64,000 bases of DNA, taken from Pelomyxa schiedti. Lineage: Eukaryota > Protista > Evosea. Below the pieces are notes generated by a model that had not been told where the DNA came from, did not search any database, and saw nothing but the letters and a program-made list of their open reading frames with translations. The position numbers were made by a program, and so were the translations under genes. Shown piece by piece: positions 1 to 64,000 of this stretch (the first letter of the stretch is position 1; the number at the start of each line of letters is the position of its first letter). Location of the stretch: contig JAHLWZ010000276.1 of the NCBI GenBank assembly GCA_020536535.1, positions 1 to 64,000 on the forward strand, written 5' to 3'.

Positions 1-1475
1 GCTGACACAAGGGGTGGCAGCCAGCAGGTTGTGTGGCAGCCAGCAAATCGTTTGACAGCCAGCACTTGGCATGGGAGCCGACATCTCAAGTGGAGGCTGA
101 CAAATTGTGTGGGAGCCTGCACCTGTCGGCTGTGGGAGCCTGCAAGCCTGCCACGTTCTGCAAGCCACATGGGTGTGTGACAGCTTGCAGTTTTGTTGTT
201 TGTGCATGTGTGGTGATTGTTGTTCTACAGCCAAAAAACAAAACAAATTTTTTTGTTTTATTTTTTGTTGGATTTGGATGCTGCGGCTGTGTAGGGTTGG
301 GGCAGAGTGAAGGTGGTGCTTTGGTGACCTAGAAGGGATATGGGAGTATCAGGAGTGACGCACAATCAGTTGTCTAACCCGGCTGCTGCCAGATATCTAT
401 CTATGGTGGTTATCAGAACTGAGAAAAGAAAAAAGAAAAGAAAGAATACACATGTGCTAAGCCGGCAATGTGGCGGGCCTGGAACAGAGCAGAGGCAGTG
501 AAATGTTATTCCTGGTGCCTTTGAGACCGCTTCGGCCTAAGTTGAGGTGAGGAATACAAACAAAATGTAATGGGCTAATACCTGGTGACAGTAACTGGCT
601 AGCCTGGAGAATAATGCTTTGGTGACCTAGAGGGGATATGAGGAGTATCCGGAGTATCAGGAGTGACGCGCAATCAGTCCCAAAAAAGAAAATAAAATAA
701 AAGAAAAGAAAAAAAGAAAAGAAAAGAAGAGAGACCCTGCCTGGGTTTCAGCTAAGCCGGCAATGTGGCTGGAATTGCGTGGAGGCAGTGAAATGTTATT
801 CCTGGTGCCTTGCAGACCGCTTCGGCCTAAGTTGAGTTGAGGAATACAAACAAAATGTAACGGGTTTCTACCTTGGTGAGTGTATGGCAAAGTGAAGCGA
901 GAGAGGAGGGAATACCACAGAAAGCTCCACATCGATGACGGCAATGCAATGCAACGCAAAGCAACGCGATGCACCACAACGCAACACCATTATTTTGGCC
1001 TCACATCCATCCCTTGCCGTCTCCGCCTCTTGCACTGGGAACGTACATGTACATACGGCCCTCTCTGACTTGTTTTTTTTGTTTTAAATTTTTTTTTGTT
1101 GCAACTTTGTTGCAGGAGGGGAGGCTGGCCCGCCAAGACAAGGGCCGATGTTACTGGTGTGAGTGTACTGACAGGGAGTGACGGATGTGTTCGTACTGAA
1201 GCGAGATAAAGAGGAAACAAAGTGTTTATTTATTTTAGTTGATCTGGTGGAGGTGTGGTGAAAGTGTGCGTTGCTTATAAGCCCAGGTTCTTCCCATGAA
1301 TTCCAAGTATTCAGTGGACCCACAGCACAGCCATCACGTGTCATTGAATTCCCAGAAGTTGTCAGACTTCTGCGGGTCGCTCAGGGCCGACACCATGATT
1401 CCCTTTTTCGGGAAGTGATCACTTTCACACTGGAGGTGTAGGGGTTGTGTTGTCGGGAGGTCTGTTGGTGTGGTG
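1..1475 (+). mobile_element. Partial copy of the TIR element family at 5443-7866 (left end truncated by window start)
   Basis: 1-~1155 is near-identical to 5528-~6835. 1430-1475 matches 6831-6875 after a ~270 bp insertion. It contains an internal ~300 bp degenerate tandem duplication (318-570 vs 616-860). Confidence 0.85.
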
Positions 1476-2140
1476 TGTGTGATTCTGCGAACACACAGGC
1501 AAACTGTGCACAAGGCACACTCGCAAGACTCGAGACTGGAGACTCAGAGGCTGAGTCATCACTTACCAAGTTCGGAAATCAAGTTCACAGAAAGATCATC
1601 GAGATACCCAAGACCTTTCCCTTGACTTTGGAATCCTTTATAAACAGACACCGAGTTCACCTCATTTCTATACAAAAAATACCAAGAATCCCAATACAAA
1701 TATACAAAAAACCTCAACACAAACACACCCAAATGTATCCATCCATTCCAAGATGAATAAAATACTTTGTGCCTCTTTGTTCTCTTTTGGTGCAGTTTCC
1801 TTCCCACCCCACTGAAGGAAACATATGGTGGAGGATGCGTGTTTTGTGTGATTCAGTGAATCCACAGGCAAACTCTTCAATGCAAACCGCTGAAGCAACG
1901 CAGGACTGAGAGACTCAGGTGCTGAGTCAGCAGCGCGGACTTAACGAATTTGGAAATCAACTTCACGGAAATCTCCATGATCATTCGACTCGATTTCAAG
2001 GCCTTTATAAGCTTGACGCTCCAAGCTCAGAATCACATCGAAAAACACACAAACACAAACAAATAAACAACAAACACAAAGCAAACAATAGAACCCTTTA
2101 TTCCAATCGAATTCATCTCTTTCTGTCTTCCGTTATTGAG
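1470..2140 (+). repeat. Degenerate tandem duplication of a ~350 bp unit
   Basis: 1475-1760 and 1845-2110 share ordered motifs: gtgtgattc, cacaggcaaact, gagactcag..gctgagtca, ggaaatcaa.ttcac, tttataa, aaacacaaac. Confidence 0.6.
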
Positions 2141-2538
2141 TGAGTATCCCCACATTAGTTCAAGCACAACATACACAGAAGCATACACAAGCTACAAAAG
2201 TGCTGTTGTGGTGTTGTTGATGTCGATGGCGGGGTTGTGTGTGAGGATGTCACATGCAACAACGGCGTTTGGGTGGTGTTACAAAATGAGAAACTTGCAG
2301 CTCCTGTTGCCTAACAACGAGAAACTCGCAGCTCCTGTCACTTTACAAACGTGAAACCCTGTTCTTTTGCTGTTCATGTTAGGAATCACCACGGTGAATC
2401 AGCTGGTGCTCGAGCTTGGCCCAGTCTGTGGACCCACTGGCCGTTCCCGTCTGACGTTGTGATTCAGCCTGTATCGATTACTTCCTTTGTTGTTACAACA
2501 GAGCCACGATCGTTCCGGTCTGTTGAATAAAGTATCAA

Positions 2539-3158
2539 CCGTAACTTGTATTAAATCTGCACATATCTTGCACAGTCCACCTGTACACTTTTACACTCGG
2601 GTTTTTGCCGGTTTTGGAAGGATTTTTGATCAATTTTCCGTTCTTGTAAAAGGGTAAAAAAGTGTGCCCCACACAAAAGTGTCGGCAGTTCCATCCCCAA
2701 AGCCGGCATTGAATTTTGTGAATCTGTTAACAGAGTTCCACCAGTAATACCCAGTGGGTAGTAGTTCTGACAGAATTGTAAAAACGAAATGTTGAAAATA
2801 GAGTGACAGGGGGTGTCACTCTCCCGAAAATTCCTTTTTCTCCTTTTATTTGTGTCACTTTTCCTTTCCTTTCACTCCAAAAACCCCGTTTTCTTCTTGT
2901 GCAGTTGTCAAAAACGGGTGCTGAGACACGGGAGAGACGAGTTCGAGACCCAGACTCACCATGAACTTTTTCTGCCGATCAGGAAAAACGGTGGCCAGTT
3001 GGGGAACCGAACCTCCGACTTTCGCTGTAGCATGCAACCGGTTTGGCACTTTTGCAAAGACGGAAATGTGCTAAAAATCGTTGTAAAACCGGCAAAAACC
3101 CTAGTGTAAAAGTGTACAGGTGGACTGTGCAAGATATGTGCAGCATAACTCGTTACGG
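2539..3158. mobile_element. MITE (~620 bp) with ~110 bp imperfect TIRs
   Basis: The left end CCGTAAC..ctgcacatatcttgcacagtccacctgtacacttttacact is the reverse complement of the right end agtgtaaaagtgtacaggtggactgtgcaagatatgtgcag..GTTACGG. No convincing ORF. Confidence 0.85.
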
Positions 3159-3574
3159 AAAAAGATTTCTTCGTCAGTGTGATGAAGCGAGGTGGATGGA
3201 CGGGATCAATGCAGAGAGCCATTGTGTGATACAGTCGTTGACTTGGTCATCTGTTACTTGTACTCCTGTTGTTGACGTGATTGCAGTACAGCACCCAAAC
3301 AGAAACTTCACAATCACTGTGAATGGAACCCGGTTCTCCTCTGGTTCAATGAAAAGGTTAGTCTAGTGGAATTGTGAATGTGCGTGGGCAGTGACAACCA
3401 AGGATTGAGAGGCATGACTGCACAACAAGGAGCATGAGGTCTGCCGCGGTTCTCAATTGGGAATCAATTGTGGANNNNNNNNNNNNNNNNNNNNNNNNNN
3501 NNNNNNNNNNNNNNNNNNNNNNNNNNNNNNNNNNNNNNNNNNNNNNNNNNNNNNNNNNNNNNNNNNNNNNNNNN

Positions 3575-4012
3575 ACCACCGCAGGCCTTTTCGCCGGGCA
3601 TTCTGGTCACCATCGACAGAGTGATCCCCGAGGGGACAACCGCCGCCTCCTCCTTGGTGCATGGAGTTGTTTCCTCCGCCGTGCTACTACTACTAGTAGT
3701 AGTAGCACCCGTTGCATCGCCACCGCCGCCGCCACCAACCAGACCCGGAGCCGTGATGATGGCGCCGTCGCTGGCGGTGATTGGGGTTGCATCGGCGGCC
3801 ACGTAGGCAGCGATGGCGACGAGGACGCTGTCCGGCAGATCCACGATCGTCACTGCCACTGTCGCTGGCACCGCGTCGTCGTCCACACGACCGGGGTCGA
3901 TGGCAAGGGCGGTCGTGGACGGTGGCACCATCGGGAAGGTTTGTTCAGACAACAACGAAGGCTGTTGTTGGTTGCACAATGTAAGGTCAGTACTGCTGTC
4001 GTCGTTGTGCAT
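3575..4012 (-). CDS. Putative F-box-like protein, 5' exon (continues into the N gap)
   Basis: MHNDDSST...IVDLPDSVLVAIAAYV resembles the F-box LPxExLxxI motif and is followed by low-complexity sequence. Confidence 0.45.
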
Positions 4013-4149
4013 TTGCTCTTCAAAAAAATACCTGTTTCGGGAAAGGCCAAGATTGTGATGAAGTCTTCCAATAAGAAGCCACTTGCTATTACCAATGAAT
4101 GGACCAGTGGTCCCATGTATGAGCATACTTTCTGCTGGATACAGTTGTT

Positions 4150-5440
4150 TTATAATCCCCAAAAATCAACATAATTTGGTACTGGAATTAAGATGTCACC
4201 AATGTGGAAACTGGTGGCAGCATCATGCACTGCAAACTCAATCACATCAGTGGCCTTGGCATCCCTCACTTTTTGATGTGACGTTGAGGCAATGAGTCCT
4301 GTTGGAAGTGATGGAAGAATGCCTGCAGATGCCCATAAGCATTTGATGCGAAGTGAAGGCGACGACAGATTTCTGGTGGAATACACCTGGAACTCAAAGC
4401 ACGGCGAGTGACTGTTTATGAAGATGTGATGTGCTCCGACAGTGTCTACTGTCTTGTACTGGGGTCCATTGTAAGTGCACCACAGTGATAGCGCCCCGAT
4501 TTCATGGCCGCTTGTTGTATCTTTCAATGTAATGGAGTCCGCCAACACTCTGTGCAAGGTGCATGTGGAGCCATCGGGCATCCACAAGATACCCTGGGGT
4601 AATTGATCACACTCCACCCTTGATTTAATGACCAGCCGGCTCTCACTGAAGCTGGCACCCAGGTCGACCTGAAATGCACACATCAATTTGCACCTGCAGA
4701 TGGGAGCTGAACGCCATCAGAACATCATCGCACAGTGGTGAGAACTGCAATCTATCTACTTTAACACCCTGAAAACGGCGGTCCTCTGGCTCCTTCCCCC
4801 CGCAATCGTCGTCGACTCTAACCTTACAAACACAGAAGTCAGGAGGCTCAGGAGAACGAGTCATCAGTCCCACAATCCACCTGCTGTTGCACGCCATCAC
4901 CAACGGACCCGTGCCTACCTCGCGACCACTCTGTAGCCTGTCACACATGCACACACCACCACCACCACCAGCCCCCCCGCTGTCCTTCACATCCACCACG
5001 AGGCATCGAAGGCTGCCGTTGCACACCAGGACTCTGCCCTCGCCGACGCAGCCGGCCACGCTCACGCTGTCGCCCTGCCGCGTGAACCACTGGGACGACA
5101 CCGGCCCGAGCGTGGGCGACACGCTGACGCACAGGAAGTTGTCGATTATGGGCAGATCGAACACGGTGTTGGCCGTGGGCCTGAGCACCCAGTCGCGGGC
5201 CCACGCCCTCGTCACTGCAGGCGACTGCGCCCACCGAATCAGCGACGACGGCGATGGTGGCGGCGTTGTGGGTGTTGTTGGTGGCCGCCTTTTTGCGACG
5301 ACGGGGGCGCAGAGCAGGGCCAGGGCCTGTGCCTTGGCTGTGGTTGTGGTACTTGGGTCGAAGCGGTGGTGCTGTTGGTGGATCTGTGGTGTTTGCTGTG
5401 GCTGGTGTGTTGGTTGCTCCGGTGAGTGGTTGTTCCCCAT
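4150..5440 (-). CDS. Hypothetical protein, lineage-expanded family (MGNNHS... start, possible N-myristoylation)
   Basis: ORFs 4643-5440 and 4150-4686 join through a short intron near 4670-4695. The ATG at 5438-5440 directly abuts the TIR element. Confidence 0.6.
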
Positions 5441-5442
5441 TA

Positions 5443-7866
5443 GACTTCCCCTAAAACAGTCTTCAGCCAACTGGGGTGTTGTCTTCCAGCCAACAACTCG
5501 TTTGACAGCCAGCACGCGGCGTGGGGGCTGACACAAGGGGTGGCAGCCAGCAGGTTGTGTGGCAGCCAGCAAATCGTTTGACAGCCAGCACTTGGCATGG
5601 GAGCCAACATCTCAGGTGGAGGCTGACAAATTGTGTGGGAGCCAGCACCTGTTGGCTGTGGGAGCCTGCAAGCCTGCCACGCTCTGTCTGTGGGTGTGTG
5701 GCAGCTTGCAGTTTTGTTGTTTGTGCATGTGGCTGTTGTGGTGTGTGGTGATTGTTGTTCTACAGCCAAAAAACAAAACAAATTTTTTTTGTTTTATTTT
5801 TTGTTGGATTTGGATGCTGCGGCTGTGTAGGGTTGGGGCACAGTGAAGGTGGTGCTTTGGTGACCTAGAGGGGATATGTGGAGTATCAGGAGTGACGCAC
5901 AATCAGTTGTTTAACCCGGCTGCTGCCAGATATCTATCTATGGTGGTTATCAGAACTGAGAAAAGAAAAAAGAAAAGAAAGAATACACATGTGCTAAGCC
6001 GGCAATGTGGCGGGCCTGGAACAGAGCAGAGGCAGTGAAATGTTATTCCTGGTGCCTTTGAGACCGCTTCGGCCTAAGTTGAGGTGAGGAATACAAACAA
6101 AATGTAATGGGCTAATACCTGGTGACAGTAACTGGCTAGCCTGGAGAATAATGCTTTGGTGACCTAGAGGGGATATGAGGAGTATCCGGAGTATCAGGAG
6201 TGACGCGCAATCAGTCCCAAAAAAGAAAATAAAATAAAAGAAAAGAAAAAAAGAAAAGAAAAGAAGAGAGACCCTGCCTGGGTTTCAGCTAAGCCGGCAA
6301 TGTGGCTGGAATTGCGTGGAGGCAGTGAAATGTTATTCCTGGTGCCTTGCAGACCGCTTCGGCCTAAGTTGAGTTGAGGAATACAAACAAAATGTAACGG
6401 GTTTCTACCTTGGTGAGTGTATGGCAAAGTTTCCCCCACCTGCAAAAAGTTAAAAAGAGGTGAAGCGAGAGAGGAGGGAATACCACAGAAAGCTCCGCAT
6501 CGATGACGGCAATGCAACGCAACGCAAAGCAACGCGACGCGACACAACGCAACGCAACTCGACGCACCACAACACAACACCACTATTTTGGCCTCACATC
6601 CATCCCTTGCCGTCTCCTCTTGAGACTCACGACCACCATTGCACCAGGAACGTACATGTACATACGGCCCTCTCTGACTTGTTTTTTTGTTGCAGGAGGG
6701 GAGGCTCGCCCAGAGGAATAGTGAAACAAAGTTGCAGAAGACCATCGGTCGGTCGTCTTAGAAAAACAATAAATAAATTAATTAATTTAAAAAAAAAAGA
6801 AGTGGTCCGCCAAGACAAGGGCCGATGTTACTGGAGGTGTAGGGGTTGTGTTGTTGGGAGGTCTGTTGGTGTGGTGCCAAGTGGTCACGATCTTCCAGGT
6901 ATTGTGCCTAATTTACCCTCCCCTCAAAGTAACTGCTGCCAGGGGTTCCTGGTTGGCACTGAGGGGATGCACAGGGGAATTTGGTGGCTCATGTGATTTT
7001 TCCCAGGTATCCCCTCGTGTCCTGTTGTGTTGTGTCTCACTTCCACACTTGTTTTATTTATTGTATATATATCTGAACGCATGGAGTGGTGTTAAATAAT
7101 AAATTATTTTAACACTTTATGTGCTTTATTTCGTTATCTTATCAACTTTTTAAATTACTTTAGGTCTTTTTCCATCAACCTGCCAGCATGATTTTCTGTA
7201 TTTCTGGCAGCTTGCCACTGGTATGTATGGCTTCTTTCCTCGTTTTCTCTTTTTCCAGTTTCACCTTGTAATAATAGATGTGGAATTGCCGATTGCCATC
7301 TGCGGAGATGAAAGTCAATGTACATCCCTCTCCCTTTTTGTCATCACCACACTCAACAGTACCAGGAACCGCGGGCCGCAGCACAGTGAAAACGGGAACC
7401 GGACTGAGTATTATTTTATCTCCGGTGATCAAGGTACTCAACAATATAACTGCAGTGCCAAAACCAACCACTGTGTTACCTCACCGTCACCCACAGCCGT
7501 CTCTCCATCTCTCCACCACACCCCCATGTCATCAGACAGGGGATTAATTTTGAAAAAATAATTTTTTTATTCTATTTTTGCAATGATCTCAACGCACAGC
7601 AGTGCGCACAGACAACAAAACTGCAAGCTGCCACACACCCACGGACAGAACGTGGCAGGCTTGCAGGCTCCCACACAATTTGTCAGCCTCCACTTGAGAT
7701 GTCGGCTCCCATGCCAAGTGCTGGCTGTCAAACGATTTGCTGGCTGCCACACAACCTGCTGGCTGCCACCCCTTGTGTCAGCCCCCACGCCGCGTGCTGG
7801 CTGTCAAACAAGTTGTTGGCTGGAAGACAACACTCCAGCTGGCTGTATACCGTTTTAGGGGAAGTC
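5443..7866. mobile_element. Non-autonomous DNA transposon, ~270 bp TIRs, TA target-site duplication
   Basis: ta|GACTTCCCCTAAAAC... at 5441 is the reverse complement of ...GTTTTAGGGGAAGTC|ta ending at 7868. The inverted match extends over ~5443-5730 vs ~7600-7866. A second copy starts the window. No transposase motifs inside. Confidence 0.88.
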
Positions 7867-7949
7867 TATTGGATAAAGAGAGGTTTGCTTTAAAAAAACC
7901 GTATCTCGGTTGTGTTCTTGGTCTCCATTTTAGAATCAAAAAGTCCCCC

Positions 7950-10178
7950 TTACCCGCCCTTTGGCCATTTACCAGTGATGTCCTCTATTGTCAGATCAGG
8001 GAAGTGCCTCAGAGTGAACTGTGTAATTACAGGTGAGTACCGCAGAAGCTTGAGGAACTTCTCTTTGATGTGGGTGGCTGTGAGGCCTGGGAACACCTCA
8101 ACAATCATCTTCCAGGTGGCCAATTCACAGTGAAACAAAGATGAGGAGGAGTCCCATGACAACCTCAAAACCTGAAAAGAAAACACATGGGGGGGGGAGA
8201 ACCAGTGAGAGGTTGACTGAGGGTGAGGGTACCTTACCTCATCCAACGTGATGTTGAACCTGTTTATGAGCCACTCTGCACAGCACTCTCTGCCACACGA
8301 AATCAGTTTGGACAGTCTCTCGTTGTTGTCAGCTGTGATGTGTTCCCGTTCAAGTTGAAAGTGTGTGATCAGCCACTTCACTGCTTTGCTGGAGGGAACC
8401 CAAACCTGGCTTTCAAGGCACCTTGAGACACACTCCTTGGTTAACCCACAGATGTTGTTCTCCACCATGGATGCAATTGTTTGTACCTGTTGGAGAGAAT
8501 CGAGTTGAAGTATGCTTTCTCTGAGGGCCTGTGCGAGGAGTTCTGACTTGTCTTGTTCAGGGATCATTGGGAACTTCTCAAGGAGCAGGCTTGCTGCCCG
8601 AATTGGCTTCTGGTTGCACAAAAGATCTCTTACACTGTCCACAACAAACCCTGTTTGATGTTGAAGGGTGCCACTGAAATCCAGGTGCCCCAGAAGCCAC
8701 TCCAGGCCTGCAACCCTTCCTCTGAAAGAAGGAATTCCTTTGCACACCCTCACAAGGAGCTGTCTCGAAGCTGTGACTCCCCTGTGCCGTTCCAAGAGGT
8801 GGTGGGAATCTTCCAACCATGACGCAATCGAAGTATTGCTGTTCGCCAATGCAGTGACAAATGAGTTGTCAATATCCTCTTGTGAAAGCAACAGTCTCGT
8901 TGACAACCACTTCACCAGTTTGGTGCTATCTTCGAAATTCCTGCATACTGTGAGGAATAGCTCTGGTGTAACGGCGACTAAGTTGGCTTCCACAAAGAAT
9001 TTGATGAACTCAATTGGTCCAGAGAAATCCTCCATATACAAGGGAACACTTGCAATAACGCCAGGCAGTTCGGACATCACCCACTTCAACACATCAAGCC
9101 TTCTGATAAAACTAAACTCAATGCGTTCAAGAGAGTGAGGCAACTCAATGTGTTTGCTGACGTATTGGCAGATTTCCACACTGCTACCCCTCTTTCCCCC
9201 AATGCAACCCACGAAAGTACAGTAGTGTGAAAACCCTTGGGGAAACGTTTCAAAGCACCACTTGACAACATCCAGGTTCCCACTCTCGCATGCGTATGAA
9301 TGGAATTCCCTGTAGCCGTGTTTCTTGAACCTTTCCACCAAATCAAAGGTGCCAACCATCCACTGAGCCAACTCCAGGTGACCACCGGCCAGAGCAGATC
9401 CAAGTGGCCCCACAAATTCCCACGGATCCTTGATTCCAAACCTCTGAATCAACCACTTGGCCGCGTCCCTCCTCCCCCTCTCACAAACCTCCCCCAAAAT
9501 TCCAGAAGCCCTCACATTTTCAGCCAGCTCCTGCTCCCCCGAGTAATGAGTTTCCCTTCCACTCTTCTCAACCCCACCGCTGAGACCAGCATGCTGGTCT
9601 CTGTTTTGAGTGAGGCCGGGCCAGCCCCCTCCAACGAGCCTTTGAGCCTCCTCCAGGTGCCCACCCGCACACAGCCCCCCAAGCACACACACGAACTCCT
9701 TGTTTTCCCTCCTCCTCCTCCCAATGCCATCCTCCATCGTCATTCTCGGACATCCTCCCACACCCACTCCCTCAGTTTTGGTCACGTCCTCGTCTTCTCT
9801 CGCGGCAGTATTCCTCCTCGACGCGATGAGCCAGTCCACGCACGAGGTGCTCCCTGCCTCCGCCGCCGCGTGCAGGGCCACGTGCCATTTGTTCGGCAGG
9901 GCCACGAGGGCCCTGCACACGAGGCCCCTCAGCGGGAACAGAGCCTCGCCGACCACGCACAGGGCCACGGCGTGCTTTACCGTCAGTGGATGGTGGCGCC
10001 CGCGCAGCTTGGGCACGAGCCAGGGCACGAGGACGGCGTCCCACACCACGCGCGACACCATCACAGCGCGCGACAGCGCCGTCTCCCGAGTATTCGTCGC
10101 GCTCGTGGTGGATGGGACACCACCGCTGTCACACCGAGCCGGCGTCGTTGTTGACTTGGTCCTTCCTGCTGCCATTTG
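7950..10178 (-). CDS. Degenerate ankyrin-like repeat protein (same family as the 43172-50190 array)
   Basis: Repeated GGHLELAQW / SGNLDVVKW motifs. Shares SRVVWD, SSKAVKWLI and the final intron position (DEV|, 8172-8237, 66 nt in-frame) with the array genes. Confidence 0.8.
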   Translation of the reverse strand, partial: QMAAGRTKSTTTPARCDSGGVPSTTSATNTRETALSRAVMVSRVVWDAVLVPWLVPKLRGRHHPLTVKHAVALCVVGEALFPLRGLVCRALVALPNKWHVALHAAAEAGSTSCVDWLIASRRNTAAREDEDVTKTEGVGVGGCPRMTMEDGIGRRRRENKEFVCVLGGLCAGGHLEEAQRLVGGGWPGLTQNRDQHAGLSGGVEKSGRETHYSGEQELAENVRASGILGEVCERGRRDAAKWLIQRFGIKDPWEFVGPLGSALAGGHLELAQWMVGTFDLVERFKKHGYREFHSYACESGNLDVVKWCFETFPQGFSHYCTFVGCIGGKRGSSVEICQYVSKHIELPHSLERIEFSFIRRLDVLKWVMSELPGVIASVPLYMEDFSGPIEFIKFFVEANLVAVTPELFLTVCRNFEDSTKLVKWLSTRLLLSQEDIDNSFVTALANSNTSIASWLEDSHHLLERHRGVTASRQLLVRVCKGIPSFRGRVAGLEWLLGHLDFSGTLQHQTGFVVDSVRDLLCNQKPIRAASLLLEKFPMIPEQDKSELLAQALRESILQLDSLQQVQTIASMVENNICGLTKECVSRCLESQVWVPSSKAVKWLITHFQLEREHITADNNERLSKLISCGRECCAEWLINRFNITLDEVRYPHPQSTSHWFSPPHVFSFQVLRLSWDSSSSLFHCELATWKMIVEVFPGLTATHIKEKFLKLLRYSPVITQFTLRHFPDLTIEDITGKWPKGG

Positions 10179-10416
10179 ATGCATTTTTCTTCACTTTCTC
10201 GGAAAAACGCAACGGGCTCGATTTGGGAGCTCCCAAGAGCGCTCTTCTTTGTTCCTCTGTAGAGGTGGGTACGATCCCGCCACGTACCGTGTCAGCAGAT
10301 ACCTCCTCTTAATGGATAAACCAGTTCAATTGGAGATGGTGCCATCAGGCAGGCTGGTATTCTCCACTTCAGGCTGTTTGGTGGTTATGTTTCAAACCAT
10401 CCATATCCTTCGTTGT

Positions 10417-13400
10417 TCAGGGAATAAAAATCCTGAAGGAACAAACACGTCAGTAACAGAACGGGGAAGATGGCACACATACCAATCACCAGTGCGTTTT
10501 GCACCACCGGAGTAAATGTACGCCGACGATGACCTGAACAGGGACTTGAGGGGAGCCCCCTTGTTTGATGGTGCACTGATGATGCTCGTCGGAATGAACC
10601 GCGTCCACAGTCCGTCCGATGACGCGAGTGCCCGGAAATCCCGGCAAACCTGTGTATGTGAGTCAAGAGTGAATATTCATTGTGAGTTGCGAGCGAAGTG
10701 GGAATTGGTGAGGTCAATGGATGGGAGGGTTCGATACACATACAGCGGAGAGCCGGAAGAGATCCTTTGGGTCGCAGTAAGAGAAAATGTTCATCCACAG
10801 TTCGTGCGGAAGCATCCCGAAAACGTTGCTGAAAAGCTGAAGCCACCACGCATCACCGTGCATCTTTCCTTGTGTGGTTGTGAATGTCAGTGGATCGCAT
10901 TTCTTGTATTTTGGAGATAACAAACCTGAGGGTGTTCCAGCAGGTGTGAGAGCACGACCACCTGCCAGGATCAATGAACCGGTCCCCGATGAAAGAAGAG
11001 TGTGGAATTCACGAACTGGTGGTGTGTTCCCAATCTCAACTCGCGTCCACTCAAATGTTGATCCCAACGTGAGTCTGTGTGAAAATCAATTGGAGGGAAG
11101 GAATTATGAAGAGAGAGGGGAATACTTGAACAAAGCCATTGAAGAAGGATTCGAAGGGGGATCACAAGAGCACACAAACATTTCATCACCAATCACAGCA
11201 GCTGAGTGGCCTCGCATTGGGGGTGGTGTGATCCCTAGTGTCGCTGGTTTCAACCACACCTTTGAGGAAATATCTGGTTTGGGAAAGTAAAATCAGGATT
11301 GTGGTTGTTCTGATTGTTTTACCGAAAATCCACACATCGTTGAGCCTCTTTCCATTCAAAATTCCACCTGTGTGTGTTGTGTGGAGTTGGTGTGTCATTG
11401 TTGTGGGTTCAAATTGAGGCGGTGTTTTACCAAAGATAATCATGTTTCCGTTGTGGCAAACAGCGGTGTGGTTGAATCTCCCGCTTGGTGCTTGTCTTCC
11501 CGGTTTGATTGAAACCTTTTGTTGGTGTGAATGTCTGTGTTTTAACCAAAGGGGTTCTCGGGAGAAAACACACCAGGATCCAAGTTTGCGCGGTCAGGTC
11601 ATAACAAGTCAAGTCTTCACCTGCAATACCGTTGCAGTCATACCTGCATTATTCAGAATGATAATGGTTGAGGTTGAGAGCGGAACAAACCCTCCAAACA
11701 CAAACAAGCACTTCGCGAATGCGATCATTGAGGAACCATATCGAGGTGAGGGTGATTCCGCACGATTTCCTTCCGGGAGAAGCGACCACTCACCTGTGGT
11801 CACATTCAGGCAATGCAACGAGTTTGTGTAACTGTTGCTCCTCCCTGTGTGCGGTATGAACCCCAAATCAGTGAATAAGAAATGAATGGAAGGGGTGAAA
11901 AAACGAACCTCCAAAGAGGAACATCAGGTTGTCAACGAATCTTCTCAAGATTAAAAGAGTGGGAACGGGGGGTTTTGTTCCAAGAGACATACGCAGAGGC
12001 AGCAAAAGTCATTCCTTTGTAAACAACAGAGTGTCTCGGATTCTCGTTGCAAGCTGTGATCCCGAGAGGAATTGGTTGCAACCAACTCCCGCTCGAATAT
12101 TCGAATCTCAGGACCTCAGGTGCAGGTGGTGCACCCTCGGCACACATTCCACCAACTGTGAACAGAACGCTTCCACATCGTGATTGTGTGTGACCGTACC
12201 TGTGTGTGTTTGTGTTCGTGTGTGAGAAAAAGGAGAAACACAATGTATGTGTCACCTTGCAGCCACATCAACGTTGGTGAAAAGTGGTGACCATGACGGT
12301 CGATGAACTGTGGTTGTGGGCCTTGATGTTCCAATGCGAGGAACAACTGCGTTCCACAGAGTTCCCTGTTTTGTTTTTCAGTGAGTGAGCTTATCTCTGA
12401 AAGGAAAGTTGAACTGAAGTACCCAAGAAAACGATGAAACAGGTTGCTTTCTTCTCGAGTGTGGCAATCCAGCTGATCCTGTTGCGGCAATTTTGATTGC
12501 ACACGCGAAAAGATCTTGAAGGTGATCTCCAGTCAATGAACTTATCTCCACGTATGCTGATGCATGAAGTTCCCGTGCCATCTGACGATGAACAAGTCAA
12601 CAGAATGTATCATATGATAATTAAAGGTGCATTTGTGATCGGGTCTACCTCAGAGGCCATTTCAAAAGAAATAGGCACTGCACGGGGGTCTCCGAGAGAC
12701 TCGAGGGCATGAGGGTCAGTCCTCAGGTCACGTTTTGTACCTACAAGGACGAATGGGGTTCCAGGGCAATGATGTGAAATCTAACACAAACAAATAATTG
12801 GGTTCACAATAGCTAAAAAAAATAAAGACAAGACTCACCTCAGGGTACCACTGTTTGTGCAGAGAATTCAGTGAATGAAGAATCATTTAAAAAAAAGGAT
12901 TTCTGGGTTGTACCTTTGTCCGAACATTCCGAAAAGAGTAAGGAGAGACAATTGAAAAGCAAACCTTTGGAGGTTGTCAGATAAAACTGAAAGCACACAG
13001 CACATGACTCATACCAAGAAAATATCTGTTTGGGGATAGCTCAGAGGTCTCAATCTGTCGTACTCTTCCTCACCTTATGTAAATTATCAGTTTTTAGAAG
13101 TTGGAATTTGTTTGTACCACCACAGATTACGCACCCAAAAAATAAACAGGACATAATACACAGACACACACCAGCAGTGTCCCACAATCCCACACTGTAT
13201 GGCTGGTCGTCGAACATGACATTCACACTTCATGCCGTGGGACTTTACGCCACAATTTCAAGAAGAGAGGGGAAAAACCAGTCTTACTTGTAATTGTCAA
13301 CCATCTTTCGTGAATCGTGTCACAAAATTTGTTCGATAAAAAAACCGACGTACTGTTGGCACGAAATCTGTTGGATACGACCCCGAAGCGTAACTGATAT

Positions 13401-13556
13401 ACATGCACGTCTTGAAGACCAGTGGAAACGAGTTAATTGTGGGAACAGGCCGACAATGGCAACATCAATACTATTATTTTAATTAATAACATATTGGCGC
13501 ATTACTTTCCCCACGGCTCCGTCACCAACAGCCACCATCTTGAGTGTCCTTATCAT
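10417..13556 (-). CDS. Rho/Rac GTPase - Kelch repeats - F-box fusion protein (multi-exon; 3' end approximate)
   Basis: Rho motifs GDGAVGK, VGLWDTAG, YDRLRPLSYPQTD, GTKRDLR. Kelch motifs ARYGHT..TVGG, PRYGSS..VFGG, REFHT..LAGG. F-box LPHELWMNIFSYCDPKDLFRLSAVCRDFR. Intron 12366-12422 joins Rho to Kelch in frame. Confidence 0.82.
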
Positions 13557-13654
13557 TTCGAAAGGGTTTTTCGGTTTTGTTGTTCTCAGAAAAAGGCGAA
13601 AGTGTCGAGCCGAGCTTCTACTAACGTCATTGCAGTGATGGTCATTGTGTGGTG

Positions 13655-15880
13655 TCAGTCTTCTGTGACAGTGTTGCCTCCTGCATATTCTTGAATCATA
13701 TTGCTGGACTGGGGTGGCCCGCAATCATCACACCAAGATTCGTTTTTAGCTGGAGAGTTGTGTGGTGTCATCAGAGGCTCCTTCCTCTCTAAGTCCAGTT
13801 CACTGTGAATGTCATGGTGCGGGGTGGTTCTGGAGGGTTTGGGTAGGTCCATATGTTCATCATCTCACCAGTTCTGGAGGGCTTGGCAAAATAATCTTGG
13901 GGCCTTCCTACATAGCCGGTGACCTTTGTTGTTGTTGTCAGTCAGTGTTTGGTTGTTGATAATAATAACTTATTTGTTATGTGTTGGTTAAAATGGAAGG
14001 GAGGGAGTAACTGAGAGAAGTGGTGTGGTGGCAGCTTACTTGGTACCGCATTAGCTTGTTCAGCCTCTTCACTTTCACTTCTATTTTCTCAGGTGCACAC
14101 TGGAGCTTGAACACAAGTGATGATCCTTCACCGGGGCATTGTGGCCACGTTCCACCAAAACGACTGCACCCTTTCGGAATTTCAACACACAAGATGATGG
14201 AATCAGTTCCCGCCGTCATTGGAGTCATGAACACCGGTTGTGGTTTTTTCACATCATCGGCAGCTCTTCCTCCATTTGCGTTTGCATTTTCATGATCATT
14301 TCCAACATCACTTCCGCTGGGATGATCCGCTGCCGTCTGTAGTTGTTGTATGTTAGAATGCGTGCAGGCGGATATTAGAGAGCAGAAAGATAAATCGGAG
14401 ATAGATGGAGAGAAGGGATATTACTTGTCGTACTTCAACTTCAAATTCTTGGGTGGTTCGATTGCTACTACTAGTTGTTGATGATGTACTTACAATTTCA
14501 GTGTGAGGAACTTGTTCTGCTGAAGAAGATCGCAACGGAGCAGCCAGATCAGCCACCACCATTTTTGCTGTTTTCTTGTGGCGAACGGTCCCTGATGTGG
14601 TGGCAGCAAAAGCAGCAATCCTCTTTTTTAAAAACAACTGTTAGAGAATTATATTATACGGCATATATATGAATTACCGGTTTCTTGGGTGTTGGTTCAA
14701 CATATGCACAAACAGAAGCAGAGGAAGTAATTGCACTCAATGCCTTAGCCGCATCGTCATCATCATCAGACGGCTTGACTTGATTACTCTCAAGCTGATC
14801 ATGATACTTTTGATGTGCCTTCACCAACTCGTCTTTGCTGTGTGATTTCTCAGCCTGAAGGGCAGTGATCTTTCTTGACATCTGAGAATTCTGCTCTTTA
14901 AGAAGTGTATTCTCCTTTTGCAATTGAGTCTGCATGCATGCCTGCCGGAGAGGTTAAAAATGTGCCTGACTCCACAAGTGAAACGGGTTTTTTTTTTCAA
15001 TTAGTATGTGTGGGAATATTGAGAAGTGACTGAACAACTCACGTTGCTATTATTATTATTACTGTCAATATTGTTTTGTTGCTACTACTACTGCTACGCA
15101 AAAGAGTGAACAATACCAGTTTCTTTATTTCTTCATCGTTGTCTGCAGCCTTTGAATTCAAAGCAATTACAGTGTCATCGGCTTTCTTTTTGGAAGTCAT
15201 GAGAGACTCGAATTCTTTCGTGAGTTGCTGATAGGAGTCTTGTGCCTGTGCAAGTTCATCGTTGCGGTGTGCGACATCTCCCTCGAGGCCACCCACCTTG
15301 ACCTTCAGAGCCCCGTTCTCCTCGTCCGACTTTGCGAGCTGGCTCTGCAGATTGGCCAGTTCATCCTTCATTGACTGAGCCATCTTCTCCAGCACCCCTC
15401 TCTCGGCCGCGAATGTTTCTCGCGCCGCATCCCGCTTCGCTTCTTCCCTCGCGCTCCGGCACCGTCTCTCACTCTCCTGGGTTATCAAAGAACAGCACTC
15501 CTCCTGGTGCTTGAGGCTCTGCTCGACCACCGCCTTCTCGTCCTTGATGGCGTCCCGCTCCTCGGTCACCTTGGCCAGCTTCCCCTTCGCCGCGCCCAGC
15601 TCCCGCGTCGCGCGCTCCACCACTCCTCGCTGTGCTTGGCATCTGCCGCCGCCGCCGCCGTTGGCGCCGCAGCTGCTGACGGGGCCGCCTGGGCCGGTGC
15701 CTTGTGGCGGAGCCGCTTCTCGAGCGCGGTCACCTCCTCCTCGAGCCTCTGCTTCGCCTCGATGGACGACATCGTCGCGGCGCTCGCGGCACGTCGCTCC
15801 TTGATGATCTGGGAGACGAGGGCCGCGATGGCGAGGGTGCGACCACAGTTACGATGTCTTCTTCTACGCCCAGCCGCGGA
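13655..15880 (-). CDS. Coiled-coil protein, multi-exon; apparent 1-nt frameshift near 15623
   Basis: Heptad-rich ORFs 15039-15623 and 14654-14935 plus downstream exons. The upstream frame ..KHSEE switches to VVERATREL. Confidence 0.55.
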
Positions 15881-15931
15881 GGTGGTAGTGTCGGTGGGGG
15901 GAAACAACCATCAACATCATATCTGGATCAG

Positions 15932-16081
15932 TGGGCGGTGATTTTTTTCCCTACAAAAAGTGTAACATCACCACCCCGGGCGGTGATTTTGGGCGGTGAT
16001 GATGCACTTTTTGCAGTCAAATCGGATCACCGCCCCGGGCGGTGGTTGAGCACATAAGCCAGTCAGTAAAATCACCGCCCT
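15932..16081. repeat. Seven subterminal GGGCGGTGAT/ATCACCGCCC repeats in both orientations
   Basis: Copies near 15933, 15967, 15978, 15991, 16026, 16037 and 16071. Conserved at 62623-62785 with one extra copy. Confidence 0.9.
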
Positions 16082-16120
16082 GGGTTAACCACAAGAAAAA
16101 AACTTTTTTTTATGTTGCTC

Positions 16121-19098
16121 TTAATCTAACTCAATATTTAACAGTGCTGACAGGCCAGTTAAAGCCACTATTTGTCGCAATAAGCACTCCCAAGTGTTGT
16201 GTGTGTCAGATGAAGAGAGCCTTCCTCGACAACAAGCCTCTTTGAGGCTCTTATGCCATTTATTCATTGCCTCAGCCAGTTCTTGTTTTAGAATACTTGG
16301 GGGACCATAGAATTCAGCATCTGACCAAGAATGTTCACACCAATAGTGAACTGAGGGGTTTAGCTTTGGGCTAAACAAGGAGTACAAAGCTAACATGTTG
16401 TTCCTTGTGGTGTTCCACCTTTGGTGTATGTCATCTGTCAACCTTTCACAGTGCAGCCACTCATACGCAAAATGCAAAACAGACACAAGATCATCAAGGA
16501 TACTCCTGATTGTCCGGGTCTGTGTGACATGTGGCCGCCACAACACATCCACTTCCTGATCTAACTCAGTTTTGACCTTTGTTGAGAGAGCATCCCAAAG
16601 GTGATCCAAACACTCTGAAACCATCACTTCCTTGGCTATGTTTGCCTGAAAAGTTTTCTTTGGCCAGTGAGATGCACATGTGTTGATGGCAGTCTTCAAG
16701 GCAGTGGCAATTGCTTTATAACCTTGAGACTTCAGCCATGTGTGACATGATGACAAGAGATTCAACATCACATTTGTGAAACAATGCAGAGGATCATACA
16801 CAAGTCGCTGTAAAACTGGCTTGACAAGCTCTTGAGCTTCTGTTAGATGGTAATAAAACTGCCAGATGTCATTCTTCCAGTCTCTCAGTTTGTGCTTCAC
16901 ACAAAACCCACAACCTTCCTTGATGCAAATACAGTGGTCATCACAGGATGCTTGTGATGCACTGGGCATGGCACATGAGGATGACAATGGCACAGCTTGC
17001 ATCCAGTCCACACAGCAACAAGTTCTCACAGGCACATTTGATGAAGAACCATCAGTGAGAGCAACAGTTAACTCCCTCTGGTGAAGAGCATCCAGGAAAG
17101 CATCAAAGTGAATCTGTGCCTCAATGTGATGCAAAAGCAGGGAATCACAGGAACCATCCTGTTTCAACATTGCTATTGTTCCAAAGCAAGCTTGGTGTTG
17201 AGGAGATTTGACAGAGCCAAGACTCAAACCATAGAAGAGATTTTTTCCCCAGAGCTGCCTCCCATCAATGAAGCCTTTCACCAAGATATGGCCCAAACCA
17301 TGAAGATACCACAATCTGTGAGAGGAAGCATGTCGAACAAGAAAAGAAAACATTGCTGAACAAGAGAGAAATGCACCATTTAAGGGGGTTTGCAGTGGTG
17401 CTATATGGGCCCAATCACTGTGCTCATGCAAACATTGCTGTATTGCCTTCTTCCTCTGCTTCAGCTTCAGTAGTTTACACAAACACACCCATTTTGGATT
17501 TGACAAATTCATCCGCAGCTTCACAAATGTACTTTTTTGGATTTCAGCAATTCGCTCACTTTTTTTCTCTGGTGACCTACAGCTTTGGGCATGTTTCCAA
17601 GTTGTCTCAGAGGAATCTCAAACAAAGATTTAACAAGCTTTTTTTATGTTTTAAGGCAAAACTTTTCAAGCATACGTTGATAAGTTTGTGTCACAGACTG
17701 TTGGAGTTCAGCATTGGTTTTTTCCAGCTGATCATTGTGTTGTCTCAGACCTTGCAGTACAACTTCATACTCTTTTTGCTTTTGGGCCAGTTGTGTTTCA
17801 TACCTCAAATGTTGGGTGTGAAGCTCTTTTTGCAAATCCTCCACAGTGCTTTTCAACATTTGTACTTGATCTTGAAGTAAATGCCTCTCTTGGGAGTATT
17901 GAAAAGAGCAGAAACGTTGAGTTTCCTCTCGAGTCTTCTGTAGCATCTGTATTTGTTCATCATGAAGGGTCTTCAGATGTTTTTGTTGTTGCTAAACAAT
18001 GTTACTAAATAAATGTGTAAATGGAACTTACTTTCAACTCAGTTAAGCAAAGCTGTGTTGTTTCAAATTGGGAACTTTGAGATGATTTGAAGTATGCATT
18101 GTATTGCTGGCGCAGTGGAAGTTGGGATGAAGGGACTGCAGGGGGATCTTCAGTCTTGGAGGTTGGAGTGGATGAAAATGGTGAAAGAAGTTTATGATGG
18201 GGACGGAAAAGATCTTTAAGAAGGAGTGAGAATGTGCTTTCTTGTAATAAAAGATGTGTGGTATCATGAATTTCCTCAATGTCAGTGACAGGCACATTTC
18301 TAAGAGCACCAGCTTTAGTAACAACCTCCATTGTCAGCAATTCTGATGTGTCAGGTAACTTCTCAGCTGCCTCAGAGCTGAGCAATGTGATGCGAAACTC
18401 CCCCCAAGTGTTTGCAACAAGGTGCTTGTTCTCCCTCTTTTGATTTTGAAAGATCTTCACAACATAATGTGGGGATGCATATCCCCACACTGTTACTTGC
18501 TGTCCCACAGTGAGAACAACAATGTCAAAAGGAGTTTTTCTCTCCACCTTCACTGATTCCCAATACTTCACCCCACTCTTTGCCACACTTTTGATTTTTT
18601 TTTCTCCACTCCAGAAGTACTTTTTTTGGGGGGTGTATCTACACACCTCATCCTTTTCTTTTTTGTTCTTCTTTTCTTCAATTTTCATCTTTGCCTCTCT
18701 TTCCTTTTTTTTGGTTTCAATTAGTTCTCGCAATGCTGTTGCAAACTTTTCTCCTTTCTCCCATTTGACTTCACCATCTTTGTTCAAACACAAAGACAAC
18801 AGGTGATCTAATTCTGAGACAGCACATTTCACTCCCTTCATTTTTGGTATCCAATTCATGTCAGGTTCCTCATCTATTGCAATACAGTGCTCAAGGCTAT
18901 TGTACCAAACTAGATTTAAATTAGTAATTGTTACTTGTGAAGAGATATGACCTGTTGATTCAGATGATGTTGTAGAGGTACAAGAACTTTGCTCATTGGT
19001 GTGACATGGGTTGTCCTGACTTACAGAGTCACTTGCACAAAGAGAAGGAGTATCTTCATTCAAAAAGTCTTCTGGTAACTGAACATCAACCACCTGTT
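16121..19098 (-). CDS. BAH-like + coiled-coil + RAG1/Transib-type DDE transposase (spliced; 5' part in gap)
   Basis: Motifs KGFIDG (D1), CVDW (D2), CGFC, DPLHC, PSVHYWCEH and QELAEAMNK (E) occur in RAG1/Transib order. Introns 17992-18031 and 17617-17675 join the ORFs in frame. Confidence 0.8.
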
Positions 19099-19203
19099 TC
19101 AAANNNNNNNNNNNNNNNNNNNNNNNNNNNNNNNNNNNNNNNNNNNNNNNNNNNNNNNNNNNNNNNNNNNNNNNNNNNNNNNNNNNNNNNNNNNNNNNNN
19201 NNN

Positions 19204-19438
19204 TGGTAGTAAGGTGTATGCTGCGTATTGCAGCCTGTACCTGCTCTGAACCAAAGTAGGCCTGTGAAGTGACAAGTGGGGGGTAGGTGTTTAGCAGTGC
19301 CCGGCCCTTTTGCAAGGCATCTTCGGATATGTCATACAAGTACACGGAGTAACCATGCAAAGCACACTGAAGTGCAATCTGGGTGCCCAGTAAGCCGGCA
19401 CCCACCACAACTACGGTGTGTATATCCTCCACGGTCAT
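19204..19438 (-). CDS. 3-hydroxyacyl-CoA dehydrogenase, N-terminal NAD-binding fragment (cut by gap)
   Basis: VVVVGAGLLGTQIALQCALHGYSVYLYDISEDAL is the family Rossmann motif. Confidence 0.8.
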
Positions 19439-19599
19439 CTCTGTTTTGCGTTAATACATATGAATAAGTGGCGGGATATTTTAGTGCACCCTACCACAAG
19501 GGAATAAGTGCGACGTGATTAGTAGGGATATAAAGGAAGGCGTATAGCAATCGGGGTGATATTCGATTATGGGGATGGGGGAAAGGGGGAGGGGACATT

Positions 19600-20159
19600 C
19601 CCTTGAGGGAAGGAGGGAGCACGGCGGCGCCATCCCTCACGCGCACCACCAGCGGCACTCTGCCCACAAGGCCGAAGAACTCCCTGTCAAGCGTGGCGCT
19701 GTGGTCCAGCAACCACACATCCCCCCGCTTCCCACTAGCACTGCTGCTACTACTGCTTCTACTACTGGTAGTTGGAGCCGTAGCAGCAACAGCAGCAGTG
19801 GCAGTGGCCCCACCGAGGCTAGTAGTACTAGAACCAGTACCGGCGTACTTGCGCAGCGCGGCCGGGGGTGGGGGTGTGTCCTCGTCGTCGTAGTCGCAGT
19901 CGCCGTGGAGGGCTATGAGGAGGTCGTCGGGGGCCACGTTGGGGATGCCCAGCTGGTTGTGGCTGTGGTGGCTGGGGTGGGGGCTGCCGCCGGGCGTGCG
20001 GAGGATACACGAGGCGAGGTCGTGGCCGGACCAGCCCTCTTCCGCCGCGACCATGGCCGCCCTAGTGCCGCCCTCACCCTCGCGGTCGTCCCCTGTGGCC
20101 GTGGTGGTTGTTGGTGTGTGAACCACCCATACACGGTGTTGTTGCGGTCGCCTATCCAT
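19600..20159 (-). CDS. Hypothetical protein 5' exon, possibly Crinkler-like ubiquitin-like header
   Basis: GC-rich ORF MDRRPQQHRVWVV...DLASCI...DDLLIAL...LVVRV. Downstream exons unresolved. Confidence 0.35.
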
Positions 20160-20349
20160 TGCCTTGTGTGAAGAGAAAAAATTCGGCCCAAAATGGTTCT
20201 GCCGACGGGCAGGGTAAGTTTGAAATCGATGGCCGATCCGATTCACCGGCTCATCGGCAGCACCCAGATTCCCTGGTACTGTAGTACCCGGGCAACCTTT
20301 GGCACACTAAAAAGATGGGTCGGAAGAAGTTGTGGGATTGGTATTTTAT

Positions 20350-23300
20350 TTACTTGGTAGTAAGAATGGTATTCACAATAGATTGTGCTGCCAGAGGGAG
20401 GCCAACCACAAGTGCAAATCCAAGTAGAACCTCGCTGTTGACAAATGAAACGTCATCATAGTGCCCCTGTGTCAGTGGCCATGATTTGTAGTAGTGTGAT
20501 ATCTCATACACGGCAGCGGATAGCACTGCATGCATAAAAACAGTGTTCCACAGCAACTGCCCTGCTGATCCTGCAGCCGGCTGGATTGTTGTGGGTGTTG
20601 TGGTTGGTGATGTTGTTGATTGGCGTTGGTGGATTTGGCCCAGGCATGTGGCCGAGACAAGAAAGCAAGAGAATTTGTGCAGCACTGTTAGGATTACACT
20701 GAGAACCTATGTTTTGATTGGTGGGTATTACTAGTTGGTTCCGGAGAATTTTAATAAAGGTGAACGGAATTGATACCGGGGGAATCATGGAAGGGTACGG
20801 CAGCCAAACTCTGCAGAGCGGCGGTGCGGTGATGTGGAAGTCTCTTTTCATAGATATGTGGAAACAATAAGCAAGAGACATTCCAAAGAACGCCAGTAAC
20901 GGTGGCACAGTGCGTGAATGAGTGTTGCTAATTTCGGCACTCAATTTCCTCAGGGAAAGTAAAGCCGGCAATTGGCAAAAGATAAATGTCGCTCTTTCTT
21001 TTTGATCCTCCAGAATGAAAGTGAGTACCACTGCCGGCAAGTGCCAAAGGTGGAGGCCCAGGATTGCCTGAGAATTTGAGATCGTGAATGTGACATTGTG
21101 ATAAAATACCGGGTAAATCAGAGTGATTACAAAAAAAACTCCGCAGAGAAGAACGATGAAATTGTCCAATTCCTCACTTCTTGATGCAGAAAGTTTTGTA
21201 TCCTTATACAGAACAATGAAGACCAAGCCCGCACACAGATTAACGAGGCTTTTTTCTTTCCACCCATTGGCATCGAAGTACTGCCACACACAAAAACTAC
21301 AGTGAGGTTATCATAATAATAGTTGAGAAGGTTCCAGTCATTACATGGAAAATCCGATGAAACTGAGAACGTTCCACGGAATAAGAATTTGCCTCGACTC
21401 TGCAAAATATTGCATAAGAGGTTCCAGGGTGGATAACCACAGTACCCTCCATCCCAAAGAAAAAAAGGTGATGAGGTTATCCCATTGGTAATCAAGGGGC
21501 AGAGTTTCATCACAAGCTGTTGTTACGATTAGAAGCCCTGCCATCACACCAGCAAGAGGAATTAAACTGCGGAAGTGTATATTGTTGTAGAATAATTTGT
21601 TGAATCCTCCACACAATCCCACGCCTAACCACAGAGAGATTATCCACAGAAATGTATGTATCAACTTTGACATTCCTTCACATTGTAAATGGTCGTGGGG
21701 ATCAGTATTAAACGAACTTGTGTGATCTCTCGGGCCGCAGAAGTGCGTGGAGTAATACAGTCCTGAATAGACGAGCAAGAGGCAGCACACTTTAAGGTAC
21801 GGAAAGGAGTTCCTCAACACCGATACTGAATTTTAGTCAGAACAAAGTAGATCCTCCAGTATTCTACCACGGACGGTTTCAGAAATGCTCCGCATATACT
21901 TCTGAACCACTTCCAACTGGTCAGCTCTAGTGAACCCATCAGTAGCAAAAGGCACGTTCATTGCTTCCCGCTCGGCATTGCTAAGAATACTGCTTTTTGA
22001 TTCCATATTCTTTCTCAATTGAACGAGGGTCTGGGCATACAAGGTTTTCAAATATGTCCAGTTGGTTGAGGCAGGGAAAGCAACGCCCAGCGAATTCAAT
22101 GGAATACTTGAACATGAAAAATACTGGGAAAGAGTTGGTGCCACGTCAGTCACTTCCAATAGAGGTGGAACTGTGCCCGAAGTGATGTTTCCCCAGGCCT
22201 GCTTGTGGAGATGCGGATTGTACAACGTAACGAATGCTTCATTGCCTTCCACTTGCAACGCATTTGGAGAATTCAAGCCTTCAGAAGGTGCTACTCCATG
22301 ATCAGACATCACAGCTAGAAGGTAATCGTCGTGTGCACTCACCCATTCTTTTACTTTTTCAAGATTCTAGTAGAGTTTGAGGTTGAGGTCCTCCTGGGTG
22401 TGCGCATACCTTCTTAAACGCAGAAACCATTCTTTTTGATGTCTTGGAGAATTGAGCAGTATTTTGCTTGTGGTTTGCCATGTCCAAAACTGCAGAGGAA
22501 GCTACTACGTTGCAGGTCCCAAAATTAGTAACTGAATCAAGCTGCAAGTCGATCTGGGAACGTCAACTGCGATGTTGAGGAGAATCGGGGAGTACAATGC
22601 TTTCATTGAACATTAAGTGCGGAAATAACACACTGAGATCCGCGGAATAGTGTTGCTTTGCCACCCACTTCTTATTATACGCGAATAGATGAACGAATGA
22701 GTCATAATAACCTTCCATTGCATAAAAAGCAGTCTGTGTTTTAACTTAGGAAGAGAAAGCAACCCTGAAATATTTAGTATAACGGGGCAATGAGTACTGG
22801 TGATTTCGCCAGTGCATCACATTCATAAATTTGGTGAAATAAGTTATCAATCTTCACTGCAGTTCCAATGGTATTTTTGCTGAATACCCCTGTAAAGAAG
22901 CTTGTCATAACCGGTCCTACCGCTTGCAAGTAACTTGGTGGCGATCGCACTGGAATGGAAGGTGAATTCTATATACCCTGGAGTGTATCAGTTACCTCGA
23001 AATGTGTGCACGTTTTCCCCTGTTGTTATTCCTTGGCGCTTACCGATATCATAGTTCAGGCCCTCAATAAAAAAAAGGATAAACCTGGGGCCAGATAAAA
23101 ACTCACTCAAGAAAAAAACTTGATGTGCATACTTGTCATACCCAAGACCATGTTCCTTCTTCCTTGGGCACATCTCACCATCCCCGTAGACATAATCTAT
23201 GACATTCCTAAAGTTAACAAAGGACAGGAAAAAGTTTAGAATTTAAAACTCTGGAAATCCCTTGAGCCCGCCATAGGAATAAGGACAGCACGCACAATTA

Positions 23301-23668
23301 TCGCGCGTCCAGCACTCCCTGTTGTCGCTCCCCGGGCGCGACAACGCAATGCCAGCGGAATCCCCATCCCACAGCATCCTACCCCCATTACACACGCACA
23401 GGTACCCGGCCGTCGCGTAGCAGCACAGGAACACAAGGGCAGCCCCGGGCAGCCGCCGCAGCCCCCCCGCCCCGGCTGCTGCTGGTTCCCTCTCCCTCTC
23501 CCTCTCCCTCTCCCGCCCCGGCCCGGTGCCTCGTGGTGGTTCCTGCACCTGGTAGTGGTGGTGGTGCCCATCCTTGCCGGCACCGGGCGCCGTTTGTGTG
23601 GCCGCGGCTTCCTCGTCCTCGTCCTCGTCATTGTCCTTGTGTGTGGGTGGAGCTGTGCGGCATTTCAT
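20350..23668 (-). CDS. GPI ethanolamine-phosphate transferase-like (PIG-O/PIG-G family), multi-exon
   Basis: N-terminal TM segment; FILFFIEGLNYD, SPPSY..FFTG..IDNLFHQ, LLAVMSDHG, DVAPTLS, IPLNSLG; then many TM segments. Confidence 0.7.
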
Positions 23669-24079
23669 CTCGTCGTAGTCGTGGCGTTGTTGTTGATCAC
23701 CATCACTGTCTCAGGCTCATTATTCCATCATGTGGTGGGGAGCCGCATTGGCATCGATGCAATCTAGTACACACAGGCACTCCTGCGACACCCACGTGTG
23801 ATTCCCCCAACACCCAAGACTGACATTGCAGAGAGATTCTGGTCACGGGACAGAGGTATGCCTTGTTTGTGCGGTGTCACACAGTGTGCCCACGTGGCGT
23901 GGGGGTTGTTGTTTTGTTGTTTACTTGGTGCCTACTACCCACACAGAAGTTCGGCGCAATCTGATCCCACAACACCGAAATGGAAAGCAGTACGCGGTGA
24001 TGGGAGATCCGCTGTATCCCTTTTTGTGCTTTTTTCAGCCTTTACAGAGTGCAAGAAGAGCAAGTGCTGCCACTCGTGT

Positions 24080-26063
24080 TTAGACTGCGAGAGAGTCCTT
24101 GATTACGTTGAGGGTCGATGTGATGTGGTCGGGGTGTGTATCTTTGCTGAGGGAGAACCTAATCCCTGTGACTTTGATGGAGCCTGGTGCTGTGAACCCT
24201 GACACGTGAATCCGGTGCGAACTGTGCAGTAGTGTGTGTGTTGTTAGGGAGGGAAGAGAAGGGAGTGATGTGTTACAATTATATTGTAGTTTGTTGTTGG
24301 TGCAGTAGTACCTGAGGGCGTTAAGAACTTTCTTGTGGTGCGGACCAAAGGAGACAAAAGAAATGTTGGGAAGCCTGGGGGATTCGGCACCAATTATAGT
24401 GATTTCACTGTGGATTTCTTGACAGAATTGTGTCAAAGCGGCTTCAAACTCGTCGCGCATCCTTCTGACTTCGCTGTCAACATCTTTGATTACGTTGAGC
24501 ATAATCACAAACTGAGGGAAAGATATACATGGTTGGGTTCTTGATGCAATCTTGAGTGCTTCAGTTATTCCAACTAACCCTGGGAGGTTGGTAATTCCAC
24601 CCCGATTCAGTTCGTTCTATTTCCTTCTTAGAGGAGATAGAGGTAAACATTTAGAGATTGCGTACTTGGTACTCTGAACGATGTTAATTGCGCAGAATAG
24701 ACATTAAAGCATAAAGAAAATACCTCCATGAATCAGCGGCATTGCATGCCGGCCATCCTTGGTGACCAGAAGCCCAGTTCCTGATGAGAAGTACTTACTT
24801 ACTTAAGTCTTCAAATCGAAAGGTACCATTTGGGCCGTAGATTTTATGCCCCGAAATCGACATGAAGTCAGCCCCCAGGGATGAAAAAGAAAACGGCAGT
24901 TTGCCAATCCCCTGCACGCCGTCAATGTGAAAAAGGGCGCCGTTCTATTGAATGTGAAAAGGAAAATAAAGAAATTCGCGAATCTACTTCGTGGGCAACT
25001 TGACAAAGTTCCTTAAAGTAATGTAAGAAAAGAAAGTAATTTAAATTGAAGTGATGAGGCTACTTCAATTGGATTTATCACACCGGTTATCGATGAAGCC
25101 CAATTCTATCACAGTGAGTTGTGGATAGTAGCAAATGGGAGTGGAGAATTACAACGGAAACTAGTAATGTTGTACCGGAAATGAATCGTCTCAGCGATTC
25201 TACCTCAACGTAACCATCTTCAAAGCAATGTAAACAGGTAAATAAGTGGGAAGAAGTTCAAACCCAATTTGCAAGGGAGATATAATACCGGTGCTCCAAG
25301 CTCCTGCACAAACCTGCATGCTCTAAAAAGTGTGAGTTACCTTATAGAAAAAGAGAGGCAGACTGAGTGACTGAGGGATGGTCAGAAAGTGCGGTGATGA
25401 TCTGAAGACGATAAGATTAAAAGGCTACAAAGTATTTTCTAACGCACCTGGAGCCTGTTGTGGCAGTTTTTTGGTGCGAAATGCATTGCCTTTATCACTG
25501 TAATTAAACCAGTGTTCAATAAATAGGTACTACAGAGCAAAGGAAATGCCTTGATTGCAAGACTCGGTAGCACTGGAGGTCTGCCAAATTTAAGATTATT
25601 ACTCTTTGAGCTTCAGGGAAAACCTACCAGAGTGATCTTGTCATCTTCACAACAGTGGAGAAGGTTCTTGATGGTGCTAACGTAACCCTGCTCCTCTCCT
25701 CTTATTTCCTCTGACTCAACAGTCATTCCAAGGAAATTTCCAAGAATAAAAACAAAAAACGAGAACCAACCTCTTGAGAAGAAGAACTTTTCACCCCTCA
25801 AAAAAGGCAGCATTGCATCCACCACGCTCCCATCAATCCTCGTAGTACTGCACTGTGCAGTACTGCGTCATCACACAGCATCCACAACATCAACAAACAA
25901 CACAGCATTTGTGTATTTGGGTCCCACAATACAACTCAACTCCACGTACGTTGTCCAAATAAACGTCGCCGGGTAACTCTCCCTCCGTATTGTGCGTGCC
26001 ACCACTTGCACGGCCCTCACTGCCTACGAGGGCGGGATTATGGGCCTCGGTGCTCGCCGACAT
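24080..26063 (-). CDS. NifS/IscS-like PLP enzyme (aminotransferase class V) lacking the catalytic Cys loop
   Basis: VYLDN, DHPSV, HIDGVQGIGK, SISGHKIYGP, RLPNISFVSF, GIRFSLS; multi-exon. Confidence 0.85.
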
Positions 26064-26220
26064 GTTCGCGAAGACACAAGTCGCTATTGATTATCCAGAA
26101 CCTTCGTTCCCAGAAAAGTTTCCCTCATTTTGAAAATACGCGCCTTCATTGGCAGGAGGGACAATAGAAAAAGAAAGAAAATGGATTCACTTCTGGAGAC
26201 AAGGTTGTGAAAAACAACAG

Positions 26221-28397
26221 TTACATGCCCACAAGGAAGTTGGAGAACTGAAGTGGGTCGTCTGGGTCCCTGGGTGCTTTTTGTAGCTGGTTGTGGTTCT
26301 GTAATGTAATGAGACGGGAATGGCCGAACAATAAAAGAGTGTAGCCAAACCTTGAGCGGGTGCCAGTCGGTCCAGTACCCACGGCACTCCAAGAAGGGCT
26401 TGACAAAGTCGATAATTTCGTTGTGGTCCATGTCTGTTGGGCAGTGGTTAATGAATGTTAAGTTGGTTGGATTTGATAGTAACACACCACAAGGCTCGAT
26501 TAGGCCGGACATCGGGTGCGCAACAGCCCACCGGAACCCCGCAATGACACCGTAAGTTACGGGGCATGTTGTTGCATTGACACGCACATGGGGTAGCATT
26601 TGCTTAACCTTTTCGACCGAGATATTTACTCCGTACCTGTGAGCTGGTTAAATTAGGGCGAAAGTTAAACGACCGTACCAATAGCCGCCAAGTTTGCTGC
26701 CAAGTATGAGCATACCGTATTCGTCATAACCACCCGGCAGGATGTAGGGCGGAAGGAGAATGCGGTGTTTTTGTTGTGCGATGAAATCGTTCTCCGCCAG
26801 CTCTCTCAGAGATAATACAGCATCGTCACAAGGGTGGTAGGAATAATATGTGGTTGGGCGGTAAATGTCACGACCGGTACTGGCGTCCTTAATCGTGAGG
26901 AAATCAGCAAGTTCCAGACACTAATAACCAAGAGTTAGTTGCTGACAGGGAGTTTGTTTTTTTCTTCGTACCTCATAATGAGTGGTTAGAGTGCCGAAGT
27001 GCGGACCCTGTCGAGGGCACCAGGTTTTCACTAACACAAGGTTAAACAAAACTTCGAAAGAAAGGGCTCTACCTGTGCAAAGAGCACTCGGTCTGTCAAG
27101 CATAATCGCGGACTTGGAGCCAGTTGTGTGCTGAAAGAGAAGTCAAGGACAAAGGAAGAGTTAGAGTGCAGACCAGTAAAGCTCCCTCTGGAAGACGTCT
27201 TTCGTGTGTGCCCCAGCCCATTTCTGCCGGTTGGAGCAGTTCTTCAATGTCTACATCAAGTCTCAGTTAATCAATTGCGATGCAGAGACATACAGCCAAT
27301 GACAGACCACGTTTGAACAAATTCGCCCTTCTTTTTTGGTACAGATGACTGTTGTCCGTCTCGTTCAGAAACTTGAATAATCTTCAGTATGTAAGTGCTA
27401 GGAAAAAAGTGTTTGCGTCTTACACGAATTCCGAGTCTTTGGCAGAGTGCAGCCCACTCTTCTTTATTGGCCGGAATTGGAGGGGCTACACCGTCAACAG
27501 CTGTTGCTATCTCATATATACCTTGTTTGGCAAACGACTCTGCAAGACCGGGGTTTGCTCCATGTGAGGTAACTGTAAAAAACTTGTAAGGCGATGACCC
27601 CAACAATGAAAAGGCTGTTTACTTGCAGTAGTAGAGCGCCCTTTAAAGGCACCAAGGCGTTGCCTCAGCTCTAAAAATTTATTCCGTATGGAATAATTAC
27701 TTCTGTCCTCCATTCTGGGATAAATTGTGAGACTAAGACACTGTGGAAGAAAGAATAAGTACGAGATATTTGGGTCCATGAACTCGTCACCCCAGGGCTC
27801 GAGGGAGGCGTCCTGGTAAAGAATTCTTCTGCGCTGGCAGTACTCCATAAGCGCAAGGCTACCAACGGAAACGGAAAGATTGAGGAGGAAGTCACCTGGA
27901 GCAAGGAATCTAAAACACAGGTTATGAGGGCCATTTACAGAGAAAGATAACAAACCCGTCAAGTACAGACACAAAATTCTCCTTGGTAAATTTCTGAATA
28001 ACGTAGCGCATGCCAAGACCTTCGGCAGTCGATCTCCCTGTCAGAAACAGTTAGAAGAGTGCATATCTTTTCTCTACAGAGAGGGAAAGAACCTCCATTG
28101 TCAGCGGAAAGAACCGTTATCAATGCCGGATTCATGTTCACGTAACGAATGATGAGTGGCAGCACACCTGCGGGAGCAGAAACGTTATTATTTGGAATAG
28201 GCGATAGCTACGCAAATTTTCATACTTTGTGCTATTACACCAGCGCCGATGACAAGGACTTTGTTACTCCACGTCGGGTTGGGTGACATGTGACCCATCA
28301 TAACACCAACGCGACGAGAAGCCGATGACGCGGACGCACTGGTAGTAGCATCAGTAGCTGTCGCAGATCCGGCAGAGGCAGAGCTAGGCGATGACAT
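26221..28397 (-). CDS. hss: Bacterial-type homospermidine synthase, intron-containing
   Basis: VIGAGVIA, LNLSVSV, DASLEPW, HGANPG, VSERD, EFV-TWS, THYE, YRPT.YY.YHPCDDA, GYDE, NAT..V, DPLQFSNF; many GT-AG introns. Confidence 0.9.
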
Positions 28398-28690
28398 CAC
28401 CAAATGAACGAGGCGAGGTTTTTTATTTTAATTGTTCCAAACAGCAAACCCGTTGACCTTCTCGAAACAAAGAAAGATCCGTCAAAATGACCAGATGACA
28501 TCATCGATCTGTTATCGCCATTTCACCCCCCTCACACTCACATAAACTATGAATGGTTGTTTGTTTAACACAAAAACACATCTTTTCTTCTTCCCTTAGT
28601 TTTTTGCTCCATATAAGAGATCATGATCTTAAGGCTAGTTGCAACGAGTCAAGACCAGGCCATTGTACATAACGATCTCCTCGGTGTTGC

Positions 28691-28983
28691 TTAGGAGCCA
28701 ACAATGATGTTGTTGATGGGGATGTGGACGAGTTTGACAAAGAAGCCAATGAACCCCATAATGCAAAATCCAATCGTGGTTCCGAGAGCCAACTTGCTGA
28801 ACTCTACAGCACAGCGTTACCAGTTGTAGGAGGCGGAGGAGGGAGGGAAAAAAAAAACGAAGTGCAGAAAGCATAGAGGGTGCGCGTACCTTTCCAGGTT
28901 GGTTTCTCGCACATCACGAGGAATTGGTGGCTGTCCTTGGCGAACTTCTTCACAGAACGCGTTGTCTTGGCGAGTGTGTCCAT
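28691..28983 (-). CDS. SEC61G: Protein translocon subunit Sec61 gamma (2 exons)
   Basis: [18 protein letters not shown]|[37 protein letters not shown]. Confidence 0.95.
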
Positions 28984-29254
28984 TTATTTTGTCCTTTCGT
29001 GGGGCCCGACGCTCGTGGTATCGCCGCAGTGTTCTGTGCTGATTTGTTTTTAATTGTGACTGTTTTCGCGTTAGTGATTTGGTCAAAGTCAAATGATCCC
29101 AGCGAACTGGAGACAATTCTCAGCCGCGGCGATGATGATAAGTAAATAAGTGCCTCTCTCCTGCTTACAGAGCTGGATTCTAAGTCTTTTTTTCGGGTGG
29201 ATCTCGAAAACCAACATCCTAAAGAGAAAAACATCACCGCAACCAAACGCTGGA

Positions 29255-32200
29255 ATGTTCAAACGAAAAACATTTCAACTTGTCACTCAGAAACAAAACA
29301 GAAAGCAGCACAACAACAGCGATCTCTACCACAACCAGATCTACGACAACAAACAAGCAAAGCAAGCTCCACAGCAACCCTCTATGTCCGCGAATGTACG
29401 TCCGGCGGGTCCCTCGACGTACTCAATAACATCGTCGTCCACGTCAACGTCGACATCGTCATCGTCAACAAACAGTGGCGAAAGCGGCGCCATATCGCCG
29501 TCGTCTTCGCGATCTTCTTCGTCTCTCGCAAGCGATTCGAGCGGCGCCGTAACGCCGACGGCCGCCAAGAGCTACGTCGCGTCGTCTCTGTCGTATTCTG
29601 AAATGGCTTCGTCGTCCTCCACGCCGACGAGAGACAGCACGTTGAAGAACATGCTGGGTCAATCCTCGAGCTTGATGATGGCAATGTTGCAACGGGGAGA
29701 CGAGGCACTGCCTGGTTTGCAGAGCCAGGTTGCACAAGGCTCTCAGCAAAGCTCGGGCAAGTCGGGTGATAAAAAGGATAAGACAAAGCAACCCAAGTGG
29801 TTAAACACTACGTTTGGAACATTTGTAGGCATTCCTTGCTCAACTCTTTTTTGTCGGAGGGTAATGGCACTTACTCTTCTAGATACTTGGTGATCTCATT
29901 GGCCGTGGTGCCCAATCCAAGGTGTATCGAGCCATGAGCACCACTGGTGCCTTTGTGGCTGTCAAAAAAATCAACACTGTAGGTGTAGATAATACAATTC
30001 TGGATGCTGTGCAGGTTCAACTCCTTTTTTGAATTACTGTCTTAAAGTTCCTTGCTTGCAGAGAGAGGTAGATATCCTAAAAATGGTTGAACATCCAAAT
30101 GTCATTAAAGTTATTGGGCTCCATAAAACACCTAAGAGCTTGTGTCTGATCTTAGAGTTGTATCTTGGTGTATTCACGTCGTTCTAATGCACAACAACAA
30201 ATCAAAGATACGCAGAGAACGGATCCCTTGACAGACTTTTGAAAGAATTCTCAGCCTTGCCTGAGCCACTTGTTCTTGCCTTTGCAAAGCAGGTCTCTTT
30301 TTTATTTCTGTTAAATGAGGTTTAACTGATTCCCAGATTTTAAGTGCACTTGTATGCCTGCACTCAAAACACATAATACACAGAGATATTAAAGCTGGGA
30401 ATTGTCTCGTGTCGAAGGTAACTTTAACAAACAAAATTTAGAAAGTGACCCTTGAAGGACGGTTCTATCAAATTAGCAGATTTTGGAATCTCCACAGTAA
30501 TGCAAAATGATAATAAAAATTTCTCTCTTGTTGGGAGTCCTTTCTGGAGTAAGTTCCTTCTACATGCACCCCACAGCTTAACTTCTCCCAGTGGCTCCTG
30601 AGGTCATTCAGAACAACGGTCATGATGCACTGTCTGATATCTGGTACAATGGCCTTGTTTCCCCAAAAACTCAAAAAGTACAAGGAGTCTTGGAATCACG
30701 ATTTATGAATTGATAACAGGGAATCCACCATTCTATGAGTGAGTCACTTTCATAGTTTATTTTATTCTGACAGTTGTAATTCAGGGGAAGTGGATTCAAT
30801 GCGATGTTCAGAATAACACAGTGTGAAATACCCGTTCCAACCAATTGTTCACCGGTACTGTTATCCTGAAAACAGTTTTTTTTTTTTTCTGATGGAATAT
30901 TAGGAGCTACAAGACTTTCTGAAGTTGTGTCTTCAAAAAGATCCTAAAGACAGGCCTTGTGCTACGAAGTTGGCCTCCCACCCATGGATTACTGGAAGTG
31001 CACTGAATTCTGTACCATCCCCGCAGCAAGACGAAATGTGCAGAGCGGAGGAGGAAAAAAAAGAGCAGGAACGGCAGTCTCAAATTCAAGAGCAACAACG
31101 ACAAGAACAGCGAAGGCAAGAACTGCAAAGCCAGTCATTGGAGCAGAGTGCTGAGGCACAGGAGTCTCCTGTAAGTTGTTATCTCCTTCCCAACCTTCAT
31201 AACTCAGTTATGTAGCAATCTATGTATGATAGCCTCAGATCTGCGGGTGTGCCCAGAGTTGAAAATATACTTGCTACCCTCCTTGATCCGAATGTCAGCT
31301 TGAAGAAAGCACAAGCCCAAGTCATGTACGTGAAAACTGTTAAGTGTGCTGAATGTAACAGTTCACTGTATAGACACAACATGAATGCAGCAGAACGCAG
31401 GCAGAGGAATCTTAGTATGCCTCCGGACTGCTTGCAACTAGATGTTCGCGGTGTAGAGACCTATGCCCCTGCACAAGGTTTTCCCCTGCACTTGATTTGA
31501 TTCATTAATATGGGTGACATGTGGCATATCCAATAGGCAGTCAGTTACCAAGTGGACCCCCTGATGAGCCTCCCCCAGCCATACAACGTTCACCAATTTC
31601 ACCCTCCACACCTCCCAATAGCCCTTCTAAGTTTCCTAATTCCCAGTTAAGCCCAACATCGCGGAGCATTATTTCACCTCATACGAGACATTTAAGTCAC
31701 ACGCCTCCACAGGTACCAGCATTGAAGCTTAATCTCCTAAATTTGCCTGCAACACCTATGCCCTCAGCACCTCAGCCCACAGACCAACCTCACGTTCAGC
31801 TCCGGTTTTCTCCCAGAGCACAACCACCCCATCTCCACCCTCTTTCACCCCTTCAACAGCGCACTTCATCGACAAATCTCCTGGCTAACATCCCGGAAGT
31901 CACCAGCTCTCCACGCCATCGCAATCTATCGTTTGCGGTTCCTTCTCCAAGAAGCACTCCCTCTCCACCACAAACACGACAGCCATACATTCCCCAGTTG
32001 CAGCCTTACATTCCCCAGTTGCCAAGCACAAATGTTCCTTTCTCTCCACGGCAAGCTAACCCTGCAGCTGCCCATCTCCCCATCTATGTCAATCCAAGCA
32101 TCACTCCCTCAGCAGTGGCGGCCAGTATTTTCCACACTCCCGCTTCCTCCTCACCTCTCGTTACCAATGTCCTTAGGGCCCCAACACCTGAAACCAACAC

Positions 32201-35041
32201 ACCACGTAGAAGGCACGTTTCCATGGCTGTTACCCCTACAACTCCCACTGTTCCAGTCGAGGCAATTCGTGCTCCCCTATCTTCCCGACCTCCCCCTGAA
32301 AACCAACAGGGTGATGAGGAACCGGGTCATCATCACCACAAGCACGAACACCATAGCAAGCCAGGACACCACACACCTGAGACCCCCCGATCCAGTTCTA
32401 AATCAAAACATGCTCGCAAACGTAGTAGTACTTGTGAAGTACCTCCACTCTCAGCAAGACAACCTGGCATGGCACTCCCCCTCTCAGCAAGGCAACCGAC
32501 TGCAAACAGAACTCCACCTCTAGCAATAGAATCACACGAAACGATCTCGGAGACCTCAGACCCACTACAAGACCCTGAGCCGATAATGGAAAAGGCAACG
32601 CGAGTTCCCGCCGATGCATCAGCAGTGGTGGAGCACATGGTTTGATTTACCTTCTTCACTTACAAACGAATTTAATTGTCTCCTCCCCAAAACAATGGCA
32701 GTCGGAATCGCAGTTAGCACAACAACTGAACAAGATGAGGGAATATTTGGTTGACGTTGGGAGAGAAAGAGCACCATCTTATCCTTCCATACAAATAAAG
32801 GTATCACAAAAACTAGCTATTTGAAGTAACTGATTTCTAGCCCCATCTCGTTCTTTCATTGGAACCCGCCATGGTAAAATCTGTTCCCTGCTCTCGTATA
32901 TGGTCTCTAATGCTTGTCAAAGGGGTTGTATGGGTGTGTAATATGTTGATTTTTTATCCCAGGAAATAACTGTCAATCAAAAGGTTGGCGGTAGTGAGGG
33001 GACAGTCTTACTCTGGGAGGCAGAAACCTTCAACCAATTCAGTGTTGTACAGCTACATGATACTAGGGTTTACTGCATGCTCTTAGTTGGTGACAGTGTT
33101 TATGTTAGCTCTGAGGAAGGGTATATTTTTGTAGTGAACGCTCAAGTATAATTCACTCCTTCTCTTTACATTCTGGTAATTCTTCTGTGCAGAGTTTAGC
33201 CTTCCACAAAGTTCGAGTTCATGACAAAGCACACCCAATAATTAAATGTATGCATCCAGTCACTAGTTCCCCAACTGGAGCCAACACCGGCGACCTGGCG
33301 GGCCTCGGAGCTGGAGGAGTAGACCCACATGTTTGGAGTTTTGGATGTGGGGCTGATGGGACACAGATCGCCATTCTTTATGTTGTCTCTTACCCCTTCT
33401 TAAAAAACTGATTTTTCAACTTCAGAAATCAAAAGTACATGGCCAGTCTACATTCCGGGTGCATGGTCAATTCACTATACCACATCAAGCGAATTCAGTG
33501 TGTGTCCTAGATAATACTGTTTGGATGGGCTGCTACGGCAATTTGGTGTACATTCCGAATGCTACCAATTTCAATTCTACTGGAAGTGGTGTAGTTGAGA
33601 TCAAAACTAGCGACTTGCACATGAAGGAAATTACTCTCCCCCGGAGAAGGAAAGTGGGTTCCATTATCGCCGTGGGGGTCCACATTCTTGCTGCTTGTGG
33701 AAACACAATATTTATATGCCAAAAGGAGGGAATAGTATGTCCTCCAACTACCTGTAAACTTCTCATTTTTCAAAGATAAACCAAATTCAGCAAGAATCGG
33801 AGATAGAACGCCTGTGTTTATTCCAAAATCTTATCCTCTCAAGCCACTTCAATGGGAATATTGTCTGTTATGATCCTATTTGCAACTACCGGCAAGTCAG
33901 AGTTCTTAGATTTCCAGATAAACCTTTGGGCTCTTCTGCTTGTATAGCCATGAATTCAACTTCATCCTCCACTGCAACTGGAACACCTGCGGAGCCTCAG
34001 CCAGATAAGAAGCACTCAACTGAAGCCAGTGCAACAGGAGTTGGAAGTACTGTCAGTGGTGACTCTGACAATGAAATGGAGAGTGCTAGTGCAAGTGCGA
34101 CTCATGAATCTAATACGGCCGCTCGTGATTCTACTCCTGTTGATCCCAACTTTGGATGTGGAAAACGACTTGCAACAGTGCTAGGCCCTGTTACATATTC
34201 ATCGTGGTTTGGTGAGTGTGGTGTGAAATCACTACTCCCTGTGGTTCTGGAAGACAGTGCCTCATTCTGGGCAGGAAACACCAGCAATCTCCTGTGTGTT
34301 TGGAGACCCAGCCTTCCACCCAGCCTCGTCACTGGGAATGCATCTGGAATCCCGACTAATCCAACATTACGTGCCCTCACCTCTACAGCAACCAACCCCC
34401 TTCTGTTTGCCAATCCTCTCAATCCTTTGTCAGTACCAGCACCTCCGGTCTTCCCAATTTCCAGCACAGGCTTCTCCACAAACCCCCAAACGCCCCGCGC
34501 AATGTCATCCTCTGTACCCGAACACCCGCAACCCTGCACCCCAAGACCTACCTCAGCATCAGCCTCTCCTGTACCCAACATCAAGCACAACAACTTACTA
34601 TTATCCCCACTTAAAGATAACCCCAAAATACTCACAACCACTACCACCACTTCCACAACCACCACAATAACCTCCACAACAACAGTCACAGCCCCCGGCA
34701 ACACAAGCAATTTGGTTCCACCACTGAAATCGCCCAGGCACATGAAATCCCCAACACCGCTTGACACATCACCGAAGCCGGAAACCAACAACACTGATGC
34801 CGGAAGTCCAAAACCCAGCAGCCGGCACCACCATCACAAGCACCGCCACCACAACCGGGGCACAACCAATCACTCCACATCGCCGTCCCCAACCCCTAAT
34901 GATTCACCCAGTACTTCCCCACCGCCACCACAACACCAATCAGATAGCAACAACAACAGCACTGGCACCACACCAACATCCCCTCCACAAATGACTGTAT
35001 CCACTCAAGTACCAGTAACACCACGTGGAGGGAGACGATAG
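29255..35041 (+). CDS. STE/Cdc15-like Ser/Thr kinase with Pro-rich linker and WD40-like region
   Basis: IGRGAQSKVY, VAVKK, IHRDIKAGN, KLADFG, GSPFW.APE, CLQKDPKDRP. Beta-propeller-like exons at 32850-33900. Start codon uncertain. Confidence 0.8.
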
Positions 35042-35338
35042 ACTAAGGACTGTTATTATTAACTGTGAGAGAGGTTTGTACTATGTACGTATGTGAACTG
35101 TTGTATACAACATCAGCACCCTGTGTATCATTCACGTTTGTACCTAACCCCAACAAATAAGAGAAAAAAAACTCTTTGAAACCGTTTTTAAAATTTAAAA
35201 AAAAAGATGTGTGGCAACTTTCCAGAATAAGTTTGAAGTTTGGCAACGTTGTTTTAGTTTATAAACTGGGCATAACAAATACTGTATCTGTCCTCGATTG
35301 TTTCTCCTCTCATCCTGTAGTGTTTTTGTTGTACAGCA

Positions 35339-36108
35339 TCACTCTGCTTTCTTCTGTTTGTTGGTGTTTGTGGGTGGTGTGTTGCTTTGGGTGCTGGTAG
35401 GCTTGGGCTTTGGGTGTTCTATTTCTGTGGATTCAATGTACGCTTTGAAGAACGAGGGTAGTCTCCATATTATAAACATCAAGCAAAGCGTAAGTCCGGT
35501 CAGGTACTGTCATATTAGATAGTAAGAAATTAATAATTTGTAATGTGGGGTTACAAACCATATTGCGTTGTGCCCGGAACAACCTGGGAAAGGAGGAAAA
35601 AGTTAGTGACACAACACAGAGAAAAGTTCAAACACAATATCACGCTTAGACACTTATGAAGTGCCAAGAAGAATGTAAGACATACAGACTGTAATCGGCA
35701 GGTAGAACATGGTCACTTGTTGATATCTTCACGCGGTGGTGTTGGTACTCAGTGACACTAGTGTAACACAGTATCCCAATGCCAGTAGCAACCATGGCCA
35801 TCGGAACCCTGCCAAAAAATGTGAGCAGAACATACAAGCGTAAGAGAATAATTTTATAATAAATAATGTTATACATAAGGGGTAAATGCAATTAATTGGT
35901 CGCATCGGCAAATGATCAATTCGCAACAACACGCAACAGGCAACTACCGACAAATTGAGGCGGGGGAAAAAAAAACCAACCTGGCGTAGGAAGGGAACGT
36001 CGACATAGCACGAAAAATAGATCGAGGCCACGGCAGCAGCGCTCCCATAACTGCGAGAGCGCAACCCGACATGGTCCAGAAAACGATCCCCCAAACCGTC
36101 ATCCCCAT
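35339..36108 (-). CDS. BAP31/BAP29 (Yet)-like ER membrane protein
   Basis: Spliced product MGMTVWGIVFW..LLPWP..LFRAQRNM|YLTG..IIWRL..KKAE* has three TM segments, the family RAQRN motif and a KKxx end. Confidence 0.75.
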
Positions 36109-36379
36109 TGCCACTAGTACCGCTGTTTCTGCTTCTGATCTTTAGCAGAAACTTGGGAGGGCCCTCCAATCAACTTTTTGCCATGCCCTCCACCAACTGT
36201 TTGCCGGAAATACAATTAGCTCTACACGAGAGGTTTTGCCCTGAGAAGAAGCATCTCCTGAGGTTGTTCATAGATTCAGTTGCTCCAGGTGAATTCTGTT
36301 TCTTGTTCTAAGCGCAATCATCGTGCGAGGCATCGTTACCCGGCGACCAGAGGATCTCCGCGTTTATTATTACGAACAA

Positions 36380-37822
36380 ATGAGGCCGTTGTTACTTAAG
36401 GCGCACACGCGTCCAATAACGCACATCGAGTTCAACAAAGAGGGCGATCTGCTGTGGTCAACATCAAAAGACAACTCTCCTGTGGTACTTATGCGTGTTC
36501 TAATGTTTTTTTCTCCCCTTGTTGTTGTTTTGCTTTGTATTTGTTCCTAACGACGATGAAATGAGTAGCTGTGGAGGGTGGAAAATGGTGAGAGGATTGG
36601 TACTTATGATGGGCACACTGGTTCCGTTTGGTTTTGCTCTGTTTCGGCAAACTCAAGATTACTTCTCACTGCAAGTGCCGACCATACTGTTAAACTGTGG
36701 GACGCCAGGAGAGGTAATGCTTTACCATTTTGCGGTTGTCATTTCACACGTCCAGGTGCGGAACTAACTACCTTTCCCCACCCAAACCCCGTTCGTTGTG
36801 TTCAATTCAGTGCTGGTGACAACTTCTACGTTTCGGCAACCGATCAGGTTTGTTCTGATCACATTCTGCTACTCTAATTTACTGGCATTTAGGTGTTCCA
36901 TAAGGCCCCACATATTTTGATTTATAAATTGGCGGCAGACCCGCATGATAATTCTTCTACTCCCGTCATGGATATCCTAGGGCCAAACCCTGAGATGAAA
37001 ATCAACAACGTTGCCTGGGGTCCGCTCAATAGGTTTTTCTTCTCGTATTATTGTTCTATTATGTTGACAAAGTGAAAGGACATTATATTGTTGCAATGAA
37101 GACGCCACCGTAAGAATATATGACACTGAAAGTGGGAAACAAATTGTACTGCCGCTATCCTCGGTCTTTTTGATCTAATTTTTCTGTAGGGGGAACTCAG
37201 GGATCATGCTAAATCCGTCGTGCAGCTTCAATTCGATCAACACCAATTACTCTTTGTGACTGCTTCCAAAGACGGCACAGCCAAGTATTCTGTCAACCAT
37301 CACCTCCATTAACTCTTTCTAGATTGTATGATGTTCGAACAAATAAACTGCTGAAGACTTACGAGACTGGCCGACCTGTCAACGTTGCCACAATATCTCC
37401 TCTTAAAGTATGCATTATGTCCCACAGCCAAACCCTCAATTAGACATCAATAGGATCACGTTCTCCTTGGAGGAGGTCAAGATGCCGGCATAGTCACAAC
37501 CACTTCACATGATACCAAACAGTTCAAAGCAGTACTCTTTGACCTCATTCGTGAAAATGAGATAGGCCGTATCGCCGGCCATTTCGGTCCCATCCACACC
37601 GCTCAGTTCACTCCCGACGGAAAAGGCTACGCCAGTGGCTCGGAGGATGGTTATGTCCGGCTCTACATGTTTGACAAGTCCTACCTTGAAGAAGGTAGAC
37701 CCAAAGCAGCCAAAACCGCGTCAACTACAACCACAACAACCGCATCATCAGAATCCACAAGCACAACAACAACCACCACCAAGACAAAGACCAAGGCCCC
37801 CAAAACCAGCAGCAAATCCTGA
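36380..37822 (+). CDS. EIF3I: Translation initiation factor eIF3 subunit I (WD40)
   Basis: [57 protein letters not shown]. Confidence 0.93.
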
Positions 37823-38062
37823 GAGCGACTCCCTCCCAGTAGTCACCCTCAAATCACTGACACTTACACACAACTATCTAATGTACCACATCTTAGATGG
37901 TGCCTTTGTGTTAAACACTTGATGCTGCTCCCTTTCCCAAAAGTACTCTGGATTTTGGAAAACAAGAAAGAATATTTCCTTTGTCTATTATGCACAACAG
38001 CCTTTTTGTTTTTCACTTTGTTTAGATTAGAATAAACAACCCCTATCACCCTACATTGGTGA

Positions 38063-41000
38063 TTAGGAGGACAAAGCAGCCTTAAGTTCATCCAAGTGTG
38101 TTAGCAGTCCAACAAATACACCAAACACCTTTGGAAAAGTTAGGGGCATTCAATGTAGGGCAGGGAAGACAGTACATGTTGCATATTAAATATGTCCACA
38201 TCAGAACGTGGTCTCAACACATTGGGTGCAAATACGATGGCTAGTGAGAATTGAAATTTAGATGCAGAAAGATGCGGAAGAGAATTGGGAACCTATATTC
38301 TTCTTATCCATTTTGTTGGATGCGGAGAGTTCCGTTACTTGGTGCAGGAATTGAAGGAGGTAGAGCAGAGTAGAGCAGTTAGGTGCCGGAAGCTGTTTCA
38401 AGAGAACCAGCACTTCCGGAACGAATTTCGGCCCATCCACAATGCTATCTTTAGTACGTGTTAAGTAATTCTGTGTTACTGGGTGTTTTGGGTACCAAGT
38501 TCGAGGAAGTCATTGTATAAATCAAAAGAGAATAGCGGATCTACCATGTCCCTGGAAGAACATCAGAAGTGAGAGGAATGTTAATCAGGATACCTGAAGA
38601 AGGCCTTCAGAACGGCACCGCAGGTAAGAGGATCATTGGCACTGGTAAAGGTAAAGTCGGGTGTTGCTAGTAGGATTTGAGTGTGCAAGAAGTTGGAAAA
38701 AATTTTAAAATACATTCTATGTATTGTCTCAGTGCCGCTACTCTTGTAGCGGAACCGGAAAGCCTAAATAAGCCTTCAGTGCTCATAGCTATTTTGTTGT
38801 TGTAAATCATTCAGATAACAAGAGCAGTGGGTGGTCGTACATGGAATTAGGTGTTCAGTTAGTCTGGTAACTATGTTTGGCACACCAGTTCCCGCATTTT
38901 CTCTGGCAATGAGTTCGGCCAAAGGAACACCAAAAACTGTTTTGTGTCAGAGAGAAGGCTGTGTGTTCTAATCTTGCATAATACCTTTATTTTTTCGTGC
39001 CAACTCTTCGAGTATTTTTGAAATCTGTGTGTGAAACCTTTTCTTGTCATCGTCGTTTGCAAATCTCAGAGTGACTCGCTGTTCTGCCTGAATCAGTGTT
39101 ACCTCTATTTTCGCATCTTTGTAACAAATAAGTGAGTTCCCTTTTTTCTGGGGCACACTCTACCATTCGTTTCCAACCGCAGATTTGCCCATGGAAATGC
39201 ATTGGCAGGAATCCATTTGCCAATTTCTTTTTTATTCCGTGAAGCTAGTAAAACAAGATCGGAAAACACAAAGTAATGCCTTACGAATATATGTATCAAA
39301 TTGGAAGAAAAATGCTGCATACCGTGTGGAGGTTTTCTTGGTTTTCTTTTTCACAAGAGCCACACAATCTCCATCAGAGACGATTTGCCTATTTTCATCT
39401 TCGGGGAGCAACTTAAAATAAAATAAATAATCCAACCACTGAAATAGGTAGTACCTTTGACCATCCACCAATTTTTCGCACCACTTCAATTACTGCAGCT
39501 CTGGCAGATAGAGTAAATAACAAGGATATTGGTACATGCAAATAATACCTCCTTCTTCCTTTCAGAACTGATTCATGTACAACTTTGCCCCAGTGGCCTG
39601 TAAAAGTTTACATCAGCTACTATTCTCTGTCAAGTGGGAGAAGATAAAATAACAAGGAAGCGTAATCACCAACAAGAGCTTGAAGCTCTGCAAAACTGGT
39701 GTATGCCGGGCATGTGGAAGGTATTGCATCAACAAACCTCTTGTCAAATGGTGAGGAGCAAAAGAGAAAAACGGTGTAATACTTGGAAGGCCATCTCATA
39801 GTTGGAAAGGTGGTTAAGAGGTGATGTCATTAGGTCATTTAAGCTCAGTCCGTAATAGCTTGTGGCACTAGCTTTTTCCAAAAAAGCAGCAAAACGGGAG
39901 TTTGCCTGAGAAAGGTGCTCTACAGTGCTGTGGCAAGCTTGATAATTTTGCACGTATACACCTGGGATTTGGAACGATAAGGAACGCAGATAAATGGATG
40001 CAATGACAACCATAAACAGAAAATCTTGGAGCAATTTGTGTGAATATCCGAGCAACTCCATCAAACTTTGGGTAGTTTGTATCAAGTAACTGAGCAAAAC
40101 TCAGGGGATAAAATATTTTAAAGGTAGTATTACGTCTTCAATGAGTTTCAAAACTTCTTGATGTAGCATATACAATTGTTGTACTTTCCCAAAAATAAGA
40201 GGCACATCACTTGCAGGTATTACCTTAGATTGGGCTAAGTTGCAAAAAGTTGAGACAGAGGCCTACAGCTTCTCCAGATTTATCTTCTTGCAGAGGAAGC
40301 AGGAAACTCTTGAAAGTTGTTGGATGAAGTCACACTAGGTTGTGGTGGACATACATAAACTATTGCCGCTAGTTTTTGATTATAAGTGCGCTCTGCTTTC
40401 AACAATTCTCGGTATGCTTGTACTCTTGGTAAAGAGTAATCCCTCTCTAGAAGGCAAGTCAAAAATTAGATAAGTAACAAGTAAAAATTGGCACACTTAT
40501 AATTGCATATTGTCTTCGGGCAAGCTTGCCTCGCCAAAGAGCTTGAATTCTCACAATTTGTTTCTTGAGTGTATTAGAAGAGCCCCAACGGAACATATCT
40601 TTACACACCAGAGGAATATTTTTATGTGGCATCTCTCTGACTCGTGATTTGAGTTTATACGCATAGGCTCCAGTAGCATCGGTTAATTGAGCATTACCAT
40701 CGGCAGTGCTGGAGGAAGAGTCATTTAACACAGCTGCGCTTCTAACTTCAGTTGTTGCTGGAGAAGTTACTGGAGCAGTAGCAGTTGTAGTTGTGTTCCC
40801 CCCTATGGCACCCCCAACAATAGAACCAGAGGAGATCAAAGAAAGCCAAGATTCATCAAATGGCTTTTGTTGACTCACTGATACTCCTGGGGAAGGAGAC
40901 TTGTGAGGTACAGGTGGGAGGTGCTTTTCTGGGGCATGGTGACTGGGTTTATCTTGCTGTGATACTTGCGAGGAAGGAGGTTCATCCAAAGAAATTACCG

Positions 41001-43008
41001 GCATTTCCGAACCTGTATTTGGGCATGTTGAACTTTGGGGGTCACTTTCAGGAGACGAAGGTGGTGAAGGCGATGTTGCTGCTGGGGGAGGCAACGGTGG
41101 AGGGCCATCAACAGCCTCCTTGTGACCTGGATCTTTTTGGTCAAATCTTGGGGAAGTCTCAGGTGGTGTAACCGGGCTTGTGTGCTTTTCTGAGAGTGGT
41201 GGTCTAGAAACTTTTGGCGGAGGCAGGGGCTTAGCTGCTCTTTGCGGTGGCGGTGTAGCAGGTGTTGTAGTTGTAGAATCGGTGGATTGTTGTAACTGGT
41301 TGGGGGTGCGTCTGGTTCCTAGCTGAAACTTACTTGCTGCTGGCGAGTTATGGTGCTGCACAGTAACAAATTTGTTACTATCAGTACTTGATGTAGAAGT
41401 AGTGGGAGAATTTGGGGTGCCTGGGGCAGATTGTGGAGTAGCACACTGGTCATTAGTATTACTAGAAGTTGATTCAGCCAACTCAAGGCCATCTTTTTGG
41501 GATGTAGAAAGTGAAGGTTGAGGAGTCTCTGAGTGTTGAGGCTGATTGTTAGCTGTTGACTCTTGAACTGACGAACAGTCATGTTGAGGGGATTCTGAAG
41601 TTATTGCTAGGGGAGAGAGGGGGACTTCATGAGAAGGTTCACTAGTTGGTGGGACTGAAGGGGGTTGATTTGCGTGGGTGGGCAGTATTGGTTGTCCTGT
41701 ACCAGTGGTGGAACTCTTGAGGGTAGGCTTTGGAGGACAAGGTGTTTGCCTTGTTGTCATTGGAGAATACGTTGCCGGTTTTGGGGAGGAGGGAGGTTTA
41801 GGAGTAAAGAGCACAGGTACGGTGATAATGTCAATGGAATGTTCCATTTTTGGGCTCTCGCTCTTTTCTAAGGCTGGTTGCGAGTTAGAACTGGAATCGG
41901 CGCGAGGTGATTCAACGGAATTGACTGGAAGACTCTCTTTAGATGGAGCTGGTTGCGTATGTACCGGTGAAGGTGAAGCGGTATTGGGGTGTACTGAAGG
42001 ATCCTGGTGAGGTGGTACCGATTTTGGTGGAGGTGGTCTTGGAAGAGTGGGAGATGACGATCCTGTGGCAGGGGGAGGAGACTTTGGTCCTGCAGGAAGG
42101 GTTCGAAGAGGAGGGGTTGGAGGAGCAGAGCTTGTTTTTGCGGTGACCGGGTGGACACTAGGGGTTGTCTTGGGTGGTGGCGGCGGTGGTTGTGTTGTTG
42201 CCGGTGCAGTGGTACTAGTACCGCCCGGAAAGTTCGTGGTTTTAGTTACTGGAGCTTGTGGAGATTCAGAATCTGCAGTTTGTGGCTGAGTGCTCTGAGA
42301 TGGTGGAGGAGAAACTGTTCGTCTCTCCGTGGTAGAGCTGTGCTGTTGGTTGTTGTTGCTAGTAACTACAGGGGGAGTACCAGTTACAGGTGCAGCGGAG
42401 GAATCCGTATTTGCCAACGCAGTTGCACATACAGGTGTATTTGGATTTGACTCTGTTCCATTGATGCTGCGGGTTGGTGGTGGTGACATGGAGTGCTGCT
42501 TTTGTGCTGGTTTTGTGGTGATGCCCCCGGTTGAGGAAGGGTTGGAAGACCGCAATGAGGTGTTACTCTGTGAATGAGTAAGAGCTGCAGATGTGGTGGC
42601 AGGAGTGGGTGGTAAGCAGGAGGAAGAGGATAGGGGTGTTGGTAGCCTTCTTGGGTTTGGCAATGGTCTTGGAGTTGCCTATTTTTTTGTTTACATTGAA
42701 TATATTACCATAAAGGTAACCCACCACATTATAATGTCATAGACTTGATAAAAGGCATAGATAAAAATAATAAAACAAAAACAGAGAACAAACAAACGTA
42801 CGTGGAGATTCCCCGGCGACGATGACGTAGGGTTCTGCGAACCACCCCCGCCACCGCCATGCGCCAGCACGCCATTATGGGTTGTAGTTGTCGTTGTAGT
42901 TGCGGTGCTCGTTGCAACCGCGGGCCCTGGTGGTTGTGCACCCATAACTGTGTCGCCTCCCCCGACGCTTGTAGCCCCTCGTGGCGACGGCGACGACGTT
43001 GTGGCCAT
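38063..43008 (-). CDS. Pro-rich - IQ - DH/PH (RhoGEF) - RhoGAP protein
   Basis: IQALWRGKLARR; ELLKAERTY; LNDLMTSPLNHLSNY; FVFSDLVL; GLFRLSG; LKAFFR; NKMDKKN..IVFAPNVLR. Confidence 0.85.
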
Positions 43009-43171
43009 CACTGATTAAGTGGTTAGTGAGTTGATGAGACTCACTGGCGTGCTCTGTGTCTTTTGGCTGTTGTGTGTGGGTGTTACGCGAAAGCTGCCAA
43101 ACAACGATTTTTTTTTCGTTTTTGCAGATTTCTAGAGGCATCCATCGCACACCACAGGTGGAAATTCCAGT

Positions 43172-45496
43172 TCATGAGGCGTTGAATGTTTCCTCTCTTC
43201 CCAACATGGAATCCAACCAAGCTTCAGTTGTGTTGCGCCTGAATGGCACTGTCCTGTTGGAACCTTTGATGTGAGTTGTGAAATACACGTCCAGCTCTGC
43301 GATTGTGAATCCAAACTTGTCCATTATGAATCGGGCAGCTCCCTGAGACGACATCACGAGAGGCATGAAGTGCTGGCGAATGATGTCAATGTCAATGGTC
43401 GGGAACTTGTGCAGGAGCATCTTCCATTGCTCCAGTTGGAAGTCAAAGTACAATTGGAGAGGCAACCAGTGGTCAAACATCTCGACGACCTGCAGTTGTT
43501 GGTTAGTGTAGTGAAAAAACAGTGGGAGGTTACTTGACTTACTTCATTCAGAGTGATTCCAAAGGTGTCAATCAACCACAGTGCACAGTTCGTCCTTGTC
43601 GATTTGACAATCAACCTGTAAAGGAGCCTGTTGTTGTCCCTTTTGATGTGGATGGATTCAAGACCGAACTGTGTGATTGCCCACTTGATAGACTTGCTTG
43701 ATTGAAGTACATATTCTTCTGTGTTCATCAAGCACTTGGCAGCAACATCTTTGGTTAACATTGAGCAGTCAACCAAGGTGACAAACTTCTGGAATTTTGC
43801 AAGGCTCAGGCTCATGAATCTCGACAAGAGCATTTCCAAGAGGTCAGTGTGTCCACCTTGGTTCAGATCACCGGGGAAAGCCTCCAGAAGGTGAATGAGG
43901 GTATCACACTGGAAACTTTTGACTCCCTTCTGTGGCAGTGTGTTCCAGATTGACCTTTTGATAATTTCAGGAGACAAGTGTTGAAAGCACCACTCCGATG
44001 CTTTGGCACCAAATTGAGTCAGACACATTTGAGCCAATTTTTCGGCAGCTGGGGCACATGAATTCACAGATTCCATCACACTGAAATGTGATTCCAACCA
44101 ATTTGCAATTTCAATGTTTCCAGAAAAAAGTGCCTTTTGGAGGGAAAGCTGAAGGTCGCCAGGTTGCAGCTCCACTCTCGTTGAGAGCCACTGTGGAAGA
44201 GCACATTCACCTCCGAGTGTGGAACACGCACACACAAAAGTGGATGCTGTTGGGATGAAATGCTGTTCAGTGACAAGCCACTCAACAAACTTCACATCCC
44301 CAACCACCCTGCACATTTCATTCATGTAAGCACTTGGTGCACCATACGGAACCGCAGAAATCACCCATTTGGCAATTTCGAATGTCTTTATCCTTGGCAG
44401 TAAATACAAAGGGGATTTCTTCAGAGACCCATCCACCATCTTTCAACCATTGACACAATTCAACGGTGCTGTATTTGTTGCTCAAAAGTGGTGACAATAA
44501 GTTGAACCTCTTGAGCTGGAAATTGTCAATGCACCACTTGATGTTGCTGGGTGCATCACCCATTAAAACCTCCTCAGCCAAACTTTTTAAAACGGCAGGA
44601 GTCCACCTCTTGATCAGGTTAAACTCACCCAGCACCCACTTGAGCACCTCAATGTGACCCTTCAGTGCCGCAGCACTGAGGCCTGGCATAAAGATCCACT
44701 TGGCCTCATTCCACCCAATCCCAAAAGCACACACAAACCACTTCACAGTCTCGACACTTCCACTCATCAATGCACTTTGAAGGACGTTGCAATGACCACA
44801 TGATTCCCTGACAAACTCCCTCAGCTCATTCCTCAATTGTTCCACAACATCCACAGTGGACCCACCTCCATCAACAACACCAACAGAACCACAACCAATG
44901 CAACAACAATAATAACTTCCAATTGAATCACAACCCCAACCCCACTGGGGCACCACGCGGCCATCCCACAATGACAAAGGGAACGTGCCCTCTGCGTTGA
45001 TCACACCCTCGCCACCGCCCCCACTCCCAAACATGATCCGCGCCGCTTCCACGTTGCCAGCCTCGCACAGCCCATCGGCAACACACGCGGCCTCCTTGAT
45101 GGTTCGCATCCGATGCACCAACCAGCACTCCCTCCTGCCTCTGCCGCCGCCGCGGCATCCCACAATCGGGGGCCGAGGGCGTGTCCTCGCGATGATCCAG
45201 GCCACGCACGAGGGGCTCCCCGCCACCGCGGCGGCCTTGATCGCCCGGTAGTGCGGCACCGTGTTGGGACACTCGCGGCACCTGCGCAGTTCGCGGGTGC
45301 AGGCGAGCCCAACAAGCGGGAACATCGCCTCGGCAACTCGGAACACATCGACGTTTACGGGGGCCGAGGATGGGGAGGGAGAGGGGGAACCGGGGCTGTA
45401 GTCGAGCCATCCCGGCGCCACCACGTTGTCCCACACAACACGCGACGTCGCCAGAATGCGATCGGTGTTGCGTTGCTTCTCGGTGGTGCCCGTCAT
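43172..45496 (-). pseudogene. Ankyrin-like array copy 1, +1 frameshift at G4 run 44411-44414 (or sequencing error)
   Basis: ORFs 44318-45496 and 43354-44439 are contiguous in the paralogues. Final exon 43172-~43490. Confidence 0.7.
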
Positions 45497-45543
45497 CGAC
45501 CAACGAATTTAATTCGATTGGAGACAAAATTGGATGGATCATT

Positions 45544-47867
45544 CTATCCCTTTGCCACGCGGGCAGGAAGGTGTTGGTGCGTTTCATGAGGATCCTCTCT
45601 TCCCAACATGGAGTCCAACCAAGCTTCAGTTGTGCTGCACCTGGATGGCACTGTCCTGTTGGAACCTTTGATGTGAGTTGTGAAAAACACGTCCAGCTCT
45701 GTGATTGTGAATCCAAACTTGTCCACTATCAATCGAGCAGTTCCCGGAGATGACATCACGAGAGGCATGAAGTGCTGGCGAATGATGTCAATGTCAATGG
45801 TCGGGAACTTGTGAAGGAGCATCTTCCATTGCTCCAGTTGGAAGTCCAAGTACCATTGAAGAGGCAACCAGTGGTCAAACATCTCGATGACCTGCAGTTG
45901 TGGCGTTGAGTCAGTGACATAATGGTGGAAGTGTTGACTTGGCTTACTTCATTCAGAGTGATCCCAAAGGTGTCAATCAACCACAGTGCACAGTTCGTCT
46001 TTGCCGATTTGACAATCAATCTGTAAAGGAGGCTGTTGTGGCCCATTTTGATGTGGATGGATTCGAGACTGAAATGTGTGATTGCCCACTTTATGGACTT
46101 GCTTGATCGAAGTGCATATTCTTCTGTGCTCATCAAGCACTTCGCCGCAACATCTTTGGTGATCATTGAGCAGTCAACCAAGGTGACAAACTTTTGTAAT
46201 TTTGCAAGGCTCAGGTTCATGAATCTCGACAAGAGCATTTCCAAGAGGTCAGTGTGCACGCCTTGGTTCATGAAACCAGGGAAAGCCTCCAGAAGGTGAA
46301 TGACGGTGTCACACCTGAAACTTTTGACTCCCTTCTGCTGCAGTGTGTTCCAGATTGAACTTTCAATGATTTCAGGAGACAAGCGTTGAAAGCACCACTT
46401 CGATGCTTTGGAACCAAGTTGAGTCAGACACATTTGAGCCAATCTTTCGGCAGCTGTGGCACACGAATTCACAGATTCCATCACACTGAAATGTGATTCC
46501 AACCAATTTGCAATTTCAATGTTTCCAGAACAAAGTGCCTTTTCGAGGGAAAGTTGAAGGTCAGCAGGTTGCAGTTCCACTCTCGTTGAGAGCCACTGTG
46601 GAAGGGCACATTCACCTCCGAGTGTGGAACACGAACACACAAAAGTGGAGGCAGTGGCGATGAAATGATTTTCAGTGACAAGCCACTCAACAAACTTCAC
46701 ATCCAACATTTTGCACATTTCATTCAGTGTGTAGACACTTGGTGGTTCTCCATAAGGCACTGCAGAAACGAACCATTTGGCGATTTCGAATGTCTTTATC
46801 CTTGGCAGGAAAAACAAAGGCATTTCTTCAGAGACCCATCCACCATCTTTCAACCATTGACACAATTCAACGGTGCCGTGTTTGTTGCTCAAAAGTGGCG
46901 ACAATAAGTTGCACCTTTTGAGCTGGAAATTGTCAATGCACCACTTGATGTTGCTGGGTGCATCACCCATTAAAACTTCCTCAGCCAAACTTTTTAAAAC
47001 GGCAGGAGTCCACCTCTCCATCAGGTTAAACTCACCCAACACCCACTTGATCACCTCAATGTGGCCCTTCAGTGCCGCAGCACTGAGGCCTGACATAAAG
47101 ATCCACTTGGCCTCATTCCACCCAATCCCAAAAGCACACACAAACCACTTCACAGTCTCGACGCTTCCACGCCCCAATGCACTTTGAAGGACGTTGCGAT
47201 GACCACATGATTCCCTGACAAACTCCCTCAGCTCATTCCTCAATTGTTCCACAACATCAACAGTGGAACCAGCTCCAACAGAACCAACAGAACCACAACC
47301 AATGCAACAACAACAATTGTTGTTGCCATTTGCGATCGAATCACAACCCCAACCCCACTGGGGCACCGCGCGGCCATCCCACAATGACAAAGGGAACGTG
47401 CCCTCGCCACCGCCGCCACTCCCGAACATGACCCGCGCCGCCTCCACGTTGCCAGCCTCGCACAGCCCATCGGCAACACACGCGGCCTCCTTGATGGTTC
47501 GCATCCGATGCACCAACCAGCACTCCCTCCTGCCTCTGCCGCCGCCGCGGCATCCCACAATCTGGGTGCGTGTCCTCGCGATGATCCAGGCCACGCACGA
47601 GGGGCTCCCCGCCACCGCGGCGGCCTTGATGGCCTCGTAGTGCGGCGCCTCGTCGGGACACTCGCGGCACATGCGCAGTTCGCGGGTGCAGGCGAGCCCA
47701 ACGAGCGGGAACATCGCCTCGGCAACTCGGAACACGTCGACGTCGCAGTTCCAGGAGGGGGAACCGTAGTCGTGGAGCCATCCCGGCGCCACCACGTTGT
47801 CCCACACAACACGCGACGTCGACAGAATGTGATCGATGTTGCCTTGCTTCTCGGTGGTGCCCGTCAT
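45544..47867 (-). CDS. Ankyrin-like array copy 2 (2 exons)
   Basis: Intact long ORF plus final exon; repeated GHIEVIKW / GNIEIANW motifs. Confidence 0.85.
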
Positions 47868-47914
47868 CGATCGATCGCCGACGATAACGAATTTAATTCC
47901 AAAATTTTTTTTTG

Positions 47915-50190
47915 TTATGATGAACAGACACGTGGAAGTATTACCTCTCTTCCCAACATGGAATCCAACCAAGCTTTAGTTGTGCTGCGCCTAACTGGAC
48001 TTATACTGCTGGTACCTTTGATTGTGAAAGACACGTCCAGCTCTTCGATCGTGAATCCAAACTTGTACACTGTGAACTGAGCCGTTGCTGGAGATGAGAT
48101 AACGAGAGGCATGAAGTGCTGGCGAATGGTGTCAATGTCAATGGTCGGGAACTTGTGCAGGAGCATCTTCCATTGCTCCAGTTGGAAGTCAACGTAACAC
48201 CTGCGAGACAACCAGTGGTCAAACATATCTACGACCTGCAGTTGTGGTGTTGAGTCAGTGACAAAATAGTGGAGAGGCTGACTTGACTTACTTCATCCAT
48301 AGTGATTCCAAAGGTGTCAATCAACCACAGTGCGCAGTTTGTCTTCTTGGCCCTGACCATCAACCTGAAAAGGAGCCTGTTGTGGTCCATTTTGATGTGG
48401 ATGGACTCGAGACTGAAATATGTGATTGCCCACTTGACAGCCTTGCTTGATTCAAATGTGTAGATATAATCTTCAGTGTTAATCAAGCACTTCGCCGCAA
48501 GATCTTTGGTGATCATTGAGCAGTCAACCAAGGTGACAAACTTTTGTAATTTTGCAAGGCTCAGGTTCATGAAATTAGACAGGAGCTTTTCGAAGAGGTC
48601 AGAGTGCCCACCTTGATTCATACAACCAGGGCAAGCTTCCAGAAGGTGAATGATGGTATCACACCTTAAATTTTTGACTTCCTGCCGCAGTGTGTTCAAG
48701 AATGACCTTTTGATGATTTCAGGAGACAAGTGTCGAAGGAACCACGTTGACGCCTCAGCATTGTGAGTCAGACACACTTGAGTCATTTCTTCAGCAAGTG
48801 TGGCACACGAATTCACAGATTCCATCACACCAAAATGTGATTCCAACCAATTTGCAATTTCAATGTTTCCAGAACAAAGTGCCTTTTGGAGGGAAAGTTG
48901 AAGGTCAGCAGGTTGCAGTTCCACTCTCGTTGAGAGCCACTGTGGAAGGGCACATCCACCTCTGAGTGTGGAACACGCACACACAAAAGTGGATGCTGTT
49001 GGTATGAAATGCTTTTCAGTGACAAGCCACTCAACAAATTTCACATCTCCAACCACCCTGCACATTTCATTCAGGGTACCAACACCTGGTTCAACTTCAG
49101 GTGAAGCAGAAAGAGCCCATTTGGCAAATTCAAAGGTCTTTATCCTTTGTAGTGAATACAAGGAAATTTTTTCAGACCCCCATCCACCATTTTGCAACCA
49201 TTGACACAATTCAGACGTGCAGCGTTCGTTATTCAAAAGTGGTAACAATAAGTTGCACTGTGTGAGTTGAAAATTATCAATGCACCACTTGATGTTGTTG
49301 GGTGCATCACCCATTAAAACATCCACAGCCAAACGGCGTCTAGTATTAGGGGACCACCTTTTTATCAAGTTAAACTCACCCAGCACCCACTTGATCACCT
49401 CAATGTGGCCCCTCAGTGCCGCCACTCTCAGGTTATCTGTGAACACCCACAGGGCCTCATTCCACCCAATCCCAAAGGCAGACACAAACCACTTCACAGT
49501 CTCGACGCTTCCACTCCTCAATGCACTTCGAATGACATAGCGATGGCCGAATGATTCCCTGGCGTTGCAATGATCACACGACGCCATGACAGACTCCCTC
49601 AAATCATTCCTCAGTTGTACCGCAGCATTCCCTCCATTTCCGACCGAATCACAACCCCAACCCCACTGGGGCACCACGCGGCCATCCCACAATGGCAAAG
49701 GGGCCGTGCCCTCGCCACCGCCGCCACTCCCGAACATGATCCGCGCCGCCTCCACGTTGCCAGCCTCGCACAGCCCATCGACAACACACGTGGCCTCCTT
49801 GATGGTTCGCATCCGATGCACCAACCAGCACCGACTGTCGCTGCTGCCGCCGCCGCGGCGTCCCACAATCGGCTGCCGAGGGCGTGTCCTCGCGATGATC
49901 CAGGCCACGCACGAGGGGCTCCCCGCCACCGCGGCGGCCCTGATGGCCTCGTAGTGCGGCGCCTCGACGGGACACTCGCGGCACCTGCGCAGTTCGCGGG
50001 TGCAGGCGAGCCCAACGAGCGGGGACATCGCCTCGGCAACTCGGAACACGTCGACGTCGCAGTTCCAGGAGGGGAACCGGCGGTCGCCTTTGTCGTCGAG
50101 CCATCCCGGCGCCACCACGTTGTCCCACACAACACGCGACGTCGACAGAATGCGATCGATGTTGCCTTGCTTGACATAGTTGCTGCGCAT
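47915..50190 (-). CDS. Ankyrin-like array copy 3 (2 exons)
   Basis: Paralogue of copies 1 and 2 with the same intron position. Confidence 0.85.
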
Positions 50191-50267
50191 TTTGGACCTT
50201 GGCAGAGAAAATACCAGGCAGTTCCGGGTCCGTTGAATATTTTGTTGCTTGTTGAGATTGATTTGTG

Positions 50268-53200
50268 TTACAATTTGAGCTTGGTGGTGACGTGCTTGAG
50301 GAACTCTATTCCGAGCGCAGAGGTGTGGTTGTCCTTTGTTGTCGGGGAAAGTATTGGGGAGTATACAGCCACGCCACACACATCAGGCACAATGAGCAGA
50401 GTGAGGCCAGATACGCCGCCAATCGAGAACCATTTTGTGCCTGTACCACTGCCGGCACCCCCGCGCAGTGATTCCGTGCACGGGCTGTGCTGCGCGAGGG
50501 ACTGTGATAGTGATATCCCGGTGTTGCCGGCCGTGCAGCTCCTGTGTGTGATATATATTAGATTAGTTTATGTGCGGATGAGAGAGTTGAGTAATTTACG
50601 ATTCCAGCTACTCGTTATCATTATATTATTAGCAGTTGAAGTATTTTCCGGCTTTTGAGGGACTTACTTTTTTGAGGTTGGGCAACAGAAGTGGTTTGCC
50701 ATTGTGGCGGCGTAAGTAGCGGCCTGCGTGAGGTTCATTTGGAGGCTGTTTACCATCAACACGAAGTCCACTACATCGCGGACATCGGCATTTCCGGGAA
50801 GGTTTCCAGTGGCTCTCTTAAAGTAAATTTAGTTATAGTTAGCAATTTGGTTACAGGTGCCCACCATTGCGAATGCTCGGGCGAATTCTTCATTTGCGTG
50901 GTCGATGGATGATAAGTAGGCGGGCATACTGAAGCTTACATCAGAACCACAGAACATGGAGGCCCTACGGAGTTTAAGTTGGAAGTTTGAGTTCCGTATC
51001 GGAAGGAATACTTGGAGGAAAAGTTGGACAGTAGTTCCCACGAACTGGGTTTGGGATTAAGTAACACAGCAGACATAACACTCGCACCAACAGCAGCAGG
51101 TTCCCAGGGGTGAGCAGGTTTACTTCCAAACTTCACTGCTCCGGAATTTCCAAAGTGCGAATTTATCTGCAAGGTGCACGTTACGTGCATCACAGGATAA
51201 AAGTACTATTTACCTGCTCATCAACCATTTCATGGCACAGGGTATACAGGACAGGGTAACTGGCGCATTGCGTTGTTATCAACTTTGAAGCGTCTCCATG
51301 TACAAATACACTTCCCCCCACTGAACACACAGCAAAACCGGTGTTGCTCACCTCGACCTAAGCTTGTGCATTAGTCATGTGATTGGTGTGGACGATGGTA
51401 CCTGAGAAAGGAACGGTGTAGCTGACGAGGGGGACCCAGTTGCTGGCGAAATTGAGGTGAAAACAGAAACCAAGTCTTTGCAAAATCTTGAAAAGGGTGG
51501 CAATGTCTGGGGCCAGAGTTCCTGGGGACGGTATCAGTTCATAGTTAAAAACCTTACAAGACACACACATCAGTGGTCTCAGCAGGAGCGGCGGGAGAAG
51601 CAGGTGTACTTGTTGGAGTCTCGACAGTGTCTTGAGGTGGTGGTGTGGTTGGTCGTTGAACGGGTCTTACCCCCAAAATCGGCTTCGCTCTGGTTGTAGT
51701 ACTTGGAGCAACAGCTGCGACTGCCGTATCCGGCTCTTTCACTGGCTCTTTTTGTGGAGGTGGTTCCTTTTGTACAGCTGCTGGTGGGGGAGGCTCTTTC
51801 TGTACTGGTGGTTGTGGTTCGGTTTTCACTGGTGCTGGGGCCGCGGGCTCTTTTGGGACTACTGCTGGTGATGCTACTGGTTGGGCTGTGGGGTCTTTTG
51901 CTCGTGGTGGTATCACTGGATTTGCACGTGGAGGAACACCTGGCCGTACTCCAGGTGTAGGTTGTTCCCGGACAGGAGTTTTTGGGGGTTGTGCTCCGGG
52001 GGTGACGGGTGTGGTTGTGGTTGTGGTAGTATCACTTTTAGTTAGATTAGCACGGCCAGTTCCTGTCTGATAACCGAAATAATCAGTATCGGCGTTTTAT
52101 TAAGAAGGGAAAAGAAAGAAACAATGCATACTCGAGGAGGCAGTGCTACTCCCCTTGCAGCACCAGGAGGTGGAGCTGTGGGTGTAGCTGTAGGTGGTTG
52201 ACTTGTTGAACGTAATTTTACTGCCAATGGACTTGCTACGGCAGGCGGCTCTTTTTTCTCTGCTGGGGGAGTGGATACTCTGACACCTTCATATGACATT
52301 AGAGTTTTGTTCCAGTACTCCGTTATTACCTCCGCTGCGAGCTGCTATTCGATCAGCAAGTTGTTGATTAAATCCAGGCAGGGCCACAGTGTTTCGGTTC
52401 ACGCGAGGTCCACCAGTAGCAATAGCAGCCGCGGCCGCGGCCAGTCCTGCGTGCACTGCAGCTGGACCACCAACTCCACTTGGTGTGGTTTGAGGGGTAC
52501 TTGAAGTTTCTTCACCTGTTTCACTGGCATCTTCTGTAACACTAATTGTCTGATTTGATTAATTAATGACGATAACAGGTGAATATATTACGCACTTTTA
52601 CAGTGGAACCAAGCCTCGTTCCCCTTGTTGGGGGTCTTCGCTTTGCTGCTCCGGCTGAGCGAGCTGATTCATGTTAGGTTTTGGTGGCTAGAAAGTGGCA
52701 GCTGTACCAACATGTGTGAGTCGCACAGAAGTGTTGGCTGTTAGCACTTCATCAAGTTTTGTATCCACCTGGCTGACTTCTTTTTCAGTTATGACTGTGA
52801 CAAAATTGGCTGGAAACCAGCCAATAGCACCAGCAAGTTCCCCCTGCCACCACCCACTGTCATCCTTGACTTTCGTAAGGGTACCAGAAGGAGGATCAAA
52901 GTTATAACTTGTTGTAAGACGGTAATTATATCGCCCTCGTGAAAGCCAAGCTCTCCATCAGCTGCCACTTCATATGTATAGGCTCCCCGGCATTTTACTT
53001 GCTCCTTTTATTTTTATAAGCAAAGGATCAGGAACTTCGTTCTCCATACATGCTTTCCCACTTCTGCCAGAGCAGCGGAGGCCAACCCTTTCTCTGGTTC
53101 TACTTCCTCTGCAGGAGTTTCTTCTATTAATGAGAGAAAGTTTTAGTGCCAGTCATTAATAATGGAAATAACCTTCATCTGGTAGCCTCTCTGCAAAGTT

Positions 53201-53941
53201 GCTTGGGAAAACACCGACAGCACCAGCCACCTCTCCCTTAAACCAGCCACTGGGATCCTCAGATAACACATTTATAATATCCTTATCTTTGAAGGATAAT
53301 TCAAAGGGATCCTGGAATTGGAATTATAGGGGACACAAAGGCGAAAAGAGAAACCGCGGCATCATAATCGTAGTTTGCTTTCATCTATTCAGAAAGTTAC
53401 GAATCAACAAGCAATTTCAAAGGAGGTAAACCTTGAACAGTACAGTGGTTGGAGGTGGTGGTTGTGCGGAACCAGGAGTTACTGCCGAAAAGAGAGAGGG
53501 CCACTGGCCCTTTTGCCCTTTCTCCAGAGTTATAGCTACTGTTCCAGGGTTTCCGGCCTTATGAACCCACTTGCATTGGGCCGGCTTGACAGCAGCATAC
53601 AGTGTTCCCTGTCACATAGTTATCCCAACGAAACAATAAGAAATAATACATAGTGATAAGAGATATAACTAAAAAACTTACCTCACAAATTGGAGCGGCA
53701 GCCTTGAACCCAGCCCTAAAATTAGTAGCAGTGATCACAACCTCAATGTCTTCTTTCTTTTTGTTCTGAGGGCAACTGAAACTCACAGTAGCAGTGCTCC
53801 CGCCCTGCAGCCACTTAAACGCTGCTGCTGCCTGTGTCACCAAAAAAAACATTATGGGTGTTAGGTGTGTATTGAACTCAATAGGTTTGGTAACAAAAAA
53901 ATAACAACAAAAAAACGGCCAACAACTACCCCTCCGCCCAT
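50268..53941 (-). CDS. CS(p23/NudC-like) - SH3 - SH3 - Pro-rich - glutaminase-like (pseudoenzyme) protein
   Basis: CS: FKWLQGGSTATV. SH3 x2: ELSF..SGWFKGE..GVFPSNF and SGWWQGE..GWFPANFV. Glutaminase fold: GFAVCSVGG..GD, KPAHP, AATYAATMAN..CPT, GGVSG..LIVP..GVAVYSP.L..SALGIEF. Confidence 0.8.
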
Positions 53942-54219
53942 AATCGCGATAAAGCGAACACCTTGGCCATTGAAAGAGTATTTCGGTGGCACTACGCAAT
54001 TATGGGTCCTGTTCGCTGGCGTGCCGTCTCCTAAACCCAACGATTGATTGGGCTCGTTTTTTTTTGCTGGTTTTTTCACTTCTTTCGGTGAGTTTTTGTC
54101 AACGGGTGAATACCTCGACCCTCTGTAGACATAGAGTTTGAGCTTTCGTTCGGATCTCGATTAGTTCTGAAGGGGTTCTGTGAGGACCAGAAAAATAGGA
54201 GATTGCAGATTGGGGGGCG

Positions 54220-54949
54220 ATGTCGTCGGTGGTGGCGTGTGTTGCTGTGGTCGGTAAAAACGTGCGTTCTGTTTGTTTTGTTGCCGCGTTGCGTGCATTC
54301 ACTTGTGGGAGCTGGGTTTCTTTTTACTTCTGGATATTGTGTTTGAACCGACACATAGAACAATCCATTGTATATAAGGGCATTTAAAGAGCAAGAAGAC
54401 AAACTCAAATTTCACTACATTGTACACACATCATTGGATGTTGTTGAAGAAAAACGTAAAGACTCCTTGTAGCACCTTTCAAACCCGCTAACGTACGAAT
54501 CACACAATACAGTGTCTACTACGCCAAGTACTGGTTCTGGAGGTAAAAACGACGCCCCATCCTCTTATCTTGGCCTTTTGTTTCCCACAGAGGAGCACAA
54601 AGTGTATCTATTATCTATATATATATATATTTATGTAATTCACTTGTCGGCAGGTATGGTTATATCACATGTACAAAGAATAAGTTTATTGCTGTGATCG
54701 ATGACATAGACATAAAAGACAACCAGATGAAAGCTGTATACCCTCCATCCCTATCTTTCTCTCCTCCCTAAATATATTTCCCCAACCTCAACCTAACTGG
54801 CCGGTTAGTTTTTCAAGCAATTCCACAGTATATTTGCTGATGCCATGTGCACACCATTCCAGACCAGTGACAAAAGAATCACATCCAAGAGATTTGAGTT
54901 AGAGGTAGAGAAGGCATGTGCCACACTCCACAGTACAAACAAATCCTGA
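54220..54949 (+). CDS. TRAPPC2L: TRAPP complex subunit 2-like (Sedlin family)
   Basis: [10 protein letters not shown]|[36 protein letters not shown]|YGYIT..FI..DAMCTPF. Confidence 0.92.
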
Positions 54950-55129
54950 TTCTGAGTCGTCTCTCATCAGTACTTTTTTTTTTTGATTTCGGTTTGCGAA
55001 AAGTGTACAACAACGGGTGATGGCATGGTGTTGTGACATCATTCCCCTGCGCATTTTTGGTTTGGCATATGTGTTCATTTTTCGAACACGTGGTGGACAA
55101 AGGCCATTCCGCAGATCTTGTGCCCTTGG

Positions 55130-57443
55130 ATGAGTGACCCCTGGCCTCACAGTACACGCGACGACTGCCCAGATTGTGTTGCCAAGTTACCTGTTGAACA
55201 GCAGCGAGGGAGAATAAAGGATCTATGTAGGCGGTAGGCCCAGCGTTTGTTTGTTTGTTTTTTCCCCCGCTTATGTTTTTTTCTCCTCCCACTCAGATGG
55301 ACATGTGAAACTCTGGATTACGACGAAAATGAGGCCCTGGGCTTGTATGTTTCCTATTTGTGGACCTGTTTGTAACATTTGGATAGGTGGATCCACTATT
55401 TCTCCCGAGCGTTGTGCGGTTGTGATCAACGCAGAATTGCGAGACTATATATTGAATGTGGAATTCTGCCTGTTCTCTGCAAGTACTTCTGGCGAAAACC
55501 TTTCAAAACTACTCATTTCGTTGAAAGGTCTGCACAAAGTCAGGAAGAGACTATTCCACACACCTGTTTCAATATTCTGTTCCGGCTCATTGACCAGAAT
55601 CTCCTGAACCAAGGTGAACTTCTTGAGCTCTTGGGCCCACTGAGGGTGTTGAGATTGTGTGAGGAAAGCATCACTGTACCTGGATCCTTGACTCGAACCG
55701 CTGCAGCACGACTGGCACGACAGCTGTTCCACTTACCTATTACTTCTGAGAAATGCAGTGAAAACTTTCGGTTTGCGCCAACATAAATAAAACTTGACTG
55801 ATGAATGAAGGCCTGAGTTTGTTGTTGCTCTACTTGAACAGATTCAGAGGGAGAATATCCCCTTTCTGAAGGCTGAACTGATTGATGGATATTATGGCTG
55901 GGAGGTTTGTTTTTTTTTTGTCACACTGCAATGTAACCTCATACCACCTTAAAACAGTTGGAGGGATTCTACCGTAGATTACCTGCGAAATACTATGAAG
56001 CTTGCCTTCCACGGTACATGTGTATGCAGCATGAAACTTACGCTTTGACCTGGACATCAATCTTTATGGCGAAAGAGAAAGACTCAACTTGGTTGGTATG
56101 TACGTCTTCTACGTATTCAAATCTCTGAATTTCACAAGATGGATGTCGTGAATCGGTTCCCCCACTTTATTTCTGGTCTTGTAACTTGCGCCTCATTCCT
56201 TCCGTTTCCAGCCCTTCCAAACTGTTCTCAGCAGAGCATTGCTCTCTATGTTCTGGATGTTTTGCTGTACATGACAATCACACCAACTCCCATATTGCAG
56301 AGCACGGACACAAACGCTTTATGCACCAATAACGTGTGTTTACTCTTTTCTAACGTTTCATTTGACCAATTGGGCAACTTACAGGTATTCTCCAAGTGCC
56401 CGGACATTGTCGATCGACTCGTTACTTTCTTAGATCAGCTTGTTGGATTAATTCGTTCTGGTGAGGTTTTTGTAATCGAGTGGATCTAACTTTCACAGGT
56501 TTAAAGTCTCACATTGACACGCTCTTCTCGAAGCTCGATCAGGTTTTAAGTAAAACTCCATTTTACACTCAACCTTCAGCAGTTCCACCCCCATATTCCA
56601 CCCACTACTGATGATATTGAATCTGCCATAATGGAAGTAAAACGTGAATTCAACACGCTAATGGTTTGTCTGTGCAAACTGTCGGCAGTGGCGGTGTGTT
56701 CTCACATATGAGTGGCAGTACTGACTAACAATTCAATTGCCAGGATATCCTACCGGCCTTCATAGCACACAAAGCAGTTTTCGAGGATGTTGTGCAGCTT
56801 TATGTTGAAAACCAGGTTGTCTGTTCATGTATGGTTTCCGCAGCTTTAATCATTATCGGGAGGCTTTGCTCTTTTGCCAGTGTGCATGTCCCCCACTTTA
56901 CCAAATTCTAACTCTTCACAGATTGCACAACTGTGATACCAAAGGATGTTGCAAAGCATCTCCATTACAAAGCCCGATCTAGCCCCAAGAAGCGAAACAG
57001 GGATGGCATCATGGCCTTGGTCCTGGTATCAAAACCCAGCCGTTCTCTTGTAGTGCGGCATTACGGTATTCTAATCCCACCCCCAGGTTGAAAAACTGTG
57101 GTTCCCAGAAATCACACCCTTCGGCATCGAGCAACTTGCATTGAAAAGCTTAAAGGTACTTTCTGTCCCTTGACCACGTCCCCTTTCCATTCCGATTTTC
57201 TTCACTCAGCTAACACACAAACAGGAATGCGGGTGGTGTGGGAAGCCCAATCAGAGCCTCAGGTGCACCAGGTGCTTAACAACATACTACTGTAACAAAG
57301 CGTGCCAAAAGAAGGACTGGCCTCACCACAAGGCATCATGTCGTGCACCTGCTACTACTATCACCACTCCGCCGCCATCGACACCATCGACACCCAACCC
57401 CAACGCACAACCACAACCAGCAACCCCCAATAAAAACTCATAG
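55130..57443 (+). CDS. Helical-repeat protein with C-terminal MYND zinc finger (start approximate)
   Basis: Last exon CGWCGK..LRCTRCLTTYYCNKACQKKDWPHHKASC. Confidence 0.72.
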
Positions 57444-58504
57444 CATCATCAAGCTACGAATTTACTGCCAATTGAAAAAAAAAAACCCAACTTGAGTAGT
57501 CAGTTCTGAGGTAGATTCAACAGAACATGGGTTTGATAGACTAGATGTACCTGTAGTGGTGGAAGCCGCAGAACGGGTAGTGGTAGTATTACAGGAGGTA
57601 GTGGGGTGTAAAGAGAACTGGCTGATCATGCACGGAAGAAAAGGGAATTTGATTCGTATCATCGGGTGCCCCCAGCCGATAATTGGGCGCCTCCGCGTGG
57701 TTGTTGCTGCTGCCAGTCTTGCACAGTATTGGCGCCAGGATAGTTGCATATGCTTCAGGTACGTATTGCGCTCACTAGGTTTCGGAATTGTTGGTTCTAT
57801 GTCAATACTGGAGCGGAATTGATATGAATGCTTTGTATTTGATCGATGCGCCGTTTTTACCCGTCACTGAACCCAGAAAATTCCACATCACCGTAGGGGA
57901 AAATTCTGTAGAATATAATTTACTACTTATTGTGGCAAGAGCCACGTGGGCGAGGAACCTTGGATTTCTAATCAATCTGCCCTTGCCAAAAATAAAGTAA
58001 TCTCTAGAACCCAAATGACTATCTAAATAGCATAAGCTTCTGATCCCGCATAATATAATGACTTCCTTGCTCAAAACGAACATACGTATTTTCCATTGAA
58101 TCGCTCCTGCAGTGAGTCTGGTTAATGCAATTACAACCTACATAGAATTCCCACCTCAGTGCCGGCGAAAAACGCATATGCATGATTGAACAAGTCAGTA
58201 ATTGGGCGAGGAGTACCTCAATTCAAGTAAGTTGTTACATTAGGCTTTTGCTCCTCTAAAATACCATCAAGTATAATTTCCGGCAATGGGGAGGAGGGGA
58301 AGAGGCCTCCTCTCCCTCTCCCCCCCTCCAGTGTAGGAGTACACTTCCATACTGATCCGTGATTTCCATAAGTGAACCGAACGTTGCCTCATGAGACCAC
58401 ACAGGTCTCGTTTGAAATGCAAAAAGTCAACCAAAAATAGAATTTATCCTTATAACGCAGAAACACTTGGTAAAGACAACAAGAAAAAAACCTATCGGGG
58501 CGAC

Positions 58505-61050
58505 ATGGACCGACACCGTAACACCAAGAACAAGCCCCACACAAAGAAAAACAACGAGAGCGAGAGCGACAATGAGCGTGCCTGCGACGATGACACCGCG
58601 AGCGAGATACAGCCCCACAAAGACGACGACGCGGCGAGGCGCAGCGCCGCCGCCACGGATACTGAGAAAGGAGGCGCCGACAAGGAGCGTATGGCCCCGA
58701 CGTCGGGGAAGGCAGTCCCCACAACAAAAACAACAAATACAACGTCCACCACATCATCAACAACAAGCACGCCGACGCAACTACGCAAGAGCGCCACCAA
58801 GGCCGCGACGCAGCCACGCAAGTCTCACGCCCGCAGCAGCAGCGCCGCAACCAAAGTGATGACGACTACGATGACAAAGATGAGCGCTGAAATTGCAGAG
58901 GAGCCCGACTGCTCCGGGTCCGAGCCTGAAGTCGAGACCATCTACCGTCGGGTCAAGGTTTTCCATAGACTGTGCCAGCTGATCATTGCGCCGAATCACC
59001 GGATACCAGATGGTCCGGTCTTGGAGACGGCCACTTGGGACAAATTGGTGTCTGGGATCAGGAATACCAGGGATATTGTCGATAACTGGGTGGCCAACAC
59101 TAAGGGTGTCAACATCGCAGATGAGCTTGCACTCTGGGCCAGGGAATCTAATTACGTGCTCCCTGAGGAACTCCTCGACCACTACGCGCCCGATGTTTGG
59201 AATGGGAGGTACGCTGATCAACGTCAAACAAAAGAAGAAACTCAAGCCAAGGCACCCAAAAAAAAGACCGCGTACAAAGCCCCCAAAGACCCTTTGCTGG
59301 TACCAACAAAAACCTCCCTTGTCCTCGAGGTAGGTATAAGGTTGCACCTTGCGGGGCTCTTCGACATCGACGCCGTACCCCAGGCAGAGCCAGCAGCACC
59401 AGCACATCGCGCCTTGGTTGAAGTTCATGATGTTGGCCCCGCCACGAGCCCTGTTATAGAGCCACCGGCAGTTCTTCCACTCAGTGATCAAGACCCACAG
59501 AGCGGCGACGCTGTGGAGAGTGTGGATGTCACTATGGAGGAGGCACAGAGTGAGGTTGTGGGTGGGAGTGGGGGAGAGAGCGAGGGCGCGGAAGCGGGGA
59601 ATGTGGAGAGGATTGCACCGCCAATGCTTTCAGCAGTGGGCTCCATTCATGCCAAGGAACCAGAGGCTAATGGTTTTGCGCCGCAGCAACCTCCTATTTG
59701 GAATGCACATGCACTGCCTACAATTGATAGACGTGATATTAACTATGAGGAAAGACATCCTATTGGTGCGGGAACCCTCGGAACAGTTTATAAAGGTACA
59801 TTTCGGTTCCCATGTGACTATTACAACAACTTATATTTCCCAACAGCAACTCTTCGACAACATGTTAATACAGACATTGCCATCAAAGTCATGAATAAGA
59901 TTAGCCACAGCGAAACCACCAGGATTGCTGAGATCCTACAGTAAGCTTAACACCCTCAGATTTCGATATACTAACAACAAGGCAGCAATTTCAATCACGA
60001 AAACATTTTGAAATTCCTTGGCATGTGCCCAGCCGTTCAATATGGCCAATTTGATTACCTTGTTTTTGAACTGATGAAATGTAACCTGGCGACAATCTTA
60101 CACTCGAATCAGGCTCAGTTGGAGTACCGCGGGAAATTACAATTGACTGCCGGAATGGTATCTCCAATTGTGGTGAAAATCTGTGTTACTAACACACATC
60201 TGTAGCTTCGTGGATTGAATTATCTACATAGCCTCCTCGTTATCCATGGGTTGATTAATAAAATAACAAATATTAGATAAGTCTTTACCTTCTTTCTAGC
60301 AACTTGAAATCAGAAAACTGTCTTGTTGATGATAACTTCGTTTTAAAAGTTTGTTGTACCTGGTACCTCCTTCCATCATAACCCATAACTAGATCTGCGA
60401 TTTCGGTTCTGGTGAAATCAGATTGAGAGATTATTACGAACTGGCTCGTACATTACCTCATACAGAATGTGCCTTCCCTCTAGTTTTAGTGACCCGCCAA
60501 ACTCACAAAAAGCAATTTAGGGACAGGGGCACCAGAAGTGCCATTCAACAAACACTTTTCCTTCTCTTCTGATATGTACGCAACCGAAATTATGTTTTCC
60601 TTTATTTCACTGACAACACCACAAAACCTCAACAAAGGTTCGACGCCGGCAGAGTAATGCACGAAATCTTTACAGAAGGGCCAGAACCAAAATTTGTGTT
60701 CAGGAAGTTTGGTTTTCTAGAAGATTTTGATTCAAAAAACCCATCTGCCCCTCCTACCTTGGTAAGTCTTCATGTATTCTGCCACGAGTAATAACAGATT
60801 CCAGAATTCCGTGGTGGAACACTGTGGCAGTGCAAACCCTTCTGTGGTGTGTTCATACACTTTCCTGTTCTTCACTGATCCAATCCCGACAGAGGCCAGC
60901 TGTAAGGATGCACTGAGTGAAATCGAAAAGATTTTAATGTGGGTGCTGGACTCTGTAGATGTCCCAGTACCCATGTGGACATCAATAGTTGTTCATGATG
61001 AAGGAACCTCAATAACCACTATGAGTACGAACAGCAGCACTGCCTCATGA
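58505..61050 (+). CDS. TKL-like protein kinase, probable pseudokinase
   Basis: IGAGTLGTVYK, IAIK, HENILKFLG, HG|NLKSENCL, ICDFG, APE; long low-complexity N-terminus. Confidence 0.78.
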
Positions 61051-62113
61051 AATTCTGACACAAGATTAAAACCTTGTTGGGAAAAAAAAAGAAATAACCA
61101 ATAATAGTTGCGATTATGTTTCTCACTTAAAAGAAACTAGGTGGTGCTTTTATGAACGTGGGTTTAATATTTTCCAACCAATCAATGTAGGCATGGTTGT
61201 AAGTTTAATTAATTATTAAATTGATACCAACTGTCAAGTGTCTACTGGAGTTTCACTGTAAGAGGGCAAGCTAGTGATTGTGGGAGATCTTGGTAATGTG
61301 GTACAATAATATCGCAGCATATCACAGATGCACATTCTGCATGCCATTTAAAATTAGTTTCCATTTCAAATTGAAACTAGGGTTCGGGGCTCCCACAGGT
61401 CCTATGAAAGGAAAAAAAGTGGTGGTCAAAGCACAGTAGCAAATGGGATTCGAAAATGTTGCTTTGAAGAAGATGAAGTGAGGGAGACCACAAGACGATA
61501 TACGAACCTGTCTTTGCCTTTCTGAGTTGTTTAGACACGCATGCGCACACGCAGCACACACAGGGGAATGAGAATGATGATACCTGCTTGCTCTTGGCTC
61601 CGCTTCCGCATCTGCATTTGCGGCCGTACCACTCGGCCTACACCACTCACCTTCTGCGTCCTACGCACCTCAACAACCCCGATGTGCGTCAGACACAGCG
61701 GCATTACACCAGGCGCCGTTCACGGACTGCGAGAATGTTGATTCCGTACCGTACAACGCATCACCGAAAGATTGACGCAGCTGGATACTCTGCTGTGTAG
61801 AAGTAGAACGTTGTGGTGTTGCTTGATGGCCTGCTGGTCAGACTGTACTCACTATCCCATAAGTACATCTCATAAAAAAATCGGAGGTCCTTCTGGTGAC
61901 CCTCTGCAGATCAAAACTGGGAAGCATACTCCCCCAAACTTAAGGTTTCAATGTACATTGCATTGAAATGATGTAAGACCACTTCTTTGGCATTTATTCA
62001 GTGTCTCAATGACTCTTGGCAAAAAATCTGTACCAAACACACAGGAGGTTTTTGAAAAAATAAACACCATCAGTATTTTTAGCAGTAGTAACAGGGTACT
62101 ATCTCATCCAGGC

Positions 62114-62425
62114 ACAGTGCAAACGGGAAAAGCTAGCCCGAGGGCGGCTTGGATATCCCTGGAACTGGGGGCTATCTCATCCAGGCTGGTTACACCGATG
62201 GACAAAAGGAAGGAAGCGGCTCGGTTCCTTCGCAGTGGATCTTCTTAGCAGAAAAAAAGGCTGCCGTGCTGAACCAAGTGAACGGTGACAGTGCAAACGG
62301 GAAAAGCTAGCCCGAGGGCGCCTTGGATATCCCTGGCCATACCTCACCCATGTATGCAGTCCTGCCTGTTACTACAGGCTGTACTGTACAGGACAGTTAC
62401 CGTGATGGACAAGAGGAAGGAAACA
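62114..62425 (+). repeat. Degenerate direct duplication
   Basis: cagtgcaaacgggaaaagctagcccgagggcg.cttggatatccctgg occurs at 62114 and 62289; atggacaa.aggaaggaa occurs at ~62198 and ~62405. Confidence 0.75.
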
Positions 62426-62608
62426 ATTCTCATCCTTTGTAGTGCCAAAAAACAACCCTCAACCACAGCAACCAAAGCAGACTGTGACACAGTGTTTTAT
62501 TCAGAGTTTCACCACTACAACAATTGACCCTGATTGATAAAGGGCAGCAAGCAGCTAAGAGATTTAGTCTGTAGGGATGAAGGGGTGTAGTGTACCCTGG
62601 TGAGTCCA

Positions 62609-64000
62609 CATATCTGGATCAGTGGGCGGTGATTTTTTTCCCTATCAAAAAGTGTATCATCACCGCCCAAAATCACCACCCGGGCGGTGATTTTGGGCGG
62701 TGATGATACACTTTTTGCAGTCAAATCAGATCACCGCCCCAGGCGGTGGTCAAGCACATAAGCCAGTCAGTAAAATCACTGCCCTGGGTTTAACCAAAAG
62801 AAAAAAACTTTTTTTTAGGTTGTTCTTAATCTAACTCAATATTTAACAGTGCTGAGGGGTTAAGCTTTGGGCTAAACAAGGAGTACAAAGCTAACATGTT
62901 GTTCCTTGTGGTGTTCCACCTTTGGTGTATGTCATCTATTGCAATACAGTGCTCAAGGCTATTGTACCAAACTAGAACTTTGCTCATTGGTGTGACATGG
63001 GTTGTCCTGACTTACAGAGTCACTTGCACAAAGAGAAGGAGTATCTTCATTCAAAAAGTCTTCTGGTAACTGAACATCAACCACCTGTTTCAAATTTACC
63101 ATCAATTTATTGGAGAAAGAATTAGACAAGTGCAGCAACAGGTGCAGCGACGGGTGTGGTGATGGATGTGACGACGGGTGTGGTGACGGGTGCGGCAATG
63201 GGTGCGGCGACGGGTGTGGCGATGGGTGTGGTGATGGTTGTGGCGACGGTTGTGGCGATGGGTGCAAGGTTTACCTCTTTGTATTTTTCAATTGAATTCA
63301 CAGACAGCAAAGAAGAACTTGATGAGTTTCTATCACCAGAGTTGTCACTATCAACATTTATGACATCTACACAACATTAATATATTAAAATCAAGGCTGC
63401 ATTACCATCATCTTCTGATGAAAAGGCTTCATCATCCAAGCTGGAAACAGGGTAATCCCTTGGTGATCCAAAATGTTGAAGTGAGGTTGAGGGTGCATGT
63501 CTATGTGGTACACGAAGAGCATGTGAATGTTTAGGTTTTTTAGGTTCTGGTGGCTGAATTGATTTTGAAGATTTGGGTTTTTTGGTTTTATATTTTGAAG
63601 GTTTTTTTTGTTGATTTTGGGGGTATGTTTCTTTTTGGTTGAGAGGAAGCAGGTGCTGCTGATTGTTTGTTAGCTAAAGGGGACAACACTGTAGTAGTGT
63701 GTGTGGCACCTGTTGGTAGCAATCCAGTTGAAGTACCCTTTGTTGCACCCATCCTCACCACACCCGTCGCCACAGTTGTCGCCGCACCTGTTGCCGCCAT
63801 CGTCGCCGCCATCGTCGCCGCCACCGTTGCCACCATCGTCGCCGCCATCGTCGCCGCACCCGTCGCCACCATCGTCGCCGCACCCGTCGCTGCCATCGTC
63901 GCCGCACTCGTCACCACACCTGTCGCTGCACTTGTCACCAATGTTGTAGCTCCCCCCATGGCAGCCACCACACATTTCGCTGCCGCACCAGTCGCCACCA
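62609..64000 (-). mobile_element. Internally deleted non-autonomous copy of the RAG1/Transib-like element (runs off window)
   Basis: Colinear patches match 15918-16150, 16351-16436, 18870-18914 and 18983-19103, then the copy continues into sequence missing from copy 1. Confidence 0.92.
63130..64000. repeat. Two oppositely oriented 12-bp minisatellite blocks (GGCGACGGGTGY)n
   Basis: 63140-63266 reads ggcgacgggtgt..; 63745-64000 reads the complement ..cacccgtcgcc. Confidence 0.8.

Follow-up and report, generated by a model that had tools for sequence, protein, structure and literature searches.

The window analysed here, a 64,000-nt stretch of Pelomyxa schiedti DNA, contains on its minus strand a spliced gene that is part of a transposon present in many copies and bounded by terminal inverted repeats (TIRs), and a second copy lies at its far end. 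The features are listed below from the 3' end of the gene upwards.

15918–16120, minus strand: 3' untranslated end with repeated CACCGCCC/GGGCGGTG subterminal motifs; TIR at 15918–15941
16121–17616, minus strand: core exon, 498 codons plus stop, predicted RAG1/Transib-like DDE transposase core
17264–17266 (D), 17006–17008 (D) and 16271–16273 (E), minus strand: candidate catalytic residues, from the core motif order
16925–16927 (C), 16910–16912 (C), 16346–16348 (H) and 16331–16333 (H), minus strand: candidate zinc ligands, from the core motif order
17617–17675, minus strand: intron 2, 59 nt, GTATG..TGAG, phase 1; joint 17616|17676 in RNA run X3, not in DNA run X4
17676–17991, minus strand: coiled-coil exon, 105 codons plus 1 nt
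17992–18031, minus strand: intron, 40 nt, GTAAGT..TTTAG, phase 0; joint 17991|18032 in X1 and X2, not in X4
18032–18909, minus strand: large exon with helical region, Lys/Glu-rich helix, BAH-like beta domain and Ser/Thr/Pro-rich linker
18356–18625, minus strand: ordered part of the predicted BAH-like beta domain (model residues 10–99, pLDDT 64–83)
18698–18907, minus strand: N-terminal helical region, about 70 aa, pLDDT 70–87, predicted with more confidence than any other part of the first model
18910–18951, minus strand: intron, 42 nt, GT..AG, in frame; joint 18909|18952 in X1, X2 and X3, not in X4
18952–19093, minus strand: exon encoding an acidic, Ser/Thr-rich stretch; acceptor 19094|19093 from RNA contigs and translation
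19103–19202, no strand: assembly gap of 100 N, concealing the 5' exons and 5' end of the main copy
62609–64000, minus strand: second copy, internally deleted, 1,672 bp, ending at contig position 64280

The four minus-strand exons (19093–18952, 18909–18032, 17991–17676 and 17616–16121) are each open, and the three introns between them, all GT..AG on the gene strand, are spliced out in RNA contigs from three single-cell libraries (X1–X3), with no such joints in the DNA run X4. A first-pass annotation, made from the sequence, had proposed introns 17992–18031 and 17617–17675, which read CT..AC on the plus strand, and had suggested RNA-seq as a check on both junctions; RNA contigs skip both exactly, the former in X1 and X2 and the latter in X3, and the acceptor that it had called weaker is TGAG. 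The front exon turned out to be organised differently from the proposal. It does not reach 19103 but begins at the acceptor 19094|19093, beyond which the RNA contigs continue into gap-hidden sequence, and it is not uninterrupted but holds the 42-nt intron 18910–18951, seen in all three RNA runs. This intron and intron 17992–18031 are also used by the NCBI model P0007. The assembly was scaffolded using RNA read pairs, according to the genome paper, and host histone loci are also interrupted by gaps.

A single uninterrupted frame runs from 19093 to the stop at 16121–16123, as judged from phase arithmetic and exon-by-exon translations, the exons being handled one by one and the frame across the junctions followed by phase arithmetic only. 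The earlier claim that a BAH-like part, a coiled coil and a transposase share one frame agrees with both. Intron 2 connects the coiled coil with the core, and its splicing is seen in a single contig of a single run, X3, with 155 and 225 nt flanking the joint. If it is left unspliced, the frame ends at the TAA 17644–17646, where the NCBI models P0007 and P0009 terminate. A copy of a second subfamily, on contig C2729, has intron 2 at the same position and in the same phase, with a canonical TTTTTTAG acceptor, and P0008, the annotators' model of another copy, joins barrel, coiled coil and core. Fusion in cis of the front domain, coiled coil and core by splicing is thus supported by the RNA joints, by the conservation of intron 2 in the second subfamily and by a deposited model that joins the same three parts.

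The transposon family is represented by 68 TIRs and includes deletion derivatives of 87–1,994 bp. Across the genome we found 78 fragments of the core and 17 of the front part, in constant order, and in all copies the front exon accompanies the core. Over the element, DNA depth is ~5x that of the flank; at 15918–16120, it goes from 60 (flank) to 285 and then to about 1000. The second copy in the window retains both TIRs and, near 63522, a start codon; it also has the pair of 5' exons lost to the gap in the main copy. The element ends are CATATC or CATAAC, not a CAC heptamer-like start, and G is preferred immediately outside each end (22 of 35 flanks). No border direct repeat, and hence no 5-bp target-site duplication, was found in eight complete copies. 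The 4,095-bp copy on contig C791 has an in-frame TGA, and no clean splice model could be derived for its coiled-coil region.

The core is predicted to be RAG1/Transib-like. Its language-model features scored 0.94, with 171 shared with RAG1_RNase_H/ZnC2/ZnH2 clusters, and nine of the ten best matches belonged to the same family or clan. The motif order D, D, C..C, DxxH, Hx4H, E, with spacings of 86 (D–D) and 245 (D–E), is kept in a second lineage at 21% identity, and in the two lineages FIDGR, CVDW, ICxKxxC, DPxHC, HYxxEH and ExxN either align or are invariant. The motif residues presumably correspond to RAG1 D600, D708, C727/C730, H937/H942 and E962, a likening that we offer as a lead. The RAG1 profiles PF26100, PF26025, PF26101 and PF26104 gave no match, zero Pfam families were found for the window core, the C791 copy, the model P0003 or the distant open reading frame on contig C1768, and PDB profile searches with the core returned noise, with no RAG1 or Transib chains; a search of a word-indexed database with the C1768 frame found nothing. 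The term RAG1-like core, already used in the first-pass annotation, rests here on language-model features and on motif order across two distant lineages, and no HMM detects RAG1 in it.

The front domain is conserved under purifying selection. Five divergent subfamilies retain the beta domain, at 20–60% identity, with W14, G27, W31, G50, V65 and I67 invariant and dN/dS about 0.27 at dS 0.9 between subfamilies, and the N-terminal helical region is conserved in the copies on contigs C450, C699 and C791. Identity between subfamilies is 36% for the front domain and 54% for the core, so the front domain diverges faster. When 1.84 billion representative proteins were searched with a profile of the front domain, no relatives outside Pelomyxa emerged: only three proteins matched, all of them Pelomyxa models of the transposon family, and the domain alignment therefore could not be deepened. 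The same kind of search in the Pelomyxa genome added only fragments.

The peptide pattern from which a BAH domain had been proposed (~18255–18570) is present in a minus-strand frame, within the open frame 18005–19102, and the proposal fared differently by sequence and by fold. Pfam gave no BAH match at E up to 10 for the exon or for eight family members, and in the whole genome the BAH model PF01426 found only a DNMT1-like locus on contig C1048. A profile search against PDB sequences found no BAH for the front domain, ESM Atlas language-model features gave a score of 0.76, below chance level, and hhalign against the BAH exon of the host DNMT1-like gene gave a probability of 0.2%. Thus, every sequence method was negative. 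Structural comparison of predicted models pointed the other way. The first AF2 model covered the 241 residues of the front part and was weak in the beta region (pLDDT about 55); the cropped model, built on seven sequences, all paralogues, improved to pLDDT 64–83 over residues 10–99, with a mean pLDDT of 57 and a pTM of 0.54. Residues 100–153, the C-terminal third of what had been called BAH, were modelled as disorder.

An exhaustive VIA search of 48,161 PDB representatives placed BAH domains in all of the top ten positions (Z 3.9–7.4), with ORC1 at 7.4 (85 residues), TNRC18 at 6.7, DNMT1 BAH1 at 6.4, MET1 at 6.3, ZMET2 at 4.2, ASH1L at 4.0 and Rsc2 at 3.9, and the best unrelated fold at 3.5; all of these values are below 8 and, according to the tool, may reflect a common arrangement, and 70–85 of about 155 BAH residues were matched. 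With Foldseek, two separate models with different crops had the ORC1 BAH domain as their sole low-rmsd match, at E-values of 0.01–0.2. In the ESM Atlas structure comparison, one cluster that carries Pfam BAH was matched (TM 0.43/0.51), the Atlas matches overall being mixed. The BAH-type beta-barrel thus appears in a predicted model whose confidence is moderate; Z below 8 and partial coverage leave it short of proof, and the prediction supports calling the front domain BAH-like at the level of predicted fold only. Of the checks that had been suggested for BAH, Pfam was negative and the AlphaFold model matches BAH. The aromatic cage of ORC1 does not look conserved: by eye, against the ORC1 sequence, only one of four cage aromatics has a counterpart in the front domain, which we take to be the Tyr63-equivalent aromatic (H/Y/F before VVKIFQ).

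For the coiled-coil exon, a parallel in-register homodimer was predicted with a score of 0.56, the best control reaching 0.04. Among proteins solved as same-chain pairs, 21 of 30 reach this score, against none of 23 solved as single chains; in a eukaryote calibration, the counts were 17 of 29 pairs and 0 of 30 single chains. At least 96% of contacts agree among the dimer runs, and partner pLDDT is at least 84. The coiled coil, of ~100 residues, is thus predicted to pair two chains in parallel.

We propose that a single multi-exon gene of a young TIR transposon encodes a BAH-like domain, a coiled coil and a RAG1-like core and that its product docks on chromatin, a reading to which, taken whole, we give about an even chance. 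Removal of at least five short introns would yield a protein of roughly 1,000 residues, about 943 of them readable here, in the order low-complexity N-terminus, small helical region, BAH-like beta domain, flexible linker, coiled coil and core. The RAG1/Transib-like DDE core would cut and join the element ends, and the two BAH-like modules of a dimer would anchor the transposase to a chromatin protein or to nucleosomes; this would steer or gate the place and time of integration, in parallel with the RAG2 PHD finger acting in trans for RAG1 and with chromodomains on Ty3/gypsy integrases. The data suggest, rather than demonstrate, that the element exploits chromatin to determine where or when it inserts; that the front domain may be a histone-reading targeting module, and that it may be compared, by analogy, to the RAG2 PHD finger within one gene, is what we infer. 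In a more specific form, which we regard as tentative and rather doubtful, a RAG1-type recombinase would carry its own reader: BAH-like domains paired by the coiled coil would bind a particular histone mark or nucleosome surface and direct integration to one chromatin state, as an independently evolved, single-chain equivalent of RAG1 combined with the RAG2 PHD finger, and retention of intron 2 might add a restraining, core-less protein.

The RAG2 PHD finger reads H3K4me3 in the RAG1–RAG2 V(D)J recombinase, and the Pelomyxa protein, as predicted, resembles that system in that a RAG1-type DDE core works with a module of chromatin-reader fold, as a dimer. It differs in that the module is BAH-like rather than PHD and lies in the same polypeptide rather than in a partner protein, in that the element is mobile, with TIRs that begin CATATC and without a 5-bp target duplication, and in that the core has diverged beyond the reach of any RAG1 HMM. 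Descriptions of RAG1/Transib-type enzymes present them as bare cores, and in vertebrates contact with chromatin is made through the separate partner RAG2. Transib elements, such as Helicoverpa zea Transib, are likewise single-gene TIR elements whose transposase has the RAG1 core motif order, but they make 5-bp duplications, whereas the Pelomyxa element makes none and its gene is spliced from six or more exons. In typical Transib transposases the core is the sole identifiable domain (Kapitonov and Koonin 2015, PMC4411706), whereas in the Pelomyxa family a long coiled coil, a BAH-like domain and a helical region lie ahead of it. The best structural matches of the predicted domain are methyl-lysine-binding BAH domains (mouse ORC1 4DOV/4DOW, TNRC18 8DS8, DNMT1 BAH1 7LMK, MET1 and ZMET2; Z 4.2–7.4 over 70–85 residues, rmsd 2.5–4.7), from which it differs in having no sequence-profile match, in covering about half of the canonical BAH domain and in a cage that, by eye, is mostly missing.

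The known transposable elements that borrow readers carry almost exclusively chromodomains or PHD fingers, on retroelements or hAT-type elements. Chromodomain Ty3/gypsy elements (e.g. MAGGY), hAT-Chromo elements and PHD fusions resemble the Pelomyxa family in that a reader-type domain has been taken up by a mobile element, presumably so that integration is tethered to a chromatin state; in the part of the preprint by Grau-Bove et al. (bioRxiv 10.1101/2021.11.30.470311) cited here, which catalogues hAT-Chromo and PHD fusions, the fusions are mostly with Chromo and PHD, BAH occurs only in host chromatin proteins (ASH1L), and no BAH–transposase fusion is highlighted, none with a RAG1/Transib-type enzyme. 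If the proposed reading is true, the family would represent a second, independent solution to chromatin contact by a RAG1-like enzyme, on one chain, would offer a simple system in which to ask how chromatin tethering shapes cut-and-paste integration, and would extend the known uses of the BAH fold.

Two alternatives concern the nature and role of the front domain. The domain could be unrelated to BAH, some other small beta barrel or sandwich whose likeness arises from an AlphaFold model on a shallow alignment. The seven-sequence alignment, the mean pLDDT of 57 and pTM of 0.54, the Foldseek E-values, Z below 8, the uniformly negative sequence tests and the mixed Atlas matches are all in line with this; however, both models, with different crops, pick the ORC1 BAH domain, an aligner independent of Foldseek ranks ten BAH domains from six protein families first, followed by a clear drop, and chance is not expected to enrich one rare fold, so we consider this explanation unlikely. 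A BAH-type barrel might also serve without reading histones, binding either a host protein or the subterminal repeats of the element (GGGCGGTG for the window subfamily, GGGGCGAAGG for that of C791) and acting in end recognition or assembly, the role played in most transposases by an N-terminal DNA-binding domain. Pfam recognises no other DNA-binding domain upstream of the core, each end has several copies of a subfamily-specific motif, the domain is less conserved between subfamilies than the core, and the ORC1-type cage looks unconserved by eye. Yet the top structural matches are BAH domains that bind histone tails, the small helical region upstream could bind DNA instead, and BAH domains are not known to bind DNA sequence-specifically; this too seems improbable to us, compared with docking on chromatin.

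The other two alternatives concern the gene. Retention of intron 2 could make the front end mainly a source of a separate truncated protein, BAH-like plus coiled coil and lacking the core, that would pair with and restrain the full-length transposase, in the manner of the P-element repressor made by intron retention. The weak TGAG acceptor of the main copy, the immediate stop in the retained intron, the end of P0007 and P0009 at that stop, the spliced joint in only one of three RNA runs and the predicted dimerisation of the coiled coil fit such a product, but no contig with intron 2 retained is among the RNA contigs listed, the spliced form exists in RNA, and the intron keeps its phase and position, with a strong acceptor, in another subfamily. 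As the chief function of the front end we find this quite unlikely, and it is compatible with a fused transposase that docks on chromatin. Far less credible, and already contradicted, is the reading of the BAH-like exon as part of a host gene with a 3-hydroxyacyl-CoA-dehydrogenase-like start, outside the transposon. The two are connected in the deposited model P0007, which bridges the gap, and an unrelated host exon of that type does lie on the far side; however, this join crosses a 100-N scaffold gap, BAH-like exon and core go together in all copies, and DNA depth over the exon is 285 against 60 in unique flank. We rejected this reading, since the RNA contigs that extend beyond 19099 into the gap-hidden sequence enter letters matching the upstream exon of the second transposon copy. 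As deposited, the gene models of this locus are wrong: the gene is split and its halves are fused to neighbouring genes.

Three successive long open frames lie on the minus strand of the window (19102-18005, 17946-17644 and 17524-16121), the first of them truncated by a 100-N gap (19103-19202). The stretch is covered by three single-cell RNA libraries, all from one sample of one study, and by a single DNA run. RNA contigs were placed on 15000-19102 and joints were read on the gene strand, giving three introns whose joints were all absent from the DNA run:

Intron joints of the transposase gene
18909/18952, minus strand, 42-nt intron, GT..AG, RNA contigs of 3/3 runs
17991/18032, minus strand, 40-nt intron, GT..AG, RNA contigs of two runs
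17616/17676, minus strand, 59-nt intron, GT..AG, one contig of one run, flanks of 155 and 225 nt

The last two coincide exactly with introns that the first-pass annotation had proposed at 17992-18031 and 17617-17675. Its claim that the front domain, the coiled coil and the transposase share one frame is also borne out: the exons of this main copy are stop-free when translated one by one, their lengths of 142, 878, 316 and 1,496 nt give phases 1, 0, 1 and 0, and by this arithmetic a single frame runs from 19093 through to the stop codon (16121-16123). The RNA contigs exit the window at 19099 and their onward letters match an upstream exon in a second copy of the element, which places an acceptor at 19094/19093 and implies two more 5' exons concealed by the gap.

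Second copy of the element
62609-64000 of the window, continuing to 64280 of the contig, minus strand, 1,672 bp, both TIRs, several internal deletions

Preserved in this copy are parts that the main copy lost to the gap: a start codon at about 63522, a pair of short 5' exons and an intron of roughly 190 nt. The N-terminus read from that start codon is also present in P0008, the annotators' model of a copy on contig C1186. Two more RNA skips, 16351-16389 (39 nt) and 17404-17651 (248 nt), occur in contigs of two runs, both in frame. Their ends are non-canonical with 2-nt microhomology, and the longer skip is joined to a piece with two 2-nt deletions, which argues for its origin from another, defective copy. 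Both skips probably reflect RNA made from defective copies elsewhere rather than splicing.

The deposited NCBI models of the locus, P0007 and P0001 (spans 16121-19450 and about 13700-16880), are chimeras. In P0007 a dehydrogenase-like start, which lies beyond the gap and is unrelated to the transposon frames, is linked over the Ns to the front exons, and the model ends at TAA 17644-17646, before the core; in P0001 the core's second half continues into the next, downstream coiled-coil gene. Scaffolding of the P. schiedti assembly used RNA read pairs (PMC8887013), so the adjacency of front exon and dehydrogenase across the gap is perhaps not real.

The gene belongs to a transposon. Across the genome of 52 Mb, 78 fragments match the core frame and 17 the front exon, in constant order wherever both occur. 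The element terminates in a 24-nt inverted repeat, CATATCTGGATCA(G/A)TGGGCGGTGA, which occurs 68 times (0 for the reversed control) and is also carried by complete copies shortened by deletion to 87-1,994 bp; the DNA run covers the flank at a depth of 60, the gene at 285 and the terminal 300 bp at about 1,000. No target-site duplication was visible at the borders of eight complete copies. Immediately outside the element, 22 of 35 ends have a G, often inside a G run, and the insertions look like the form G/.../C. One 87-bp copy lies within a perfect 12-bp palindrome.

Divergent-subfamily copy
L049 on contig C791, 2182-6276, 4,095 bp, TIR-bounded, subfamily 53% identical

The TIRs of this copy are related to those of the main element, and its own subterminal motif, GGGGCGAAGG, is different. 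Its BAH-like and core frames are open, with an in-frame TGA in the coiled-coil region between them, for which no clean splice model was derived. The fusion of front domain, coil and core is a trait of the family. In the subfamily on contig C2729, the donor (CAAA/GTATG) and phase of intron 2, which precedes the core exon, are identical to those of the main copy, the acceptor is the canonical TTTTTTAG, and the following exon runs in frame into the conserved core start; P0008 holds barrel, linker, coil and core within one protein.

By sequence the front domain is an orphan, since its profile, run against 1.84 billion representative proteins, found only three matches, all Pelomyxa models of the same family. 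For eight paralogues Pfam assigned no family, even with E-values as high as 10 admitted, a PDB profile search retrieved no BAH chain, hhalign against the host BAH exon gave a probability of 0.2%, and a language-model comparison scored 0.76, below chance level. The domain is kept in five lineages that are 20-60% identical and share six invariant residues, at a dN/dS of 0.27 (dS about 0.9, between subfamilies); judged by these comparisons, it is real and constrained. Over the whole genome, the Pfam BAH model matched only a DNMT1-like gene (L037 on contig C1048, about 1450-2400), in which cytosine-C5 methyltransferase motifs come after the BAH domain, and not the front domain; this gene may point to DNA methylation in the amoeba.

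Sequence methods, Pfam included, gave no sign of the BAH-like domain claimed in the first-pass annotation; the predicted fold speaks for it. The beta part was poorly predicted in an initial 241-residue AF2 model; a model cropped to 153 residues (18194-18652) reached pLDDT 64-83 over residues 10-99, with disorder past residue 100. Foldseek ranked the mouse ORC1 BAH domain first for both models (E-values 0.01-0.04 for the first, 0.09-0.2 for the cropped), aligning 62 columns of the cropped model at rmsd 2.6-2.9 and probability 0.98-0.99. Clearer was an exhaustive VIA comparison of the cropped model with 48,161 PDB representatives, in which 7/7 matches at Z >= 5 and 10/10 best were BAH domains, drawn from six protein types (ORC1 7.4, TNRC18 6.7, DNMT1 BAH1 6.4, MET1 6.3, ZMET2 4.2, ASH1L 4.0, Rsc2 3.9). 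The best non-BAH folds were a capped Tudor and an NTF2-like protein (3.5 each), and rank 50 scored 2.5. An ESM Atlas search was mixed, with one BAH-containing cluster (TM 0.43/0.51). The front domain is thus likely to be a BAH-type barrel, on a model from seven paralogues and Z values below 8. By eye, an N-terminal YxW, a VGQxVxV strand and a P(x)Y position align with ORC1, but three of the four ORC1 cage aromatics are without counterpart in the domain. Upstream lies a helical region of ~70 residues (18698-18907, minus strand) in which His/Cys positions are conserved. Model confidence is highest here (pLDDT 70-87), and the region is a candidate for DNA binding.

The 105-residue coiled-coil exon has weak Pfam matches of coiled-coil type and is predicted as a parallel, in-register homodimer, scoring 0.56 against 0.04 for the best of three controls. 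Of 30 proteins solved as same-chain pairs, 21 attained this mark, against none of 23 known as single chains (in eukaryotes, 17/29 and 0/30). At least 96% of contacts are common to the runs, partner pLDDT is at least 84, and the prediction supports the pairing of two chains by this exon.

HMM searches with the core gave no link to RAG1. Its language-model features score 0.94 to the RAG1_RNase_H/ZnC2/ZnH2 clusters, and the order and spacing of its motifs resemble those of RAG1. A second lineage of the same genome holds a distant relative:

Distant relative of the core
L025 on contig C1768, 888-2687, minus strand, intact ORF of 599 aa

This ORF is 21% identical to the core (hhalign probability 97.7%), shares FxDGR, xDW, ICxKxxC, DPxHC, HYxxEH and ExxN with it, and is devoid of the BAH-like and coiled-coil front end; no relatives of it were found in the database.

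Typical Transib transposases have no domain besides the core (PMC4411706), whereas the Pelomyxa element adds a BAH-like module and a coiled coil predicted to dimerise. Transposable elements fused to chromatin readers have been described, mostly with Chromo and PHD domains (bioRxiv 10.1101/2021.11.30.470311), and among the twelve best-ranked literature matches none paired Transib with the amoebozoan genera searched for. Because Transib is bare and the known fusions are mostly Chromo or PHD, a RAG1-like transposase that carries a BAH-like module and a dimerising coiled coil would be a new combination. The analogy drawn in the first-pass annotation between this module and the PHD finger of RAG2 is an attractive inference.

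Follow-up and report, generated by a model that had tools for sequence, protein, structure and literature searches.

RAG1, the enzyme of V(D)J recombination, is descended from Transib-type transposases, and the locus described here raises the question of whether an amoeba carries a transposase with the same type of catalytic core. The window, a 64,000-nucleotide stretch of DNA, comes from the amoebozoan Pelomyxa schiedti (Archamoebae), in agreement with the amoeba-like host proposed in a first-pass annotation. Its transposase core ORF occupies positions 16121..17617 on the minus strand (498 codons at 16124-17617 and a stop codon at 16121-16123). Translation of window positions 16121-18004 (-) places KGFIDG, CVDW, CGFC, DPLHC, LNPSVHYWCEHSWSDAEFYGPPSILKQELAEAMNKWHK and FVKLRMNLSNPKW in one reading frame, with all annotated codon positions exact. 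The codon of D118, the D of KGFIDG, lies at 17264-17266 (-) and that of D204, the D of CVDW, at 17006-17008 (-), followed on the same strand by the codons of C231 (16925-16927), C236 (16910-16912), H278 (16784-16786), H424 (16346-16348), H429 (16331-16333) and E449 (16271-16273). The core contains H-x4-H-x19-E, with a RAG1-like order and spacing of the DDE triad and the C..C/H..H ligands.

The annotation had also claimed a full DDE set and C2H2 zinc ligands; both sets of residues are present and conserved, with zinc binding itself a prediction. A search of 1.84 billion representative proteins identified 105 relatives (clusters) of the core protein. An alignment of 42 sequences shows D118, D204, E449, C236 and H278 to be invariant in all sequences that cover them, and W205, C231, H424, H429 and E446 to be nearly invariant. 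The zinc-type pairs C231/C236 and H424-x4-H429 are conserved, and most relatives have CxxC, as does RAG1. The frame and its motifs are a real signal that greatly exceeds chance.

The frame is part of a multi-copy, transcribed cut-and-paste transposon of P. schiedti with terminal inverted repeats (TIRs). The core has 78 protein-level matches in the 52-Mb P. schiedti assembly, and the element is present in dozens of copies, 73-100% identical in DNA sequence, that have TIRs in common and many of which are internally deleted. The TIR at the 3' end of the window copy (CATATCTGGATCAGTGGGCGGTGATTTTTTTCCC...) lies at 15918..15953, where many genomic copies start matching exactly, and matches in inverted orientation the opposite end, located at contig position 64282; its 23-bp core has 70 genomic matches, versus 0 for a reversed control. 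Over 15918..16090, a motif of 9-10 bp, GGGCGGTGA(T), recurs in a subterminal array (three forward, two reverse and one variant). An internally deleted non-autonomous copy with both TIRs occupies 62609..64000 and continues to contig position 64282. The sister subfamily is represented by a complete 4.1-kb element with perfect 18-bp TIRs (C791:90180-94276) and a comparable subterminal array with the motif GGGGCGAAGG. At its other side, the window copy still aligns to the repeat family as far as 19090, shortly before an assembly gap of 100 N (19104..19203). Since the sequence after the gap is unrelated, this copy lacks its 5' TIR together with other 5' sequence, a missing portion of about 1.2 kb or more. 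Its core frame is intact, but the annotation's wording of a potentially active lineage cannot be applied to this copy because of that loss.

Relatives of the element extend to another eukaryote, in which a 3.7-kb element (P0008) is present at two insertion sites with 99.8% identity. The P0008 protein is a stand-alone relative of 492 aa. No relatives were found in viral contigs or prokaryotic genomes when these were searched with the 5-sequence alignment A1, and a word-index homology search with the 42-sequence alignment A2 returned close relatives only. The 105 clusters themselves derive mostly from metagenomes and run assemblies.

The Pelomyxa elements terminate in CATATC..GATATG and CATAAC..GTTATG, thus starting with CAT, and the distantly related P0008 element terminates in CACATC..GATGTG, starting with CAC. 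Both therefore exhibit the 5'-CA..TG-3' termini that occur throughout the EnSpm/Mirage/Chapaev/Transib/RAG1 (CMCT) clade along with C(2)C and H(3-4)H motifs (PMC12730594). A run of T7-8 is located at positions 25-31 of the Pelomyxa TIR, in the orientation opposite to AAAAAAATC. At nine cleanly bounded insertions, neither a direct repeat of at least 3 bp nor the 2-5 bp target duplication (TSD) of CMCT elements was found, in an assembly that may mis-join repeat flanks, although two P0008-element insertions are clean. The scan, with repeat lengths from 1 to 8 and boundaries shifted by -3 to +3, yielded only trivial palindromic dinucleotides; the sole TSD candidate is a palindromic GC that is indistinguishable from the TIR.

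RNA-library contigs map to the element, and two GT..AG introns are confined to RNA runs. Upstream of the core on the minus strand, a 59-nt GT..AG intron predicted at 17617..17675, which overlaps the first base of the core ORF, would link a coiled-coil exon in frame to the core; RNA contigs do not cover 17410-17637. The coiled-coil exon (105 codons, QQQKHLK...TQTYQ) lies at 17676..17991 (-), within the 17652-17991 interval spanned by RNA contigs, and Pfam gives weak coiled-coil matches in this region and nothing else. It is followed by a 40-nt GT..AG intron at 17992..18031 (-), the joint of which is seen in RNA runs X3 and X4 but is missing from DNA runs X1 and X2. The N-terminal-region exon at 18032..18909 (-) encodes a conserved beta-rich module (..YTPxKGxxWSGEG..VGQxVxVWG..VVxIFQNQKR), for which the predicted structure (pLDDT 51) is too low in confidence for use. 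A 42-nt GT..AG intron at 18910..18951 (-), in frame and with its joint exclusively in RNA runs, separates it from a further upstream exon at 18952..19103 (-) that is ended by the scaffold gap. Once spliced, these upstream coding parts are exons of one protein, which the predicted 59-nt intron would join to the core. The N-terminal exons, the coiled coil and the core were each searched individually, and a Pfam scan of the upstream and N-terminal exons identified no family. Skips of 39 and 248 nt in RNA contigs were rejected as introns; because their ends are non-canonical, they are read as transcribed deletion variants.

The fold of the core was predicted with AlphaFold2 (pLDDT 93.6, pTM 0.90). 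In the model, D118 is located on a strand, D204 at a strand end and E449 on a helix, and this, along with the invariance of the three columns, marks them as a DDE triad within an RNase H fold, which CMCT transposases also have. The RAG1/Transib three-dimensional architecture is present in the model (DDBD, pre-RNase H, RNase H, ZnC2/ZnH2 insertion and CTD). When the model was compared with the PDB by Foldseek, RAG1, BbRAGL or HzTransib filled ranks 1-49 (E 4e-10 to 8e-4), with 12-14% identity to RAG1/BbRAGL in structural alignments. None of the P, hAT, Kolobok and Chapaev families, which the annotation had named as competing matches, was best among solved structures. The order was unchanged in a Foldseek-independent search of 48,161 chains, in which retroviral integrase cores align to core residues 111-497. 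Prediction of a homodimer gave a score of 0.17 (mark 0.32), a value by which dimerisation is neither favoured nor disfavoured.

At the sequence level, the window protein and 42 relatives gave no meaningful Pfam match, whether to RAG1, DUF1280, Transposase_21, DUF1258 or any other family. All PDB sequences were queried using phmmer/hmmsearch with the single protein and with alignments A1 (5 sequences), A2 (42), A3 (the region of the C-terminal motifs) and A5 (15 relatives, the most distant ones). RAG1 and Transib appeared with none of these queries, in the profile searches with the four alignments even at E 10. A sequence-level link to RAG1/Transib is therefore absent, and the agreement consists of motif order and spacing only. 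By language-model features, the nearest Pfam-annotated clusters carry RAG1_RNase_H/ZnC2/ZnH2 (0.93-0.95, 173/256 features). Thus, of the proposed RAG1/Transib-type core, the structural part stands, as the best matches among solved structures are RAG1, BbRAGL and HzTransib, whereas no sequence or profile link, 5-bp TSD or CAC heptamer accompanies it. We conclude, with a probability of roughly 0.7, that the frame is the catalytic core of a transposase from a new, very divergent CMCT lineage that is nearest to RAG1/Transib/Chapaev and is not a canonical Transib or RAGL.

The alternative that survives best is membership on the CMC side, either Chapaev-like or resembling CACTA/EnSpm, Mirage, ESTA, Plavaka or Lanisha. 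The resemblance to RAG1 would then arise because the architecture is common to all of these and solved structures exist only for RAG1/Transib. In a predicted-structure search, Transposase_21 (CACTA) gave TM scores of 0.69-0.71 over 426-442 residues, compared with 0.68 for RAG1 and 0.66 for DUF1280. As Transposase_21 clusters match like RAG1, shape alone cannot separate Transib from CMC. The next cluster by features, after those of RAG1, has DUF1280 (Chapaev) in 16% of its members (0.94, 163). Subterminal repeat arrays are typical of CACTA elements, and the missing 5-bp TSD speaks against a canonical Transib. The motifs that the annotation had quoted as indicators of RAG1/Transib are, like the termini, common to the whole clade (PMC12730594) and so are not in themselves indicative of it. 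However, Transposase_21 is clearly more distant by features (0.87, 110 shared; CACTA/EnSpm and Mirage together 0.86-0.87, 110-112; Plavaka 0.85, 95) than the RAG1 families, and Pfam Transposase_21, DUF1258 and DUF1280 are lacking in every member; PF02992 gave 0 matches in the Pelomyxa genome, as it did in control genomes. The N-terminal exons exhibit no Chapa-type zinc finger or other Pfam domain, and the 2-4 bp TSDs reported for CMC elements are likewise unseen. Overall, placement on the CMC side appears unlikely.

A P-element-like or hAT-like transposase, from the other D..D..[C/D]xxH..E superfamilies with solved structures, is very improbable. The P element first appears at rank 50 of the Foldseek matches (E 6.6e-3, versus 4e-10 for RAG1), and a gap of about 7 Z units separates this group from the higher-scoring RAG1, with a smaller number of residues aligned. 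Pfam Tnp_P_element, THAP and hAT dimerisation matches and an 8-bp TSD are absent, and the Cys2-His2 pair flanking the insertion domain is a RAG1/CMCT trait. Scarcely credible, too, is the idea that the frame is a host gene derived by domestication, or an artefact of annotation or assembly: NCBI calls part of the frame an ordinary gene, Pelo_3569, and the assembly, which shares its source study with single-cell RNA libraries, includes the palindromic contig L074, but this is opposed by the dozens of copies with common TIRs and deletion derivatives, by the perfect TIRs bounding the sister element, and by the Pelo_3569 model itself, which fuses transposase codons with a neighbouring coiled-coil gene.

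For a divergent CMCT transposase nearest to RAG1/Transib/Chapaev, the model suggests a core that begins with a helical, dimerisation/DNA-binding-like N-terminus and continues into an RNase H-fold domain, whose first strand carries D118 and in which D204 follows a later strand. The putative Cys2-His2 zinc site (C231/C236, H424/H429) would clamp a large helical insertion, and the presumed catalytic E449 would lie on a helix 20 residues past the second His. If it works like RAG1, HzTransib and BbRAGL, the enzyme is expected to bind the ~36-bp TIRs and the subterminal 10-bp repeats, after which a two-metal DDE site would cut the ends and the freed 3'-OH ends would be joined to a new site. Zinc binding, catalysis and nick-hairpin chemistry are predicted properties.

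The breadth and deep branching of the Transib group are still being mapped (PMC9435367), with new CMCT lineages among the additions (PMC12730594). The Pelomyxa family adds an amoebozoan branch that is invisible to Pfam and profile searches yet has a confidently RAG1-like fold. The annotation had expected such a lineage to inform RAG origins. An amoebozoan branch is indeed gained, but the bearing on that question is modest, since Transib/RAGL are already known beyond animals, in bacteria, fungi, plants and a pelagophyte (PMC9435367). The family is best regarded as a new offshoot of the wider group rather than as direct evidence on how V(D)J recombination arose. It offers an outgroup-like comparison for the ancient parts of the RAG1 core, namely the scaffold from DDBD to CTD, the zinc clamp and the distance between His and Glu, and indicates that such a core can be retained while the end sequence and the geometry of target joining change. 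A bolder proposal, which we put forward tentatively as a possibility, is a new lineage of superfamily rank at or below the Transib/RAG1-Chapaev split, present in Archamoebae and other eukaryotes and integrating without target duplication. Such integration would imply a strand-transfer geometry unlike the 5-bp stagger of RAG/Transib and, if true, would be a mechanistic oddity. On a practical level, the family belongs in repeat libraries, as its fragments are now annotated as ordinary Pelomyxa genes.

Comparison with known systems defines the position of the family further. Transib and RAG make a 5-bp TSD, and the Transib TIR (~38 bp) consists of a CAC-initiated heptamer, a spacer and an A-rich nonamer (PMC1131882). 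The Pelomyxa copies, in contrast, are without a 5-bp TSD, have CAT termini in place of the CAC found invariably in Transib and RSS, and lack the CACAATG-23-AAAAAAATC pattern of Transib elements such as HzTransib (Kapitonov and Jurka 2005). The missing 5-bp TSD is not decisive against Transib, because a 2026 preprint (10.64898/2026.08.26.747230) reports TSDs of varying length within that group (5 bp, 3 bp or TA). The Pelomyxa transposase also differs from Transib in its long N-terminal extension with a coiled coil. With CACTA/EnSpm and Mirage, the element shares the C(2)C and H(3-4)H motifs, termini of the CA..TG type and arrays of subterminal repeats, but it is without a Transposase_21 match, CACTA termini or a 2-3 bp TSD.

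Chapaev (Pfam DUF1280) is placed in the Transib superfamily by one study (PMC4411706) and in CMC by others. The near-top feature score and the shape of the DUF1280 cluster (TM 0.66) link it to the Pelomyxa core, although neither a DUF1280 match nor a Chapa zinc finger was found, in a window copy of which the true N-terminus is missing. Its description as no more than a distant relative of other Transibs is in line with a deep position. ESTA, Plavaka and Lanisha are divergent CMCT lineages that were recently recognised, some of them tied to RAG1 by HHpred alone (PMC12730594). Compared by their descriptions, they have the same motif set as the Pelomyxa family and show that CMCT side branches exist; unlike it, they are fungal, with a TSD of TA or 3 bp.

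Relative to RAG1 and BbRAGL, the Pelomyxa core frame is without a nonamer-binding domain, and neither a RING domain nor an N-terminal zinc finger was recognised in the element. Unlike RAGL, it has no recognised linked RAG2-like kelch/PHD gene, as judged by Pfam and an N-terminal model of low confidence. Within the catalytic core, spacing was compared using mouse RAG1 residue numbers (PMC4914335). The D-D distance is 86 in the Pelomyxa core and 108 in mouse RAG1, and the D-E distance 245 and 254, respectively, whereas the two proteins are identical in the His-His spacing (5) and in the distance from the second His to the catalytic-position E (20).

The transposase core at 16121-17617 on the minus strand belongs to a real, transcribed TIR transposon family, which represents a new and very divergent lineage of transposases with RAG1/Transib architecture. 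All motif strings that the first-pass annotation had read as a RAG1/Transib-type core are found, on translation, in this single frame of 498 codons and a stop, and the codons it gave for two aspartates, 17264-17266 and 17006-17008, are exact. The frame is intact in the window copy, with every conserved residue kept. When 42 relatives are aligned, D118, D204, E449, C236 and H278 (core-frame numbering) are invariant where covered, and W205, C231, H424, H429 and E446 are nearly invariant; the residue at -3 from H278 is D, C or E, giving a "[C/D]xxH" motif. An AlphaFold2 model of the core built with this alignment (pLDDT 93.6, pTM 0.90) places D118 within strand 111-121, D204 right behind strand 192-203, and E449 within helix 446-459. 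The reference residues of mouse RAG1 are D600, D708 and E962, C727/C730 and H937/H942 (PMC4914335). Spacing in Pelomyxa versus mouse RAG1 is 86 versus 108 from first to second D, 27 versus 19 from second D to first Cys, 5 versus 5 between the histidines, 20 versus 20 from second His to Glu, and 245 versus 254 from second D to Glu. Judged by order, spacing, secondary-structure context and global match, the two catalytic triads appear equivalent.

Transcription was assessed with contigs from two single-cell RNA libraries that belong to the study which produced the genome; these contigs contain 54-59% of the element words sampled. The RNA contigs, compared over 15700-19095, are without strand information and may partly derive from carried-over DNA; RNA is proven only by two spliced joints that are present in RNA contigs and absent from DNA runs. 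These correspond to GT..AG introns of 40 nt (17992-18031) and 42 nt (18910-18951), both on the minus strand. The exon ending at 18032 has phase 0 and the next, from 17991, continues in frame (QQQKHLK...), so the upstream "ORF" belongs to the same protein as the coiled coil. RNA contigs leave 17410-17637 uncovered; here a putative 59-nt GT..AG intron (17675-17617, minus strand), inferred from the DNA, would bring the core into frame with the coiled-coil exon (..TQTYQ-H-SSETTWKH..). The predicted spliced product is at least ~946 aa, its N-terminus being lost in a scaffold gap, and in the annotated Pelo_5276 model, from another copy, a Ser/Thr/Pro-rich region, coiled coil and core follow one another in this same order. 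Two further skips in RNA contigs (39 nt, 16351-16389; 248 nt, 17404-17651) have non-canonical ends, are accompanied by small indels and resemble transcripts from copies with deletions. Breaks recur at 16350/16351, where a 204-nt deletion in DNA contigs and the 39-nt RNA skip both end and where the segment retained in a deleted copy at 62852 starts.

An N-terminal module of ~80 residues (..YTPxKGxxWSGEG..VGQxVxVWG..VVxIFQNQKR) is encoded within 18032-18909 (minus strand) and in relatives, and is common to subfamilies that share only 22-39% identity. It has no Pfam family, and its structure was predicted with low confidence (pLDDT 51). The NCBI model Pelo_3569 (P0001; window 13977-17170) is an annotation chimera, in which 222 core codons are fused to a coiled-coil host gene left of the element; Pelo_18516 and Pelo_5276 likewise carry element fragments as ordinary genes.

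The core has 78 protein matches in the 52-Mb assembly, at identities between 26% and 100%. In DNA comparisons, a large number of copies begin matching exactly at window 15918, and the repeat extends upstream to at least 19090, shortly followed by a scaffold gap of 100 N (19104-19203) and sequence unrelated to the element. Directly past the gap, at 19204-19438 (minus strand), an unrelated frame begins that has a Rossmann-type GxGxxG N-terminus (MTVEDIHTVVVVGAGLLG..) and is presumably from a host dehydrogenase gene; the element may be inserted in this gene, or the scaffold may simply have brought the two together. A second 100-N gap lies at 3475-3574. The element's other end was obtained from an internally deleted copy on the same contig (62609-64282). 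The ends are inverted repeats of ~36 bp, CATATCTGGATCA(G/A)TGGGCGGTGATTTTTTT(T)CCC, whose 23-bp core has 70 genomic occurrences; its reversed control has 0. Inside the end, 170 bp are taken up by six copies or variants of GGGCGGTGA(T), which occur in both orientations. The 5' part (window 63125-63265 and 63743-63998; L043:3111-4114) contains two imperfect GGTGxxGGCGAxGG-type repeat blocks in opposite orientation, with 134-nt arms that are 72% complementary; read on the gene strand, the blocks would give low-complexity protein sequence rich in Ala, Thr, Val and Pro. At another locus (L073, G000:C2574:560-850), an 88-bp mini-copy at ~662-749 is scarcely more than two TIRs, one per end type.

A second subfamily, with 53% protein identity, includes a complete 4.1-kb element on another contig (C791:90180-94276) whose TIRs are perfect over 18 bp (GCATAACTGGATCATGGG) and which has a subterminal motif of its own, GGGGCGAAGG. 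The same genome also carries intact frames of more distant lineages: L042 (599 aa, ~20% identity; 21% in a five-sequence alignment and 17% in the 42-sequence alignment) and P0012/Pelo_15944. Several fragments elsewhere match the window copy at 97-100% identity over short stretches, which suggests recent amplification. The element had been called potentially active; this can apply to the family at most, because the window copy is incomplete on its 5' side, the assembly holds no complete autonomous copy of its subfamily, and the C791 copy has an in-frame stop and a probable frameshift in the coiled-coil region.

A profile run exhaustively against 1.84 billion representative proteins returned 105 related ones, 39 of them at E<=1e-10. 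The sources of ten were looked up, and were run assemblies (Logan), ENA and JGI metagenomes, and NCBI for the Pelomyxa protein. One relative, P0008 (492 aa, ATG start), lies inside a 3.7-kb element present at two sites with 99.8% identity, on contigs that also carry F-box and histone genes. The ends of this element (TCACATCTGGCTCC..), taken with those from Pelomyxa, point to 5'-CA(Y)A(W)CTGG.. as the family-wide terminus. Upstream of the stand-alone 492-aa transposase gene, in a eukaryotic contig (L092:2018-4180), several opposite-strand frames of 115-157 aa, one basic and one possibly beta-rich, may represent a second gene with divergent transcription, an architecture unlike the single long protein of Pelomyxa.

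What defines a canonical Transib element is a 5-bp TSD, a preference for GC-rich targets and a terminus of the form CACAATG-23-AAAAAAATC (PMC1131882); a 2026 preprint reports TSDs of 5 bp, 3 bp and TA for bona fide Transibs (10.64898/2026.08.26.747230). At nine bounded insertions (six of the window subfamily, one of them the mini-copy; that of the C791 element; and two of the P0008 element), no direct repeats of >=3 bp were found at the boundaries at any register. The outermost bases of the P0008 element are complementary (T...A) and therefore part of the TIR; by analogy, so would be the G...C often seen around Pelomyxa copies. Read towards the element, Pelomyxa flanks are G-rich, with G at -2 in 18/31, G at -3 in 16/31 and C at -2 in 0/31. 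A caveat on the missing duplications is that some flank pairs could be mis-joined, since the assembly breaks at element repeats and holds at least one palindromic contig. The latter (L074, G000:C3792:400-680) has two TIRs of identical type in facing orientation, with flanks that are exact reverse complements; this is probably an amplification or assembly artefact, and warns that flanks in this assembly can mislead.

Among solved structures, the best match is not a P, hAT, Kolobok or Chapaev transposase, because RAG1, BbRAGL and HzTransib fill ranks 1-49 of a Foldseek search against the PDB (E 4e-10 to 8e-4), ahead of the P element at rank 50 (E 6.6e-3). In a wide structure search, retroviral integrase cores match residues 111-497, an alignment that marks the RNase H fold and C-terminal catalytic helix. 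The RAG1/Transib assignment thus holds for architecture, but its specificity is lower than first assumed, as CACTA shapes match equally and no sequence method (Pfam; profile searches of PDB sequences) links the core family to RAG1/Transib; Pfam families were found in 0 of the 42 long members. In the ESM Atlas, Transposase_21 (CACTA) clusters reach TM 0.69-0.71 versus 0.68 for RAG1, behind an unnamed cnidarian cluster (0.73) and ahead of a DUF1280 cluster (0.66). DUF1280 is the Pfam counterpart of Chapaev, and DUF1258 that of Mirage; an earlier classification of RNase H-like proteins put DUF1280 together with RAG1 (PMC3985635). RAG1 and Transposase_21 are told apart by a language-model feature search, whose scores are leads rather than tests and whose query recognition value, 2265, is slightly below the usual mark of 2300: RAG1 Pfam families score 0.93-0.95 (173/256 shared features), a cluster with DUF1280 on 16% of its members 0.94 (163/256), Transposase_21 0.86-0.87 (110-112/256) and Plavaka 0.85 (95/256).

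Transib/RAGL elements are known from bacteria, fungi, plants, ctenophores and a pelagophyte, and RAG1L fragments from "several other primitive eukaryotes" (PMC9435367; PMC10462144). In the literature, we found no report of Transib/RAGL from Amoebozoa, nor any on transposons of Pelomyxa, an archamoeba. The family is of moderate interest for RAG origins, and of greater interest for transposon systematics and for its lack of target duplication. Members of the CMCT clade (EnSpm/Mirage/Chapaev/Transib/RAG1) share C(2)C and H(3-4)H motifs and mostly have CA..TG termini, with TSDs of 2-5 bp (PMC12730594). Because feature scores favour RAG1 and Chapaev, shapes overlap with CACTA and sequence methods bridge nothing, we place the family in this clade as a separate deep lineage, nearest the RAG1/Transib/Chapaev side, a grouping that corresponds to the "Transib superfamily" in the wide sense (PMC4411706).
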